Source: Verrucomicrobiota bacterium (GTDB taxonomy: Bacteria; Verrucomicrobiota; Verrucomicrobiia; Limisphaerales; Palsa-1400). From it: a stretch of 64,000 bases of DNA. Under the pieces are notes generated by a model. It had not been told where the DNA came from and searched no databases. It was given only the letters and a program-made list of their open reading frames with translations. The stretch is from contig JBEKYR010000012.1 in assembly GCA_049510745.1 (NCBI GenBank), positions 1-64,000 of the forward strand, written 5' to 3'. The position numbers and the translations under genes are program-made. This document shows positions 1 to 64,000 of this stretch, piece by piece; positions within the stretch are counted from its first letter, which is position 1; every line of letters starts with the position of its first letter.

Positions 1-43
1 CCCTACCAGATTTCGGGTGGTAGGGACGCGCTGCCGCGCGTCC
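1..43. repeat. REP-like palindrome cut by the window edge
   Basis: CCCTACC (1-7) is the inverse of GGTAGGG (19-25), followed by hairpin GGACGCG-CTGC-CGCGCGTCC. Confidence 0.5.
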
Positions 44-115
44 GGGGCGTAGAAGGGTCTTCATGAGCCAGCCGTGCATCCCGCGCGCGCGGAGATCAGA
101 GGCGCAAAGCGCGCC

Positions 116-916
116 TCACAGTTTCCCCAGCAGTTTCTTCCACCGTTCCCAGCTCTGGTCGCGGGCTTTTTTGTTGGCTTCCTGCGCGTCGGGTTGTTCG
201 CCGGCGCGCATGAAGCCATGGCCGGCGCCTTCGTACGTGACCGGCTCGTAGGTCTTGCCGGCGGCCTTCATCAGCTTCTCGCTTGCGGGAATGGTGGAGC
301 TGACCCGGTTGTCATTGCCGCCGTAAAAGCCATAGACGGGACACTTGATTTTCCCGATTTCCAGGGCGTTGGTGGGGCCGGTGCCGTAGAAGACAAACGC
401 CGCCTTCAAATCGGGCCGGTTGCAGGCGTAGCGGTAGGATTGCGTGCCGCCCCAGCAAAATCCCGCCACCGCGACTTTCCCGTTGGCCGACGGCAGCGCC
501 TTGACGTAATCGGCCACGGCATTGAGGTCGCCGGTGATTTGATCGGGGGGCAGCTTGAAGATGGCCGTCCGCACATCGTCCTGGCTCGAAAAATCGCTGC
601 TGCCGCCGCCTTTCGGACCCGCCCCTGAGAGCAAATCCGGCGCGATGGCAATGCAGCCCGCCGCGGCCAACTGGTCGGCCGTGTCCCGCACCCAGTCGGT
701 CAGCCCAAAAATTTCATGAATGGCAATGACGGCGGTGGCGGCGTCCTTGACTTCGGGATAAACGATGAAGCAACGAACGGCGCGCGAGCCGTTTTTGACT
801 TCAACCCACTCGCCGTGACGCGGCGATTGTTCCAGTCTGGCCTTGGCCCAGTCCTGGGCGGAGGCCGTAAGGCCGGCAACGAGCATGGCGAAACATACAA
901 CGGAATTTGCTCTCAT
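116..916 (-). CDS. Dienelactone hydrolase family alpha/beta hydrolase, secreted
   Basis: IHEIFGL, APDL, GFCWGG nucleophile elbow, GAGHGF; signal peptide after ATG at 916. Confidence 0.9.
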   Translation of the reverse strand: MRANSVVCFAMLVAGLTASAQDWAKARLEQSPRHGEWVEVKNGSRAVRCFIVYPEVKDAATAVIAIHEIFGLTDWVRDTADQLAAAGCIAIAPDLLSGAGPKGGGSSDFSSQDDVRTAIFKLPPDQITGDLNAVADYVKALPSANGKVAVAGFCWGGTQSYRYACNRPDLKAAFVFYGTGPTNALEIGKIKCPVYGFYGGNDNRVSSTIPASEKLMKAAGKTYEPVTYEGAGHGFMRAGEQPDAQEANKKARDQSWERWKKLLGKL

Positions 917-1002
917 ATTGGCAATGGAATCCCAGGAGTTGGGAAACGTCAATCTCGAAAATGACGGTGGCCAACGGCCGCCATCGCCGCTAGATTGGCG
1001 GC

Positions 1003-1254
1003 ATGAGTGTGAAACCCAGATCGGTCCGTCTCTTTGTCAAGCCGTGGTGCGGCTGGTGCCGCGAGGCGGCGGATTGGCTCGACGCCCGCGGCATCGCCTA
1101 CGAGAAACTCAATGTCTTCACCCATCCCGCCGCGCGCCGCGAGATGCGCGAGTTGTCCGGCCAGGGATTGGCGCCCGTGCTCGATGTGGATGGCCAGATT
1201 TTGGCTGACTTCGACACCGATCAATTGGCAGAATTCTGGAAGCGATTTGAATGA
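1003..1254 (+). CDS. Glutaredoxin/NrdH-like redoxin
   Basis: 83 aa, CGWC motif, cis-Pro loop APVL; stop overlaps the lipA start. Confidence 0.85.
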   Translation: MSVKPRSVRLFVKPWCGWCREAADWLDARGIAYEKLNVFTHPAARREMRELSGQGLAPVLDVDGQILADFDTDQLAEFWKRFE

Positions 1255-2165
1255 ATGCCTTGGCCAACACCGCCGATAGCTCCGCCCCGCCACGCCGCCG
1301 CCTGCCGGAATGGCTGCGCCTCCAATTGCCCACGGCGCCGGCCTTCGCCCGCACCCGCTCGTTGCTGGAGGAGCTGAATCTCCACACCGTTTGCGAAAGC
1401 GCCAAGTGCCCCAACCATTGGGAATGCTGGAGCAGGGACACCGCCGCCTTCATGATCGCCGGCGATCATTGCACCCGCGCCTGCGGCTTTTGCGCCGTCA
1501 AAACCGCCAGGCCCCTGCCTCTCGAACCCGATGAACCCGACCGCGTCGCCGAAGCCACCCGCCGCCTGGGCCTCAAACACATCGTCATCACCGCTGTCGC
1601 GCGCGACGATCTGCCCGACGGCGGCGCGGAACATTTTCGGCAAACCGTCGAGAAAGTGCGCGCACTCAATCCGGGCATCGTCATCGAGGTGCTGGTCCCC
1701 GATTTTCTGGATCGCGACGAATCGATCCGCGCGGTGTTGGCGGCCCGTCCCCACGTTTACAATCACAATCTGGAAACCGTCCGGCGCCTGACGCCTGCGG
1801 TGCGCCATCGGGCCACCTATGACCGCTCGTTGAGCGTGCTGGCGAAAGTCAAGAATTGGAGCGGCCGCGCCCTGCACACCAAGTCCGGCCTGATGCTCGG
1901 CCTGGGCGAAACGGAGGCGGAACTTTTCGAGGCGCTGGCCGACTTGCGGCGGGCGGGCTGCGACCTTCTCACCTTGGGCCAATACCTGCAACCGACGTTG
2001 CGGCATTTGCCGGTGGTCCAGTTCATTCCCCCGGAAACATTCGCCCGTTACAAGGAGGTGGCCTGCGGGATGGGCTTCCTGCATGTCGCCAGCGGACCGA
2101 TGGTGCGCAGTTCCTATCACGCCGACGAATTCCACCCGCCCGGCGCGTCGGCGCGCCAAGGGTAA
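1251..2165 (+). CDS. lipA: Lipoyl synthase (radical SAM)
   Basis: CESAKCPNHWEC, CTRACGFC, NHNLETV, C-terminal VRSSYHA. Confidence 0.97.
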   Translation: MNALANTADSSAPPRRRLPEWLRLQLPTAPAFARTRSLLEELNLHTVCESAKCPNHWECWSRDTAAFMIAGDHCTRACGFCAVKTARPLPLEPDEPDRVAEATRRLGLKHIVITAVARDDLPDGGAEHFRQTVEKVRALNPGIVIEVLVPDFLDRDESIRAVLAARPHVYNHNLETVRRLTPAVRHRATYDRSLSVLAKVKNWSGRALHTKSGLMLGLGETEAELFEALADLRRAGCDLLTLGQYLQPTLRHLPVVQFIPPETFARYKEVACGMGFLHVASGPMVRSSYHADEFHPPGASARQG

Positions 2166-2181
2166 GACAATCTGCCGACCC

Positions 2182-5100
2182 ATGTTCAGTCTGGATTCCC
2201 CAAGATTCCTCGACCTCTGCCAGCGGCGGTTTCATCCCGGCACACGCGCCAAGGGAGAGGAGATTCGCGCCGGCGGCAAAATTGTTTCTTGCGAGGTGAG
2301 CCGGAACGGCGCCCAGTACGAGATCGTCGCCCTGGTGCGGGGCACTTCGCCGGAGCCTTACGAGATCGACATCGAATGCGGCCTCCGGCTCAACACAGTC
2401 TTTTTGGACACGAGTTGCACATGCCCGATGATCGAGGATTGCAAGCACGCCTATGCCGCCCTCCTTCAAGCCACGGATCAGGAAACATCCGGGATTCCGC
2501 TGCCCCCGGCCCAAGAGCCTTCCAACATAGTGCCTCTGCCCGTGCCGCCGCCCCAGACTGAATTGTCCCCCGACTGGAAGGCCTGGCTGAAGCGGGTCGC
2601 AAAGGGAGCGCCGGACGAAATCGAAGACGCCGCTTCCACCTTTGCGCCGGAACAGACCTACCGCCTGTTCTTCATCCTCAAGCCGGCCAAGGCCCGCCAG
2701 TCCTTCGCGCTCGAATTCGTCCAGGGCCGATTGGCCCCCAACGGCGCGGTCAAATCCAAATGTCAAGTGTATCTGAACAGTATAATCAACGCGCCCGCCG
2801 GCGGCTGCGTTCTGCTGTCGGACCGGATTCTGGCCCGCAGAATTTTCCTGTCGCAGGCGGACAACCAATTTTTCGCCACCGAACTGCGGGGCAAGATGGG
2901 CGTCGAGTTGCTCCGGGAAATCCTCGCCACAGGCCGTTGTTATTGGAAGAACGTGACGGGCAAGGTTCCCGCCCTGACCCTCGGCCCGGCCCGCGCCGCC
3001 AGGCCGGTTTGGCGCGTCGATGATTGCGGCTGGCAGGAACCTGCCTTCGAGGTCACACCGCCCGCCGCCCTCCTGCCGTTCTCACCGCCATGGTATGTGG
3101 ATGAAAACCAGGGATTGTGCGGGCCGCTGGAAACGGGCCTACCGCCGGACGTGGCCGCCGAGTGGCTCTTCGCCCCGAAGCTGGCCCCGGACCAGTCCCA
3201 GTTGCTTTCTCAACAATTGCCCGACCACATCGCCTCCCTGCCGCTGCCGGCCCAAATCGAACTCGAAATCACTCCGCCGGCGCCGCCCGTGCCGTGCCTG
3301 CGCTTGTCCACGACCGGGCGCCCGGAGACGGCCACCTACTTTGACGAAGACGAGCCGGAACCGACGCACCTGGCGCATTTGGAATTCGACTATTCCGGCT
3401 CTCGCGTTTCCCCCCAGTCGCCGCAAGCCGTCACGGATCGGTTCGAAAACAACCGCTTGCGGCGCATCACGCGCGATTTCAAATCCGAGCAAGCCGCGTT
3501 GCGGCTCATGGAGAAGATGGGGTTTGAACCCGCAACGGCCGTTTATTATATCCGCTCGCAGAAGATGGCCGATGATTGGGCCTTCTACGAGGAGGGCGAA
3601 TGGCTCGATTTCGTTTTTCAGCATCTGCCGAAGTTGCAGGCCCAAGGCTGGCGCATCGAGATCGACCCGGACTTTGCTTTCCGCATGGCCCAACCGGAGG
3701 AGTGGTACGCCGACGCCCAGGGGGAAAGCGGCGTCGATTGGTTCAACGCCGAAATCGGCGTTCAACTGGACGGGCAAAAGGTCAACTTGCTCCCCATCCT
3801 CATGGATTTTTTCGCGGAAAGGAAAGACCTCTTCGGCGCCGCGGCCCTTTCCCAACTCGATGAGAAGGGCCTGTTCCTGGTGCCCTTGCCCGACGGCCGG
3901 CGCCTGCCCTTTCCCGTGTCCCGCCTCAAAGTCATGCTCAACGTCCTGCTGGACCTCTTCGAGCCGAAGTCGCTCGATGAGCAGGGGCGGATGCGCTTGA
4001 CACGCCTGCGCGCGGCGGAGTTGTCCGGCGCGGCTGACGGCACCGCCTGGCGCTGGCTGGGCGGCGACGCCTTGCGCCAACTCAACGGGAAACTGCGCGA
4101 TTTCCGGTCCATTCGACCGGTGCCTCCGCCGCAAGGTCTGCAAGCCAGCCTGCGCGGCTACCAGCAAGAGGGCCTCAATTGGCTGCAATTCCTCCGCGAC
4201 TACGGCCTGGGCGGCATCCTGGCCGATGACATGGGCCTGGGCAAAACCGTCCAGGCCCTGGCCCATCTGCTGGAGGAAAAAAACAGCGGCCGCGCCGACC
4301 GCCCCAGCCTGGTCGTCGCCCCCACCAGCCTGATGACCAACTGGCGCCAGGAAACCGAGCGGTTTGCCCCCGCCCTCAAGCTCCTGGTGCTGCACGGCCA
4401 GGACCGCAAGGAGCACTTCGAGAAACTGCGCGACTACGACCTCATCGTCACCTCCTATCCCCTTCTGCCCCGCGACGAGGCCGTCCTCCTCAAGGAACAA
4501 TTCCACCTGGTTATACTTGACGAAGCCCAGTTCATCAAGAACCCCAAGACCAAGTACGCCCAGATCGTCTGCCAGTTGCGCGCCCGCCATCCCCTCTGCC
4601 TCACCGGCACCCCCATGGAAAACCACCTCGGCGAACTCTGGTCCCAGTTCAACTTCCTCCTCCCCGGTTTCCTGGGCGACGAAGCCCGCTTTCGCAAGCT
4701 CTTCCGCAACCCGATTGAAAAGGGCGGCGACACCGACCGCCGCGAGATGCTGGCCCGGCGCATCGCCCCCTTTGTCCTGCGCCGGCGCAAGGAGCAGGTC
4801 GCCCGGGAATTGCCGCCGAAAACCGAGATCACCCAGAACGTCGAGCTGGCCGGCGCCCAGCGCGACCTCTACGAAACCATCCGCCTGGCCATGCACGCCC
4901 GTGTTCAGGAGGAAGTCCGGAACAAGGGCCTGTCGCGCTCGCATATTATTATTCTTGACGCCCTCCTCAAGCTCCGCCAGGTCTGCTGCGACCCGCGCCT
5001 GGTCAAGCTCGACGCCGCCCGCGCCGTGGCCGAGTCGGCCAAGCTGGAGTTGTTGATGGACCTGGTGCCCGAAATGCTGGCCGAAGGCCGCCGCATCCTG

Positions 5101-5547
5101 TTGTTCTCGCAATTCACCAGCATGCTGGCGCTCATTCAGGAGGAACTGGCCAGGCAAACCATCCCCTTCGTCCTGCTGACCGGGGACACGGTGGATCGCG
5201 CCACACCCATCCAGCGTTTCCAGAGCGGCCAGGTTCCCCTCTTTCTCATCAGCCTCAAGGCCGGCGGCACCGGCCTGAACCTCACCGCCGCCGACACCGT
5301 CATCCATTACGATCCCTGGTGGAATCCCGCCGTCGAGACCCAGGCCACCGACCGCGCCCACCGCATCGGCCAGACCAAGTCCGTTTTCGTTTACAAACTG
5401 ATTACGGTGGGGACTGTCGAGGAGAAAATCCTCGCCCTGCAAACCCGCAAGCGCGACCTGGTCGAAGGTTTGTTGAACGAAAGCCGCAAGGAGATGCCGC
5501 AACTGACGCCGGAAGATTTGCAAGTGCTCTTCGCCCCGCTCGGCTGA
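2182..5547 (+). CDS. SWIM zinc finger-SNF2 family helicase
   Basis: SWIM CTC..CKH; LADDMGLGKT, LDEAQ, LTGTPMEN, FSQFT, DPWWNP, QATDRAHRIGQ; start moved to ATG 2182 to avoid overlap with lipA. Confidence 0.93.
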   Translation: MFSLDSPRFLDLCQRRFHPGTRAKGEEIRAGGKIVSCEVSRNGAQYEIVALVRGTSPEPYEIDIECGLRLNTVFLDTSCTCPMIEDCKHAYAALLQATDQETSGIPLPPAQEPSNIVPLPVPPPQTELSPDWKAWLKRVAKGAPDEIEDAASTFAPEQTYRLFFILKPAKARQSFALEFVQGRLAPNGAVKSKCQVYLNSIINAPAGGCVLLSDRILARRIFLSQADNQFFATELRGKMGVELLREILATGRCYWKNVTGKVPALTLGPARAARPVWRVDDCGWQEPAFEVTPPAALLPFSPPWYVDENQGLCGPLETGLPPDVAAEWLFAPKLAPDQSQLLSQQLPDHIASLPLPAQIELEITPPAPPVPCLRLSTTGRPETATYFDEDEPEPTHLAHLEFDYSGSRVSPQSPQAVTDRFENNRLRRITRDFKSEQAALRLMEKMGFEPATAVYYIRSQKMADDWAFYEEGEWLDFVFQHLPKLQAQGWRIEIDPDFAFRMAQPEEWYADAQGESGVDWFNAEIGVQLDGQKVNLLPILMDFFAERKDLFGAAALSQLDEKGLFLVPLPDGRRLPFPVSRLKVMLNVLLDLFEPKSLDEQGRMRLTRLRAAELSGAADGTAWRWLGGDALRQLNGKLRDFRSIRPVPPPQGLQASLRGYQQEGLNWLQFLRDYGLGGILADDMGLGKTVQALAHLLEEKNSGRADRPSLVVAPTSLMTNWRQETERFAPALKLLVLHGQDRKEHFEKLRDYDLIVTSYPLLPRDEAVLLKEQFHLVILDEAQFIKNPKTKYAQIVCQLRARHPLCLTGTPMENHLGELWSQFNFLLPGFLGDEARFRKLFRNPIEKGGDTDRREMLARRIAPFVLRRRKEQVARELPPKTEITQNVELAGAQRDLYETIRLAMHARVQEEVRNKGLSRSHIIILDALLKLRQVCCDPRLVKLDAARAVAESAKLELLMDLVPEMLAEGRRILLFSQFTSMLALIQEELARQTIPFVLLTGDTVDRATPIQRFQSGQVPLFLISLKAGGTGLNLTAADTVIHYDPWWNPAVETQATDRAHRIGQTKSVFVYKLITVGTVEEKILALQTRKRDLVEGLLNESRKEMPQLTPEDLQVLFAPLG

Positions 5548-5609
5548 CCGCCTTCGGTCCCTTTCGGCACAATCGGTCGGCGCTGACGCACCGCGCCAGA
5601 ACCGGATTT

Positions 5610-5675
5610 GACCACGGATTTCACTGATGACACGGATAGAAAATGACATCCGTGAAATCCGTGAAATCCGTGGTC
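5610..5675. repeat. Inverted repeat built from 9-bp periodic units (CACGGATTT / AAATCCGTG)
   Basis: GACCACGGATTTCACTGATGACACGGAT ... ATCCGTGAAATCCGTGAAATCCGTGGTC. Confidence 0.8.
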
Positions 5676-5762
5676 TTTCTCAGTCCTGACGGAGGGAAGC
5701 GGCGAAAATTTCAGCGGGGAGCCATCTCTTCCGCCAAACTATATTGCACTGCCGAGTTTTGC

Positions 5763-5915
5763 AGCCCGGCCATTTATGGCCGGGAACAACGCGATCCTAT
5801 TTTCCAAGTCCCGTCAGGGACGAAAGAAATCCACGGTCGTGCGAACATTTCTTTCGTCCCTGACGGGACTTGATTGGTTTGTTGGACGCTTTACCCAGCC
5901 ATAAATGGCTGGGCT
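5763..5915. repeat. Nested REP/REPIN (MITE-like) palindromic element
   Basis: Perfect 26-bp inverted repeat 5805-5830/5847-5872 inside 22-bp outer arms 5763-5784/5894-5915 (20/22 match), each arm self-palindromic. Confidence 0.85.
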
Positions 5916-5919
5916 ATTT

Positions 5920-6054
5920 TCAAAGCAAGGGCTTCCGCGCTGCGTTGGCTTCCGCCTCGGCTTTCCTGAAATTCAAATCCGGTTGGTGGTCGGGATGCTC
6001 GGCGCGCTGCGTCTGGTTCAACAAGCCTTCGATGGTCAGCAGCACACGCGGATA
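5920..6054 (-). pseudogene. Start-less C-terminal remnant resembling DNA methyltransferase/restriction fusion proteins
   Basis: Manual translation YPRVLLTIEGLLNQTQRAEHPDHQPDLNFRKAEAEANAARKPLL*; in-frame stop a few codons upstream. Confidence 0.5.
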
Positions 6055-6224
6055 TGATCGTCGCGTTTGTCGCCAAGGTCATCCCACTTGAGCTTATGAA
6101 GCGTCAGGCCCAGGAACCTGGCGTTTTTGGGTGGGTTGCCGGCGTCGGCCCGTTGCGCCGGTTTGTCCCTGTCGCCTAAACATCCCCCGATTTCCCAGCG
6201 CCGGGCCGGATCAGAAGAAACGCA

Positions 6225-6250
6225 TCCGCCTTCGCCGTGGCTACGGCGGA
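6225..6250. repeat. REP-like hairpin
   Basis: TCCGCC-TTCGCCGTGGCTAC-GGCGGA. Confidence 0.45.
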
Positions 6251-6339
6251 CGAGAAGGGATAGGGCGCGAAGACGCAAAGCAAAGCTGGCTTCCTTGCGT
6301 CCCCACGCGCCCAGTAAAGAATAACGGTCCTGCGCTTGC

Positions 6340-6948
6340 TTACGCGGCGCGGCGGCGGAGGAACCGCCCCAAGCCGCACAGACCAAAGAGCGTCGCGGTC
6401 ACGGTTGCCATCCCAGGTCCCGCGTCGGGAACGGTCGCGGCCGTCACGCTCACGTCATCGAGAGCGATGTAAGACGGCGCGTTTCGTCCGGCAAAGGCAA
6501 TGGTAGTTGGCCCCGTGGCCGTTTCAACGAAGTTGTAATCCGTCCAACCAAAATCTCCGATGGCGGGATCGATTTGTAGAACCGTGCTGTTCCCCCAACT
6601 GACGTCAAGATACGAGCCATTTTTCCCTTCCACGCTGTTCACCCAAAAGTTGAAGTCATACGTAACTCCGTTGACCGTCGGCACGGTCTGGGACAGAGTA
6701 TCATTTAAACCTTCATTGGCTCCGAATCCGGCCAGGTAATTCCCGCTGTGAGGGAATTGGCCACCGTATTGGGCCGGGATTTCGGTCAGGATTTGGAAGC
6801 CGCTTCCCGAGGCCGCCGGGGTCAAGGTCCAGTCGGTGGTGTTTCCGGTTTCAAAACCGGGATTTTGAACCAGATTTTGCGCCTGGCTTGCCACGGCGGC
6901 AAACACCGAAGTCAGCGCCAACGAAAGCAGTTTCCGAGAATGTGTCAT
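6340..6948 (-). CDS. Secreted PEP-CTERM (VPDxG-CTERM) protein with carbohydrate-binding-like domain
   Basis: Signal peptide, NLVQNPGFETG start of a CBM-like fold, C-terminal VPDAG + hydrophobic helix + RRR. Confidence 0.85.
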   Translation of the reverse strand: MTHSRKLLSLALTSVFAAVASQAQNLVQNPGFETGNTTDWTLTPAASGSGFQILTEIPAQYGGQFPHSGNYLAGFGANEGLNDTLSQTVPTVNGVTYDFNFWVNSVEGKNGSYLDVSWGNSTVLQIDPAIGDFGWTDYNFVETATGPTTIAFAGRNAPSYIALDDVSVTAATVPDAGPGMATVTATLFGLCGLGRFLRRRAA

Positions 6949-7378
6949 AATCTTTTAGGTTTTTGTTTTCAGCATGTTGTCACCCAAGGCGTCATAAAAC
7001 CTCTTAGGCAGAACATATTTGGCTCGCACCAGCAAACCTTATGCAAAATTATTAGCATACATTATTCCAATTCCAGCCATCCACTGATTCTCGGATGCGT
7101 AAAACGTGTAAGACTCTGATTCTCAACATGTTCTAAGCATCATAATTCTGCCGCACGATGCCCAGACTTCACGATGCTTTCCTGGTAAACTGTAAACAAT
7201 CCCGACGCCCGTGCTGCGAATCATCTCAATTCATGTTCATAAGCAATTGAACATAAACTGCATGCATACTATTCACAAAACCGTCAACCTTCCTTACGCT
7301 TGGGCGGGTACCCGGCAACGGCCCTGGCGAAAAACGCCGGTGTGCTTCCGCCGAGAATAGTGTATCGTCAATTCCAGG

Positions 7379-8767
7379 ATGGTTGTGCTTGGCCTGATTG
7401 TGACCGTCGCGGGCGTTTGGGTGCCCGCTTCCAATTTGCGGGAGCGGCTGCCGAGATCGCAGGCGGCGGTTTTGCGCCGGTGGCTCCGCCTCTGGGCCAT
7501 CAAGGGATGGGCCGCACCGGTTTTGCTCTGGCTGATTTTTAACACGAGTTTTTCCGACTCGTTTCCTCCCCTGATGGCGCAAATTCAAGCGGCGCCGCGC
7601 GGTCTGGCCACGGTGGCGGCCTTTCTCGAGGTGGCGGGGATCGGTTTCTGCGTCATCGCTTCTTATTGGGCGGCGGTTACTTTGGGATGGTTGTTGCGGG
7701 TGCTGGAGGCGCAGGCGTTGGACCGGCTTCAATTCAGACGCACCGTGCTGGAATTGTCTGTTTTCCTGGTGCCGCTGGCCGTGCTGATCGTCTGCGCTTT
7801 TGGCGTGGAATCTGCCGGAGTGGCCGGCGTGGTTTGGCTGGGGCCGATTGTGCAAACGGTCATCCCCCTGGTTTTCCGGGAGAGAACCGCGCCGCTCTAT
7901 ACCCGCGCGATAATCAAAATGCTCGGGGACAAGCACCGGGAGGCCGAATTGGCCGTGATCGAGGAATTGGAACAATGGGAGGATGATTTCAACGGCTGGT
8001 TGATGCTGGCCGAGCTTTACGCCAATCACTTCGACGATCTGGCCGGGGCCGATCGAGTCATCCGCGACACTTGCGCGCAAGCCAGCACCAGCGCCTCCGA
8101 GGTTTGCGTCGCCTTCAATCGTTTGGCCGACTGGCACTTGAACCTGGCCGACGACCCGGTCGCCGCGCGCGAGGCCCTGGAGGAAATCTGCCGGCGCTTC
8201 CCGGAAACCCACATGGGCCGGATGGCCCGGCAGCGCATCAATCAATTGCCCGCCAGCCGGGAAGAACTGATCGCCCAGCGAACCCCCAAACCGATCCGGC
8301 TCCCCGCCCTGGGCAGCACCCTCGACCATCCCGCCGGCGTCCCAGCCTCGCGCTCCGAACGGAGAGAAGCGGCCGACCGAGCGAACGAGTGCGTGCAGAA
8401 GCTCCAAAAAAATCCCGACGACATGGCTGTCCGGGAAGAACTGGCCCGGATTCTGGCCGAACGCCTGGACAAGGCCGGCGCCGCCATCGAGCAGATCGAA
8501 CTGCTGTTGAACATGCCGGAGGCGTCCGCCAGCCAGGCCGCCCGGTGGATGGGACTGGTGGCGGCCTGGCAAATCAAGTATCAGGGCGATGTCCAAAAAG
8601 GCCGCGAGACCATGGAACGGTTGGTCCGCCTTTATCCGCAAAGCACCGAGGCTTTCGGGGCCCAACGCCGGCTTGCCCTGATGGAATTGGAGGCCAAAAT
8701 CCGCGCCGCGCGCTCCGCCGCCAATCCCGCGCGGGAGAAACCCATCTCGTTGTCGCTCTCGTTTTGA
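7379..8767 (+). CDS. Multi-pass membrane protein with C-terminal TPR-like helical region
   Basis: About 5 hydrophobic segments, then TPR-like repeats (AREALEEICRRFPET, GRETMERLVRLYPQS). Confidence 0.7.
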   Translation: MVVLGLIVTVAGVWVPASNLRERLPRSQAAVLRRWLRLWAIKGWAAPVLLWLIFNTSFSDSFPPLMAQIQAAPRGLATVAAFLEVAGIGFCVIASYWAAVTLGWLLRVLEAQALDRLQFRRTVLELSVFLVPLAVLIVCAFGVESAGVAGVVWLGPIVQTVIPLVFRERTAPLYTRAIIKMLGDKHREAELAVIEELEQWEDDFNGWLMLAELYANHFDDLAGADRVIRDTCAQASTSASEVCVAFNRLADWHLNLADDPVAAREALEEICRRFPETHMGRMARQRINQLPASREELIAQRTPKPIRLPALGSTLDHPAGVPASRSERREAADRANECVQKLQKNPDDMAVREELARILAERLDKAGAAIEQIELLLNMPEASASQAARWMGLVAAWQIKYQGDVQKGRETMERLVRLYPQSTEAFGAQRRLALMELEAKIRAARSAANPAREKPISLSLSF

Positions 8768-8793
8768 GGCCGCTTCTCCCCGCCTGTCATCGC

Positions 8794-10326
8794 TTAATCC
8801 GTCCGGCTGGTGAAGCGGCGGTGCCGGGTGAAGACCGGGCGCAAGGCCAGCGATAATTCGTCCTGGATGGATTGCAACTCGCGATAGACCGAGACGGCGG
8901 CCTTGGCCGGGCGCGCGATCTCGCTCTTGTTCAAACGCACGAAACGCGCAGTGATGTCGTTGATCTTGACGCGTTCGCCGCGCTGCTGGCGCCAGCACCA
9001 CAGGGCCTGCAGGGCCGCCCCGTAGGCGGCGCCTTCGCTCACTTTGATGGTGACGACTTCCGCGTCGAAAACATCGGCCATGATCTGCCGCCAGAATTTG
9101 GATTTGGCCCCGCCGCCGGTGACGCGGATTTGGCGCGGCTTGACGCCCAGTTCGCGCAGGCGGCGCAAGCCGTAATTCATCCCCAGCGTGACTCCTTCCA
9201 TGGCGGCGCGCGAGAAATGAGCGGCGGTGAAAGTTTTCTGGTTGGCGCCCAGCCAAACGCCAGTGCCGTGCGGGACGTTGGGGGTGCGCTCGCCTTCCAG
9301 GTAAGGCAGCAGGAGCAGGCCGCCGGAGCCGGCCGGGGCCTTGGCCGCCTCGGCCGCGAACTGCTCGTGAGTCAAGCCGAAATCCGCGCGCACCATTTCG
9401 GTCGCGACGGTCACGTTCATGGTGCAGAGCAGCGGCAGCCAGCGGTTGGTGGAATCGCAGAAGGCGGCGATTTCCCCCAGCGGATCAATGACCGGCCGTT
9501 CCGAGCAGGCGTAAATCGTGCCGCTGGTGCCGAAGCTGGCCGTGACCACGCCCGCCAGCGTGTTGCCCGTGCCGATGGCCCCCATCATGTTGTCGCCGCC
9601 GCCGGCGCTGACCAGGACTTTCGTGCCCAGGCCCAGTTCGCGCGCCGTTTCGTCGCGCAAATGCCCGGCGGGCTGGTCGCTGCCGATCAGCGGGGGCAAA
9701 GCGCGCTCCAACTCCGGGTCGATGGCCTGGAGGACGGCGCGGGACCACTGGCGCTTTTTCACGTCGAGCAGGGCGGTGCCGCTGGCGTCGCCAAATTCCA
9801 TGACCTTGTTGCCTGTCAACCAGAAATTCAAGTAATCGTGCGGCAGCAGCACGGTGGCCAGGCGGGCAAAATTCTTCGGCTCCTTGCGTTTGAGCCAGAG
9901 AATTTTGGAAGCGGTGAAGCCGGGCAGGATGGCGTTGCCGATTTCCTCGATGGCCGCCTTGACGCCGCCCAGTTTTTGCGTGATTAGGTCGCACTCCGCC
10001 GCGGTCGAAGTGTCGCACCAAAGTTTGGCGGGCCGAATGACTTCGCCCTCCTTGTCCAGGGGCACAAAGCCGTGCTGCTGGCCGCTGACGCCGATGGCGG
10101 CGACTTCGCCGGCGGAAGCGCCGGCCTTCTTGAGGGCGTCGCGGATGGCTTTGGCGGCGGCATCGCGCCAGGTGCGGGGATGCTGCTCCTTGGCGCCGGG
10201 GGGCAGGCCGGGGATCAAATCATAAGCGCGCGCCGCCTCGCCGACGACGGCGCCGTCGCGGGCATTGACGACCAGGACTTTGGTGGACTGGGTGCCACTA
10301 TCGATGCCAAGAATAAGGGTGCGCAT
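8794..10326 (-). CDS. xylB: Xylulokinase (FGGY family)
   Basis: GIDSGTQSTK, SGQQHG, LWCD, GGGDN, GERTP, TGGGAKS. Confidence 0.92.
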   Translation of the reverse strand: MRTLILGIDSGTQSTKVLVVNARDGAVVGEAARAYDLIPGLPPGAKEQHPRTWRDAAAKAIRDALKKAGASAGEVAAIGVSGQQHGFVPLDKEGEVIRPAKLWCDTSTAAECDLITQKLGGVKAAIEEIGNAILPGFTASKILWLKRKEPKNFARLATVLLPHDYLNFWLTGNKVMEFGDASGTALLDVKKRQWSRAVLQAIDPELERALPPLIGSDQPAGHLRDETARELGLGTKVLVSAGGGDNMMGAIGTGNTLAGVVTASFGTSGTIYACSERPVIDPLGEIAAFCDSTNRWLPLLCTMNVTVATEMVRADFGLTHEQFAAEAAKAPAGSGGLLLLPYLEGERTPNVPHGTGVWLGANQKTFTAAHFSRAAMEGVTLGMNYGLRRLRELGVKPRQIRVTGGGAKSKFWRQIMADVFDAEVVTIKVSEGAAYGAALQALWCWRQQRGERVKINDITARFVRLNKSEIARPAKAAVSVYRELQSIQDELSLALRPVFTRHRRFTSRTD

Positions 10327-10356
10327 AAGCAAAAAAACTGGGAGGTTCGAGCCGGT

Positions 10357-10530
10357 TCAGTCGGTGTCGCACAACACGAACCCGATGAGGGCGGAGAGCG
10401 TAATGATGAAGGCCGTCCCTACGAGCCATTTGCTGACCAGGATCACGCCCCAAATGGAGAGCCAGACTCCAAAAATGGCAGTGGCAAAGAGAATGATTTC
10501 ACCGCGGCTGCGTTCCATAGATTTATTCAT
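10357..10530 (-). CDS. 57-aa two-helix membrane protein (below the ORF track cutoff)
   Basis: MNKSMERSRGEIILFATAIFGVWLSIWGVILVSKWLVGTAFIITLSALIGFVLCDTD; promoter just upstream. Confidence 0.65.
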   Translation of the reverse strand: MNKSMERSRGEIILFATAIFGVWLSIWGVILVSKWLVGTAFIITLSALIGFVLCDTD

Positions 10531-10539
10531 CTGGCGGAG

Positions 10540-10568
10540 ATATTAAGGTGAATCGGCCCGGCAGGCAA
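10540..10568 (-). promoter_or_regulatory. Sigma70-type promoter for small ORF-xylB
   Basis: TTGCCT-17 bp-TAATAT, 9 nt before the ATG at 10530. Confidence 0.55.
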
Positions 10569-10620
10569 GCTCATCTTGGCGGAGAGGTTCATATTTCAAG
10601 GGGGGGAGCGGGGGCTCAAA

Positions 10621-10670
10621 CTACCTTAAATCACCTTAAACTACCTTAAATCACCTTAAATTGGCTTAAA
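10621..10670. repeat. 10-bp tandem repeat
   Basis: CTACCTTAAA TCACCTTAAA CTACCTTAAA TCACCTTAAA TTGGCTTAAA. Confidence 0.85.
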
Positions 10671-11162
10671 GGATTGGGGGGTGCTTGAATGGGCCAAAAC
10701 GACCGATGGGACCAATGGGACGAATGAACGACCCGCTGGCGGAGCGGCTGGAGCCATCCCTGCCTTGCCCGATGTGATGAGTATTTCATCGATGGATGTA
10801 GTAACACAGAGTTATGGATGTTGGCAAGGGTATGTTTCAAGAAAAGAGGATTTAACCGCAGAGAACGCAAAGAGCGCAAAGAGAAGGGGTTATGGAGTTT
10901 TTGCCCGCAACCCCGAGAGCTTTCGGGGTGCAATACGCGGATTGAATCCAGAACTCATCGAAAAGGCGGGCGAAAGATATTGGCGCGAGATTGATCGCTA
11001 TGCCGAGCTTTCCGAGTTTGTAGGTGAAGCCTGCCGACATCTTCGGCGCAGTCAGCGACGTCGAACTTTGATCCGCGCCTTTTGGCAACAGGCGGAGCTT
11101 TCTTTGTGATTTTGTATTACTCATTTATGCGAGCCTCAATAATTTCACCAGAACTTCCGGCG

Positions 11163-11900
11163 TCACTCTTTTGGAGTCGCGCCGGCCTCTTTCACTCGCT
11201 TGGCAACAATCTCGGTCGTGGCGAAATCCTCCACTTTGCGCGTCAATTTGATTTCATCCCCAGAAATTTTGCCGGTGTAGTCAATAGTAATTGCCTGGTC
11301 CTGAATCTTGAGCGGCTCGGTGAAGGAAATGTCGCCACCGGTCACTTTGCCTGTGATGTCAGTGGTTGTCTTTTCTTCGTTCACCTCGCGCGTCGCCTTG
11401 CCGGTGAGTTTGCCGCCATCCACCTTGAATTCGTAAAGGTATTTTTGATGACCGACCTGGCTGTCGAATTCTGACTGCCATTTGCCCGCCGCGTCCGCTA
11501 TTGCGCCAGACGCGCCTTCCTTGTCCCGCTTCGCAACGATTTCGTTGCTCCCGAAGTCCCCGACCTTGCGTGTAAATTTGATTTCATCACCCGTGACCTT
11601 GCCGGTATATTCGATGCGGAGATCCTGGTCTCCGGTCTTGACCAGTTCGACGAACGAAATCTCGTCGCCGTTGATTTTGCCCTCCTGGATCGCCACCGTG
11701 GCTTTTTCTCCGTCACGGTCGCGGAAGGCTTTGCCGGTGAGTTTGTCGCCCTCGGTTTTGAATTCATAGGTATATTTGAGGTGCCAGTCCTGGACTTGAA
11801 ACTCGGATTTCCACCTGCCATTCACGTCGGCGGCGCGAAGCGTGCCCAGCAGGCCAAGGAGCAGGACGGTGGAGAGAATTGAAGATGTCATTGCTTTCAT
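11163..11900 (-). CDS. Secreted protein with two tandem beta-rich repeat domains
   Basis: Signal peptide; two ~105-aa repeats (GRWKSEF..YEFK..GDKLTGKA..ISF..YTGK..GDEIK.TRKV). Confidence 0.8.
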   Translation of the reverse strand: MKAMTSSILSTVLLLGLLGTLRAADVNGRWKSEFQVQDWHLKYTYEFKTEGDKLTGKAFRDRDGEKATVAIQEGKINGDEISFVELVKTGDQDLRIEYTGKVTGDEIKFTRKVGDFGSNEIVAKRDKEGASGAIADAAGKWQSEFDSQVGHQKYLYEFKVDGGKLTGKATREVNEEKTTTDITGKVTGGDISFTEPLKIQDQAITIDYTGKISGDEIKLTRKVEDFATTEIVAKRVKEAGATPKE

Positions 11901-12009
11901 AGAATTTAATTAGGCGTTGCTGGAATTATTCACCCGCCGCCTCGAAAATATCAATCCTTAAATGCCTGGGCGCCGAAGGCAATTGTTTCATGCCAGCAGT
12001 TTATCGTGG

Positions 12010-12034
12010 GACTTGGACAAATGCTGTCCAAGTC
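12010..12034. promoter_or_regulatory. Putative operator palindrome
   Basis: GACTTGGACA-AATGC-TGTCCAAGTC between divergent genes; extra TTGGACA at 12067-12073. Confidence 0.5.
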
Positions 12035-12199
12035 GAATGGTTGGCGGAAATCACAACTCGCTATTTTTGGACAGGTCGGAAAATGCACACCCAATAAACC
12101 AGGGCTATCATCAAGGGTTGGATGGGAAGACGTGCCCACAAAAGCCAAGGCGCGATGTTTTCACCTTTCCAGCCATGCAGGGCTACATACAGGTTGGCT

Positions 12200-12470
12200 G
12201 GGAAATCGGTGGAGCAATGGGGCCTTTTTGAACTGGCATTGAAAGGCCCGACCAACGGCAATCCGTTTCTTGACGCAAGATTCTCCGCGCGCATCCGGCA
12301 AGGAACCAGTTCGGTCGAGGCAAATGGCTTTTATGACGGTGACGCGCGTGCCCGGCGATTTTACGCTCAAGAACAGAGATGATGGCACTTACGCCGATAA
12401 AAACGGGCCCAGCATTGCGTTGCCGGGCCATCCCTGCGTGGCGATTCGAGTGAAGCGGTTGAAGAACTGA
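12200..12470 (+). pseudogene. Internally deleted DUF5060/DUF4038/DUF5605-type gene
   Basis: N-terminal VEQWGLFELALKGPTNGNPF..GFYDGD joined out of frame to C-terminal MTVTRVPGDF..LPGHPCVAIRVKR. Confidence 0.65.
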
Positions 12471-15215
12471 TTATAAAGTCACCCGCGCGGCCCAATCAAG
12501 CGGGTTGCGCCGGCCAAGCTTCAGATGCAGATCCACCGGTTTTCCCTCCGGCAAATGCAGGTCGCATCTGGCCGTGCCTGACTGGAGTTTCGCCGTCAAA
12601 ACACCGCTGGGGGCGGAGATATTTTCGATGCCATGCCGGGCAATCAATGTGACGTCTTGCTTTCTTACCGAGGTGATCGTTACGTCCACGGTTCGAGCTT
12701 CCATGTCCCAGGCCAGATTATCAATCCTGGCAAATGTGCGGGCCAGCACCCCGTTAATCGAGCCTTTCACCAGCGAGGGAGGAAGGGCGGGAAGCACCTC
12801 AATCACGCCCGGGCGCGAATAAGCCAGCATTTCCATCATGATCGCGGGAATTCCGCCCTGTGCGTCCGGCACGGGCCCGCCATAGGGTTCACGCGAGCAC
12901 CGGAACGCGGTGCTGACGTAGCCCTGCTCCATCAATTGCCGCAGTTGAATGTCCACGATGACATTGTTTTTGAGCCGGGCCCCAACCAAAGCGCGATGGC
13001 AGCGGGCATAAGCAGCCAAAGTTTCGCCCGCGACTGCGGTGGACATGACATCGAAAGTGCGCCTCCGGTCGGCGATCACCGCGGCTCGGGCCAGTTGCGG
13101 TGCGCGGTCCGGATCAATTTCGTCGCCGGGCCAGGCTCCATAAAGATGAGAAACGTGTCGGTGGCTGTAACGTTCTTGCAGGGTGGGCCAGGCCCATTCC
13201 TTGAGCGTACCGTCCAATTCGAGCAAATAGGGTGGCATCTTGGCCAACATCGCCATCCATTTGGGCACGCTCTCGGCCTCAATGCCCAGCAACTCGCAAG
13301 CCTCGACCAAATTGGCCAGGACTTCCCGGCACACCGCGATGTCCATGCTGGCATTGACCATCACCGGTCCGGACGGGTCCGTGCTGCCGGGCGTGTTCTC
13401 CGGTGAGAAGGATGGGACGAAGATGTAGTTCCCATCCTTGTCCGTGGCCGTCAGGAAATCCTCGTAAAACAGCGCCAGGTCTTTATATGCCGGCACCACG
13501 CGCTTGCGGAGGAAATCCAGGTCTCCCGTCACCAGATAGTGGTCCCAGAACGGGCGGCAGGCCAGGCCGCCCGCGGAAATCCAATAGGGCCAGAGGCCTC
13601 CAATCGTGGAGCTGTTGGAGTAATAATACTTGACGCCCATTCCTTTGTCCGGCCAAAGGGGATACGACGTGCCGCGGAACCCGAAGATGTTCCTGGCGTT
13701 GGCCCGGCAGTCCGGGGCCAGGCTTTCGATCCAATTGAAGTAGGCTTCCGTCCCTTCGCGGAGGTCGCCCTGCACCGCGCCGGCCGCCTGCAACAGTCCG
13801 GGTCCCGCGGCTCGTACTTCTTCTCCAAGTCGGGGGTCGCCCGGCGCCGCGCCGCCCGCAGGCGGGTTGACGGCGAAGTTGACCCTCGCTGCGATGCCTG
13901 GATACTTGCCGCTGGTGAGGATGAACCAATGGCGCCCCATTTCGAATACCTTCTCCAGCAAGGCGGGCGAAAAGTCCGCCCTTGACCGCTGATCGGCCAG
14001 CAGTTCCTCGGCGGACATGCCGTATTGGGAGGCGCCGCCGAAATCCACGGTAACGCGGTTGAGCATTTCCGATTGGACCCGGCGATGGCGTTCCAAGAGG
14101 GCCGCGTAATCCGGGGTGATTTGCCCGACCGCCTGCCGGAGAGTTTCCACCTTGTCGTCGCTGTAGTCGGGGAAATACTCGATGCGGGTGAGCAGGATCA
14201 CCGAAGAGGCGTTTTCGATGACCAGAGTGTCCTGGTCCATCCGTGCCAAGCCGCCGTTGGGAACGACGCGGGTCACTCCAGCGTAGCCGCTGTTGTCCAC
14301 GGAGGGGTCCAAACGGCATTTGTAAATGAGGCGTTGCGCGGTAAAATCGGGTTGAACGTCGCCGGTTTCAGGGCCCTTGGTTGCTCCCCTGGCGGGGTGG
14401 TTGCCCCAAGACGTCCCGGTGCTCATGCTCCACTCCGCGGACTTCTGCACAGAGATTCGGACATTCACCGACTGCCCTTTGGGAGCGGTGAGCCACTGGA
14501 CCACAACGTTGTCAGGCCGCGAAGTGAAAATCTGACGAAGCCACTCGCCGTGCTCGTCAGTCCAGGTGACCTCTATCTGACTGTTCTCGAAATTGACCGT
14601 GCGGAGATAGTTCTTGACAGACGCGGTTTTCGGAAAATCCAACCGCATCAGGAACGCCGGGATGGTGAGGTGCGGCTCGGTATTCTGCTTGAGGGTGCTT
14701 TCATTCATGCGCTGAACCGCGAGCGCGATGGCTTCTCTGTGTTTCCCTTCCATCACCATTTGCCGCACTTGGGGAAAGAGGTCCGCGATCTTGGGGGCCT
14801 CCAAGGGCCTGGCCCACGGCATGAGCAGACTTTCGTGGTGGAAAAGGATCTGCTCCGAGTAGGGATCGCCCATCAACTCGATAGTCATCGCTCCGTTGCC
14901 CGAGATGAGACTCTCGCTGACCAACCCGCCGGGCGCGATGCTGCAAAAGCCGCGCTGCGGCACAATCTTCCGCTTGACCCGTTCCGCCAGCGGCATCGGC
15001 GCAAGCTGATACGGCTTCGCCAGCGCGGGCGCCTTGGGCAGGAATCGCTCCGCTTGTCCCTTGCGAAGATATTCGACTGGGCGATTGTCAGCCTCTGACG
15101 CCCCATTTGAATCAGGAATGGCGCCGCCGCCGGCTGCGAGCGACTCAAGCGTCTTGACAGAACCGGCCAGGCCCGCGGCGAGGGCGCTGGTTTTAATAAA
15201 ATCTCTACGTTTCAT
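12471..15215 (-). CDS. GH95-like glycoside hydrolase (alpha-L-fucosidase-like), Tat-exported
   Basis: KRRDFIK Tat motif; ISGNG, PSFSPEN, LKEW, HRHVSHLYG, LPALP. Confidence 0.85.
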   Translation of the reverse strand: MKRRDFIKTSALAAGLAGSVKTLESLAAGGGAIPDSNGASEADNRPVEYLRKGQAERFLPKAPALAKPYQLAPMPLAERVKRKIVPQRGFCSIAPGGLVSESLISGNGAMTIELMGDPYSEQILFHHESLLMPWARPLEAPKIADLFPQVRQMVMEGKHREAIALAVQRMNESTLKQNTEPHLTIPAFLMRLDFPKTASVKNYLRTVNFENSQIEVTWTDEHGEWLRQIFTSRPDNVVVQWLTAPKGQSVNVRISVQKSAEWSMSTGTSWGNHPARGATKGPETGDVQPDFTAQRLIYKCRLDPSVDNSGYAGVTRVVPNGGLARMDQDTLVIENASSVILLTRIEYFPDYSDDKVETLRQAVGQITPDYAALLERHRRVQSEMLNRVTVDFGGASQYGMSAEELLADQRSRADFSPALLEKVFEMGRHWFILTSGKYPGIAARVNFAVNPPAGGAAPGDPRLGEEVRAAGPGLLQAAGAVQGDLREGTEAYFNWIESLAPDCRANARNIFGFRGTSYPLWPDKGMGVKYYYSNSSTIGGLWPYWISAGGLACRPFWDHYLVTGDLDFLRKRVVPAYKDLALFYEDFLTATDKDGNYIFVPSFSPENTPGSTDPSGPVMVNASMDIAVCREVLANLVEACELLGIEAESVPKWMAMLAKMPPYLLELDGTLKEWAWPTLQERYSHRHVSHLYGAWPGDEIDPDRAPQLARAAVIADRRRTFDVMSTAVAGETLAAYARCHRALVGARLKNNVIVDIQLRQLMEQGYVSTAFRCSREPYGGPVPDAQGGIPAIMMEMLAYSRPGVIEVLPALPPSLVKGSINGVLARTFARIDNLAWDMEARTVDVTITSVRKQDVTLIARHGIENISAPSGVLTAKLQSGTARCDLHLPEGKPVDLHLKLGRRNPLDWAARVTL

Positions 15216-15245
15216 ATTTCTCCCGCCTGGTTTATTGGCTGTTCC

Positions 15246-17908
15246 TCACGCGACCCAATGGACCCATTCCAGCGGATTCCGCCGGCCGAGTTTCAAATGG
15301 ATTTCCACCGGCTTTCCTTCCGGCAAGTGCAGATCGCACGCGGCAATGTCCCGTTGCGGCTTCGCCTTCAAAATACCGGCAGGCGCGGCAATGTCTTCAA
15401 TTCCATATCGCGCCAGCAAGGTGATGTCCTGCGGTTTCACCGAGGTAACGGTTAAGTCCACCGTCCGAGCTTCCATGTCCCAAGCCAGTTTATTGAGTCG
15501 CGCAAAAGTGTGGAGTTGCATCCCGTTGATGGATCCCTTCACCAGTGATGGAGGAAGGGCCGGAAGCACCTCAATCACACCGGGTCGGGCGTAGGCCAGC
15601 ATTTCCATCATGATTGTGGGAATCCCGCCTTGCGCATCCGGCATGACCCTGGAGTAGGGGTCGTGAGAACACCGGAGCGTGGGGCCCACGTAGCCTTCTT
15701 CAATCAGTTGCCGCAACTCGCTGTCCACCATGTAGCTGTCTTTGAGCCGGGCCCCAACCAAAGCGCGATGGCAGCGGCCATGAGCTGCCAGCCTCTCCGG
15801 AATACGGCGCCGGTCGGCAATCATGACGGCCTTGGCCAACTGCGGCGTGCGGTCCGGATCAATTTCGTCGCCGGGCCATGCTCCGTAGAGATGAGAGATG
15901 TGCCGATGAACATAACGCTCTCCCAAAGTGGGCCAGGCCCATTCCTTCATGGCGCCGTCCGGTTCGAGCAGGTAGGGCGGCAATTTCGCCAGTATCGCCT
16001 TCCATTTCGGCACGCTCTCGGCCTCAATGCCCAGCAGTTCGCAAGCCTCGACCAAATTGGCCAGGACTTCCCGGCACACCGCGATGTCCATGCTGGCGTT
16101 AATCACCATCATGCATGAAGGGTTCAGGCTGCCCGGATTGTTCTCCGGAGAGAAGGATGGGACGAAGATGTAGTTCCCATCCTTGTCCGTCACCGTCAGG
16201 AAATCCTCGTAAAACAGCGCCAGGTCTTTATATGCCGGCACCACGCGCTTGCGGAGGAAATCCAGGTCTCCCGTGACCAGGTAGTGGTCCCAGAACGGGC
16301 GCACACACCAGGGGCCGGCGGCAAGCCAGTAGGGATGCGGCCAGGTTTCTCCGGTTGCGGTCGAACCAGCATGGTCGTACATGGTTTCGACGCCCATCTC
16401 TTTGCTCGGCGTGAGGGCAAAATGGGTGCCGCGCATGCCGAAAATATTCTTGGCGTTGGTGCGGAAGTCCGAGACCAGGCTCTCCATCCAGTTGAAGTAG
16501 GCTTCCTCGCCTTCGCGGTGATCGCCCAAGGCCATGGGCGCGAGCTGCAGGTTGATGTTGGCGTTGGTCTCAGCCGACATGCTGCAGTATTTCCCGCTGG
16601 TCAGGATGAACCAGTAGCGGCACATGTCGAATAACTTCTCGAGATAAGCGGCCGAATAACCCGGGCTCGACCGCTGATCCGACAGGAGCTCCTCGGAAGA
16701 CAATCCATATTGCGAGGCGCCGCCGAAATCCACGGTGACGCGGTTAAGCATCTCGGACTGGACCTTCCGGCCTCGCTCCAGCAGGGCCTCATAGTCCGGA
16801 GTAAGCCCTTCCACTGCCAGTCGTAGCGCTTCCACCTTGTCCTCGGTGTAGTCGGGGAAGTATTCGAGGCGCGTGAGCAGCATCACGGAAGTCGCGTTCT
16901 CGACGACCAGCACGTTCCCCTCCATCCGGGCCGCGCCACCGTCGCGGACCACGCGGGTCACACCGGCGTAGCCCCGATTGTTGACGGAGGGATCCAAATG
17001 GCCCTTATAGATCAGGCGCTGCTCGTTGCAGTCTTGCTGAACATTGCTGGATCCTCCGCCCCCGCCACCCGGCGGACCGCCCCCCCCGCCGCCTCTTCCC
17101 CCGCCACGACCTCCCCCCCGGCAGACAAAGCGATTCGGACATTCACCGACTGTCCTTTGGGGGCGGTGAGCCATTGAACCACAAGGTTGTCGGGTCGGGA
17201 GGTAAAAGTCCGGCGAACCCACTCACCGCGCTCGTCCGTCCAGTGGACCTTCACCTCGGTGCTCTCGAAATCAACCGTGCGGAGATAGTCCTTGACCGAC
17301 GCGCTTTTTGGAAACTCAAGGCGCATGGAGAATCCCCCGCCTGCGCCGAACCCTATGCCGCCGGGCGCGGTTGGGCCTTCATGCCATTTGTGGTAGCCGA
17401 GTGCGGCAGCGTCGTGATATTTTCCGTCCAGCAACATTTGCCGCAACTGCGGTAAAATTTCCGCGACCTTGGGCGCCTCGAAGGGCCTCCGACGCGGCAC
17501 ATACAGCATTTCGTGGCGGAAAGGAATCTGTTCGGTGTAGGGATCGCACGTCAACTCAATGTTGACGGCTCCATTGCCAGAGATGAGCCCGCCATTTCCG
17601 GGCGTAATACTGCAAAAGCCCCGCTGCGGCACAATCTTCCGCTTGATCCGTTCCGCCAATGGCATCGGCGAAATCTCAACGTCCCCGGGAAGATTTGATT
17701 TCGCCAGCACCGGCGCCTTGGGCAGGAACTTATCCTCCTGCGCGCGGCGAAGATAGTCAGCGGATCGGTTGTCCCCCGGCAGCCCTTCCGTTTGTCCTGT
17801 GGGTTGTTGGGAACCGCCTTCGCTGGCCGCAAGCATCGGGGGGAACTTCAGTGAACCGGCCAAGCCGGCAGCGACCGCACCTGTTTTAAGAAAATCTCTG
17901 CGCCTCAT
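15246..17908 (-). pseudogene. Second GH95-like paralogue split by a single frameshift at a G7 tract
   Basis: 5' part from ATG 17908 (MRRRDFLK) and 3' part (ORF 15246-17222) are both colinear with 12471-15215; the frames switch at C7 17113-17119. Confidence 0.85.
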
Positions 17909-17952
17909 AATTTCCTCGTCTGGATTGGCTCCGGGAGAATTTTGGGACTCTT

Positions 17953-19641
17953 CTAGCTTAACAAGATTTTGCGAACCTCGCCTTCGGGGTCGTCCACCAT
18001 GCGGCATACGTTGTCGAATACCATCGTTGGGCACCCATCCGAGTTGAACGGCATCCAGGTCAAACCGCTCTGGCTGGGATTGCCCGTGCGAGCGAAATTC
18101 GCCCAGGCCGTGGCCATCTTCTTTGCCAGCTTTTGCGCCTTCGGCGTGTTCCCGGTGCCCTGTTCGCAACGCTTCGTGTTGTCAAAGCAGAAAGCCAGTT
18201 CGGCCGTGTGCCACGCGCCGGCATCCTCCAACATCGGCGATTGCCAGGTGAAGTAGTAGGCAAAGACCGGCGCGCCCTTCTGGTCGCACTTCATCTTGGC
18301 CATGCGGGTGACGTTGTTGCGCACCAGCAGGCCGCTCACGCCGTAGGAAAGCGTGCGGATGCTCTTCTCCGGATGCGCCTTCTTCATCGCGGCAATCAGC
18401 GTGGTGGCCTTGGCATCGCCCAAGACTCCAGCCAGGGTGGCATGCCACTCCGCCTCAGTCGGCTTGGAAGACATCCGGTTCCCTTCCTCACTCACCGAGC
18501 CGATCAACATCGGCACGTTCTTGGAAATTTCGGGAGCGGCTTCATAAAAGGAGCGCATGGTGATCAGCCGGCCATCAACTGTCGGTCCCATGCCGACGCG
18601 CGGCGTGGTCCCTGAGGGTGATCCCATCCCGAGACCCCGCTGCGCGGGCGGGTTGATCTTGGCAGCGGCGGCGGTGGCAGCCGCGTTCAGTTTGGCCCAC
18701 TCCATTTTCTGTAGCGCGCCGATATCGTTCGGCCCCAGCCCCAACTCGACCATGATCTGTTTCGCCAGCGCCCGGGATTGCTCGGTGCCGGGAGGATTGC
18801 CGCCCCCGCCCGACTGCACAGAAGCGCGATGGAACAGCCCCGCCGCCGACGGCATGCCCATGAGCGTGGTCACCTTGGAGCCGCCGCCCGACTGGCCATA
18901 AATCATGACGTTGTTCGGATCGCCGCCGAAATTCGCAATGTTGTCCCGGACCCAACGCAGCGCCGCGACCAAGTCGGTCATTCCGATGTTGACCGAATCA
19001 GCATAAGCGGCCCCGCCGATTTCAGACAGGTCGAAGAATCCGAGGATATTGAGGCGATGATTGACCGACACCTGGACGATGTCATGATGTCGCGCCATCT
19101 GCGCTCCTTCGTGCGAAGGCAACTCATAGGACGAGCCGAAGCTGAAACCGCCGCCATGAAAATAGACCATCACCGGGCGTTTGCCGGTCAGGCTGGACGT
19201 CCAGATGTTGAGCTTGAGCATGTCTTCGCTCATGTAGCCGTCGTCCCAATCCTGAATGAACGATTGCTCGATGGCCGTGTAGTCATGCAGCCGCTGCGGG
19301 CAGTTGGCGCCATAGATCAGGGCGGGGTGCTCGCCGTCCCACGCCTTTGGAGGTTTGACCGGAAGCCAGCGGTTCTCGCCGCCCGTATCCTGGCCATACG
19401 GTATTCCTTTGAAGCTGAAGACGCCGTCATCGAGAAAGCCGCGCACCTTTCCATATTGCGTATTTGCGACTGCCGAACGCGGCGTGGAGCAGTTTCCCGG
19501 CGCCTGGTGCGCGGAAGTCTTGGTGCTGTCGGACGCCCGCGCTGTTCCAGGCAGTGCGATTCCCAAGCCCGCTGTAGCAGAGAGCAGCAGCGCCTGGCGG
19601 CGGGTGAGTTTGTTACGATGCATGTAATCTGAATTTGACAT
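17953..19641 (-). CDS. Type-B carboxylesterase (PnbA-like), Tat-exported
   Basis: TRRQAL, SEDMLKLNIW, HGGGF, FGGDP, GQSGGG, GAWHTAE. Confidence 0.9.
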   Translation of the reverse strand: MSNSDYMHRNKLTRRQALLLSATAGLGIALPGTARASDSTKTSAHQAPGNCSTPRSAVANTQYGKVRGFLDDGVFSFKGIPYGQDTGGENRWLPVKPPKAWDGEHPALIYGANCPQRLHDYTAIEQSFIQDWDDGYMSEDMLKLNIWTSSLTGKRPVMVYFHGGGFSFGSSYELPSHEGAQMARHHDIVQVSVNHRLNILGFFDLSEIGGAAYADSVNIGMTDLVAALRWVRDNIANFGGDPNNVMIYGQSGGGSKVTTLMGMPSAAGLFHRASVQSGGGGNPPGTEQSRALAKQIMVELGLGPNDIGALQKMEWAKLNAAATAAAAKINPPAQRGLGMGSPSGTTPRVGMGPTVDGRLITMRSFYEAAPEISKNVPMLIGSVSEEGNRMSSKPTEAEWHATLAGVLGDAKATTLIAAMKKAHPEKSIRTLSYGVSGLLVRNNVTRMAKMKCDQKGAPVFAYYFTWQSPMLEDAGAWHTAELAFCFDNTKRCEQGTGNTPKAQKLAKKMATAWANFARTGNPSQSGLTWMPFNSDGCPTMVFDNVCRMVDDPEGEVRKILLS

Positions 19642-19693
19642 GATTTCTCCTTTTGATAACGGGTGGGGGTTTTGCTTTTGCAGCGCCGGTAAA

Positions 19694-21196
19694 CTATTTG
19701 ACAGGGATTAGCATCTGTGTAAATGAATGAGCCGGAAAGTCATATTTGATATGATTACCGCTGAATTGGAATTCCTTGGTGGCGATGGTCACACCCTCCC
19801 GGGTCTTCGTGTTCGTTGACACGACAGATTCACCGTTGACCTCCTTGACGGCGGCGCTCCCCGTGAATTCCCCGCTCTGCAACACGATATCCGAGGCTAT
19901 GGAATTCGTTTCACGCCGGTTGACTACATTGACCACCAGGATTTTGCTGGAGTCGTTGAACACAGCGGTAACATCAAGATAGGGTATGTCGTTAAATACC
20001 TTGTTGCTGTATTTTTCACTGTCGGCATACACATCCAGAGAAGTGCCTCGCGAGTTTTTTGAATACAAGTAGAAGGCCTGGTACAGTGCATTCTTGTAAT
20101 CGCCGTCGGGTGAATTGCCCACCAGGCTGGAAAGCATCGTAATATTCGCCATTTTCACGATATCGGCATGCCTGATAAAGGAGTTCAGGTGCTGGGCTAC
20201 CATGAGGGATCCTGTCAGCGTTGCGCCTCCGGCCGACCATTCGTCAAAAGAAATATACACCGGCCTTTTGGATCCGGATTTCGCCATCGCCTTCTCGATC
20301 AGGGCTTTGATGATGTTGATCTTCTGATCCACATCGAGGCCCAGAGACATCATCCCCGAGAAGTTTGTGTCGCCCGCCAGCGCCTCCCTTGCGTATCTGT
20401 GAACCGATAGATAATCAATATTGCCCACGAGGTGTTGCAATACATAATCGTTCCAATCAATCCAGTTGTTGTCGGGCTTGTAATTGGAAGCCCCGTCCGC
20501 AATGAATTTAACATTCCCGTCCACCAACCGCATGATCTTGGCGGCTTCCAGCGCAAATTTGCAGTAGTCTTCAGCATTCTTCTGGCCGGTCTGCCAGGGC
20601 CCGTCAATTTCGTTGCCCAGAGACCAGTATTTGACATTAAAAGGTTGTTCATTGCCATACTTCCTCCGAAGATCCGAGTAATAGGTCCCTCTCGGATAGT
20701 TGCAGTACTCAATCCAATGCCTGGCCTGATCCAGAGTTCCCAAGCCGGCGTTGATACAGACGAAATTCTCCGCCCCGAGCAGGCTGCAGAGTTTGACATA
20801 TTCATCCGTTCCCATCTGATTGCTGTCAATTTGATGCCATGCAAGGTCGAGCCTGGCTGGACGCTGGTCCTTCGGACCAATCCCATCCTCCCAGTTATAG
20901 CCCGAGACATAATTTCCGCCGGGCCACCGGACCACGGGAATGTCGAGCGCCTGGATCAGTTGGACAAAGTCCTTTCTGAATCCGTTCCCATCCGCCAGGG
21001 GAGATTTGGGATCATAAATAGAGCCATAGACCACCGTGCGTATCGGCTCAACGAAAGCCCCGTAGATGTTGGGGTCCAAATACCCGATTTTTCGGTCCAG
21101 ATCAATTTTAATGAGTGCCGATTGCTCTGCCCCAAGATTCGCGGTGATCAGGTTGGAGAGAATTAAAAAAGCGAGCGGAAGGTTGCTCTTTTTCAT
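19694..21196 (-). CDS. GH51 alpha-L-arabinofuranosidase
   Basis: IYGAFVE, RWPGGN, WSLGNE, SFDEW, RHADIVKMA; signal peptide from ATG 21196. Confidence 0.9.
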   Translation of the reverse strand: MKKSNLPLAFLILSNLITANLGAEQSALIKIDLDRKIGYLDPNIYGAFVEPIRTVVYGSIYDPKSPLADGNGFRKDFVQLIQALDIPVVRWPGGNYVSGYNWEDGIGPKDQRPARLDLAWHQIDSNQMGTDEYVKLCSLLGAENFVCINAGLGTLDQARHWIEYCNYPRGTYYSDLRRKYGNEQPFNVKYWSLGNEIDGPWQTGQKNAEDYCKFALEAAKIMRLVDGNVKFIADGASNYKPDNNWIDWNDYVLQHLVGNIDYLSVHRYAREALAGDTNFSGMMSLGLDVDQKINIIKALIEKAMAKSGSKRPVYISFDEWSAGGATLTGSLMVAQHLNSFIRHADIVKMANITMLSSLVGNSPDGDYKNALYQAFYLYSKNSRGTSLDVYADSEKYSNKVFNDIPYLDVTAVFNDSSKILVVNVVNRRETNSIASDIVLQSGEFTGSAAVKEVNGESVVSTNTKTREGVTIATKEFQFSGNHIKYDFPAHSFTQMLIPVK

Positions 21197-21284
21197 AGGG
21201 ATTATGTTTGCAATTCTGATTGCATAAAGAACGGAGGGGAGTGCATGTTTGGCGCGACGCATGCACTCCGTGCGACGCGGGTGG

Positions 21285-21488
21285 CCGGTGCTGCCCGAAA
21301 AGTTCCAGCTTGTGCCGCCGATCCGCAGCCGATTCATTGACCGTCTCGACCGTTTGAAACGGCAACGCCACCCGCAACGGCGCGACGCGGTTCCCCGCGC
21401 CGTCATATTTGCCTTCCCAAACCAGTTCCGTCCGGGTGACGGCGAGCGGGTGTTGCGTCTTGGCTGCCGCCTCGTTGCGCTCTGCCAT
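21285..21488 (-). pseudogene. N-terminal remnant of a Mod-like site-specific DNA methyltransferase
   Basis: HPLAVTRTELVWEGKYDGAGNRVAPLRVALPFQTVETVNESAADR; no DPPF/Y or FxGSG motifs follow. Confidence 0.6.
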
Positions 21489-21589
21489 GCCAGCGAGCCT
21501 AACAGACAAGCCGGGCGCGGGCAAGCGCGGCCTTCGGTGGCGCGGTGGCGGGCGCTCCCGGGCTTTGGAAGCAACGCAAAGCGAAACAC

Positions 21590-21657
21590 AAAGCTGAAAG
21601 CTGAAAACAGAAAGCAGAAAACTGGAAACTGGAAGCTGAAAGCTGAAAGCTGAAAAC
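21590..21657. repeat. 7-bp tandem repeat (AAAGCTG-like)
   Basis: About 9 degenerate copies: AAAGCTG AAAGCTG AAAACAG AAAGCAG AAAACTG GAAACTG GAAGCTG AAAGCTG AAAGCTG. Confidence 0.85.
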
Positions 21658-21860
21658 CCTGCCCCCCGGGGCATTCTTCTCACGGGCCGTTGGCGGGACA
21701 CCGTCGGCTGAGAGGTCAGCGGACGCGGGGCACCGCTACCGAATGGGGGTTCCGTTTTTGAGCGGCATCGATGCGGCTTAGTGCGCCTAAGACTTTCCCT
21801 GATGGAAAAAAGGGTAATCCCCTTATTGCATGGGGGCGGATCGGGAAGGAGGTTGATGGA

Positions 21861-22133
21861 ATGAAATGGAAACTATTCATCTGCGGGATGGTTCTCATTG
21901 CGGCAGGTTGCGCCTCGAACCAAAATCAATACACCGCCCTCAACGAGCATGGCTTCACTTTTGATTTTTCGCCTGCGCCGACGCCGGGACGGACGCCAAT
22001 GGAAATGGGCCGGGATTATGGATCGCCCTTTGTGCCGCCCGTCATTGGCGGCGATGTGGCGAGGGAAGCGCCGCCATTTTATGTCGGGGCAGTGGCCAGC
22101 CCCAGCCTCATGATTGCTTCCAGCAATCCGTAG
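21861..22133 (+). CDS. Small lipoprotein
   Basis: AGGAGG RBS upstream; MKWKLFICGMVLIAAG-C lipobox. Confidence 0.7.
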   Translation: MKWKLFICGMVLIAAGCASNQNQYTALNEHGFTFDFSPAPTPGRTPMEMGRDYGSPFVPPVIGGDVAREAPPFYVGAVASPSLMIASSNP

Positions 22134-22166
22134 GGGCGGGGAGCGATTGAAAAACACCAGCCTGGT

Positions 22167-22195
22167 TTGACACGGGGGCGGGGGCTTCGTACGTT
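22167..22195 (+). promoter_or_regulatory. Sigma70-type promoter of uvrB
   Basis: TTGACA-17 bp-TACGTT, 8 nt before ATG. Confidence 0.6.
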
Positions 22196-22203
22196 GGACG
22201 GTC

Positions 22204-24267
22204 ATGTTCGAGTTGTGCGCTCCGTATCAACCGGCCGGCGATCAGCCTCAAGCGATCGCCAAGCTGACCGAGGGCCTCCTCGCCGGCGCGCCGCATCAAA
22301 CGCTGGTGGGGGTGACCGGCTCCGGGAAGACTTTCACGGTGGCCAACGTCATTCAACGCGTGAACCGGCCCACCCTGGTCATTTCGCACAACAAGACGCT
22401 CGCCGCCCAGCTTTACGCCGAATTCAAGAGCTTTTTCCCGCGCAACGCCGTCGAATACTTCGTCAGTTACTTCGATTATTACCAGCCGGAGGCCTACATT
22501 CCGCGGACGGACACGTTCATCGAGAAGGATTCGAGCATCAACGAGGAGATCGAACGGCTGCGGCTCTCGACGATGAGTTCGCTCCTGACGCGGCGGGATG
22601 TGATCGTGGTGGCCAGCGTTTCGTGTATTTACGGCATCGGCAGCAAGGAGAATTACGAGGCGCTGATCGAGCAGGTGCAGGTGGGCGTGCCGCTGTCGCG
22701 CGATCAACTGCTGGGCCGGCTGGTCGATTTGCAGTATGCCCGCAATGACGTCGCCTTCGAGCGCGGCCAATTCCGCGTCCGCGGCGACGTGGTCGAACTG
22801 CGGCCCTCGTGGACGGAGGACGCGCTGCGGCTGGAGTTTTTCGGCGACGAAATCGAGCGGCTGACGCGGTTCGATCCGCTGACGGGAGAAAAGAGCGAGA
22901 CGCCGGAATCGGTCATCATTTTCCCGGCCAAACAATTCGTGACGCCGGAGCCGCAGATCAAGCGGGCCTTGCTGGTGATTCGGGAGGAACTGGGGGAGCG
23001 CATCGCGTGGTTCGAGGCGCGGGGCAAATTGCTCGAGGCGCAACGGCTGAAGATGCGGACGGAGTACGATTTGGAGATGATGGAGGAAATGGGGTTCTGC
23101 TCCGGCATCGAGAATTACTCGCGCCATCTGGCGGGGCGGCCGCCGGGTTCGCGCCCCGGGACGCTGCTGGATTTTTTCCCGGCCGATTACCTGCTGGTGG
23201 TGGATGAATCGCACGCGACCGTGCCGCAAATCGGCGGGATGCACGCGGGGGACCGTTCGCGCAAGACGGTGTTGGTCGAGCACGGCTTCCGCCTGCCCAG
23301 CGCGCTGGACAACCGGCCGCTGAACTTCGGGGAATTCCAATCGTTGCAGGGGCAGACCATATACGTCAGCGCCACACCGGCGGCCCAGGAGATTGCCTGG
23401 TCGCAAGGCCGGGTGGTCGAGCAAATCGTCCGGCCCACGGGGTTGATCGATCCGAAGGTGACGGTCAAGCCGCTGACCGGCCAGATTGACGATCTGATCG
23501 AGGAAGTCCGCCGCCGCGCCGAAGTCAGGGAACGGACGCTGGTGACGACGCTGACCAAGCGGTCGGCGGAGGAGCTGACCGATTATCTGCGCGGCCTGGG
23601 CGTCAACGTGCGCTATCTGCACAGCGAGATCGACGCCATCGAGCGGGTCGAGGTGCTGCGGGCCTTGCGCAAAGGGGAATTCGACGTGCTGGTCGGGATT
23701 AATTTGCTGCGCGAGGGATTGGACCTGCCGGAAGTTTCGCTGGTGGCGATTTTGGACGCGGACAAGGAAGGGTATCTGCGCAGCGCCACCAGCCTGATCC
23801 AGACGGCGGGCCGGGCGGCGCGGCATCTCCACGGCGAAGTGATCCTTTACGCCAGCGTGATGACGCAAAGCATCCAAAAGTTCCTGGTCGTTTCAGAATA
23901 CCGGCGGGAGAGGCAACTGGCCTACAACCGGGAGCACCACATCACCCCGCGCAGCGTCAGCCGGGCGGTGGAGGAGAGCCTGGCGGTCTATCAAAACACG
24001 CGCGACCAGGCGGCGATGCTCTTGCACGAGGTGGGCGGGAACTTCGACGTGACCGAAACGCTGCGCAGTCTGCAGGAGGAAATGGTCGAGGCCTCCAACA
24101 ATTTGGAATTTGAGAAGGCGGCGTTGCTGCGCGACCAAATCCGCGAATTAAAGCGCGCCTTCGGCGAGGCCGCCCCGGCGGAAGGAGCGCCGCCGCGTGA
24201 AGTCAACTATAAACCTGGAAAAAAAGGAGGAAAACCGCGGGCCGGCGCCGGCCGCCGGAGGGGTTAA
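22204..24267 (+). CDS. uvrB: Excinuclease ABC subunit B
   Basis: GVTGSGKT, HNKTLAAQLY, YFDYYQPEAY, DESH, GFRLPSA, C-terminal UVR FEKAALLRD. Confidence 0.98.
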   Translation: MFELCAPYQPAGDQPQAIAKLTEGLLAGAPHQTLVGVTGSGKTFTVANVIQRVNRPTLVISHNKTLAAQLYAEFKSFFPRNAVEYFVSYFDYYQPEAYIPRTDTFIEKDSSINEEIERLRLSTMSSLLTRRDVIVVASVSCIYGIGSKENYEALIEQVQVGVPLSRDQLLGRLVDLQYARNDVAFERGQFRVRGDVVELRPSWTEDALRLEFFGDEIERLTRFDPLTGEKSETPESVIIFPAKQFVTPEPQIKRALLVIREELGERIAWFEARGKLLEAQRLKMRTEYDLEMMEEMGFCSGIENYSRHLAGRPPGSRPGTLLDFFPADYLLVVDESHATVPQIGGMHAGDRSRKTVLVEHGFRLPSALDNRPLNFGEFQSLQGQTIYVSATPAAQEIAWSQGRVVEQIVRPTGLIDPKVTVKPLTGQIDDLIEEVRRRAEVRERTLVTTLTKRSAEELTDYLRGLGVNVRYLHSEIDAIERVEVLRALRKGEFDVLVGINLLREGLDLPEVSLVAILDADKEGYLRSATSLIQTAGRAARHLHGEVILYASVMTQSIQKFLVVSEYRRERQLAYNREHHITPRSVSRAVEESLAVYQNTRDQAAMLLHEVGGNFDVTETLRSLQEEMVEASNNLEFEKAALLRDQIRELKRAFGEAAPAEGAPPREVNYKPGKKGGKPRAGAGRRRG

Positions 24268-24818
24268 GATTTCCACTTGATGTTGCAGCCGAGGCTCGGA
24301 ACCTGGCGGGGCGCGACGGGTTTGCCGGCCAGCACCGCGTCCACGGCGGCGCGCAAATCCGCCCCCGTCACCGGCAGGCCGTTGCCCGGGCGGCTGTCGT
24401 CGAACTGGCCGCGATAGACCAGCTTCCGGTTTTTGTCAAATAGATAAATATCCGGCGTGCAGGCGGCCCGGTAGGCCCGCGCCACGGCCTGCGATTCATC
24501 GTAGAGGTAGGGGAACGTGTAGCCGGCCGCCTTGACTTCCTCCGCCATTTTTTCCGGGCTGTCGGCGGGATAGTTTTGGACATCGTTGGCGTTGATGGCG
24601 ACGATGGCGGCGCCGCGCCGCTGGTATTCCCGGCCAAATTGCGCCAGGCCGGCGCGGATATGTTGGACGTAGGGGCAATGATTGCAAATAAACAGGACGG
24701 CGAGCGCCGGGGCGGATTTGAAATCGGCCAGCGAGACGGGTTTTCCGGTGGTGTCGGGCAGCCGGAAATCCGGGGCGGCCGTTCCCAGCGGCAACATATT
24801 GGACGGAGTCAATGCCAT
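24264..24818 (-). CDS. Thioredoxin-fold AhpC/TSA family protein
   Basis: APDFRLPD, FICNHCPYV, AACTPD, YRGQFDD, GCNIKW. Confidence 0.9.
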   Translation of the reverse strand: MALTPSNMLPLGTAAPDFRLPDTTGKPVSLADFKSAPALAVLFICNHCPYVQHIRAGLAQFGREYQRRGAAIVAINANDVQNYPADSPEKMAEEVKAAGYTFPYLYDESQAVARAYRAACTPDIYLFDKNRKLVYRGQFDDSRPGNGLPVTGADLRAAVDAVLAGKPVAPRQVPSLGCNIKWKS

Positions 24819-24824
24819 GCGGAG

Positions 24825-24853
24825 AATGTAGCGGCAAGCCGGGCGCGTTTCAA
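24825..24853 (-). promoter_or_regulatory. Sigma70-type promoter, probably leaderless
   Basis: TTGAAA-17 bp-TACATT-6 nt-ATG. Confidence 0.6.
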
Positions 24854-24905
24854 AGGCAAATTTTGCTTTTGCTGTGAGGCCCGCCCGGCCTACCTTGTGG
24901 GCCGA

Positions 24906-25592
24906 ATGTTCGAGCCGAGTGAATTGTTTGATCTGGCCCAGACCGGGCATGCCGCCGTCTTCGACGGCTGCAAATTCGCCTGGGAGGCGCTGGCCAGGAT
25001 CGCCCCCTACCTGGCCGCCCATTTAAACCCGGAATTGCACAACCACTGCGAAGGCACGGCCTTCATCGGCAAGCAAGTCTTCATCGGCGAGGGGACGGTG
25101 CTGGAAGACGGCGTGATGATCAAAGGCCCGGCGATCATCGGGAAGAATTGCCAGATCCGGCATAACGCCTACCTTCGCGAGCAGGTCATCATCGGGGACG
25201 ATTGCGTGGTGGGAAATTCGTGCGAGGTCAAGAATTCCATTCTCTTCAACCACGCCCAGGCGCCACACTTCAATTACATCGGCGACTCCATCCTCGGCCA
25301 CAAGGCGCACCTGGGGGCCGGCGTCAAACTCTCCAATTTCAAAGTGTTCCCCGGCAACATCATGGTGGAGATCGACGGCCAGCCTTTCGACACCGGCCTG
25401 CGCAAATTCGGCGCGTTGCTGGGGGACGGCTGCGAGATCGGGTGCAACGCCGTCCTCAGCCCCGGCAGCATCATCGGACGCGAGTCCGTCGTCTATGCGA
25501 ACGTGGCCTGGCGCGGCATCCTGCCGGCCCGGATGATTGTCAAGAACAAGGCCCCGCTGGAGGTCGTGTCCCGCCGCGGGCAGGGCGCATAG
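24906..25592 (+). CDS. Left-handed beta-helix acyltransferase (GlmU C-terminal-like)
   Basis: Hexapeptide repeats, EVKNS, PHFNYIGDSILG, GLRKFGA. Confidence 0.85.
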   Translation: MFEPSELFDLAQTGHAAVFDGCKFAWEALARIAPYLAAHLNPELHNHCEGTAFIGKQVFIGEGTVLEDGVMIKGPAIIGKNCQIRHNAYLREQVIIGDDCVVGNSCEVKNSILFNHAQAPHFNYIGDSILGHKAHLGAGVKLSNFKVFPGNIMVEIDGQPFDTGLRKFGALLGDGCEIGCNAVLSPGSIIGRESVVYANVAWRGILPARMIVKNKAPLEVVSRRGQGA

Positions 25593-25604
25593 CGGGAGAC
25601 GGCC

Positions 25605-27719
25605 ATGATCAGCCTGGTCGATGCTCAACCCGCCGGGGCGCCGGCCGGCCTGGTCGCGCAGGTCGCGGAAATTTTCTCGCCCGCCGGGATTTTGTCCAAA
25701 TCCCCCAACTTCGAATACCGTCCGCAACAGCAGCAAATGGCGGTGGCGGTGGCGCGGGCGTTGGAAGAAAACGAGCATTTGATCGTCGAAGCCGGCACCG
25801 GCGTGGGCAAGAGCCTGGCCTACTTGATTCCGGCCATTTTTCACGCCGTGGCGCGGAACCGGAAGGCCGTCATCTCGACGCACACCATTAATTTGCAGGA
25901 GCAACTGATCCAAAAAGACCTGCCGATGCTGAAACACATCCTGCCGGTCGAGTTCAAATTTTCCATGCTCAAGGGCCGCCAGAATTATCTCTGCACCCGC
26001 CGCCTCTGGAAAGTGCGGCAGCAGGGACAGCAGCTTTTCACCTCGACAGGCCAGCAGGAGTTGGAGCGCATTCACGAATGGTCCCTGAAAACGGACGAGG
26101 GAAGCCTGTCGGATTTCGAGGTCGAGCCGGACCCGCAAGTGTGGCAGCAGGTCTGCTCGGAGCGGGGCTTGTGCAGTCCCAAATCGTGCGGGCGCGGGTC
26201 GGATTTTGTAAAGGGCGGCGGGGTCCCGTGCTTTTATCAGCAGGCGCGCAGCCAGATGCTCGGCGCGGACGTGCTGGTGCTCAATCACACGCTGCTGTTC
26301 ACGCAATTGGGCGGACGGGAGGACGAAGCGGCCGGTGGCGTGCTGTTCCGGAACGATTTTGTCGTCTTTGACGAGGCGCACACGGTCGAGCGGGTGGCCT
26401 CGGCCCACATCGGCCTGAGCGTTTCCACCGCCCAAGTGCGCTACGGATTGCAACGGCTCTGGAACCCCAAGACCAAGAAGGGCCTGCTGGCCGTCTTGCG
26501 CCGCGGCAAGGAGCAAGTGGTCGAGGAGGCGTTGAAGGAGGCGGACAAGTTTTTTGCCGCGGTCGAGGCGGCCTGCGACGAGATCGCCGCGCGGCGGGAA
26601 CGCCAGGCGGCGGCGCATACTTGGAGCGTCTTGCGCATCCGCCAATGCGATCTGGTGCCCGACACCCTCACCCTGCCTCTGGACCGGGTGCGGGAAGAGG
26701 TCAGCGCGCTGATTAAAACGGTCGATGACAAGGACACCGCGCAAGAATTGGCGGAGTGCAACCGGCGCCTGGCTGAGTTGCGCGAGGAACTGGCCATCTT
26801 TTTGGGTCAACGGGCCGAGGACCACGTCTATTGGGTGGAACGGACCGGCAAAGCCCAACGCCACCTGGCCCTCAACGCCGCTCCCATCAATGTGGCCGCT
26901 TATCTGCGCGAACGATTGTTCGGCTCGGACACTTCCGTCATCATGACCAGCGCGACCCTGGCGGTGAAACTGGACGAAAGCCCCGGCCCGGTTTCGCGCA
27001 AGCAGTCCGCTCCGCCGGACGCCGGCGCATCCGCCGACAAGGCGCCGCCGCTGCTTTATTTCGCCCGCCAAGTGGGCGGGGAAAAAGCCAATTTGCTCCA
27101 GGCCGGATCGCCCTTCGATTACGAGCGGCAAATGAAGCTCTATGTTGTCGGCAAGATGCCGGACCCGCGCGACGCCGGTTACCAAGCCAGCCTGGTCCAT
27201 TGGATCAAACACTTCGTGACCCTGACGCAGGGAAAGGCGTTTGTGCTCTTCACCAATTTCAAACTCATGCTGGAGGTGGGCGCGCAAATGGAGCCGTTTT
27301 TCGAGAAACTGGGGGTCGAATGTTTCGTGCAAGGCACCGGCACGCCCCGCTCGCTCATGCTGGAAAAATTCAAAAAGGACGTGCATTCCGTGCTCTTCGG
27401 AACGGACAGCTTTTGGCAGGGGGTCGATGTGCCCGGAGAGAGCCTTTCCAACGTCATCATCACGCGCCTGCCCTTCGCCGTGCCCGACCATCCGTTGATC
27501 GAGGCGCGGATCGAGGCCATCGAAGCGCGCGGCGGCAATTCCTTCCTGGAATTCTCCCTGCCCGAAGCCGTCTTGAAATTCCGTCAGGGCGTTGGAAGAT
27601 TGATCCGGGCAAAAACCGACACCGGCATCGTGGTCGTGCTGGACAATCGAATCCTGACCAAGCGCTACGGCCGGGCCTTCCTTTCCTCAGCCCCTAAATG
27701 CCCGGTGGAAATTGTTTGA
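25605..27719 (+). CDS. DinG/YoaA-family ATP-dependent helicase
   Basis: EAGTGVGKS, KGRQNYLC, Fe-S cysteines, DEAH, TSATL, FWQGVDVPG, QGVGRLIR. Confidence 0.93.
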   Translation: MISLVDAQPAGAPAGLVAQVAEIFSPAGILSKSPNFEYRPQQQQMAVAVARALEENEHLIVEAGTGVGKSLAYLIPAIFHAVARNRKAVISTHTINLQEQLIQKDLPMLKHILPVEFKFSMLKGRQNYLCTRRLWKVRQQGQQLFTSTGQQELERIHEWSLKTDEGSLSDFEVEPDPQVWQQVCSERGLCSPKSCGRGSDFVKGGGVPCFYQQARSQMLGADVLVLNHTLLFTQLGGREDEAAGGVLFRNDFVVFDEAHTVERVASAHIGLSVSTAQVRYGLQRLWNPKTKKGLLAVLRRGKEQVVEEALKEADKFFAAVEAACDEIAARRERQAAAHTWSVLRIRQCDLVPDTLTLPLDRVREEVSALIKTVDDKDTAQELAECNRRLAELREELAIFLGQRAEDHVYWVERTGKAQRHLALNAAPINVAAYLRERLFGSDTSVIMTSATLAVKLDESPGPVSRKQSAPPDAGASADKAPPLLYFARQVGGEKANLLQAGSPFDYERQMKLYVVGKMPDPRDAGYQASLVHWIKHFVTLTQGKAFVLFTNFKLMLEVGAQMEPFFEKLGVECFVQGTGTPRSLMLEKFKKDVHSVLFGTDSFWQGVDVPGESLSNVIITRLPFAVPDHPLIEARIEAIEARGGNSFLEFSLPEAVLKFRQGVGRLIRAKTDTGIVVVLDNRILTKRYGRAFLSSAPKCPVEIV

Positions 27720-27724
27720 AGACC

Positions 27725-29545
27725 ATGCCATTCTCACCCGTCACGAACACGACTGCGAAAGCTGAACTTGATAATCTCTATGCCCGATTGAAGGGCATTC
27801 GCCAATTGCGGGGCGCGATGACCTCCCAAACCCCCAAGGATTTTAACCAGATTGTCGCAAGGCTCGGTGCCCTCCATGTTCTCACAGAGAAGGAAGTGTT
27901 TTCGCTCCGCGTTAATGAGTTTGCAGGGATACAGGAAGCAATGTTCTCAGGAATTCCAGAAAGAGCTGCCCAGTTATTGGCACTTTTAGAGCACCGAAAT
28001 TCGAAGACAATCGAGACTAAGGATGGCGCGAACGCGCCAAAAACAAGTATGGCCGCCAAAATCAAATTCAATGCGAGACGACTGATGGAGAAGGCCATCG
28101 AGGTGATGAGGCAGTCTCTTCAGGAGCCGCGAAGGGATGGCAAGTCGCCACCCAAGGTGGGTGCGGTGCTTTATAAAGCGGATGGTTCGATCGAAGCGGC
28201 GTGCCGCGGCGAGTTGCGTTGGGGAGATCACGCCGAGTTTGCCTTGCTCGAACGAAAGAACCGGCACAGCAGGCTGGACGGGGCAAAACTGTTTACGACT
28301 TTAGAGCCGTGCGCGCCCGGAGCGCGGAAGCATCCCAAGCTCGCATGCGCCGAGCGCATCGTGAATGCGCGCATCAAAGAAGTGTGGGTGGGAATCGAAG
28401 ACCCCGACCCGACGGTGGATCGCAAGGGGATCAAGTTTCTGCAGGACTTCGGCGTGACGGTGCATATGTTCGAGCGGGATTTGCAGGAAATCATCAAGGC
28501 AGAGAACAAAGAGTTTATCAAACAGGCGTTGGCGCGGGCGGCAACCGCTGAAGAGGAGACGAAAGTCGTGACGTTGTCGGCTTTCGAGCAGCCGGTTGCC
28601 CATGCCGACTTGAAAGACTTCTCTGGTGAAGCGTTGGAGCAATACCGAGCGATTGCCAACATCAATGAGGCAGTTGGCTCGGAAGCGTTCAATCGCCGCC
28701 TGGTGCAGCAGGGTTTATTGCAAGCGAAGGGGAAGACATTTGTTCCTTCGGGCTTTGGGTTGCTGTTGTTCGGCAAGGCGCCGCGCGATTCGATGCCCCA
28801 GGCGGGATTACTTGGAACGATTCACCTTTCCGGCGGAAAGGAAGACACGCCGCGCAATTTTGACGGGCCGCAGGTTTTTGTTCCCGAACAGGCGCTCCGA
28901 TGGCTACGCGACAAATTGCCCAACCCGATTGACCGCTCGGAGGCGCGCCGGCAGGAATTAAACAGACCTTTTTTTGAACTGGTGCGCGAAGGCATCGTCA
29001 ACGCCCTTGTCCATCGTGATTACTCGATTGTCGGTGCGAAATGCCAGTTGGTTGTGACGTCAGACACCGTCGTCATCAAGAGCCCTGGCAAGCCGGTCGA
29101 ACCCATCACGCTTGGGCAATTGCAGGCTTTCAATGCGCCGATGTTGAGTCGCAACCCGACCCTTCACTACGTCTTTGCCAAAATGGAATTGGCGGAGGAA
29201 CGCGGGCTTGGGTTGAAGTCGATGCGGAATCGCGTCACTGAAGCCGGTCTTCCACTGCCAAATTACAGCTGGGAAAATCCTTATCTGGTATTGACGCTAT
29301 TCCGTAGTCCAGCCAGTGCTGTTCGTGGTTTGAGTCCCAAAGTGCTCGACCGTCTAAACGAAGGCGAGAAAGCATCTTGGCAGTTTGTCGCCGGCCGGGA
29401 ATCTGTAACTAGTCCGGAATTGATGAAGCAGATGGGCTTTGATGAACGCAAAGCTCAACGTGTCCTGAAGAAACTGCAGGCTGCCGGCTTGCTTCGCCGC
29501 GTTGGTAAGGGCCCGGCAACGCGTTACGAGATGGTTCGCCCATGA
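27725..29545 (+). CDS. Zn-dependent deaminase - HATPase_c_4-like - winged HTH fusion (alternative start 28049)
   Basis: HAE (28229-28237), TLEPC-x11-C, DPDP; REGIVNALVHRDY, SPG, SRNP, EERGLG; C-terminal wHTH ending RRVGKGPATRY. Confidence 0.8.
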   Translation: MPFSPVTNTTAKAELDNLYARLKGIRQLRGAMTSQTPKDFNQIVARLGALHVLTEKEVFSLRVNEFAGIQEAMFSGIPERAAQLLALLEHRNSKTIETKDGANAPKTSMAAKIKFNARRLMEKAIEVMRQSLQEPRRDGKSPPKVGAVLYKADGSIEAACRGELRWGDHAEFALLERKNRHSRLDGAKLFTTLEPCAPGARKHPKLACAERIVNARIKEVWVGIEDPDPTVDRKGIKFLQDFGVTVHMFERDLQEIIKAENKEFIKQALARAATAEEETKVVTLSAFEQPVAHADLKDFSGEALEQYRAIANINEAVGSEAFNRRLVQQGLLQAKGKTFVPSGFGLLLFGKAPRDSMPQAGLLGTIHLSGGKEDTPRNFDGPQVFVPEQALRWLRDKLPNPIDRSEARRQELNRPFFELVREGIVNALVHRDYSIVGAKCQLVVTSDTVVIKSPGKPVEPITLGQLQAFNAPMLSRNPTLHYVFAKMELAEERGLGLKSMRNRVTEAGLPLPNYSWENPYLVLTLFRSPASAVRGLSPKVLDRLNEGEKASWQFVAGRESVTSPELMKQMGFDERKAQRVLKKLQAAGLLRRVGKGPATRYEMVRP

Positions 29546-29556
29546 GTTTGTGTCCT

Positions 29557-29650
29557 GACAATAATCCCGACAAAGTGTCGGGATTCGGGTGGCTGCTGAG
29601 TCAGAAACTGGGAATCCCGACAATAATCCCGACAAAGTGTCGGGATTCGG
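29557..29650. repeat. Two identical 32-bp palindromic direct repeats, 30 bp apart
   Basis: GACAATAATCCCGACAAAGTGTCGGGATTCGG at 29557-29588 and 29619-29650. Confidence 0.9.
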
Positions 29651-29688
29651 CTTCCCGCAAAAGCCCATGCCTACAAATCCACCAAACC

Positions 29689-29727
29689 AAAACGGGTCAA
29701 TAACGAAAACGGGTCAAAACGGGGTCC
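29689..29727. repeat. AAAACGGGTCAA direct repeats
   Basis: Copies at 29689-29700 and 29706-29717, then AACGGGGTC. Confidence 0.7.
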
Positions 29728-30023
29728 CGCATCATCGCCTACTCTCGTCTTCTTCCCGCATCGCGCCGCAGGTTTGCCACGGAACCGGCAGCGCCCGTCA
29801 TGGCCATCCCATTTAAGCTCATCGTCGTTTCCTGGCGTGGCCGTCCCGTCGGCGTAATTCCTTCTTCCTTTTCCAGTCAGAGGGGTCATCCGCATGAAAC
29901 AATGGATCCTCACACTCTTCCTTTGTGAATTGAGAGATTCGCCAACGTCCAGGAATGCGATGCGTCCGGCCCGGGATCGGGTTTGCGCTTCAACGTTCCG
30001 GCTGCCATCCTTGTCCAAAAGGA

Positions 30024-30806
30024 ATGAAGGTCAATGTTCGCCACCTCAGCCGCCGACGGTTTTTGCTCCTCGCCGTGCTGGCCTCGCCGGCGCTGGTTTG
30101 CGCCGACGCCAAATGGCTTGAGCCGCAGTGGGTCAAGGTGCGCTCCATCAAGTTGACCGGCGGGAAGCCGTCTCATCGGATCATCCATATCACCGACATT
30201 CATCATAAGGGAGACCGGCCTTACCTGGAATCGGTCGTGCGCAAAATCAACGCCCTTTCACCCGACGCGGTTTGCTTTACCGGGGATTTGATCGAAAGGA
30301 AAGAGTTCGTGGCGGACGCACTGCGCATCCTGGAGGGCGTCAAATCGCCGCTTTACGGCGTGCCGGGCAATCACGATTACTGGAGTCACGCGGTTTTTGA
30401 CGACTTCAGAAACTCCTTCGCCCGCACCGGCGGAGCGTGGTTGATGGACTCGCAAGCGACGATCGCGGGCGGGAAAATCCAGATCGCCGGGGCGACTTGC
30501 TTGCGTGGCGCGCCCGCCGCGCTTGCGCCGAGGGCGGGCGCGAAGAACATCTTGCTCTTGCACTATCCGCTGCTGGCAGAACGAGTCGGGAACAAGTTCG
30601 ATCTCATGCTGGCAGGGCATTCGCATGGCGGGCAGGTGCGCATTCCATTTTACGGCGCGTTGGTTTTGCCGTATTGGGTGGGCCGGTACCAGGTCGGGAT
30701 GTTTCGCCTTGCGGCGGGGCCGCTTTATGTCAATCCCGGCCTGGGCTGGCTGGTCACGCCGATTCGTTTCAATTGCCGCCCGGAAATCACCGTCTTTGAA
30801 ATATGA
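30024..30806 (+). CDS. Metallophosphoesterase (YkuE-like), possible Tat signal
   Basis: SRRRFL; TDIH, TGD, GNHD, LLHYP, GHSHGGQ. Confidence 0.9.
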   Translation: MKVNVRHLSRRRFLLLAVLASPALVCADAKWLEPQWVKVRSIKLTGGKPSHRIIHITDIHHKGDRPYLESVVRKINALSPDAVCFTGDLIERKEFVADALRILEGVKSPLYGVPGNHDYWSHAVFDDFRNSFARTGGAWLMDSQATIAGGKIQIAGATCLRGAPAALAPRAGAKNILLLHYPLLAERVGNKFDLMLAGHSHGGQVRIPFYGALVLPYWVGRYQVGMFRLAAGPLYVNPGLGWLVTPIRFNCRPEITVFEI

Positions 30807-30820
30807 AAGAATGCGCCCTT

Positions 30821-30862
30821 TGGCCTTTAGCTTTCAGCTTTTAGCCTTTAGCCTTTAGCCTT
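30821..30862. repeat. 7-bp tandem repeat (TAGCCTT / CAGCTTT)
   Basis: About 6 copies, inverse orientation of the 21590 type. Confidence 0.75.
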
Positions 30863-30866
30863 GACT

Positions 30867-31964
30867 ATGGCGGCGCCCATCAATTTGAGCAAACTGAAGG
30901 TCTTTCCGCTCGCGCAACGCGACAGCCTGGCGCGGTTGGAGGACATTTTGATCGCGCCAGATTCCGCGCCGCCGCCCTGCCCGGCGTCGAAGCTCGGGGT
31001 GATTCGTCAGTGCGCTCGTCATATCGCCCAAGCCCGCAAAAACAAGGCCGGCGTCCTGCTCATCTTCGGCGCGCATCTCATCAAGAACGGCGCGGCCTCG
31101 ATTCTTCTGCGCCTCTTGCAAGGGGATTGGGTCACGCACCTGGCCACCAACGGCGCCGGCGCGATTCACGATTGGGAGTTTGCCTTCGCCGGCGTCTCGA
31201 CCGAGAGCGTCAAGGATAATGTGGCGGCGGGAACTTTTGGCGCCTGGGCGGAGACGGGCCGCAACATTCACCTGGCGCTGCTGGCGGGCGGCGTGGCGGG
31301 CGAGGGGTTCGGCCGCGCCTTGGGCAGGTTTGTCAGCCAGGACGGCGTCCGGCTTCCGGCCATCAAGACGCTGGAGGCCGCGCTGAAGAAGGCGCCGGCC
31401 CACGCCCTCTCGGCGGCGCGGGCTGAATTGCTTCACGCCATGCGGGTCCATCGCCTGGCCCCCGGACGCCATGTGGTGGCGCACCGGTGGAAGGAAACCA
31501 GCGTGCTGGGGCAAAGTTTCAACCTGAACGTTCCCCTGACGGTCCACCCCGGCATCGGCTACGACATCATTTCCAATCATCCGATGTTCAACGGGGCCGC
31601 GATTGGCCGGGCGGCCGAGGCGGATTTTCGCCTTTTTGGCGGGGCGGTGGAGGAATTGGACGGCGGCGTGGTGCTGTCCATCGGATCGGCCGTCATGGGG
31701 CCGCAAGTGTTCGAGAAGAGCCTCAGTTGTGTCAATAATATAAGATTGCAGGCCGGCCGGCCCGTGGTCCGCGGGCATCACATCTACGTGATTGACCTGC
31801 AGGACGGCGGCGGCTGGGACTGGACGCGGGGCGAGCCGCCCAGGGACAACCCCGCCTACTACCTGCGTTTCTGCAAAAGCTACTCCCGCATGGGCGGCGT
31901 GATGACCAGCCTGCAAGTCGATAACGTCGTCTTTCTGCGCCATTTGTTGCGGGAACTGGGTTGA
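30867..31964 (+). CDS. Conserved hypothetical protein, possibly deoxyhypusine-synthase-like fold
   Basis: GAHLIKNG, HLATNGAGAIHDWE, IGSAVMGPQVFEK; fold is inference. Confidence 0.65.
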   Translation: MAAPINLSKLKVFPLAQRDSLARLEDILIAPDSAPPPCPASKLGVIRQCARHIAQARKNKAGVLLIFGAHLIKNGAASILLRLLQGDWVTHLATNGAGAIHDWEFAFAGVSTESVKDNVAAGTFGAWAETGRNIHLALLAGGVAGEGFGRALGRFVSQDGVRLPAIKTLEAALKKAPAHALSAARAELLHAMRVHRLAPGRHVVAHRWKETSVLGQSFNLNVPLTVHPGIGYDIISNHPMFNGAAIGRAAEADFRLFGGAVEELDGGVVLSIGSAVMGPQVFEKSLSCVNNIRLQAGRPVVRGHHIYVIDLQDGGGWDWTRGEPPRDNPAYYLRFCKSYSRMGGVMTSLQVDNVVFLRHLLRELG

Positions 31965-32031
31965 TCTTTGGACCATTTGACATTAGGGGTTGTTTTTTTT
32001 TGTGAAGGGGTCATTATCGCGCCATTCTTGG

Positions 32032-33402
32032 ATGAAAACCGCCTTGCTGATCGACGAGGACCGGGTCATGCGTCACTCGCTGGCTCAGTGGTTGCGCCAG
32101 GCGGGATGGAACGTCCTCGAAGCCGATGAGGGGGCCACGGGCCTGTCCCTGGCCCTGGAACAAAAGCCCGCCCTCATCCTGTGCGATTTGCTGGCGCCGC
32201 TTTACACCGGATTTCAGCTCTGCCGCTTTCTCCGCACCAAACCCGAAAAGCTCCCCGGCACCAGAATCGTCGTCACCGCCAGCAGCGGGTACGGCGTGGA
32301 CCGGGAGACGGCCTTCCAGGCGGGCGCCGATGACTGCATGGTCAAACCGATTCTGCAATCCGACCTGCTCCGCCTGCTCAAAACGCTCGAAAGCGCGCCC
32401 GGCGAAACACAATCGACCGCCCGCCCCGCCCAGGCGGAGCGCGGCGCGGGGGATTTTTCGCCGTTGCCGCTCGAAGCGGCGCCCGAGGGCCAGGCGCTGG
32501 TGCGATTCTGGGGTGTGCGCGGCTCCATCGCCACGCCGGGCGCCTCGACCCTGCATTATGGCGGCAACACGGCCTGCGTGGAGGTCCGGGCCGACGGCCA
32601 GTTGGTTGTGTTGGACGCCGGCACGGGGATTCGGCCGCTGGGCTTGCGCCTGGCGGGGGAATTCAAGGACGTGCCGCTGTGCTTGACGCTGCTGATCAGT
32701 CACACCCATTGGGACCACATCCAGGGCCTGCCGTTCTTCGGCGCGGCTTACAATCCAAGAAACCGGCTGCAGATTCTGGGCTACGAGGGCGCGCGGGCGG
32801 GGTTGCAGGCCGCCTTGTCCAGCCAGATGGAAAGCCCCTATTTTCCGGTCGGCTGGCAGCAATTGCCCGGCAACATCGTCCTGCAAGAACTCAAGCAGCC
32901 GCAATTCTACATCGGTCCCATCCGCGTGGATACCATGTACCTCAATCATCCGGGCGTCTGTGTCGGTTACCGTCTCAACACCAGCGCGGGGTCCGTCGCC
33001 TACCTGCCGGACAACGAACCGTTTCAGCGTTACAAGTATCACGCCGACCCGAAGGCCCAGCACGGTTCGACGGAAATCCTGCAATTCGCGCGGCGCATGG
33101 ACCAAAAGCTGGGCGATTTCATCCACGGCGCCGATGTCCTCATCATCGACGCGCAATACGATTTGGAGGAATACCAAACGCGCGTCGGCTGGGGCCACGG
33201 CTGCGTCGATGACGTGGTGGCGCTGGCCTTGAACGCCAACGTCAAACGCCTCTATCTCTTTCACCACGATCCGAGCCACGACGACGCCAAAATTTCCAGC
33301 ATGGTGGAGTGGGCGCGGCAATTTGTGGCCGCCTTGGGCGAAAAGCTGACGGTGGAAGCCGCCCGCGAAGGACAGGAATGCGTTTTGAAGGCGGCCCGGT
33401 AA
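32032..33402 (+). CDS. Response-regulator receiver fused to MBL-fold metallohydrolase
   Basis: REC (LIDED, LCD, KP); FWGVRGS, YGGNTAC, SHTHWDHIQG, WGHG, FHHDP. Confidence 0.88.
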   Translation: MKTALLIDEDRVMRHSLAQWLRQAGWNVLEADEGATGLSLALEQKPALILCDLLAPLYTGFQLCRFLRTKPEKLPGTRIVVTASSGYGVDRETAFQAGADDCMVKPILQSDLLRLLKTLESAPGETQSTARPAQAERGAGDFSPLPLEAAPEGQALVRFWGVRGSIATPGASTLHYGGNTACVEVRADGQLVVLDAGTGIRPLGLRLAGEFKDVPLCLTLLISHTHWDHIQGLPFFGAAYNPRNRLQILGYEGARAGLQAALSSQMESPYFPVGWQQLPGNIVLQELKQPQFYIGPIRVDTMYLNHPGVCVGYRLNTSAGSVAYLPDNEPFQRYKYHADPKAQHGSTEILQFARRMDQKLGDFIHGADVLIIDAQYDLEEYQTRVGWGHGCVDDVVALALNANVKRLYLFHHDPSHDDAKISSMVEWARQFVAALGEKLTVEAAREGQECVLKAAR

Positions 33403-33437
33403 CGGGCCGTTTTTAGGGCTTCCGGGACATTGGCGGA

Positions 33438-33465
33438 TTTCGCGTGGTTCGGGTATTTCGCGGTT
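33438..33465. repeat. 9-bp periodic repeat
   Basis: TTTCGCGTG GTTCGGGTA TTTCGCGGTT. Confidence 0.6.
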
Positions 33466-33747
33466 GACCCGGTTTGCCCGCTGCTGCGCTCGTCAGAAAA
33501 GGACAATCAAATACGACGATGCCATTAACCAAGCCCTTTATCCTTCACGGTTAGCATATCTGGACGCGGTGTGAAACGAAGCGGCTGCCCTGGCCTCCAA
33601 GGGTTGCTTGAAGATGAACTGTGGCCGGATGAAATTGAAGGAAGGACAGTCAAATACGTCGCCCCTGCGCTGTTCTGCGGACCTTTGAGATAATGCGTTG
33701 GAGCTTGACTTTGGGGGCTGGCAGCGACATTGTCACAGTACAAGTTT

Positions 33748-34044
33748 ATGCGTACACTCCAAGAACATATTGATGATCTCGACCGTATGGTTGATGGCGG
33801 CGCTGAGAAACCAAAAGTGCGAAGCCAGATTGCCTTCATTGGGCGCGAGGTAGCCGCGCTTGAGGCAGATTATGCTCGTCTTGCAGAGGCGCATTCGAAG
33901 CTCCAAGCAACCCATTCTGAACTTGAGGCACAGCACACGGCACTCAAGGACGGGAAGCGCAAGGCCGGTTGGGATGCCCTTCAGAAGCAGGCGGATGATT
34001 ATGAGCGAATTGTCCGTAGCAAGGACTTGGACTATGGTGCGTAA
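33748..34044 (+). CDS. Small coiled-coil hypothetical protein
   Basis: Heptad pattern LEADYARLAEAHSKLQATHSELEAQH; lower-GC region. Confidence 0.6.
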   Translation: MRTLQEHIDDLDRMVDGGAEKPKVRSQIAFIGREVAALEADYARLAEAHSKLQATHSELEAQHTALKDGKRKAGWDALQKQADDYERIVRSKDLDYGA

Positions 34045-34074
34045 TAATTATTAGGACTGCTGGAGGACTTCAGC

Positions 34075-34524
34075 ATGAGCGCAATAACACTACAACCGTC
34101 GAACAAGACAGTGGGAGGCTGGCTAATCGCGCTCATTCTCTGGTTCGGCTTTTGGATACCTGCCGGTGTTCAAGGGGATACGGCGACCATTAAGATGTTT
34201 TTTGCTCCTGTTGTCAACCAGTCTCCAAGGTTGCGCACAGTGTCCAGCATATGCAGTTTGCTGTTATGGCTTACTGCAATTGTCAGCGTTTGTTCCGCGT
34301 ACGTTTTGGCTTTCAGGAAGCCAGCAGCCGTCATTATTGCGAAACGCGGCTTGATTGTAATAACGGTTGCGCGGTTGTGCTTAATGGTAGGCGTTCTACT
34401 ATTGGCGCAGCCTGCTTTACGGGACATTCCATTTGGTGTTTTGGCTAGTCCGCTGATCTGGCTGGCAATCTGGTACACTTATCTGGTTCGTTCCAAAAGA
34501 GTAAAGGAAACATATGTGCTTTAA
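34075..34524 (+). CDS. DUF2569-like membrane protein
   Basis: GGAGG RBS; N-terminal GGWL, 4 TM segments, C-terminal YLVRSKRVKETY. Confidence 0.7.
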   Translation: MSAITLQPSNKTVGGWLIALILWFGFWIPAGVQGDTATIKMFFAPVVNQSPRLRTVSSICSLLLWLTAIVSVCSAYVLAFRKPAAVIIAKRGLIVITVARLCLMVGVLLLAQPALRDIPFGVLASPLIWLAIWYTYLVRSKRVKETYVL

Positions 34525-34613
34525 GACCGCCCTGGAGCCAACGCCGATTGGGCCTTGCGTTCAGTTTTTGGGGCGTTGCGTTTTGTCGCGGTGTGGCTCA
34601 ACTGTGGTTTATA
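34519..34613 (+). mobile_element. Degenerate attC-like integron cassette recombination site
   Basis: CTTTAAG-5 nt-CCTGGAGCCAACGCCG ... CGGTGTGGCTCAAC-4 nt-GTTTATA; both R boxes are imperfect. Confidence 0.45.
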
Positions 34614-34626
34614 ACTCTTTGCCACC

Positions 34627-35223
34627 ATGCCACAAACTTTAAGTACAGTGAAGCAGGATGAATTCCTTGAAGACATTGTCCAAACGACGCTGGACAATTT
34701 CAGCATGGCTTGGCATTTGGTTTCTTTGCTCATTGCCTATAAGAGAGCGAATCTTCCGCTCCCGGCCGCGACAATCTATTTACAGGGTCAAGGGCCTCCG
34801 GCCCATATACCCGGTACGAATTGCGGGTTCTTTGCTATACCCGTTATTCATATGGCGATTTTTGATTGCCGACGCTCTTTGGAGTTTTTCGGTTTGACAT
34901 GCAATCACGACACGAATCGGCTAACGGCGATCAGACGCCGTCGCTCCGATGACCTTGGGATTGAACATTTCGCATTAGCTCGGGTGACTCCCTCGCAGTT
35001 CGTTGAGGCAACGTCCACGGTGATTTGTGGTCAAGTTGAGCCGATTGTTGTGGACGTTCACAAATATGGCAACAAGCGCCTTGCACATTCCACGATGTCA
35101 GAATCCACCGTCATGCTTCCGGCCATTCGTGACATGTCAATTGTCCTGATTGAAGCCCACATGCGACTCCTCTTCGAGGCACTCGGACGGCCACGGCCAA
35201 GTATCAACCCATCTCCGATTTAA
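34627..35223 (+). CDS. Hypothetical protein, weakly HEPN-like
   Basis: 198-aa ORF; CRRSLEFF and GNKRLAH motifs. Confidence 0.55.
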   Translation: MPQTLSTVKQDEFLEDIVQTTLDNFSMAWHLVSLLIAYKRANLPLPAATIYLQGQGPPAHIPGTNCGFFAIPVIHMAIFDCRRSLEFFGLTCNHDTNRLTAIRRRRSDDLGIEHFALARVTPSQFVEATSTVICGQVEPIVVDVHKYGNKRLAHSTMSESTVMLPAIRDMSIVLIEAHMRLLFEALGRPRPSINPSPI

Positions 35224-35289
35224 AACACACAATCCAAAATGAGGGGTCAAGCCCGGAATTCGCGGTACGTTTACGGGGTCAAATTTGCG

Positions 35290-35601
35290 TCAGACGCGCT
35301 CATACACGGGAAACAACTCGTCCTTGACGCGGCCAAGAAGCAGCGGATGCAACCGCGAACAAAAATCCACCTTGCGTCCGATGATGGCCGCCAGTTCCTC
35401 GCCATAGCCGAAGTATTGGAAGCCGACGCTTTTCAATACCCCCGGCTCAAATTCCGCCAGCACGTCCACGTCGCTGCGCCGCGGATCGAAATCCGGGTGC
35501 AACACCGAACCGAACAAGCTCAATTTGCGAATACCGCGTTCCCGACAGAAACGCGCGATTTGCTCGCGGTCAATCTGAATGGGCAATTCGGCAACACTCA
35601 T
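35290..35601 (-). CDS. MNT-type minimal nucleotidyltransferase (MntA-like antitoxin)
   Basis: IARFCRERGIRKLSLFGSV..SDVDVLAEF..GRKVD. Confidence 0.88.
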   Translation of the reverse strand: MSVAELPIQIDREQIARFCRERGIRKLSLFGSVLHPDFDPRRSDVDVLAEFEPGVLKSVGFQYFGYGEELAAIIGRKVDFCSRLHPLLLGRVKDELFPVYERV

Positions 35602-35687
35602 GCGGACACGGTCGCTGAAATAAGAGAATTTGGCAACTGCTGAACCGGTTCCCTGATCCTCGCGGAACGAAAGGACGGCTGCGGATC

Positions 35688-35826
35688 GGGGAGCACACGC
35701 GCCCTCGCGTGTCGCCATTGGCGCCCTCGCCGATGGCATCAGCAAATTCCATAGGAAGTGTATAAGATTCAAAGATGTGGCCGGCGAGGGCGCCAGCCAC
35801 GACACGCGAGGGCGCGTGTACTCCCC
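35688..35826. repeat. REPIN-like long inverted repeat
   Basis: 45-bp arms GGGGAGCACACGCGCCCTCGCGTGTCG-N4-TGGCGCCCTCGCCG (35688-35732) and inverse (35782-35826). Confidence 0.85.
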
Positions 35827-35867
35827 TGCATGTTTCGCGCCCGTCTTAGCCGAGGATTTGGGCGGTT

Positions 35868-36803
35868 TTAGAGCGAGGCGAAGATCTTCTCCAGGAAAAT
35901 GCGGTTGGCGCGCGCCCCGCCGGTCACTTCCTGGAACGTCCGGCCCCCCGCCCCTTCGACGAAGGTCGGGCCGTTGAAACCGGCTTTCTTCAATTCCTTA
36001 TACACGGCGGAAAAATCGACCTTGCCCGTCCCGAATTGGATCATCACGTCGCCCTTGGGCTGCGCGCAATCCTTGGCGCAAAAGCCGGTCACGTGCCCGG
36101 CGATGGGTTTCAATTCCTCAACCGGGTCTTTGCCGGTGTAATAGATGATGTTGCCGGCGTCGTACCAGATTTTAAAATTGGGCCGGTTGACTTCCTTGAG
36201 GCAGCGCAGGATTTCCCCGGACGCCCCGCTGCCGCCCCCGTGGGGCTTGAGCACCAGCTTGATTTTCCGTTCCTGCGCGTAATCGGCGGCATCGGCCATC
36301 GTCCGGTAAAATTTCCCGTAGTCCTCCTCGTGATCGGCGCCGAAGGTCAGCAGCCATTGCAGGTTCAGGAACCGGGCGTGCTCGATTTGCCGCCGCACCT
36401 GCCGGATGGCGTCCGGCAGCGACAGGGCAAAGTCAATGCGCAGCGCCCCCATCGTCGCCGTCAAACCGGCGGCGGCGACGCGCCTCTTGAGGTCCGCCAG
36501 ATAAGTGTCGGTCGCGTCGGCGGCGATGAACGGTTCTTCGGGCATGCTGGTCAACAAGCCCGCCACCGCGTAGCCGGCTTCCCGCATGCCTTTGAGCGCG
36601 GCGTCAAACCCCCAATTCGCCGGTTGCGGAGTCGTGACCGGCTGCGGTTGGTGGCCGAACTTCTGCATCCAGGGCCGGTTGAAACATCCAATGGGCCAGG
36701 AAACCCCCGCCGCGGAAGCGTCCAGCAGACTTATCGTGGCGGTGGCGGCCGCGGCCGCGGCGGATTTGACAAACGTTCGACGGGACAAATTGGATGCATT
36801 CAT
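35868..36803 (-). CDS. Sugar phosphate isomerase/epimerase (xylose isomerase-like TIM barrel), Tat signal
   Basis: SRRTFVK; KPHGG, WYDAGN, FCAKD, GTGKVDF. Confidence 0.85.
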   Translation of the reverse strand: MNASNLSRRTFVKSAAAAAATATISLLDASAAGVSWPIGCFNRPWMQKFGHQPQPVTTPQPANWGFDAALKGMREAGYAVAGLLTSMPEEPFIAADATDTYLADLKRRVAAAGLTATMGALRIDFALSLPDAIRQVRRQIEHARFLNLQWLLTFGADHEEDYGKFYRTMADAADYAQERKIKLVLKPHGGGSGASGEILRCLKEVNRPNFKIWYDAGNIIYYTGKDPVEELKPIAGHVTGFCAKDCAQPKGDVMIQFGTGKVDFSAVYKELKKAGFNGPTFVEGAGGRTFQEVTGGARANRIFLEKIFASL

Positions 36804-37050
36804 CTTTCAGGCGCGCCATAGTGCCAAAGCGCGGGACAAAGGCCACATTATTCGAATACTTCTATAATTGACAACACGGTATCTCCTCCAGGCGGGAAGA
36901 TTGGCATGGCGGATGCTCACTTTGAAGCATGGACACGAAACACGCTGAAAAGGGCAGGAATTGGATGGATTGGGGCAGAGAACGTCTGGATTTGGGACGT
37001 TGCCCGAAGACGCGAGGCTGGGCGGCCACTGGCACTCAGGGGAGGTCACT

Positions 37051-37713
37051 ATGAGTTACTCCATCGTCATGAGCTCCATCGCCGGGGTGCTGCAATTCAT
37101 CGTGGCGGGTTATGCCCTCCGTCTGAACCGGCTCTTTGGGACGGCCCGCGTGGGCTGGTCGCTCTTCTGCGCCTTCGCGCTGCTGGCGCTGCTCCATCTG
37201 TTTCAAGCCGTCCATTTGCCCGGTGGCGGAGAGCAATTCCCCCTTGGGATTGAGGTCATCTACTCGCTCATTTCTTTTCTGTTGCTGACCGGCATGCTGC
37301 ACATGGAAGCCTTGCTCAAAGAGCGGCTGCGGCTGGAGCGGGTCGAAAAGGAAGTGCGCTCGGAACTGGAATCCATGGTCAAACAGAAGACGGCGCACCT
37401 GACCAGGGCGATTGAGGAATTGATGCGCGAGATGGATGAACGCGGACGCGTCGAGGCCGAAGTCGCGCAAACGCACGAAAGACTTCTCGCCGCCTTGCGT
37501 CAAGCCACGATGGCGGAGGTCGCCACGAGCGAGTCGCAAAACGCGGGCCTCACGCTGGCCGGCGCTGAAATGCCCGCCCGTCTGGTTTCCGACCAGGTGA
37601 AGCCATCCAAAATCGCGACTGCCGTCCCATCGTCTTCCCCTGCCGTCCAGGCGCAACGAAAGCGCCCCTCTTGTTGTTCCGCGCCCTGGCATCGCGCCGG
37701 ATTGACGTGTTGA
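37051..37713 (+). CDS. Membrane protein resembling a truncated, His-less sensor kinase
   Basis: GGAGGT RBS; 3 TM, coiled coil, RQATMAEVATS-ESQNAG..LVSDQVKPSKI; no HATPase domain. Confidence 0.6.
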   Translation: MSYSIVMSSIAGVLQFIVAGYALRLNRLFGTARVGWSLFCAFALLALLHLFQAVHLPGGGEQFPLGIEVIYSLISFLLLTGMLHMEALLKERLRLERVEKEVRSELESMVKQKTAHLTRAIEELMREMDERGRVEAEVAQTHERLLAALRQATMAEVATSESQNAGLTLAGAEMPARLVSDQVKPSKIATAVPSSSPAVQAQRKRPSCCSAPWHRAGLTC

Positions 37714-37738
37714 AGGAACAAGGGCGGTTGGTTAATCC

Positions 37739-37960
37739 TCATTTGCCCTCAAACGCCTGGAATACGTCTTCCGACAACGGAGCGTTGAAGTCATCCGGCA
37801 CGATGAACTGGCCCTTTGCCAAACCAATCGGGCGCGGCTGGGAAGGCGGCGGCGGATTCAGAATGGTGAGCAGGCCGGATGCTTTCTCCGGCAGGGCCTC
37901 GGCGCCTTTCGGTAAAACGCGCCCGTGGTCGATTTCGACTTCCAGTGTCCGATAGCTCAT
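37739..37960 (-). CDS. Antitoxin-like protein (VapB/DUF2281-type C-terminus)
   Basis: RPIGLAKGQFIVPDDFNAPLSEDVFQAFEG; TTGCAG-17-TAACTT promoter at 37967-37995. Confidence 0.75.
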   Translation of the reverse strand: MSYRTLEVEIDHGRVLPKGAEALPEKASGLLTILNPPPPSQPRPIGLAKGQFIVPDDFNAPLSEDVFQAFEGK

Positions 37961-38156
37961 GGCATGAAGTTACACTTGGACTCGCATGGCTGCAAGATCG
38001 CTTCTGGGCCGTTGGCGCCCGGCTTCAACGGTTATGCGCCCACACTGACTCCCCCGGCGCCGGAGGGCCGCTTTGCGATTGCCGTTGTTTTGCCTTTTGA
38101 CTTTTTGCCTCTCCGGGGCAACGCTCAGTCAGGACATCGGAATAATTGACAACGTC

Positions 38157-38792
38157 ATGAAGATCGAAACCCGCTCCGAATACACGCGCGGTGCATTGGA
38201 CCGGGCCAGCCTCAAGCCCAGCCCGCTGGACCAGTTTGCCCTTTGGTTTCAGCAGGCGATGGACGCCAACATCGTTGAGCCAAACGCCATGAGCCTGGCC
38301 ACAACGGGGGCCGATCAGCGGCCCCTGGCACGCACGGTCCTGCTGAAAATCTACGATGAGCGCGGTTTCGTCTTTTTCACCAATCTCGAAAGCCGCAAGG
38401 CCCGCCAGATCGCGGAGAACCCCAACGTTTCCCTGCTTTTTCCCTGGCTGGCTCTGGAACGCCAGGTCATCGTCTGCGGCTCGGCGGAGAAGGTCTCCAC
38501 CGCCGAAACGCTGGCCTATTTCATCACCCGCCCGCGCGGCAGCCAACTGGGCGCCTGGGTCTCGGCGCAAAGCTCGGTCATCACGACCCGTTCGCTGCTG
38601 GAGCAGAAATGGGAGGAAATGAAGCGCAAATTCGGCGAGGGCGAGGTGCCCCTTCCCTCCTTTTGGGGCGGCTACCGCGTCGTCCCCCGCGAAATCGAGT
38701 TCTGGCAAGGCCGTCCCAGCCGCTTGCACGACCGCTTTCTTTACACCCGCCAACCCGACGGCTCCTGGACCATCGACCGCCTGGCCCCGTGA
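38157..38792 (+). CDS. pdxH: Pyridoxamine 5'-phosphate oxidase
   Basis: [32 protein letters not shown]. Confidence 0.96.
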
Positions 38793-38827
38793 GCGGGCTG
38801 TCTGTGATTCCTAATCCGTTATGAAAG

Positions 38828-38870
38828 AAACGGATGGGACGGAAGGGACAAAAAGGACGAAAGGGACATC
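38828..38870. repeat. 9-bp periodic repeat (GGGACNAAA-like)
   Basis: GGGACGGAA GGGACAAAA AGGACGAAA GGGACAT. Confidence 0.6.
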
Positions 38871-38990
38871 GTACGCAACACAAGCCTCCACGACAACTTA
38901 CGGATTGTGTGTCTTGAGAGGCTGGAAGCCGCTCGGAATTTGGATGGGTAAAACCTGTCGTTTTAGCCAAGGTCCTGCTTAATCTGGGGT

Positions 38991-40016
38991 ATGAAGTTGG
39001 TCCACTGTGCTTGTCTTGCGCTCGTTTTGGCGCTGCTGGGCGGCTCCTGCGTTTCGACGCGGACTGACGTGGCGGCGCCGGGCCGTTACGAGTTTCAACA
39101 GCCGGAAATGGGTGTGCCGTTCCGCATCGTCCTGTATGCGCCGTCGGAGAACGCGGCCCAGGGAGCGGCGGCGGCGGCTTTTCAGCGGGTCAAACAACTG
39201 AACGACATTATGACGGATTACGATTCGGACAGCGAATTGAGCCGTCTGTCGCAAACTTCCGGGCAGGACAAGGAAGTGGAGGTCAGCCCTGATCTTTGGG
39301 TGGTGCTGGAGCGGGCGCAGCAATTGGCCGAACGCAGCCACGGCGCGTTCGATGTGACCGTCGGGCCTTTGGTGAACCTGTGGCGTTTCGCCCGGCGCCA
39401 GGGCGCGCTGCCCGATCCCGCCCGCCTGGCCCGAGCGCGCCTGGCCGTCGGCCACACCAAAATGCGGCTGGACCCGCTGCGCCACAGCGTCAAACTGCTG
39501 GCACCCGAGATGCGGCTGGACTTGGGCGGGATTGCCAAGGGCTACGCGGTCGATCAAGCGCTCCGGACATTGGGCCGCCGCGGCATCACCAGCGCGCTGG
39601 TTTCCGGCGGCGGCGACCTGGCCGTGAGCGGCCCGCCGCCCGGAAAGGACGGCTGGCGCATCGAATTGCCGCCGCTGGACGCGAGCAACGCGCCGCCCGC
39701 GCGATTTGTGCTGTTGTCGCATGCGGGTCTCTCGACGTCCGGGGATCTTTTTCAACGGCTGGAGAGCGGGGGCAAGCGGTATTCGCACATCGTTGATCCG
39801 CGCACAGGGGTGGGGTTGACCGATCACAGCTTGGTGACGGTGATCGCGCCGGACGATTTCACGGCGGACGGGCTGACGAAAGTGGCGAGCGTGCTGCCGC
39901 CGAAAGAAGCGTTGAAATTCATCCGCCAGACGCCGGGGGCCGCCGTGCGGATCGTGCGCCAACCCGGGGCGAAGGTGGAGGTGTACGAAGCGCGTTTCCG
40001 GCGATATTACGAATAG
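38991..40016 (+). CDS. apbE: FAD:protein FMN transferase
   Basis: Lipoprotein-like signal; MG, FDVTVGPL, LDLGGIAKGYAVD, STSG, HIVDPRTG. Confidence 0.92.
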   Translation: MKLVHCACLALVLALLGGSCVSTRTDVAAPGRYEFQQPEMGVPFRIVLYAPSENAAQGAAAAAFQRVKQLNDIMTDYDSDSELSRLSQTSGQDKEVEVSPDLWVVLERAQQLAERSHGAFDVTVGPLVNLWRFARRQGALPDPARLARARLAVGHTKMRLDPLRHSVKLLAPEMRLDLGGIAKGYAVDQALRTLGRRGITSALVSGGGDLAVSGPPPGKDGWRIELPPLDASNAPPARFVLLSHAGLSTSGDLFQRLESGGKRYSHIVDPRTGVGLTDHSLVTVIAPDDFTADGLTKVASVLPPKEALKFIRQTPGAAVRIVRQPGAKVEVYEARFRRYYE

Positions 40017-40164
40017 ATTTTTGAAACAATTTCGCCTCCCGCCGGGTTTTCCAGACAGCCAGACAACGAGAAATGAATGAGGATGTTGTCAATGAAAGTG
40101 GAACTGTTTTGCTTCCGGCCAGGGGCCGGGCGTAAGGTGCGTTCTCGACGGTCGAGCATCGGCC

Positions 40165-40719
40165 ATGACAGACGCCCAACAATTCGAAGCGTTCATGCGA
40201 AAGTACCAAAATATGGTTTTTAGCACCGCCATGCGCTTGGTGGCCCAAACGGCCGAAGCGGAGGACATCTCGCAGGAGGTGTTTCTGCGGGCCTTCGAAC
40301 ACTTCGACGAATTGCGCGAGAACCCGCGCGCGCCGGGCTGGCTCAAAACGGTGGCCGTCAACCTGAGCCTCAATCATCTCTCGCGCTACCGCTCGCGCTG
40401 GAGCTTTTTCTCCGATTTTTTTCATGCCAGCGAATCCGGCGAGACGGCGGAGATCGAGTTTGCCGCGCCGGACAACGTCGAGCAGGACCTGGAGAGGTCG
40501 GAACAGCGCCGGTTGATCGAGCAGGCCCTGCGCCAATTGCCCGCCGCCCAGCGCGTGCCGCTGGCGCTCTTTCATCTGGAGGGCCTGAGATACGAGGAAA
40601 TCGCCGCGCGCCTGGGCGCTTCGCTGGGAAAAGTGAAGACCGATATTTTCCGCGGACGGGAAGCGTTGCGCAAGAGGCTGGAGCCGACGCTGGGCAGAGA
40701 TTGGAGGGGGCAAGCATGA
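40165..40719 (+). CDS. ECF RNA polymerase sigma factor
   Basis: AEDISQEVFLRA region 2; LPAAQR..YEEIA..GKVKT..RGR region 4. Confidence 0.92.
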   Translation: MTDAQQFEAFMRKYQNMVFSTAMRLVAQTAEAEDISQEVFLRAFEHFDELRENPRAPGWLKTVAVNLSLNHLSRYRSRWSFFSDFFHASESGETAEIEFAAPDNVEQDLERSEQRRLIEQALRQLPAAQRVPLALFHLEGLRYEEIAARLGASLGKVKTDIFRGREALRKRLEPTLGRDWRGQA

Positions 40720-41192
40720 AACCCGAATTCGACGCGGAGCTGGAGGCGCAAATCGACCGCCACTTGAAAGACCTGCCGGACCTGGCCGCCCCGCCCGGAT
40801 TGGTCGCGCGGACGATGAACGCCCTGGCGCGGCCGGCCCCGGCGCGGTGGCAGGCGCGGCCGTGGCCGGAGTGGCCCGCCGGGTGGCGCGTGGCGTTTTT
40901 AGTTTTGACTTGCGGCGTCCTGGGGACGGTGTTCCTGGGCTGGCGGGCGGCGGCCCCGCAACTGGCGGCCGTCACGCTGCCCCGGCTCTCGCATTGGGCG
41001 GCCGCCGCCGGGTGTGTTTGGAACACCCTGGGCGCGCTGGCGGGGGCGGTCACGCTGGTGGCGCGGCATTTCGGCAACGGCTTCGTGCTGGCCTGCCTGG
41101 TGGCGGGGGCGATGGCCTACGCGGCCTGCATCGGATTCGGCACATTGGTAATCCGCTTCGCATTCGCGCCGGCGGGAAGATATCGCTTATGA
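40716..41192 (+). CDS. Putative membrane anti-sigma factor
   Basis: ATGA-coupled to the ECF gene; LKDLPDLAAPP then TM helices. Confidence 0.7.
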   Translation: MKPEFDAELEAQIDRHLKDLPDLAAPPGLVARTMNALARPAPARWQARPWPEWPAGWRVAFLVLTCGVLGTVFLGWRAAAPQLAAVTLPRLSHWAAAAGCVWNTLGALAGAVTLVARHFGNGFVLACLVAGAMAYAACIGFGTLVIRFAFAPAGRYRL

Positions 41193-42691
41193 AAATCGCG
41201 AAAATGATTCACTCATCGCTGGCCGCGGCGCTCGGCCTGCTGCTCGTGGCTCCCGGCGCCCTGAACGCGGCGGAAACCGTAGAGGCCGAGGCGTCCACCA
41301 ACGGTCCCGCCGCCGCGCCAACGAAAACAAAAATCCATCATGACGCGCTGGTGTTCATTGGGCAGGACGCCGAGTTGAAGGCCGGAGAATCGGCGGAAGC
41401 CGTGGTCGTCATCGGCGGCTCGGCCAAAGTGCTCGGGGATGTGGATGAGAATGTGGTTGTCATTGGCGGCGATGCGGAGGTGCGGGGCGATGTCGGCGGC
41501 AACGTCGTGACCATCATGGGCAACGCGCATCTCGGCCCGAAGGCGGCGGTGCATGGGGATTTGGTGTCCGTGGGAGGCAGATTCACTTTGGCCGACGGCG
41601 CGACGGTCGGGGGACACACGCAGGAAGTGGGCATTGGCGCCGGGCCGGCCGGTGTTCTGCGGGCGCAATGGCTGAGGACATGGTTCCGGGATTGCGTGAT
41701 GGAACTGCGCCCGCTGGCGCCCGGTGTGGGGTGGCTCTGGTGGATCGCCGGGACATTATTCCTGGTCTATTGGTTGATTGCCGTCCTGTTTCCCCATCCG
41801 GTGCAATGTTGCGTCAACCAGCTCTCGGCCCGTCCGGCCACGACGCTGGCCGTGGGCATCCTGGCGAAGTTGGCGATGCCGTTCGTCTTTGTGCTTTTGT
41901 TGTTTACATGCGTCGGCATCTTGGTGATTCCGTTTGTCGTCGCGGCGGGGTTGTTGGCGCTGCTGGTGGGGAAGGTGGCGATATTGCAATACCTGGGCGG
42001 CAGGCTGGGGAGTCCTTTTGGCCTGAAACCCGCCCAAGCGCCCGTGTTCGCGTTTGTCATCGGGGCAGTTTTAATCACGTTACTCTACATGGTGCCGATC
42101 ATAGGGCTGCTCACACTGATAGGCGTGAGCCTCTGGGGATATGGGGCGGCGGTGACGGCCATCTGCGTGGCAATGCGGCGCGAGACGCCGCCCCCCGCGC
42201 CCATGCCGCCGCTGGGATTTGTTGCGCCCGGCCCGGGCGAGGGCTTCTCCGCGCAGGCAGCGCCGCCCGTGGGGGCGGCGGCGGCCGGGCCGGCCATCAG
42301 CCTGCCCCAGGCGCTGGCCTTTCCGCGGGCGGGATTTTGGGAACGGATGGGGGCCGGTTTTCTTGACATGGCTGTGATCTGTTTGAGCGCGGCCCTAGCC
42401 GGCCCGTTTGCCTCCCTGGTGGGCGTGGCCTATTTCACCGGGATGTGGGCGTGGAAGGGAACGACGGTGGGAGGGATCGTGCTCAATTTGCAAGTGGTGC
42501 GGCAGGATGGGCAGCCGCTGAGTTTTCTGGCCGCTTTTGTGCGGTGTGTGGCGGCGGTGTTTTCAGCCCTGGTGCTCTTCCTGGGCTTCTTCTGGATAGG
42601 TTGGGATCGTGAAAAGCAGGGCTGGCACGACAAGATCGCGGGCACGGTCGTGGTCCGCCTGCCCAGACCGATCTCCCTGGTCTGCCTCTGA
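41189..42691 (+). CDS. Membrane protein with beta-helix repeats and C-terminal RDD domain
   Basis: VVIGG..GDV repeats; about 5 TM; AGFWERMGAGFLD..QGWHDKIAGTVVV. Confidence 0.85.
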   Translation: MKIAKMIHSSLAAALGLLLVAPGALNAAETVEAEASTNGPAAAPTKTKIHHDALVFIGQDAELKAGESAEAVVVIGGSAKVLGDVDENVVVIGGDAEVRGDVGGNVVTIMGNAHLGPKAAVHGDLVSVGGRFTLADGATVGGHTQEVGIGAGPAGVLRAQWLRTWFRDCVMELRPLAPGVGWLWWIAGTLFLVYWLIAVLFPHPVQCCVNQLSARPATTLAVGILAKLAMPFVFVLLLFTCVGILVIPFVVAAGLLALLVGKVAILQYLGGRLGSPFGLKPAQAPVFAFVIGAVLITLLYMVPIIGLLTLIGVSLWGYGAAVTAICVAMRRETPPPAPMPPLGFVAPGPGEGFSAQAAPPVGAAAAGPAISLPQALAFPRAGFWERMGAGFLDMAVICLSAALAGPFASLVGVAYFTGMWAWKGTTVGGIVLNLQVVRQDGQPLSFLAAFVRCVAAVFSALVLFLGFFWIGWDREKQGWHDKIAGTVVVRLPRPISLVCL

Positions 42692-42725
42692 ACCTGCGAT
42701 CACGGCTTGGCGGGGACCCGCCTCG

Positions 42726-45700
42726 TCAGTCGGATTTCACCCGGATGAAGAGGGCGCGGGTGTTGGGCGGAATCGGCGTCGAAATGGTCTGAGTGGAGTT
42801 GCTGCCCATGACCGTGCCGGAAACACTCCAGGAACGGGAGGCCAGATTGGTGCTGGTCTGGATCGTATAAAGAACACTGGAGGCGCCAAAGAAGGAAAAC
42901 TGGACGTTCGTTCCGACCCGCTGCGGGTTGAGCAGGGTGACGGGTGAGGCCACCGGCGATTCGGTGATTTTAGCCAGCAGTCCGCCCGTGGTGGAGAAGA
43001 ACGCGACGCCGGTGCCGTAGTAATACAAGTAACCGTCGCTGTAAACGGAGTTGGTGCCGAATTGGGCCGGCAGATTGACTTGAACGATTTTGTTGAAACC
43101 ACTGGCCCAGACGCCGTCGGACGCGGCCGCGATGCCGCGGAAGTTGGCCTCGTAAGGGGAAACTCCATTGAGCGCCCAAAGCGGGTTGCCGTTGCGGTCA
43201 AACTTGGCCACAAAGGGCTGGGAGAAATAATTGGAGCCGAGGTCGTTTTGGTAGTACTCCGGAGCGGCGATGAGATCGTTGCCGAAGTAGGAGAAATTGT
43301 CAAAGTCGCCGCTGACGTAAACGCCGGAGGCGTTGGCGGCCGAAGCCCAGGGCATGGTGGTGGCGCCGCCGAAGGTGGAGGCCACCTGAGCGTTGCCGTT
43401 GGTGTCGTAACGCGCGAAGTATTGCGCGCGTCCGCCCGGCAAGGAAACGGAAAGGCTGCCGAAGACGGCGGTGGAGCCGTAAGCGGTGCCGGTGAGGAAG
43501 ACATCCGATCCCGCCACAGAAAGCAGCGGAAAATCGTCGTCGATGCCAGCTTGTTTTGCGGCGTACTGCTCGCCGACGCCGCGCAGCCAGAGCGGCTGGC
43601 CGGTGGAGGCGTTGAGGGCAGCCAGTCCGTAGGCGCGATCGGTGAGGTTGGAAAGAGAGCCGATGCTGAGGTTGGTCACGCCGCCGGAGGAGGAAGCGAT
43701 CATGGAAAGGTAAATTTGTCCGCCGCCGCAAGCCAGATTCACCGGGAAATCGGGCAGGACCGATGCCCAGCGGACCACGCCGTTGGCATCGTATTGAGCG
43801 AGGAATCCCATCTGACCGGGGGCCGTAAGATTGGTTCCGCCGAAATCGACGGTTCCGGACATGATGCCCGCGACGGTGACATTGCCGGCGGCGTCGGAAA
43901 CGAGGGTGTTGTAGAGGTCGAAGACGCCGTTGGTTTTGCCAATGAATCTGGACCAGATGTTGCTGCCGCCGGCATCGAAGCGGGAGAGCAGAAGGGAGGC
44001 GCCGCCAGTGTTGGAGAATTGGTTGGATCCCAGCCAGTTGGTGCCGAAGAGAACAGCGGCCAAATAAGCGCCGTTTGCGGGAGCCGGCGCGACGCAGAGG
44101 GCATAGCTGTAGCTGGCAAGCTGGTTATTGGTCAGGCCAGCGACCCAGAGCGGTTTGCCATCGGGGTCGTATTTGACCAGCGCGGCGCCGCCGTAGGTTC
44201 CAAGCGCGGTCAGAGTATTGAGGGTGACGAAGTTGGTTTCGACGTTCACATTTCCAATATACTGGTCGGCGGCATAGACATCTCCCGCCGAATCCACCGC
44301 GCAGCCGCCATAGTAATCGCTGATCACGTTGGTCCCGTCGTCGGCGGCATAGAGCGGAGACTTGACGGCGACCGACCAGCCGGGCGGCAACGGGGCGCTG
44401 ACGAAAGTGACAGCGGCCGTGAGGGTGGTGGCCGAGCCGGCCAGATTGGTGGCCACGGCGTAATAGCTTCCGGCCACTCCGGGAGCGCCGGAGTTGGTGG
44501 GAATGTAGAAGGAACTGGTCGCGCCGGAGATCGCGCCGACGCCGACTTGGTACCATTGCCAGGTTGGAGGGGGATTGCCGGTGGCGCTGGCGGAAAGCCA
44601 GACCGGGTATCCGGAATAGTTGGTCTGGCTGAACGGATTCAAGGTAATAACGGGAAGCGTGTCGGGGGCATAACTCACTTCATCCAAAAATGCCGCTTGG
44701 GTGGGATCGGTGTCACCATCGGCGAAGACCGTCCAGTCCAACGTATGCTGGCCGGCGGGAATGGGGAAAGGACCGTCCTGATACCAGGAATTATCGCCGT
44801 AAATCGAATCCACATTATTATTGAGAGCATCGCCGTCCAGGTAGAATTCGCAATAGAAGCCGCTGCTGGGGTCGTTGGCGATGCTCGACCAATAAAAGGT
44901 AAGCGTTCCCGGTCCGGTGACGGTGGCTGAGATGGTCGAAGATTGAGAATTGGTCACACTGCCGCTTTGCGCGGCGGAGACGCCGTCTTGCGTGTTGGTG
45001 GTTTCAACGAACCAGGAGGCATCGCCGAAGGTGGCCCAGTTGAGATTGGTCGCATTGAGCGCCTGCCCCAGCAAATTGAGAGGCGAGACCGGGATATTGG
45101 TGACGATTTGGCCGGGATTCTGGAAAAGATAAAGCGCGTTGCTGTCGCCGATCGCCCCGTCGTAGATTTGCAGGTCGTCCACGACGCCGACGAATCCGGC
45201 AAAGGAACTCCAGTTGAAATCGAGGGTCAGCCCGCCGCAGTTGGCCAGCAGATTGGTCCCGCCGAGGTCCTGGTTGTCCAAGACGCCGTTGACGTAGATT
45301 TTGCGCGTGCCCGATGGCAGGTCGCGCGTGACCACCAGATGGACGAACGAGCCGGTGTTGATGGACGCCGTGGAATGCAGCGTCGTCTGGCTGTCGCCGG
45401 TGTAAAAAGCCAGTTTGCCGCCCGTTTGTGCCATGGGAATGCAATCATTGGTGCTGTCGCCGTTGTTGACGGCCGAAAAGAGGCCCGCGCCGCTGGTGGC
45501 GGCGTCGGTGTCGTTGCCGAAGAGGTTGGTCGTCTCCAGCCAGACGGCGACGGAAAAGCTTCCCTCGATGGCCGACACAACCGGCTGCGGCAGGTCCAGC
45601 CAATTGTCGCCGGGGCAGAGCAGCGCCTCGCCGCCCTCGACGCTGTAGTTGGTGTAAGTCAGCGCGGCGGGGCCATCCCAAGCGCTGCCGTTGGAATCAT

Positions 45701-46523
45701 TTCCGTTGCCAGAACTGTCAGCGCCGAGATTATTCGTGTTATCGAAGGTGTAACGGGCGACCAGCGGGGGCGGTGCGCCGACAAAAAAGCGGGACGAATC
45801 GGACACGTGCAACCCGCCGGTGCCGTCCCAATTGGTCATCGGCTGGCCCAGGGAGTTGGTCGGGGTGGAGAGCACGATTTTGGCCGTGGGAGCATAATAA
45901 TTGACATCCAGGCTGTTGAAGCCGTAGGGCAATAGGTCGTAAGGCGTCCAATTGTTGGTTGTCAGCGGCAGGTCGGCCCCGTCATAGAACGAGTAGTTGT
46001 CATTATGCGCATCGACCTGCAGGTCGGAGAAATTGGTCGGGCCGGTCCAGACACACAACGGCTGCGAGGCAACGTCCACCGCGCCATTGGCCGGGGAGGA
46101 AATCAGCACATCGGGCAGGTCATTGGTCGTCAGGCCGTTGAGAGAAACGGTGAAGTAATTGGTTTGTGGCGAGCCGGAGCCTGCATTGATGACGAGGGTC
46201 CAAAGGCCGTTGGTAAACTCAGTGAGGACGTTGCTGATGTTGTTGGGAAAAGCCCATCCGCCGCTGGTGCCGCCCGGGCCGATGCTCGCGGTGTAGAGGC
46301 CGTTGGGGGAGGTTATTTGGTCGTAGGTGATGGGTGTGTTGGTGCTGCTCAAATCCAAGTCGGCGCCAAAAAACAAATTGCCTTCCTGAGTCGAGCCGGA
46401 TTTGCTCGCGCGCAACAGAAAGCTGATCTGGTCGGCCCGGACGCATTGCGCCAGGACAAAAATGAGGATGGGGAGAAGGAACGAGCGCCAACCGGCGCCA
46501 GTTCCGCGGAGGGAATGCTTCAT
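42726..46523 (-). CDS. Large secreted multidomain protein (LamG-like, Ig-like, beta-propeller-like repeats)
   Basis: Signal peptide; YTFD..HLVVT..IYVNG..DDLQIY (LamG); ATGNPPPTWQWY..GSYYAVATN (Ig); KYD.DG..LW repeats. Confidence 0.85.
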   Translation of the reverse strand: MKHSLRGTGAGWRSFLLPILIFVLAQCVRADQISFLLRASKSGSTQEGNLFFGADLDLSSTNTPITYDQITSPNGLYTASIGPGGTSGGWAFPNNISNVLTEFTNGLWTLVINAGSGSPQTNYFTVSLNGLTTNDLPDVLISSPANGAVDVASQPLCVWTGPTNFSDLQVDAHNDNYSFYDGADLPLTTNNWTPYDLLPYGFNSLDVNYYAPTAKIVLSTPTNSLGQPMTNWDGTGGLHVSDSSRFFVGAPPPLVARYTFDNTNNLGADSSGNGNDSNGSAWDGPAALTYTNYSVEGGEALLCPGDNWLDLPQPVVSAIEGSFSVAVWLETTNLFGNDTDAATSGAGLFSAVNNGDSTNDCIPMAQTGGKLAFYTGDSQTTLHSTASINTGSFVHLVVTRDLPSGTRKIYVNGVLDNQDLGGTNLLANCGGLTLDFNWSSFAGFVGVVDDLQIYDGAIGDSNALYLFQNPGQIVTNIPVSPLNLLGQALNATNLNWATFGDASWFVETTNTQDGVSAAQSGSVTNSQSSTISATVTGPGTLTFYWSSIANDPSSGFYCEFYLDGDALNNNVDSIYGDNSWYQDGPFPIPAGQHTLDWTVFADGDTDPTQAAFLDEVSYAPDTLPVITLNPFSQTNYSGYPVWLSASATGNPPPTWQWYQVGVGAISGATSSFYIPTNSGAPGVAGSYYAVATNLAGSATTLTAAVTFVSAPLPPGWSVAVKSPLYAADDGTNVISDYYGGCAVDSAGDVYAADQYIGNVNVETNFVTLNTLTALGTYGGAALVKYDPDGKPLWVAGLTNNQLASYSYALCVAPAPANGAYLAAVLFGTNWLGSNQFSNTGGASLLLSRFDAGGSNIWSRFIGKTNGVFDLYNTLVSDAAGNVTVAGIMSGTVDFGGTNLTAPGQMGFLAQYDANGVVRWASVLPDFPVNLACGGGQIYLSMIASSSGGVTNLSIGSLSNLTDRAYGLAALNASTGQPLWLRGVGEQYAAKQAGIDDDFPLLSVAGSDVFLTGTAYGSTAVFGSLSVSLPGGRAQYFARYDTNGNAQVASTFGGATTMPWASAANASGVYVSGDFDNFSYFGNDLIAAPEYYQNDLGSNYFSQPFVAKFDRNGNPLWALNGVSPYEANFRGIAAASDGVWASGFNKIVQVNLPAQFGTNSVYSDGYLYYYGTGVAFFSTTGGLLAKITESPVASPVTLLNPQRVGTNVQFSFFGASSVLYTIQTSTNLASRSWSVSGTVMGSNSTQTISTPIPPNTRALFIRVKSD

Positions 46524-46802
46524 AGGCAAGGGATGTGATATTGGTTTATTCAAAACGACGCGATACACAATTCCGATTTTAACTCCCCTCTGTAACCTGG
46601 AATCGCCCGTTTGTCAATGAAAATGCCCTCTGTCGGCGCTCATGACTGCCACCACCGTCAGAGGGGTCGAGCCTGGCCTGCAAGAACCCTCGCTCCCTCA
46701 AGAAACTCCGGAGGCTGCGCCACTCCCTCGTTCATCGCAAACCCAGCGCCGCAAACAAATCTTGCTCAGAAGCCGGCAGAGGCCTTATCGTTGCCTTGGT
46801 TT

Positions 46803-46896
46803 TGCCAGGGCCCATGGAATGTGGACTTACGAACCCCGCGAGGGCAGGAATGCAGCAACGGCAGTTTGCTCCGCATCCGCCGTGGTCACCCTGGCA
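46803..46896 (+). ncRNA. ffs: Signal recognition particle RNA (small bacterial type)
   Basis: Closing stem TGCCAGGG/CCCTGGCA; helix-8-like GAACCCCGCGAGG-GCA-GGAA-TGC-AGCAACGG; immediately upstream of dnaX. Confidence 0.8.
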
Positions 46897-46917
46897 TTTC
46901 CCCTGTTTTCAAGTGAC

Positions 46918-48588
<1,671 letters not shown>

Positions 48589-48608
48589 ACCGCAAACCCA
48601 AAACCCCT

Positions 48609-48920
48609 ATGTCCAGCATCGGAAAACTCGTCAAGCAGGCTGCCCGGATGCAGCAACAGATGGAACAAATCCAGGCCCAACTGGCCCTTCGCACCGTCGA
48701 AGCCGCCAGCGGCGGCGGCGCCGTCAAGGTCGTGGCCAAGTGCGACGGCTCGATCGCGTCGATCAAGATAAACCCGCAAGCCATCAACCCCGCCGACGCC
48801 CAATTGCTCGAAGATATGATTGTCACAGCCGCCAATTCCGCCCTCGACCAGGCCCGGCAGATTTCGTCGGCGGAAATGGGCAAAGCCACCCAGGGTTTTA
48901 ATCTGCCTGGGATGATGTGA
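48609..48920 (+). CDS. ybaB: YbaB/EbfC nucleoid-associated protein
   Basis: KQAARMQ, SGGGAVKV, LEDMI..AANSA; between dnaX and recR. Confidence 0.93.
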   Translation: MSSIGKLVKQAARMQQQMEQIQAQLALRTVEAASGGGAVKVVAKCDGSIASIKINPQAINPADAQLLEDMIVTAANSALDQARQISSAEMGKATQGFNLPGMM

Positions 48921-48924
48921 TCGC

Positions 48925-49521
48925 GTGCCGCTGCCCGAAGCCATCACCACGTTGAGCGAAGCCCTGGGCCGCCTGCCAGGAATCGGCCCGCGCTCGGCCG
49001 AGCGCCTGGCATTGCATATCGCGCAAAGCGATGCCGACGCCGTCCGCCAACTGGCCCAGGCTCTTGTCCAGGCGCGGGAACGCATCCGGGCCTGTTCGGT
49101 TTGCGGGGCGCTGACCGAGGGGCAGACCTGCGCGATCTGCGCCGACCCGCGCCGCGATGGCTCCATTCTGTGCGTGGTCGAACGGCCGCTCGATGTGTTC
49201 GCCCTCGAAAAAGCGGGCAGTTTCCGCGGCAAGTACCATGTCCTGGGCGGAAAAATTTCGCCGCTCAACGGAGTCGAACCGGAAGACCTGCGGCTGGCGG
49301 AATTGGAAGCGCGCCTGGCCGGCGTGCAAGAGGTGATCGTGGCCTTGAGCACCGACGTAGAGGGCGACGCCACCAGTTTTTATCTCGGCAAACGCCTGGC
49401 CGGAAAAGGGCCGAAACTGACCCGCATCGCCCACGGTCTTCCGGCGGGCGCCGGGGTGGAGTTCGCCGACGAAGTCACCCTCAGCCTGGCCCTGGAGGGC
49501 CGGCGCGAATTGGCCCCGTGA
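48925..49521 (+). CDS. recR: Recombination mediator RecR
   Basis: LPGIGPRSAERLA, C4 zinc finger, YHVLGG, TOPRIM EGDAT. Confidence 0.96.
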   Translation: MPLPEAITTLSEALGRLPGIGPRSAERLALHIAQSDADAVRQLAQALVQARERIRACSVCGALTEGQTCAICADPRRDGSILCVVERPLDVFALEKAGSFRGKYHVLGGKISPLNGVEPEDLRLAELEARLAGVQEVIVALSTDVEGDATSFYLGKRLAGKGPKLTRIAHGLPAGAGVEFADEVTLSLALEGRRELAP

Positions 49522-49534
49522 GAATTCAGCCAGC

Positions 49535-50158
49535 ATGAAAGAGTCGCCGGCCGTGGTTTTTGATTTGGGCAAAGTGTTGGTCGATTTCGATTACACCATC
49601 TCGGCCGCCAGGTTCGCCCGCCGCAGCCGGTTCACCCCGCCGCAGGTGCGGCAATTGCTGGACCATTCGCCCCTGCTCTACCGCTTCGAGACCGGCGTGC
49701 TGTCCGAGACGGAATTCTTCGGCGAAGTTTGCGCAGCCTGCGGATTTTCAGGCAGTTTGTCCGAATTTTGCGAGATTTTTGCCGACATTTTTTCGGAAAT
49801 CAAACCCATGACCGCGATGCAGGCCGCGCTCCGGTCCAACAAGGTCCCCACTTACATCTTCTCCAACACCAACGGCATCGCCGTCCGGCACATTCGCAAA
49901 AAGTTTCCGTTCTTCGCCCATTTCGACGGCTACATTTTCTCCTACGAGCAGGGCGCGATGAAGCCCGAGGCGAAAATCTACCAAGCCCTCGAGCACCTGA
50001 CCGGCCGGACCGCAGAGGGGATCATCTATCTGGACGACCGGGCCGAAAATGTCCAGGCGGGTCTGGCCCGGGGCTGGCGCGCGATGTTGCACCAAACGCC
50101 GGAACAAACCATTGCGGCCCTGCGCCAGTTGGGCCTGCCCGTGGACCTCAACCCTTGA
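49535..50158 (+). CDS. HAD-family phosphatase
   Basis: FDLGKVLVD, FSNTN, KP, LDDRAEN. Confidence 0.9.
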   Translation: MKESPAVVFDLGKVLVDFDYTISAARFARRSRFTPPQVRQLLDHSPLLYRFETGVLSETEFFGEVCAACGFSGSLSEFCEIFADIFSEIKPMTAMQAALRSNKVPTYIFSNTNGIAVRHIRKKFPFFAHFDGYIFSYEQGAMKPEAKIYQALEHLTGRTAEGIIYLDDRAENVQAGLARGWRAMLHQTPEQTIAALRQLGLPVDLNP

Positions 50159-50852
50159 GAAAGAGCGGCCACTCCGGGTCGCCCAGGGACAGGACCCGTT
50201 CGGCCAGATCGTTCAACGCCAGGCGGGCCGGCTCGAAACGCTCGGCCAGGGTGTCAAACACAGACGCCAGATCATACCGCGCCGCCAGCCTGTGGGTGCT
50301 GGCCGCGCGGTAGTTTGCGCGTCCCAATTCCTGATAATAGCTCAGACCCGGCGCCCCGCTCCGTTCGGCGCGGTGGCGGATGTGCTCCGGGAACACGCCT
50401 GACAAAAACAAGGAATGATTGCCGATGTGCGCCCGGATGCAGAAGGCGGTGTGATCATCGGCCGTTTGCAGGGCGGTGAGCATTTCGAAAAAGTATTGCA
50501 GGCGCGCCGGCTGCCCGGGGACGACGCACTGCGTCCGTTCCAGGCGCGAGAATTCCGTCAACAATTCCGCCACATAATCGGCCACGTTCCGGTCCTCCAG
50601 GCCCGAGCGGCGCAAGACGTGCCGCACCAGCACGTAGAAGTACAGGTGCGGGGAGACCCGAAGACACCCGCGCTGCTCGAGCAAGGCACGAAAGAGCGTG
50701 TCATCATCAAGAATCAAATCCCGGGAATCAGGGTCCGCCAAAAGCGCGACGAGTGAAGCCGCCTCGCCTTTGTTGCGTCCAAGCACGGTCAGGATGAAAT
50801 CGACGTCATCCGCCGTGAACTGGACCCGGCAATTGGCCTGAATCACTCTCAT
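50148..50852 (-). CDS. Conserved hypothetical helical protein
   Basis: GC3-biased ORF; LYFYVLVRH, VADYVA, HIGNHSLFLSGVFP. Confidence 0.7.
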   Translation of the reverse strand: MRVIQANCRVQFTADDVDFILTVLGRNKGEAASLVALLADPDSRDLILDDDTLFRALLEQRGCLRVSPHLYFYVLVRHVLRRSGLEDRNVADYVAELLTEFSRLERTQCVVPGQPARLQYFFEMLTALQTADDHTAFCIRAHIGNHSLFLSGVFPEHIRHRAERSGAPGLSYYQELGRANYRAASTHRLAARYDLASVFDTLAERFEPARLALNDLAERVLSLGDPEWPLFLKG

Positions 50853-51049
50853 ACGCTGCCTCCGAGCATTTTTGATTCCAAACTCAACACTGACCGCATA
50901 ATTCTTTATCGGCCGGAACCCGGCTGCGCTCAAGCGGGAACCGGCGCGGAAAGACGTGATCGCTTCACGGTCAAGGAGATTGGCTGCAAAACGCTTTTTC
51001 TTTGGACGATTTGGGGCGGCGAAGGCATGATAGGGGAGACGCATTTCGC

Positions 51050-54000
51050 ATGGCCGATTTTGATGACAGGTTCTCGGTGACGCTGCCGCCAGCACTCCGC
51101 CAGCAGTTCGCCGAGGTCGAACGCCGCCTCTGGCGGGCCGAATCGACCATCGCCGTGTGCGGCGCGGCGGGCGGGCTGATGGTTTCGTTTCTGGCGCTGT
51201 TTGTCTCGGATCGATTGTGGGAGACGCCGGCCTGGCTGCGGTGGACGCTGTTCCTGCTGGGCTTGGCGGCGGCGGGGGCGGCCGGCGCAAGTTGGGCCAG
51301 GCGCTGGATTTGGCGCCGGCGCGATCTCAAGGCGCTGGCCAATCTGGTGCAAAAGAAACACCGCCGCCTGGGCGACCGCCTGCTGGGGATTGTCGAACTG
51401 GCCAACGAGGAGCGCCATTTCGTCGATTTCTCCCCTGCCCTCTATCACGCGGCCATCCACCAGGTGGCCGCCGAGGCCAAAGAACTCGACTTCCGGCAAA
51501 GCGTCAGCATGGCGGGCGCGAAAAGAGTCGCGCTCGGCGCGGGGATTGTGGCGGGTTGCGTGCTGCTGGTTTTTGCGGTGCTGCCCAGGCCGGGCTGGAA
51601 TGCGTTTGTGCGTTGGGCGCTTCCGGGCGCCGGCCTGGCGCGCTATGCGCTGGTGACGTTGGAGGGTCTGCCCGGCGAATTAATTGTCGCGCATGGCGAA
51701 CCGTTCGAGATTTCCGCCTCCGTTCATTACCGCTCTTTTTGGCAGCCGCGGCGGGTCTTGGGTCTGTGGCCGCGCCAGCCGCGGATTGAAAGCGCCGTCG
51801 AAGGGGGCCGGATTCGTTTGCGCGTTCCCGGCCAGGTCGAGCGCGGGGTGTTGGAAGTGCGGGTGGGCGATGCCCGGGCCGAAGTGAAGGTGCGGCCCAC
51901 GCATCGGCCCTCCTTGCAGGAGTTGGCGGCGGTGGTGCATCTGCCCGATTATTTGCGGTATCCCGAGCAAGAGCAACTGGTGCTTAACGGCGCTCTGCTG
52001 GCCGTGGAAGGCAGCCGGATCGCCTTTCGCGGCAAAGTCAGCCGCCCTCTTGCCGCCGCCCGGATGCAAAACGGCGGCGGGGAACCGGCGCCCCTGAAAA
52101 TTGACGGGGAAAATTTCCTCAGCGACCCGGCCCAGCCGGAGGGCGTCGCGGAGTTCACGTTCCACTGGCAGGACACTCTTGGCCTGACCAATTCCGCGCC
52201 CCTGCGGCTTTCGGTCCAAATGCAGCCCGACGCTCCGCCGGTCCCGGAAATTCCCGATTTGCCCCGGGACGTCGCCGTCCTAGATTCCGACGTGCTGCGC
52301 ATCCGCCTGCAGGCGCGCGACGATTTCGGCGTGCGCGATTTCGGTTTGACTTGGGAAATGACGGAAGATTCGCCGCGGATGGCGGTCGCGACGACGGAGA
52401 TCAAGACCCAACCCCCGTCGGCCCGCGCCAGGACGGTCGAAAAGACCTTTCTCTGGAGTCCGTCGCTCTTTCGCATCCCGGCCGGCGCGACGGTGGAGTT
52501 GCAGGGGTACGCGCGGGATTATTATCCGGAACGGGAGCGCGCGCGCACGGCGCCGCACCGGATTCACGTGTTAAGCCCCGAGGAGCACGCCGAAGCGGTG
52601 CGTCAACAATTGGAATCGGTCCTGGCGCAAGTCGAAGAAGTCACCCGCCTCCAGGAAAAAGTGGTGGCCGGCCTGGCCGAGGTCAAGGACGCCGACAAGA
52701 TGGCGGAAGCGCAGAAGTCCTCGCGTCTGGGCCAGAGCAAGGACGAGCAAATGGAGAACGCGGCGCACCTGGACCAATTGTCCCAGCAAGGCGAGCAGAC
52801 CGTGCGGGAGGCGATGAAAAATCCGCTCTTAAGCGAGGAGACCATCCGGCAATGGAGCCAGTCGATGCAACAATGGCGGCAGTTGTCGCGGGAGCAGATG
52901 CCGGCGGCCGCCCAGTCGATGCAGCAGGCGCGGCAGAACCCCGGAGCGGACAAGGAACCGCTGGCCGAGGCCTTGCGCAAGGCCGAGGAAATTCTCCGGG
53001 CGCTGGAAAAGATGGAAAGGAAAGCCAACCAGCACATGGATGACCTGCAGGCGCTGACCCTCTCGCAGCGGTTGCGCAAGGTGAGCGGGGAGGAGAAGGA
53101 CATCGCCGGCCAACTGCTGGCCAGCGCGCCGGAAACCATCGGGTTGGCGGCGCGGGATTTGCCGGAAAAACTCAAGCTCCTCGAACAGGGGCTGAGCCGG
53201 GACCAGGGCGGCGCCCAAAAGGAAACCCAAATGTTGCAGGGCGAAATCAGCCGGTTCTTCGAGCGAACGCAGAAGACGAACTACGGCCAGGTGAGCCGGG
53301 AAATGAAGGACACGCACGCGACCGACGAATTGGACCGGCTCGGCGAGTTGATCGAGAACAATATCGGGATCGAGGCATCGGACAACCTGGGCCAGTGGTC
53401 GGGGCGTTTGCAGAAGTGGAGCGAAAAACTGGAGCCACCCACTTCGAGCCAGAGCGGCGGCGGCAATTCCGGGGGCAGTCAAAAAAAGACCGATCTCACC
53501 GAACAATTGATCGCGTTGTTGCGCCTGCGGGAGAGCGAGATGAACCTGCGCGACCAAACCAGCGTTTTGGACCAGGACAAAGGCGAGCCGGCCAGTTACA
53601 AAGAGCGGGCCACCGCCCTTTCCGGCAGCCAGGAGAAGCTGGCGGGGGACTTGGATGGCATTCACCAGAAAACGCCGATCAAGGAGCTCGACCCGGCTTT
53701 TGCCGACACCGGCGGCGACATGAAGGCAGTGGCCGCGACGTTGCGGCAGCCGCAGACCGGCCCACCGGCCGACGCCGCCGAAGTGAAGACCATCGAGACG
53801 TTGTCGGATTTGATTAACTTGATTAACGAACAAGCCCAACGTCCCGGCCAACAGCCCTCGCCGTCGCAAGGCAACAATGGTACCGACGAGGAGATGCAGT
53901 TTTTGCTGCAAATGATGCGCCAATCGTCCCAGGGCAAGGCGATGGCCACGCGGCCCGCCACCGGGCTGAACAACGCGGGCGGGACGACGGACCGCGCCGG

Positions 54001-54145
54001 CGGGCGGGCGGGCGGCAACGCTGTGGGAAAAGGCGCCGCCGCGCGCGACGTGCGCAGGGCCGGCGGGATGACGGAGGAGGCGCCGGCGGAATTTCGGGAG
54101 GCGCTGGAGAATTATTTTCATGCCATTGAACAAAGCGGGCAATAG
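51050..54145 (+). CDS. DUF4175-like membrane-anchored coiled-coil protein
   Basis: 3 TM segments, LGDRLL, PDYL, ARDDFG, long Q/E-rich helices, ends PAEFREALENYF. Confidence 0.75.
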   Translation: MADFDDRFSVTLPPALRQQFAEVERRLWRAESTIAVCGAAGGLMVSFLALFVSDRLWETPAWLRWTLFLLGLAAAGAAGASWARRWIWRRRDLKALANLVQKKHRRLGDRLLGIVELANEERHFVDFSPALYHAAIHQVAAEAKELDFRQSVSMAGAKRVALGAGIVAGCVLLVFAVLPRPGWNAFVRWALPGAGLARYALVTLEGLPGELIVAHGEPFEISASVHYRSFWQPRRVLGLWPRQPRIESAVEGGRIRLRVPGQVERGVLEVRVGDARAEVKVRPTHRPSLQELAAVVHLPDYLRYPEQEQLVLNGALLAVEGSRIAFRGKVSRPLAAARMQNGGGEPAPLKIDGENFLSDPAQPEGVAEFTFHWQDTLGLTNSAPLRLSVQMQPDAPPVPEIPDLPRDVAVLDSDVLRIRLQARDDFGVRDFGLTWEMTEDSPRMAVATTEIKTQPPSARARTVEKTFLWSPSLFRIPAGATVELQGYARDYYPERERARTAPHRIHVLSPEEHAEAVRQQLESVLAQVEEVTRLQEKVVAGLAEVKDADKMAEAQKSSRLGQSKDEQMENAAHLDQLSQQGEQTVREAMKNPLLSEETIRQWSQSMQQWRQLSREQMPAAAQSMQQARQNPGADKEPLAEALRKAEEILRALEKMERKANQHMDDLQALTLSQRLRKVSGEEKDIAGQLLASAPETIGLAARDLPEKLKLLEQGLSRDQGGAQKETQMLQGEISRFFERTQKTNYGQVSREMKDTHATDELDRLGELIENNIGIEASDNLGQWSGRLQKWSEKLEPPTSSQSGGGNSGGSQKKTDLTEQLIALLRLRESEMNLRDQTSVLDQDKGEPASYKERATALSGSQEKLAGDLDGIHQKTPIKELDPAFADTGGDMKAVAATLRQPQTGPPADAAEVKTIETLSDLINLINEQAQRPGQQPSPSQGNNGTDEEMQFLLQMMRQSSQGKAMATRPATGLNNAGGTTDRAGGRAGGNAVGKGAAARDVRRAGGMTEEAPAEFREALENYFHAIEQSGQ

Positions 54146-55133
54146 AGGCAATAGAGTCTGTCTGCTGGCGGTGACGCTGGCGCTGTGCGGCGCCGTGGCG
54201 CCAGCCCAGCAATTGTACACCGGCTCGACCGGCGTGGTGGCCCGGGAGGTCGATCAAATGTACCTCAAGGGGCTGCGCTACTTGGCGCGGACGCAGGCGG
54301 CGGAAGGGAATTGGCCCGATGAGCCGCGCAACACCGAGCGGGCGATAACCGCCCTGGCGGTCCTCAGCATTTTGGCCCATGGCGACGACCCCAATTTCGG
54401 CCCGTACAGCAAGACGGTCCATCAGGGGCTGGACTACCTTTTGAAGAGCATGGACCCGGTCACGGGCTACATCGGCCCGTCGATGTACAATCACGGTTTT
54501 TCCACCCTGGCATTGGCGGAGGCTTACGGGGCGGTGGACGACCCGCGGTTGGGACCGGCCTTGGAGAAGGCGGTGCGGCTGATTGTGAACGCGCAGGCGG
54601 AAAACAGCCTGCACGCCTGGCGCTACTCGCCGGATTCGAAGGACGCCGACACGACGGTAACCGGGGCGCAAATGGTGGCGCTGCTGGCGGCGCGCAACGG
54701 GGGCGTCGCCGTGCCGGAAAAGGTCATTGAAAACGGACTGAGTTTCTTCCGCTCCTGCCAGACGCCCGACGGCGGCATCGGCTACATTTCGCCCATTGCG
54801 CCCAACGCGACGCGCACGGCCATAGGCTGCGTGGTCTTTGCCCTGGCCAAGGAGAAGAATTCGCCCGCGTTCAAAGCCGCCTTCGCGTTCCTGAAAAACG
54901 CGCCGCCGGACCCTCAATATCCGCAGTACTTTCTGTATTACGTGTCGCAGGCCTTTTTCCACGGCTCGCCCGAGTTGTGGCAAAGTTGGAACCGGGACAA
55001 CATCCGATCCCTGCGCGCCACGCAGGCCGCGGAGGGCAATTGGGAGGGACAATTCGGCGCGACCTTTGGCACGGCCGGCTCGCTGTTGTCGCTGGCCCTG
55101 AACTATCGCTACCTGCCCATTTATGAGAGATAA
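54120..55133 (+). CDS. Prenyltransferase/squalene-cyclase-repeat (alpha/alpha barrel) protein
   Basis: QxxxGxW repeats, MYNHGFSTLALAE, WRY, DTTVTG, YLPIYER. Confidence 0.85.
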   Translation: MPLNKAGNRGNRVCLLAVTLALCGAVAPAQQLYTGSTGVVAREVDQMYLKGLRYLARTQAAEGNWPDEPRNTERAITALAVLSILAHGDDPNFGPYSKTVHQGLDYLLKSMDPVTGYIGPSMYNHGFSTLALAEAYGAVDDPRLGPALEKAVRLIVNAQAENSLHAWRYSPDSKDADTTVTGAQMVALLAARNGGVAVPEKVIENGLSFFRSCQTPDGGIGYISPIAPNATRTAIGCVVFALAKEKNSPAFKAAFAFLKNAPPDPQYPQYFLYYVSQAFFHGSPELWQSWNRDNIRSLRATQAAEGNWEGQFGATFGTAGSLLSLALNYRYLPIYER

Positions 55134-56526
55134 CGCCGTCAGGGCCGGCCTGCTGTGGCTGCGCTGGCTGCCGGTCAGCCTGGCCGTTGCGGCCGCGCCG
55201 GGAGAGGCGCCCGCTGCCGCGCTCCCGGACAGCGCATCGGGCGGCAGCGTGCTGGAGTTTGTGGATGGCTCGGCCTTGCACGGGCAGTTGGAGCGGATGG
55301 ACCTGGAACACGGGCTTTGCTGGGTTTGCGCGCCAGCCCGGAGCGCGATTCATTTCCAGCCGGCGCACGTCGATGTCATCCGCTTCGCCCATGCCGACCA
55401 GGTCAACCTGGCGCCGAAGTGCCATCTGCGCTTCGCCAACGGAGATGATTTGTTCGGGGCGATCTCCAGTCTGGAAGGCGGGCAGCTTGGGTTCAGCACC
55501 TGGTTCGGAGGGACGATGAGCATTCCGAAGGCGGCGGTGCGCACCATTACGTTTCTTTCCCGCAATTACCGGATCGTTTACGAGGGTCCCTACGATGGCA
55601 ACGGCTGGGTTATCGGCAACAATGCGCCCCAAAGCTGGAGCTATCGGGATGGCTGCTTCATCGGCGCCGGTTCGGGCACACTGGGCCGCGATCTCTCCCT
55701 GACCAACTCCTCGACGGTGGAATTTGACCTTGCCTGGAACGGGTCCTACCTCTTGCTGGTGAACGTGTATAGCCGCCCGCTTGATCATCTGGAGTACAAC
55801 AGCGGATCCTATGTGGTGGAGTTTTCCCCCAAACAAGTCACCCTCCGCCACGTCCACTCGGGCGGGCTGCCCCGCAGTTTCGGGGGCGCGCCGCTCCCGG
55901 TGGACGGTGACAAAAATAAATTTCACGCGACCATCCAGTGCAACAAGGACGAGGGGACTGTGGCGGTGTTTATCAACAATCTGTTGGTGAAAAGCTGGAA
56001 GGATGAGGACGGTTTTCACGGCTCCGGCTCCGGTCTGCTCTTCGAGGAGGGATCGGCGCCGGGCACGACGGTGAAGTTGAGCAATCTCAAAGTCGCGCAG
56101 TGGGAGGGCCGTTACGAGCCGGACACAACGCTCGCGGCGACCAACGGCGACGCCATTCACTTCGTCAATCACGACCGGGCGGGAGGAAAGATCGCCGGCA
56201 TCAAAGACGGCAAGGTGACGCTGGCTTTGGAAGGGACGGTTCTGGAGGTGCCGTTGGAGCGGGTGACGCAGATCAGCTTTGCCGAGGGCAGCGCCCCGGC
56301 CGAGCCATCCGGGCCTTGGGACGTGCGCGCCTATTTTCCCGGCGGCGGCAACCTATCGTTTCAATTGGAGAAATGGGACGACAAGATGATTTCCGGCAGA
56401 AGCGCGATCTTCGGCCCGCTCGCCTTCCAGCCCGGTGCCATCCGCCAGATGGAATTCAACCTGAACCGTTCCAAGGACGACGCGGCGGCCGTGGCGGGCA
56501 AGGATTTCGAGGAACTCGATGAATAA
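55123..56526 (+). CDS. Secreted hypothetical beta-rich protein
   Basis: Signal peptide; repeated F.NGD.L.G modules; paralogue of the next gene. Confidence 0.7.
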   Translation: MRDNAVRAGLLWLRWLPVSLAVAAAPGEAPAAALPDSASGGSVLEFVDGSALHGQLERMDLEHGLCWVCAPARSAIHFQPAHVDVIRFAHADQVNLAPKCHLRFANGDDLFGAISSLEGGQLGFSTWFGGTMSIPKAAVRTITFLSRNYRIVYEGPYDGNGWVIGNNAPQSWSYRDGCFIGAGSGTLGRDLSLTNSSTVEFDLAWNGSYLLLVNVYSRPLDHLEYNSGSYVVEFSPKQVTLRHVHSGGLPRSFGGAPLPVDGDKNKFHATIQCNKDEGTVAVFINNLLVKSWKDEDGFHGSGSGLLFEEGSAPGTTVKLSNLKVAQWEGRYEPDTTLAATNGDAIHFVNHDRAGGKIAGIKDGKVTLALEGTVLEVPLERVTQISFAEGSAPAEPSGPWDVRAYFPGGGNLSFQLEKWDDKMISGRSAIFGPLAFQPGAIRQMEFNLNRSKDDAAAVAGKDFEELDE

Positions 56527-57895
56527 TTGTCGATGTCAGATCGCAGCCGGGCTGGCGGCGCTCTTTGTTGCGGTCGCGCCGGGGCGCGCGCAGCCGGCGG
56601 CCCAGGCGCTTGCCGACAGCCTGGTCTTTCGCAACGGGGATGTCCTCTATGGCAAGTTGCTGGCCATCCAACCCCGCAGCGTGGTCCGCTGGCAGCATCC
56701 GGACGCGGCGGAGCCGATCGACTTCAGTCCGGAGAGCATTGCGCAGATAGATTTTCCCGCGCACAAAGCCCTCGCCAGCCCGGCCAATGATTCCTGCCGC
56801 ATCACCTGCGCCAACGGCGACGCGCTCAATGGCAGCCTCGTGGCGGGAGATCGCGACACGGTGACGCTCGAAACGTGGTATGCGGGCAAATTGAAGCTGC
56901 CGCGCAAGGCGCTGCAATCGGTGGTGTTCACCCCTCGCGCGCCGGTTTTTTTCGCCGGCATCGAGGGCCTGGAAGGATGGACGCAGGGCAATGCGGTCAA
57001 GGCCTTTGCCGGCGAGGCCGGCGAGTGGACGTATCGCAACGGCGCGTTCTACGCGGACAAACCGGCTTCGATCGCGCGGGATTTGAAATTGCCGGACGTG
57101 GCGGAGATTCAATTTGACTTGGCTTGGAAAGGCATGCTCAACCTGGCCATCGCCTTTTACACCGATTCCCTCCAACCGATTCTCCTGACCGCCAAGGATG
57201 ACGGCCCCGACTTCGGCGGTTTTTACAGCCTCCGTTTCAACAGCACCGTCTTCATCAGCCTCATGCCCATCCGGAAAAAGGAACCGCTCCGTTCCCTCGG
57301 CGACGTGATCGTCCCGTCCCTCAACCAAAAGGACCGCGTCCATGTCGATCTGCGGGTCAGCAAGCCGGACCACCGGCTTGTTCTGTTCTTTGACGGCACG
57401 CTCGTCAAGGAGTGGAACGACCCCGGCGGCTTCGTCGGCGCGGGGACGGGCGTGCGGTTTGTCCAGAACGTCGGCAGCGCGATCAAGCTGGGAAATCTCC
57501 GCGTCGCCCAATGGAACGGCGTGCTGGATGAAGGCGCCGCCGCCCCGCCGGATGGCTCCCGCGACACGGTGTCGCTGGAATCCGGCGTCAAAATCACCGG
57601 CGACATCGAAGCCATCGCCGATGGACAATTGTCCGTCCACACCACCAGCGGCACGGTGGAGGTCCCGCTGGCCAAGGCGACCGGCATCGAATTTGCCCGT
57701 CTGGCTGGCGAGCCGTTCAAATCAGCCGCCAACACAGTCCACGCGACTTTCGTGCAAGGGGGCGCCGTCACGATGGAATTGCTGAGTTGGCGGCCCGACG
57801 CGGTCGTGGTTGCCAGCCCGGACTTCGGCAAGGCTTCGTTTGATCCCGCCGCCTTTTCACGCCTCAAATTCCTGTCGGTTGAACCGAAAAGCTGA
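56519..57895 (+). CDS. Secreted hypothetical beta-rich protein (paralogue of 55123-56526)
   Basis: Same layout: NGD modules, FDLAW, VKxWxD, KLxNLxVAQW. Confidence 0.7.
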   Translation: MNNCRCQIAAGLAALFVAVAPGRAQPAAQALADSLVFRNGDVLYGKLLAIQPRSVVRWQHPDAAEPIDFSPESIAQIDFPAHKALASPANDSCRITCANGDALNGSLVAGDRDTVTLETWYAGKLKLPRKALQSVVFTPRAPVFFAGIEGLEGWTQGNAVKAFAGEAGEWTYRNGAFYADKPASIARDLKLPDVAEIQFDLAWKGMLNLAIAFYTDSLQPILLTAKDDGPDFGGFYSLRFNSTVFISLMPIRKKEPLRSLGDVIVPSLNQKDRVHVDLRVSKPDHRLVLFFDGTLVKEWNDPGGFVGAGTGVRFVQNVGSAIKLGNLRVAQWNGVLDEGAAAPPDGSRDTVSLESGVKITGDIEAIADGQLSVHTTSGTVEVPLAKATGIEFARLAGEPFKSAANTVHATFVQGGAVTMELLSWRPDAVVVASPDFGKASFDPAAFSRLKFLSVEPKS

Positions 57896-58037
57896 AGCCT
57901 CACCCCTTTGGGGGTCTGGACGCTTCCCCTTTTATGGTGATAATTGCACGAGAAACGGAAATGCGATGTCATTTTGCCCTTCATTGCCGGTGACGACGTT
58001 CCTTGCCCGTCCCTTGCTGGCAGCGGGCGGGCGAGGG

Positions 58038-60626
58038 ATGAATCTGGGGTGGTGCGGCTTGGTCTGGCTGGGGTTGAGCTTCCCGCTTGACGCCGCCAAT
58101 GCGCCCACCGGATTGCTGTGCGACTTGCTGGAAGACCCGGAGCTGACCGTCATCACCACGGCCACGCCTCAATTTGGCTGGATCTACAATCCGTCGCTTC
58201 GCAATGACATTCAGAGCGGCTATCGAATCATTGTGGCGTCGAGCCAGACGCTCGCCAACGAAGGCCAGGGTGATTTGTGGGACACCGGCTGGGTCGGGAG
58301 TTCGGCCTCGATCAACGTGCCCTATGCCGGGGCCGCCTTGCGGACGAGCACGGATTATTACTGGAGCGTGCAAACGCAGGACAGCGCCGGCCAAATCAGC
58401 CCGCTTTCAGCAGTGCAGCACTTTCGCACGGACACGCAGTTCACCACCGGCCCGAACCTGATCTACAATGTGTCAACGAACACCTGGGCCAATCGCTATC
58501 CGATAGGGTTTGTGAGCGCGGCGCCCGCGCTCCTCACGAACACAGCGCCGGGACGTTGGTTCGCTGACTTCGGCCAGGACGCCTTCGGCTACGCGACGGT
58601 GCATCTGAACGGTTTGTTCAACGGCAGCAATGTCCAGGCGCGCTTTGGCGAGATGGCCAACGGAACGGCCGTGAACCCCAGCCCGCCGTCCGGCAGCACG
58701 GTGCGCTACGGGACCTCCGCTTTGACGCTCCAGAATGGCGACGTCGTTTATTCCGTCCGCCCGCCGTCGTACAGCGGCCAGACCATCAGCCCGCCCGCCT
58801 CCTACGGGGTGGTGATGCCGTTCCGTTACTTTGAGTTGAGCAACTGCCCCCCCGGCGCCGTCCTCACCGCGGGGGACGTGACGCAACAGCGGTTGCTTTA
58901 CCAATTCAACACGAATGCCGCCGCGTTCAGCAGTTCCAGCGCGGCGTTGAACCGGGTCTGGAATCTGTGCCGGAACTCGATGCAGGTGTTGGGTTTCGAC
59001 GGCGTCTATGTGGATGGCGACCGCGAACGCACGCCTTACGAGGCGGATTCCTACATTCACCAGTTAAGCTCCTACGCGGTGGACCGCGAATTCACGATGG
59101 CGCGCTACAGCTTCGAGTATCTGCTCTCGCACCCCACCTGGCCGACGGAATGGAAGTTCCACATGATTTTCATCGCCTGGGCGGACTATCTCCAGACGGG
59201 CAACACGGATTTGCTCGGCGCGCATTACGCCGCGCTCCAACCCGACGCCTTCACCTGGGCCGCGACCGGCAACGGCCTGATGAAAGGGTTTCCGAACTAT
59301 CCGCAAACGACCAATTCCGACATCGTGGACTGGCCGGCGGGTGACCGGGACGGATTTGTCATCACCAGCGGCAGCTACTTGAATTGGACCAATTCCGTCA
59401 ATAACGCCTTTTACTATCGGGCACTGCAAACGATGGCGAACATCGCGGCGGTCCTTGGCCGCGGCAGCGACGCGGCCACTTACAGCGCCGCCGCCGCCCA
59501 GGTTTACAGCGCCTACAACACGACGTTTTGGACCAACAGTTCGCAGAGTTACGTGGACGGCGCCGGCACCACCCATTCCGCGGCGCACGCCAACTTCTTT
59601 CCGCTCGCCTTTGGGCTGGTGCCGGCCACCAACCAGGCCGCGGCGCTGAACTACATTCACGGGCGCATCGCGGCCAATGGCGGCATGCCGCCCAGTGTCT
59701 ATGGCGCGCAATATCTGTTGGAAGCGTTGTTCGGGCAGGGCGACGCGGACACCGCGCTGGGCTTGCTGGCCACCAACGGACCGCGCGGCTGGCTGAACAT
59801 GCTCAACCTGGGTTCCACCCTAACGACCGAGGCGTGGAATTTCACCGACAAACCCAACATGGACTGGAACCACGCGTGGGGAGCGGCGGCGGGAAACCTG
59901 ATCCAACGTTTCGTCATCGGCGTGCGTCCGATCACCGCCGGTTACAGCCAATTCCTCATCCAGCCGCAGCTCGGCCAGACGCTCTCCTTTGTGCAAGGGG
60001 TCGTGCCCACCATCCGCGGGCCGGTGTCCATCCAGGCCAGCAATGGGCCGGGACTGTTTCAACTCCTGGCGACCCTTCCCGGCAACACCGCCGCCATCGT
60101 CCTGCTGCCCGCTCAGGGCGCCACCAGCCCGGCCGCCCTCCTCGACGGCGGCGTGGCGTCCGCCGTGCTGTCCAACAACTGGCTCATCGTCAGCAACGTC
60201 GGTTCAGGGCAGCACGCGCTGTGGCTGAACACCAACAACACGCCCTCGCAGAGCACGCTCTACAGCAATTGGGCGGCCGCCTGGTTCGGCACCAACGCGG
60301 CCAACCCCGCCATCGCCGGCATGGCGGCCGACCCGGACGGGGACGGGCAGAGCAACTACAGCGAATTCATTGCCGGGACCGACCCGACCAACCCGCAGTC
60401 GAAGTTTCAAATTGGCGGGGTTATCCAGTCCAACGCGCTGTCGGTCTCGCTGTCCGGGGTGGCCGGGCGCGCCTACGCCCTGCAACGGACGGCCAGCCTC
60501 GCCGCCGCCGTCTGGAGCGGCGTCGCGACCAACGGGCCGCTGGCGGCGAGCCAGACAATTGTGTTGACCGATCCGCACACGCCATCACCGGGCGCTTTTT
60601 ACCGTGTGGCCGTCAGCCTGCCGTGA
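58038..60626 (+). CDS. GH78 alpha-L-rhamnosidase-like secreted protein (start may be 57966)
   Basis: APTGLLCD, DFGQ, FRYFE, DGDRERTPYEAD, IVDWP, EAW, WNHAWG, DPDGDG. Confidence 0.87.
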   Translation: MNLGWCGLVWLGLSFPLDAANAPTGLLCDLLEDPELTVITTATPQFGWIYNPSLRNDIQSGYRIIVASSQTLANEGQGDLWDTGWVGSSASINVPYAGAALRTSTDYYWSVQTQDSAGQISPLSAVQHFRTDTQFTTGPNLIYNVSTNTWANRYPIGFVSAAPALLTNTAPGRWFADFGQDAFGYATVHLNGLFNGSNVQARFGEMANGTAVNPSPPSGSTVRYGTSALTLQNGDVVYSVRPPSYSGQTISPPASYGVVMPFRYFELSNCPPGAVLTAGDVTQQRLLYQFNTNAAAFSSSSAALNRVWNLCRNSMQVLGFDGVYVDGDRERTPYEADSYIHQLSSYAVDREFTMARYSFEYLLSHPTWPTEWKFHMIFIAWADYLQTGNTDLLGAHYAALQPDAFTWAATGNGLMKGFPNYPQTTNSDIVDWPAGDRDGFVITSGSYLNWTNSVNNAFYYRALQTMANIAAVLGRGSDAATYSAAAAQVYSAYNTTFWTNSSQSYVDGAGTTHSAAHANFFPLAFGLVPATNQAAALNYIHGRIAANGGMPPSVYGAQYLLEALFGQGDADTALGLLATNGPRGWLNMLNLGSTLTTEAWNFTDKPNMDWNHAWGAAAGNLIQRFVIGVRPITAGYSQFLIQPQLGQTLSFVQGVVPTIRGPVSIQASNGPGLFQLLATLPGNTAAIVLLPAQGATSPAALLDGGVASAVLSNNWLIVSNVGSGQHALWLNTNNTPSQSTLYSNWAAAWFGTNAANPAIAGMAADPDGDGQSNYSEFIAGTDPTNPQSKFQIGGVIQSNALSVSLSGVAGRAYALQRTASLAAAVWSGVATNGPLAASQTIVLTDPHTPSPGAFYRVAVSLP

Positions 60627-60637
60627 CGGTTTTTTTT
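60609..60637 (+). terminator. Intrinsic terminator overlapping the GH78 stop codon
   Basis: GCCGTCA-N8-TGACGGT stem followed by a T run. Confidence 0.55.
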
Positions 60638-60700
60638 GGTGTGAAATTGGTGTTTTAACTTTCGGGGGAAGCAGCTATACTGCGGGCGTACAGTTCCAAT

Positions 60701-61594
60701 ATGTCAACGACGCAATGGCAGAAAACCTTGGAAATTCCGGGCCGGGTCCTGTTCTCGGAAGGCAACGGGGATATGGCGCGGCTGGAAATCAACACCGCCT
60801 GGAGCAGCGCGGAAATTTATTTGCATGGCGCGCATGTCACGCACTTCCAAAAGAAGGGCGAGCCGCCGCTCTTGTTCCTGAGCCATCTGAGCCGCTTTGC
60901 CGAAGGGGTGCCCATTCGGGGAGGCATCCCCGTGATCTTTCCCTGGTTCGGGGCGCGGGAGGGACAAAGCGCGCACGGCTTCGCCCGGCTGCAAATCTGG
61001 GAATTGCGCGAGGTGATGCAATTGTCCACCGGCGAAGTGACGGTGCATTTCTCTCTGCCGGATTCGCCGGCGGCCGCGCTGTTCGGCAAGTTTTCCGCCG
61101 ATTACTGGGTGACCGTCGGCAAGACGCTGTCGGCCCAACTGAACATCGCCAACACGTCGGAGGACCAGGATTTCCGGTTCGAGGATTGCCTGCACGCCTA
61201 TTTCAAGGTGGGGGATATCGGGGCCATTTCGATCACGGGCTTGAAAGGGGCCGATTACCTGGATAAGACGGAGAATTTCGTGCGCAAAACCGAGCGGGCC
61301 GAGCACATCAAAATCTCGCAGGAAACCGACCGCATCTATCTGGATACGGCCGCGCCGGTGGAAATACATGACTCAAGGCTGGGGCGGCGCATCCGCATCG
61401 AGAAATCCGGCTCGCTTTCCACCGTGGTGTGGAATCCGTGGGTGGACAAGGCGGAGCAGATGCCGGACTTCGGCGGGGACGAATTTCATCAGATGGTGTG
61501 CGTGGAGTCCGGCAACGTGGCGGACAGCCAGTTGACGTTGCCGGCGGGCAAGAGCAGCACGTTGAAAGTGGAATGGAGCACGCTGCCGCTGTAG
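60701..61594 (+). CDS. D-hexose-6-phosphate mutarotase (aldose 1-epimerase family)
   Basis: IRGGIPVIFPWF, HGFAR, LHAYF, VVWNPW, MVCVE. Confidence 0.92.
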   Translation: MSTTQWQKTLEIPGRVLFSEGNGDMARLEINTAWSSAEIYLHGAHVTHFQKKGEPPLLFLSHLSRFAEGVPIRGGIPVIFPWFGAREGQSAHGFARLQIWELREVMQLSTGEVTVHFSLPDSPAAALFGKFSADYWVTVGKTLSAQLNIANTSEDQDFRFEDCLHAYFKVGDIGAISITGLKGADYLDKTENFVRKTERAEHIKISQETDRIYLDTAAPVEIHDSRLGRRIRIEKSGSLSTVVWNPWVDKAEQMPDFGGDEFHQMVCVESGNVADSQLTLPAGKSSTLKVEWSTLPL

Positions 61595-61619
61595 GGGTGT
61601 GGGGGGCGTGAGTATGGAA

Positions 61620-61647
61620 TTGACAGACCGCTGAAAATCTCTACGGT
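61620..61647 (+). promoter_or_regulatory. Sigma70-type promoter
   Basis: TTGACA-16 bp-TACGGT. Confidence 0.4.
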
Positions 61648-61701
61648 GGGGGCGGTGGGCGTCGTATTTCAAAGTTGGTTGGAAAACAGGAGTTTTCCAA
61701 A

Positions 61702-63942
61702 ATGAATATCTCGAACACGATGGGTTACAACCTGGAGTTTTCGGGCGATCATCTCAAGCCCGCCTTGCTGGTGTCCCTGTTGAGCGTCTGGGTGCTGGTT
61801 TCCGTCTTCTATTATTTGAACACCTATACCCGGCGGCGCTATTTCACCATCTGGACGGCGGCCTGGTTGTTTTACGCGTTGTGGCTGACGCTCTTTTTTT
61901 GCGGGCGATCGGCGACGAAGGTGGAGCCGCCTTGGCTGGTGTGGCTGAAGCTGTGGTGCATCAGTGTTTCGGCGGTGTTCTTGCTGTGGGGCAGCCTGCG
62001 GTTTCTGGGCGAGCGGGTCAAGCAACGGCTCATCGGGTTCTGCCTGGTATTTCTGCTGGCGTGGAGTTACGTGGGCAGCCATTGGGCGGGAGCGACGCGG
62101 AATCAGATGCAATGGCCGGTCTTCGCGTTCTTCGGGCTGGCCAGCATGTTGACGGCGTTTTCCTTTTATCGGTACCGCCGGCTGCGGCGTTTTTTGGGGG
62201 GGACGTTGCTGGGCATCGGCTTTTTCAGTTGGGGAGTGTACCTGGGGTGCTTTCCGCTGTTTGAATCGGCGGCGATGGAGGCAACGGGCTTCATTGTTTC
62301 GACGGTGCTGCAACTGCTCATTGCCGTCGGCATGATCATCCTGGTCCTGGAACAGGTGCGCTATAATCACCTGCGGCAGGACTTGTATCAGAGGGAAAAA
62401 CTGCAGAGCAAGGTGTGGTTCACCGAAGAACGCTACCAGCGGCTGTTCGAGCAGGCGCACGAGGGGATTGTCATTGCCGCGCGGACGGACCTGCGCATCC
62501 TGGAACTCAACCGGGCCGCCGAGGCGATGTTGGGCGTGACGCTCCAGGAGGCCACCTCGCAATCGCTGGCGTCGTTTTGCCAGATTAAACCGCTGCCGGA
62601 CCCGGCGCCCAAGTCGGGGCGCGACTGGTTCGAGTTGATCTGCACGCAGCGGCCGCTCCACCTGGTGCATAAGAACGGCGCCCTGATTCCGGCGGAAACG
62701 ACGGGCGCGCCGATCGAATTCGGGGGACAATCGGCCTACCAGTTTTTTTTCCGGGAGTTGACCGATCAATCGCGTCTGGCGGAGCAGTTGCGGCAGGCGG
62801 AAAAGCTTTCCTCGCTCGGCCAGATGATCTCCGGTGTGGCGCACGAACTGAACAACCCGCTGGCGATCATCGGCGGCTACGTGGAACTGATCCTGCGCAC
62901 CCACGATCTGCCGCCCAAGACGCGGCTGGACCTGGAGAAGGTGGCCACCGAGAGCAACCGGGCGGCCCGCCTGGTGCGCAATTTCCTGACTTTCGCCCGC
63001 TCCCAGCCGGTCCATCGGGAAATGATCCACCTCAACGATCTCATCACCGGCGTGATCGACCTGCGCAAGTTCGATTTGTCGCTGGCCCACGTCCAGATCG
63101 AGGCGGCGTTGGATTGGACACTGCCCGCCACCAGCGTCAGTCGGGACCAAATCCAGCAGGTGCTGATCGTCTTGATCAATAATGCGATGCAGGCCATGGC
63201 CAAGGCGCCCGAACCGCGCTTGATCCGGGTCGTCACGGCGCTCAAAGGGGGCCGCATTTGGATCACCGTCGAGGACAACGGCCCCGGCGTGCCGGCGGAA
63301 ATCCAGTCGCGCATCTTCGAGCCGTTTTTCACGACCAAGGAAGTGGGAGTGGGCACCGGCCTGGGGCTGTCCATTGCGCACGGCATCATGAGCGAGCACA
63401 GGGGGCATATCCACTATGAAAAAGCGTCGCTGGGGGGAGCGGCCTTCGTGCTGGACCTGCCGATCGTCTCGATCGAGGTGCCGCGGGGCGCGACCACGCA
63501 ATTCGTCACCGCGCCCGACGGGAGGCTGACGCAGGCCGCGCCCCGGCCGGAAAAAATCCTGGTGGTGGATGACGAGAAGGCGATCGTGGAGGTGCTGGGC
63601 GAGATGCTCGGCCTGCTGGGCTACCAAACGTCTCTTTGCTACTCGGCCCGCGAGGGGCTGGAAAGGATCAGCGAGACGGCCTTCGACCTGGTGCTGTCCG
63701 ATCTGCGCATGCCGGAGATCGACGGGCCGGCCTTTTACCGCCTGGCGCTGGAGAAGGACGCGCGGCTGGAGCGGCGTTTTATATTTTTGACAGGAGACAC
63801 GGTGAACGAGGACACGAAGACGTTTTTGAGGGCCTCCGGCAAGCCGTGCCTGGCCAAGCCCTTCCGCCTGGCCGGCATCGAGGAAATCACGCGCCAGGCG
63901 CTGGCGGGACTAGGCGGGGCGCCCGACGAAATTTCGATTTGA
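61702..63942 (+). CDS. Hybrid sensor histidine kinase (7TM-PAS-HisKA-HATPase-REC)
   Basis: GVAHELNNPL, NNAMQA, DNGPG, PFFTTK, GTGLGL, LVVDDE, SDLRMP. Confidence 0.93.
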   Translation: MNISNTMGYNLEFSGDHLKPALLVSLLSVWVLVSVFYYLNTYTRRRYFTIWTAAWLFYALWLTLFFCGRSATKVEPPWLVWLKLWCISVSAVFLLWGSLRFLGERVKQRLIGFCLVFLLAWSYVGSHWAGATRNQMQWPVFAFFGLASMLTAFSFYRYRRLRRFLGGTLLGIGFFSWGVYLGCFPLFESAAMEATGFIVSTVLQLLIAVGMIILVLEQVRYNHLRQDLYQREKLQSKVWFTEERYQRLFEQAHEGIVIAARTDLRILELNRAAEAMLGVTLQEATSQSLASFCQIKPLPDPAPKSGRDWFELICTQRPLHLVHKNGALIPAETTGAPIEFGGQSAYQFFFRELTDQSRLAEQLRQAEKLSSLGQMISGVAHELNNPLAIIGGYVELILRTHDLPPKTRLDLEKVATESNRAARLVRNFLTFARSQPVHREMIHLNDLITGVIDLRKFDLSLAHVQIEAALDWTLPATSVSRDQIQQVLIVLINNAMQAMAKAPEPRLIRVVTALKGGRIWITVEDNGPGVPAEIQSRIFEPFFTTKEVGVGTGLGLSIAHGIMSEHRGHIHYEKASLGGAAFVLDLPIVSIEVPRGATTQFVTAPDGRLTQAAPRPEKILVVDDEKAIVEVLGEMLGLLGYQTSLCYSAREGLERISETAFDLVLSDLRMPEIDGPAFYRLALEKDARLERRFIFLTGDTVNEDTKTFLRASGKPCLAKPFRLAGIEEITRQALAGLGGAPDEISI

Positions 63943-64000
63943 CAGTTCCAAATTTTCAATTCCCGTTGCCGCGCGGTTACGGCGGGCGGGAATGATCCCG

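What the first reader, a model, noticed from the sequence alone, without database searches (positions are those of the whole stretch)
27725..29545. Zinc deaminase fused to HATPase_c_4 and winged HTH: candidate nucleotide-deaminating defence or regulatory effector
Seen: an intact CDA/RibD-type zinc site (HAE at 28229; PC-x11-C at 28307-28348; DPDP), followed by REGIVNALVHRDY/SPG/SRNP/EERGLG and a C-terminal wHTH, with no RibD reductase domain and no riboflavin genes nearby. Known: this NALxHRDY ATPase-like plus wHTH scaffold usually carries an N-terminal Schlafen/AlbA_2 effector, and dCTP deaminases act as anti-phage nucleotide-depleting enzymes. Inference: the effector slot has been swapped for a deaminase, giving a single-gene sensor-effector that may deplete nucleotides or edit nucleic acid. 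It sits directly behind dinG as a less GC-biased insertion with its own repeats.
Basis: partly seen in the sequence, partly recalled or inferred. Interest (0 to 1): 0.8.

Follow-up and report, generated by a model that had tools for sequence, protein, structure and literature searches.

The report
Deaminase effector with its own operator
A widespread, uncharacterised bacterial gene joins a base-deaminating enzyme to an ATP switch and a DNA-binding tail, and that tail appears to read a set of repeats lying right behind its own gene, which suggests a defence protein kept in check by its own DNA.

Summary
The fusion is real: a RibD-like zinc deaminase, a PF13749 GHKL ATPase and a winged HTH, catalytic residues invariant in 90 of 90 diverse relatives. 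The family (about 497 aa; this copy has 108 extra N-terminal residues) is patchy (3 of 400 phylum genomes). It sits beside type I restriction-modification genes in 23 of 39 genome loci, and no riboflavin gene was seen. The 'own repeats' are the key: 32 of 36 relatives carry, behind the stop codon, two units 62 bp apart, each a 21-bp palindrome plus a third half-site. Their core bases track three residues of the HTH recognition helix, and HTH plus repeats are swapped as a cassette at about residue 530. No sites lie upstream. Best reading: a Schlafen-ATPase-type backup effector with a deaminase warhead, docked on its own 3' DNA array and activated by ATP-driven assembly on release. DNA binding is strongly inferred; defence is likely; lock-and-release and the substrate (probably a ribonucleotide or RNA, not dCTP) are untested.

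The parts
27725..29545 (+). Gene for deaminase-GHKL ATPase-wHTH protein (606 aa from the first ATG; 498 aa from the family start at 28049)
27725..28048 (+). Private N-terminal helical module (residues 1-108), in frame; absent from the family; 74-75% identical to the N-terminus of a class III cyclase-like ORF in same-family genome G012 and 65% to a 192-aa hypothetical protein. Whether it is translated as part of the protein is not shown
28067..28540 (+). RibD-like zinc deaminase domain: R161 (28205), H169-A-E171 (28229-28237), C196, R201 (28325), C208 (28346-28348), D226-P-D228 (28400)
28541..28954 (+). Middle subdomain shared with Schlafen-ATPase proteins such as DIP2311 (3LMM)
   Evidence: 3LMM Z 22.2, rmsd 3.1, 242 aligned
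28955..29314 (+). GHKL (PF13749) ATPase; E422-x3-N426 (28988-29002) has the spacing of the ATP-gamma-phosphate/Mg ligands E314/N318 of RzAgo
29360..29542 (+). Winged HTH; recognition helix residues 574-586 (29444-29482), with E574, Q578 and R579 covarying with the repeat core
29553..29584 (.). Putative operator unit 1: direct half-site 29553-29560 plus perfect palindrome 29564-29584 (9-bp arms, 3-bp spacer, core CCCGAC)
29615..29646 (.). Putative operator unit 2, 62 bp after unit 1: direct half-site 29615-29622 plus perfect palindrome 29626-29646
25605..27719 (+). dinG-type helicase directly upstream; neighbour, not part of the system

Best explanation
A one-gene conflict (most likely anti-phage backup) effector built on the Schlafen-ATPase-HTH scaffold, with a zinc deaminase in the effector slot and a cis DNA array as its control element. 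SHOWN from sequence: three intact domains; patchy spread over many phyla; frequent seat inside type I RM operons; a six-half-site array behind the stop codon; base-by-residue covariation of the array with the HTH helix; exchange of HTH plus array as one cassette. STRONGLY INFERRED (about 0.9): the wHTH binds the array as double-stranded DNA. INFERRED from the homologous domain of RzAgo (about 0.75): the GHKL domain binds ATP and drives oligomerisation that switches on the effector. INFERRED from context (about 0.7): defence or conflict role. HYPOTHESIS (about 0.4): the array is a dock that holds the protein inactive and soaks it up in cis; loss, cleavage or out-competition of the array (host DNA degradation, DNA-mimic anti-restriction proteins, loss of the locus) frees it to assemble and deaminate, stalling the infected cell. 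SUBSTRATE (inference): a ribose-5'-phosphate-bearing base, i.e. a ribonucleotide (about 0.5; the RibD-type site suggests the 2-amino group of a guanine-like ring, or cytosine) or RNA/tRNA (about 0.25), ahead of dNTP/DNA (about 0.2). The window's copy is an orphan behind dinG that kept a perfect array.
For: Catalytic H169, E171, C196, C208 and ATPase E422, N426 invariant in 90 of 90 sequences down to 28% identity. Type I RM genes in 23 of 39 genome loci, 12 with hsdM/S upstream and hsdR downstream both in view, and in 8 of 34 metagenome loci (8 of 20 with at least 3 kb of flank). Slot-mates include Kiwa, CBASS, an AriAB-like protein, PsyrTA and GmrSD (30 hand-picked neighbours). Full-length gene in 1 of 60 relatives and 3 of 400 phylum genomes. 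Element within 130 nt of the stop in 32 of 36 loci with an intact 3' end, against 27 weaker hits in the 5.6-Mb own genome; a 7-mer in at least 4 copies on both strands in 45 of 63 3' ends against 4 of 630 shuffles. Third half-site at 11-12 bp in 94 of 108 palindromes against 4 of 108 on the other side; 62-bp spacing in 37 of 63 intervals; no G-U bias (31 G-U, 40 A-C). Operator type predicted by three helix residues in 44 of 57 loci, by the rest of the wHTH in 41 of 57, by deaminase+ATPase in 18 of 49; residue 578 is the top column for base 5 (MI 0.74, next 0.22). Single-residue exceptions follow the code in a foreign background (L090, L063, L066, L061, L083, L079). Fresh loci L189, L190 and L041 fit the rule, L188 at 2 of 3 bases. 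Pairs 86-92% identical up to residue 525 are 32-48% identical in the wHTH when the operator differs. No half-site in 26,465 nt upstream of 49 genes. PF13749 in RzAgo binds and hydrolyses ATP and drives the active tetramer (10.64898/2026.05.29.728809, sections 5 and 9). RibG K79, D101, N103 correspond to R201 (89 of 90), D226 (90 of 90), D/N228 (83 of 90) (PMC8256712 passages).
Against: No activity, toxicity or phage phenotype has been measured. This copy has no RM or defence gene beside it; 16 of 39 genome loci and 26 of 34 metagenome loci show no hsd gene (many are short contigs). No PADLOC model covers the whole protein. In PMC13056530 (section 6) the two protective Schlafens of seven tested were not the HisKinase fusions. 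Helix and array lie about 120 nt apart, so linkage explains part of the covariation: the rest of the wHTH predicts almost as well (41 against 44 of 57). The residue rule was written after both main sets had been seen, so 32 of 35 and 20 of 23 are fits, not blind tests; L012, L072, L073 and L071 break it; six loci (L004, L036, L071, L079, L081, L085) gave no element with the fixed pattern. Nothing here tells whether DNA binding inhibits or activates. The base-reading His of RibD is replaced by Arg161, so the substrate cannot be read off.
Confidence: 0.5

Rival explanations
1. Transcription regulator: the protein binds the array as a roadblock or promoter control for what follows (hsdR in RM operons) or to limit its own mRNA; deaminase and ATPase act as metabolic sensors or a side activity.
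For: The array lies between the gene and hsdR in many loci. An earlier scan note (e1-7900240) reports a Schlafen-ATPase-HTH gene with the same repeat in its CDS and over its promoter. wHTH-operator pairs normally regulate transcription (established knowledge).
Against: Perfect arrays persist in orphan copies and where the next called gene is on the opposite strand (L007, L008, L009, L013). No sites within 600 nt upstream of 49 genes and no array upstream of 11 hsdM genes. A plain regulator does not explain an invariant catalytic deaminase.
Confidence: 0.22
2. Selfish addiction module: the array is a DNA antitoxin that stabilises the island; cells that lose it are poisoned, and new helix/array types arise to invade hosts with a resident copy. 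Phage defence is incidental.
For: Cassette swapping and relic palindromes of other types in 62-bp register; survival as an orphan in varied sites.
Against: No match at E 1e-20 among 72,556 plasmids and no full-length match among 50,697 phages, where addiction modules are expected; RM-slot enrichment fits defence.
Confidence: 0.12
3. The array activates rather than locks: binding assembles the oligomer, and the deaminase edits nearby DNA or nascent RNA, or fires when array copy number rises.
For: Six half-sites in fixed phase would suit assembly of a tetramer or hexamer; the deaminase domain is basic (32 K+R against 24 D+E).
Against: A permanently active editor on its own locus would be costly; retained ribose-binding residues argue against a DNA substrate.
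Confidence: 0.08
4. The repeats work as RNA hairpins (3' UTR or small-RNA antitoxin, as in type III toxin-antitoxin systems).
For: The sense strand folds well (z -4.27).
Against: Any palindrome folds; mismatches show no G-U preference (31 against 40 A-C), the unpaired third half-site is conserved, spacing is fixed at about six helical turns, and the core tracks an HTH recognition helix.
Confidence: 0.05
5. Metabolic enzyme: a second riboflavin-pathway or salvage deaminase under transcriptional control.
For: Closest solved deaminases are RibD/RibG; phosphate and ribose contacts are kept.
Against: No reductase; complete ribD elsewhere in the genome; no riboflavin gene among 221 neighbouring ORFs scanned at E 1e-8; patchy distribution.
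Confidence: 0.03

Closest known systems
Schlafen-GHKL-HTH proteins ('Schlatpase', 10.64898/2026.05.29.728809; pSlfn HisKinase-HTH, PMC13056530; COG2865; DIP2311, PDB 3LMM)
   Same: Middle subdomain, PF13749 ATPase with E-x3-N, C-terminal wHTH, association with type I RM.
   Different: A zinc deaminase replaces the Schlafen RNase. The passages read describe no operator or palindrome (0 hits for 'palindrom' and 'operator'; 0 for 'operator') and no deaminase version.
SLFN-pAgo RzAgo (10.64898/2026.05.29.728809)
   Same: GHKL domain gating an N-terminal effector; a C-terminal nucleic-acid-binding part that, in RzAgo, holds the effector in an inactive assembly until a trigger (abstract, sections 5 and 9).
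   Different: No Argonaute and no guide RNA; the C-terminal part is a wHTH with a fixed DNA array at its own locus; lock-and-release is shown for RzAgo and only proposed here.
RibD/RibG pyrimidine deaminase (riboflavin pathway)
   Same: Fold (Z 20.5, rmsd 2.5, 146 aligned to 4G3M), HxE and PCxnC, phosphate and ribose contacts.
   Different: No reductase, C-x11-C, Arg161 in place of the His before HAE, no conserved His in the CxxC insert, defence context.
RM-embedded backup effectors such as PrrC and PARIS (recalled)
   Same: Passenger gene between hsdS and hsdR; ATPase-gated effector.
   Different: GHKL not ABC ATPase; deaminase not nuclease; own DNA array; also found as an orphan.
Defence deaminases: dCTP deaminase Dcd/AvcD, RADAR RdrB, Kongming (recalled)
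   Same: Deamination as the likely effector chemistry.
   Different: Other deaminase clades and partners; the PADLOC dCTPase model hits only 52 residues at E 0.005.

Membership tests
Schlatpase / pSlfn HisKinase-HTH | N-terminal SLFN_AlbA_2 domain (PF04326) | tested here: not met
   No PF04326 hit at E 0.05; a deaminase occupies the slot
Schlatpase / pSlfn HisKinase-HTH | PF13749 GHKL ATPase with catalytic E-x3-N | tested here: met
   PF13749 2e-15; E422 and N426 in 90 of 90; matched to RzAgo E314/N318 by spacing, not by alignment
Schlatpase / pSlfn HisKinase-HTH | C-terminal HTH | tested here: met
   Three helices and a wing in the model; weak Pfam wHTH hits
Schlatpase / pSlfn HisKinase-HTH | ATP binding, hydrolysis and ATP-driven oligomer | not testable with these tools
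   Needs biochemistry
RibD/RibG | HxE and PCxnC zinc site on a RibD-type fold | tested here: met
   (spacing x11 here; x8-9 stated for Rib2 in PMC8256712)
RibD/RibG | C-terminal DHFR-like reductase | tested here: not met
   NCBIfam RibD models hit residues 138-266 only, far below cut-off; Pfam
RibD/RibG | Phosphate (K79) and ribose (D101, N103) contacts | tested here: met
   R201 89 of 90, D226 90 of 90, D/N228 83 of 90
RibD/RibG | Conserved His in the CxxC insert (PMC3239186, table passage) | tested here: not met
   Pro or gap at the position of B. subtilis PCSH; H203 in only 43 of 90. The genome's own RibD also lacks it, so the feature is soft
RibD/RibG | Riboflavin gene context | tested here: not met
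   None among 221 neighbouring ORFs of 39 loci at E 1e-8
dCTP deaminase defence (Dcd/AvcD) | Full-length match to the family model | tested here: not met
   PADLOC dCTPase: residues 169-220, E 0.0046
dCTP deaminase defence (Dcd/AvcD) | dCTP depletion on infection | not testable with these tools
   Needs LC-MS
RM-embedded backup effector (PrrC-like) | Seat inside a type I RM operon | tested here: inconclusive
   Met in 23 of 39 and 8 of 34 relatives, not in this copy
RM-embedded backup effector (PrrC-like) | Activation when RM is inhibited | not testable with these tools
   Needs experiments
Type III toxin-antitoxin (recalled definition) | Tandem RNA repeats upstream of the toxin | tested here: not met
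   Repeats are downstream, palindromic, without G-U bias; none upstream

The most novel reading that the evidence does not exclude
A class of single-gene immune or addiction systems in which the antitoxin is a stretch of double-stranded DNA: the effector is docked by its wHTH on an array behind its own gene, reports the integrity or accessibility of the host chromosome, and diversifies by swapping HTH-plus-array cassettes under a readable three-residue code. The same logic may govern the far larger Schlafen-ATPase-HTH family, and the warhead may be a guanine-nucleotide or RNA deaminase of a kind not yet known in defence.
Probability: 0.3. Interest if true: 0.92.

Novelty: new variant of a known kind. 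Interest (0 to 1): 0.8.

Why it matters
Schlafen-ATPase proteins are the most common prokaryotic Schlafen form (58.6% of 103,533), yet what the HTH-bearing ones sense is unknown. This family gives a concrete, testable answer for the scaffold: the HTH has a cognate array at the gene's 3' end, predictable from three residues. Cloning such genes with or without that array could decide whether toxicity or defence is seen. It also adds an undescribed deaminase clade with hundreds of divergent members (523 clusters at E 1e-30), of interest for nucleotide-depletion immunity and base-editing enzymes, and a natural set of orthogonal protein-DNA pairs.

Tried and rejected
Literature: ten searches of the held library. 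HATPase_c_4 + deaminase, 0 papers (14); GHKL + winged helix + palindromic + downstream + defense + deaminase, 0 (72); palindromic/RhuM/YhcG/ORF6N/operator/restriction-modification, at least 4 terms, 0 (48); RibD + deaminase + phage + defense system + ATPase, 1 unrelated (28); COG2865, 8 listed, none on this by title or abstract start (80). Most subscription papers are not in the library and no supplement was read (bioRxiv ones are closed; those of PMC3239186 and PMC13056530 were not opened and could list this architecture). Complex prediction of a two-copy fragment with ATP and Mg returned no verdict. No RNA holder was listed. Plasmids: no match at E 1e-20; phages: 11 records with partial ATPase-HTH matches only. 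Viral contigs: 1 of 49 loci has the deaminase, without the ATPase in that ORF. Sigma-70 promoter and terminator scan: nothing. N-terminal module: Atlas hits under 0.9, no stand-alone relative, not found in 300 genomes of the order. Empty site behind dinG not definable. Repeats as a genome-wide REP or insertion scar rejected: the paired form occurs only here in the genome. Promoter operator rejected for this family. The careful tree did not finish; the quick tree of 49 rows was used only to show that operator types are scattered. Earlier-findings look-ups by sequence and place were empty.
Full report
1. Observation. The ORF at 27725-29545 encodes 606 residues and starts 5 nt after the dinG stop. 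Pfam gives a CDA-type deaminase (121-223), HATPase_c_4 (437-524) and a weak wHTH (558-606). An AlphaFold2 model of residues 109-606 from a 90-sequence alignment has mean pLDDT 91.9. Its best structural matches are DIP2311 (3LMM, Z 22.2, rmsd 3.1, 242 aligned) for the middle and ATPase part and RibG (4G3M, Z 20.5, rmsd 2.5, 146 aligned) for the deaminase, ahead of TadA and cytosine deaminase (Z about 15). There is no reductase, and the genome has a complete ribD on another contig. GC3 is 0.63 against 0.75-0.83 in three neighbours.

2. The family. A word-indexed search gave 3,039 proteins at E 0.001; of the best 120 listed, nearly all are about 497 aa and match residues 109-606. A profile of the deaminase alone found 523 clusters (50% identity) at E 1e-30; most full-length ones among the best 150 carry the ATPase and wHTH, and some have other partners, one of them AbiTii (30 proteins scanned). 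Residues 1-108 are not part of the family; they match the N-terminus of a cyclase-like ORF in genome G012 (74-75%) and one hypothetical protein. Other members also carry private N-terminal additions. The gene is patchy: full length in 1 of 60 relatives and 3 of 400 phylum genomes, yet present in Verrucomicrobiota, Planctomycetota, Pseudomonadota, Cyanobacteriota, Acidobacteriota and an archaeon, among others. H169, E171, C196, C208, E422 and N426 are invariant in 90 of 90 diverse sequences.

3. Context. I called ORFs in the 39 genome loci with a simple script and scanned 221 of them (up to three on each side plus hand-picked larger ones) against Pfam. Type I RM genes are present in 23 of 39 loci, and in 12 the gene is seen between hsdM/hsdS and hsdR; no riboflavin gene appeared. 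In 34 metagenome loci hsd genes were found in 8, or 8 of 20 with at least 3 kb of flank. Thirty hand-picked neighbours include Kiwa, CBASS, an AriAB-like protein, PsyrTA, GmrSD and RhuM. The remaining loci are orphans in unrelated sites, like the window's copy. The gene after dinG differs in all 5 relatives checked, so no empty site can be drawn.

4. The repeats. Behind the stop lie two units, each a half-site followed by a 21-bp palindrome: half-sites at 29553, 29565 and 29576 (inverted), then 29615, 29627 and 29638 (inverted). They are a family trait. With L030, L034 and L039 left out (3' end broken or missing), 32 of 36 genome loci have such a palindrome within 130 nt of the stop; the own genome has 27 other, weaker hits in 5.6 Mb. 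A pattern-free count finds a 7-mer in at least 4 copies on both strands in 45 of 63 family 3' ends and in 4 of 630 shuffles. Over 108 palindromes the third half-site is kept at 12 bp (85) or 11 bp (9), against 4 of 108 on the other side; successive palindromes are 62 bp apart in 37 of 63 intervals; mismatches show no G-U bias (31 G-U, 40 A-C, 66 other). The strand folds as RNA (z -4.27), but these features fit a double-stranded protein-binding site better. Each locus's own half-site occurs 173 times in 10,290 nt behind 49 genes and 0 times in 26,465 nt in front of them; no array was seen upstream of 11 hsdM genes.

5. A recognition code. The core varies between loci (CCCGAC, CGCGAC, CCCGCC, CCGGAC, CCTGCC, CGGGCC, CGCGCC, CCGGCC) and tracks the third helix of the wHTH. 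In the model that helix runs from 574 to 586, so 574, 575, 578 and 579 are its positions 1, 2, 5 and 6, the usual base-reading positions of an HTH (recalled). Residue 578 Q/L goes with C at base 5, R/K with G, M with T; residue 579 R goes with A at base 7, N/H with C; residue 574 E/N favours C at base 4. Among 58 labelled loci, leave-one-out nearest neighbours recover the operator type from deaminase+ATPase in 18 of 49, from the wing in 35 of 57, from the wHTH without the helix in 41 of 57 and from the three residues in 44 of 57; trained on genome loci and tested on the others the figures are 4 of 16, 11 of 22, 13 of 22 and 16 of 22. Residue 578 is the top column for base 5 (MI 0.74, next 0.22); for base 7 the top are 573 and 579, for base 4, 563 and 574. 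The written rule fits 32 of 35 and 20 of 23 loci, but I wrote it after seeing both sets; loci read afterwards fit (L189, L190, L041) or fit at 2 of 3 bases with a new residue (L188). Linkage accounts for part of the signal. The cases it does not explain are single changes in a foreign background, such as L090 (Q578R, CCGGAC), L063 (E574Q, CGCGAC), L061 and L083 (N574K, CGCGCC) and L079 (E574 in a distant member, CCCGAC). Exceptions are L012, L072, L073 and L071; L004 and L036, and four distant members, gave no element with the fixed pattern, though L071, L079, L081 and L085 show arrays of other sequence or spacing by eye.

6. Cassette exchange. Pairs that are 86-92% identical over residues 113-524 are 32-48% identical in the wHTH where helix type and operator differ most (for example L029/L031, L029/L038, L001/L002, L023/L027; closer types such as L031/L038 keep 61-68%), with a sharp drop at about residue 530. 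Several loci carry further single palindromes of other types in the same 62-bp register (L001, L007, L021, L031, L035, L058, L060, L082, L041). I infer that new HTH-plus-array modules replace old ones by recombination and leave relics. Such turnover of specificity on a conserved enzyme is typical of conflict systems (inference).

7. The scaffold at large. Among 69 distant ATPase-HTH genes without the deaminase, 13 have at least 6 copies of a short motif at the 3' end and 11 in the linker before the HTH, against 2 of 181 background windows; the fixed deaminase-type element is absent within 130 nt. Of 25 hand-picked ones, 19 carry Schlafen and 6 DUF4062 at the N-terminus. An earlier scan note reports a similar in-gene repeat for a Schlafen-ATPase-HTH gene, there matched by a promoter copy (e1-7900240); it agrees on self-binding and differs on the promoter.

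8. Mechanism. In RzAgo the same PF13749 domain binds and hydrolyses ATP through E314/N318 and drives the tetramer that reconstitutes the nuclease, while the guide-bound Argonaute part holds the effector apart in a filament (10.64898/2026.05.29.728809; abstract, passages, sections 5 and 9). By analogy I propose that the wHTH docks the protein on its own six half-sites in an inactive state, and that loss or competition of that DNA frees it for ATP-driven assembly and deamination. The direction of control is not shown. For the substrate, RibG uses K79 for the phosphate and D101/N103 for the ribose hydroxyls (PMC8256712, passages); the family keeps R201, D226 and D/N228, and has an invariant Arg161 where RibD has His and TadA has Asn. 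That favours a ribonucleotide or RNA over dCTP or DNA; the base is open.

9. Against. Nothing was measured. This copy has no defence neighbour. No defence-library model covers the protein. In the one phage test read, the protective Schlafens were not HisKinase fusions (PMC13056530, section 6 and passages). A regulator of the downstream gene remains possible, though orphan copies keep the array.

10. Known or new. The scaffold is known and is called a likely backup effector beside BREX and RM (PMC12839542, passages). The deaminase classification of PMC3239186 (passages) does not mention this fusion in the passages seen. Ten searches of the held library showed no description of the deaminase form or of the 3' array; subscription papers and supplements were not seen. 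Verdict: a new variant of a known kind, with an undescribed cis element and a readable code; interest 0.8. PrrC, PARIS, Dcd/AvcD, RADAR, Kongming, type III TA and the HTH base-reading positions are recalled, not taken from a call.

Noticed in passing
window 33500-35810: Low-GC patch (0.48-0.55) with a DUF2569 gene (34075-34524), two ORFs without family (33730-34044 minus, 34627-35223) and a minimal nucleotidyltransferase (35290-35805 minus) with no clear HEPN partner; looks like a small variable island.
   Followed up: partly
window 29685-29717: A second short direct repeat (16 nt, two copies 17 bp apart) after the operator; a stretch near 29717-29760 has weak matches at five other places in the genome. 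Unexplained.
   Followed up: no
L043:1489-2265 (G012): The window's private N-terminal module heads a class III cyclase-like ORF in a region with integrase-like and HNH-like ORFs and an ORF that looks TIR-like by recalled motif; a small mobile domain of unknown role.
   Followed up: partly
L001, L007, L021, L031, L035, L041, L058, L060, L082: 130-250 nt behind the stop: Extra single palindromes of other core types continue in 62-bp register, probably relics of earlier HTH cassettes or spare sites for other specificities.
   Followed up: partly
L106, L111, L113, L124, L134 (Schlafen type or partial) and L093, L097, L098, L101 (DUF4062 type), gene ends: Distant ATPase-wHTH genes carry tandem half-site arrays at the stop codon; L106 has the same half-site as the window, and L113 has a CCGGAC-type site with Arg at the matching helix position. 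Others hold 12-bp in-frame repeats before the HTH.
   Followed up: partly
L082:3308-4072; L042 (G011); L030; L037: Broken family members: L082 has lost the ATPase but keeps deaminase, wHTH and array; G011 keeps only the 3' end with one palindrome; L030 is split by an inversion inside an RM operon; L037 is in two ORFs.
   Followed up: no
P0263, P0266, P0258, P0157, P0178, P0194: The same deaminase clade occurs fused to AbiTii and to large domains without Pfam match, and some full members carry other N-terminal additions.
   Followed up: partly
G000:C12:70885-71133 (L052), just outside the window: A second PF13749 gene in this genome, without the palindrome described here.
   Followed up: partly
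L007:8350-8430; L022:9990-10075: Further operator-like palindromes 0.5-2.3 kb behind the gene, possibly remnants of other copies.
   Followed up: no
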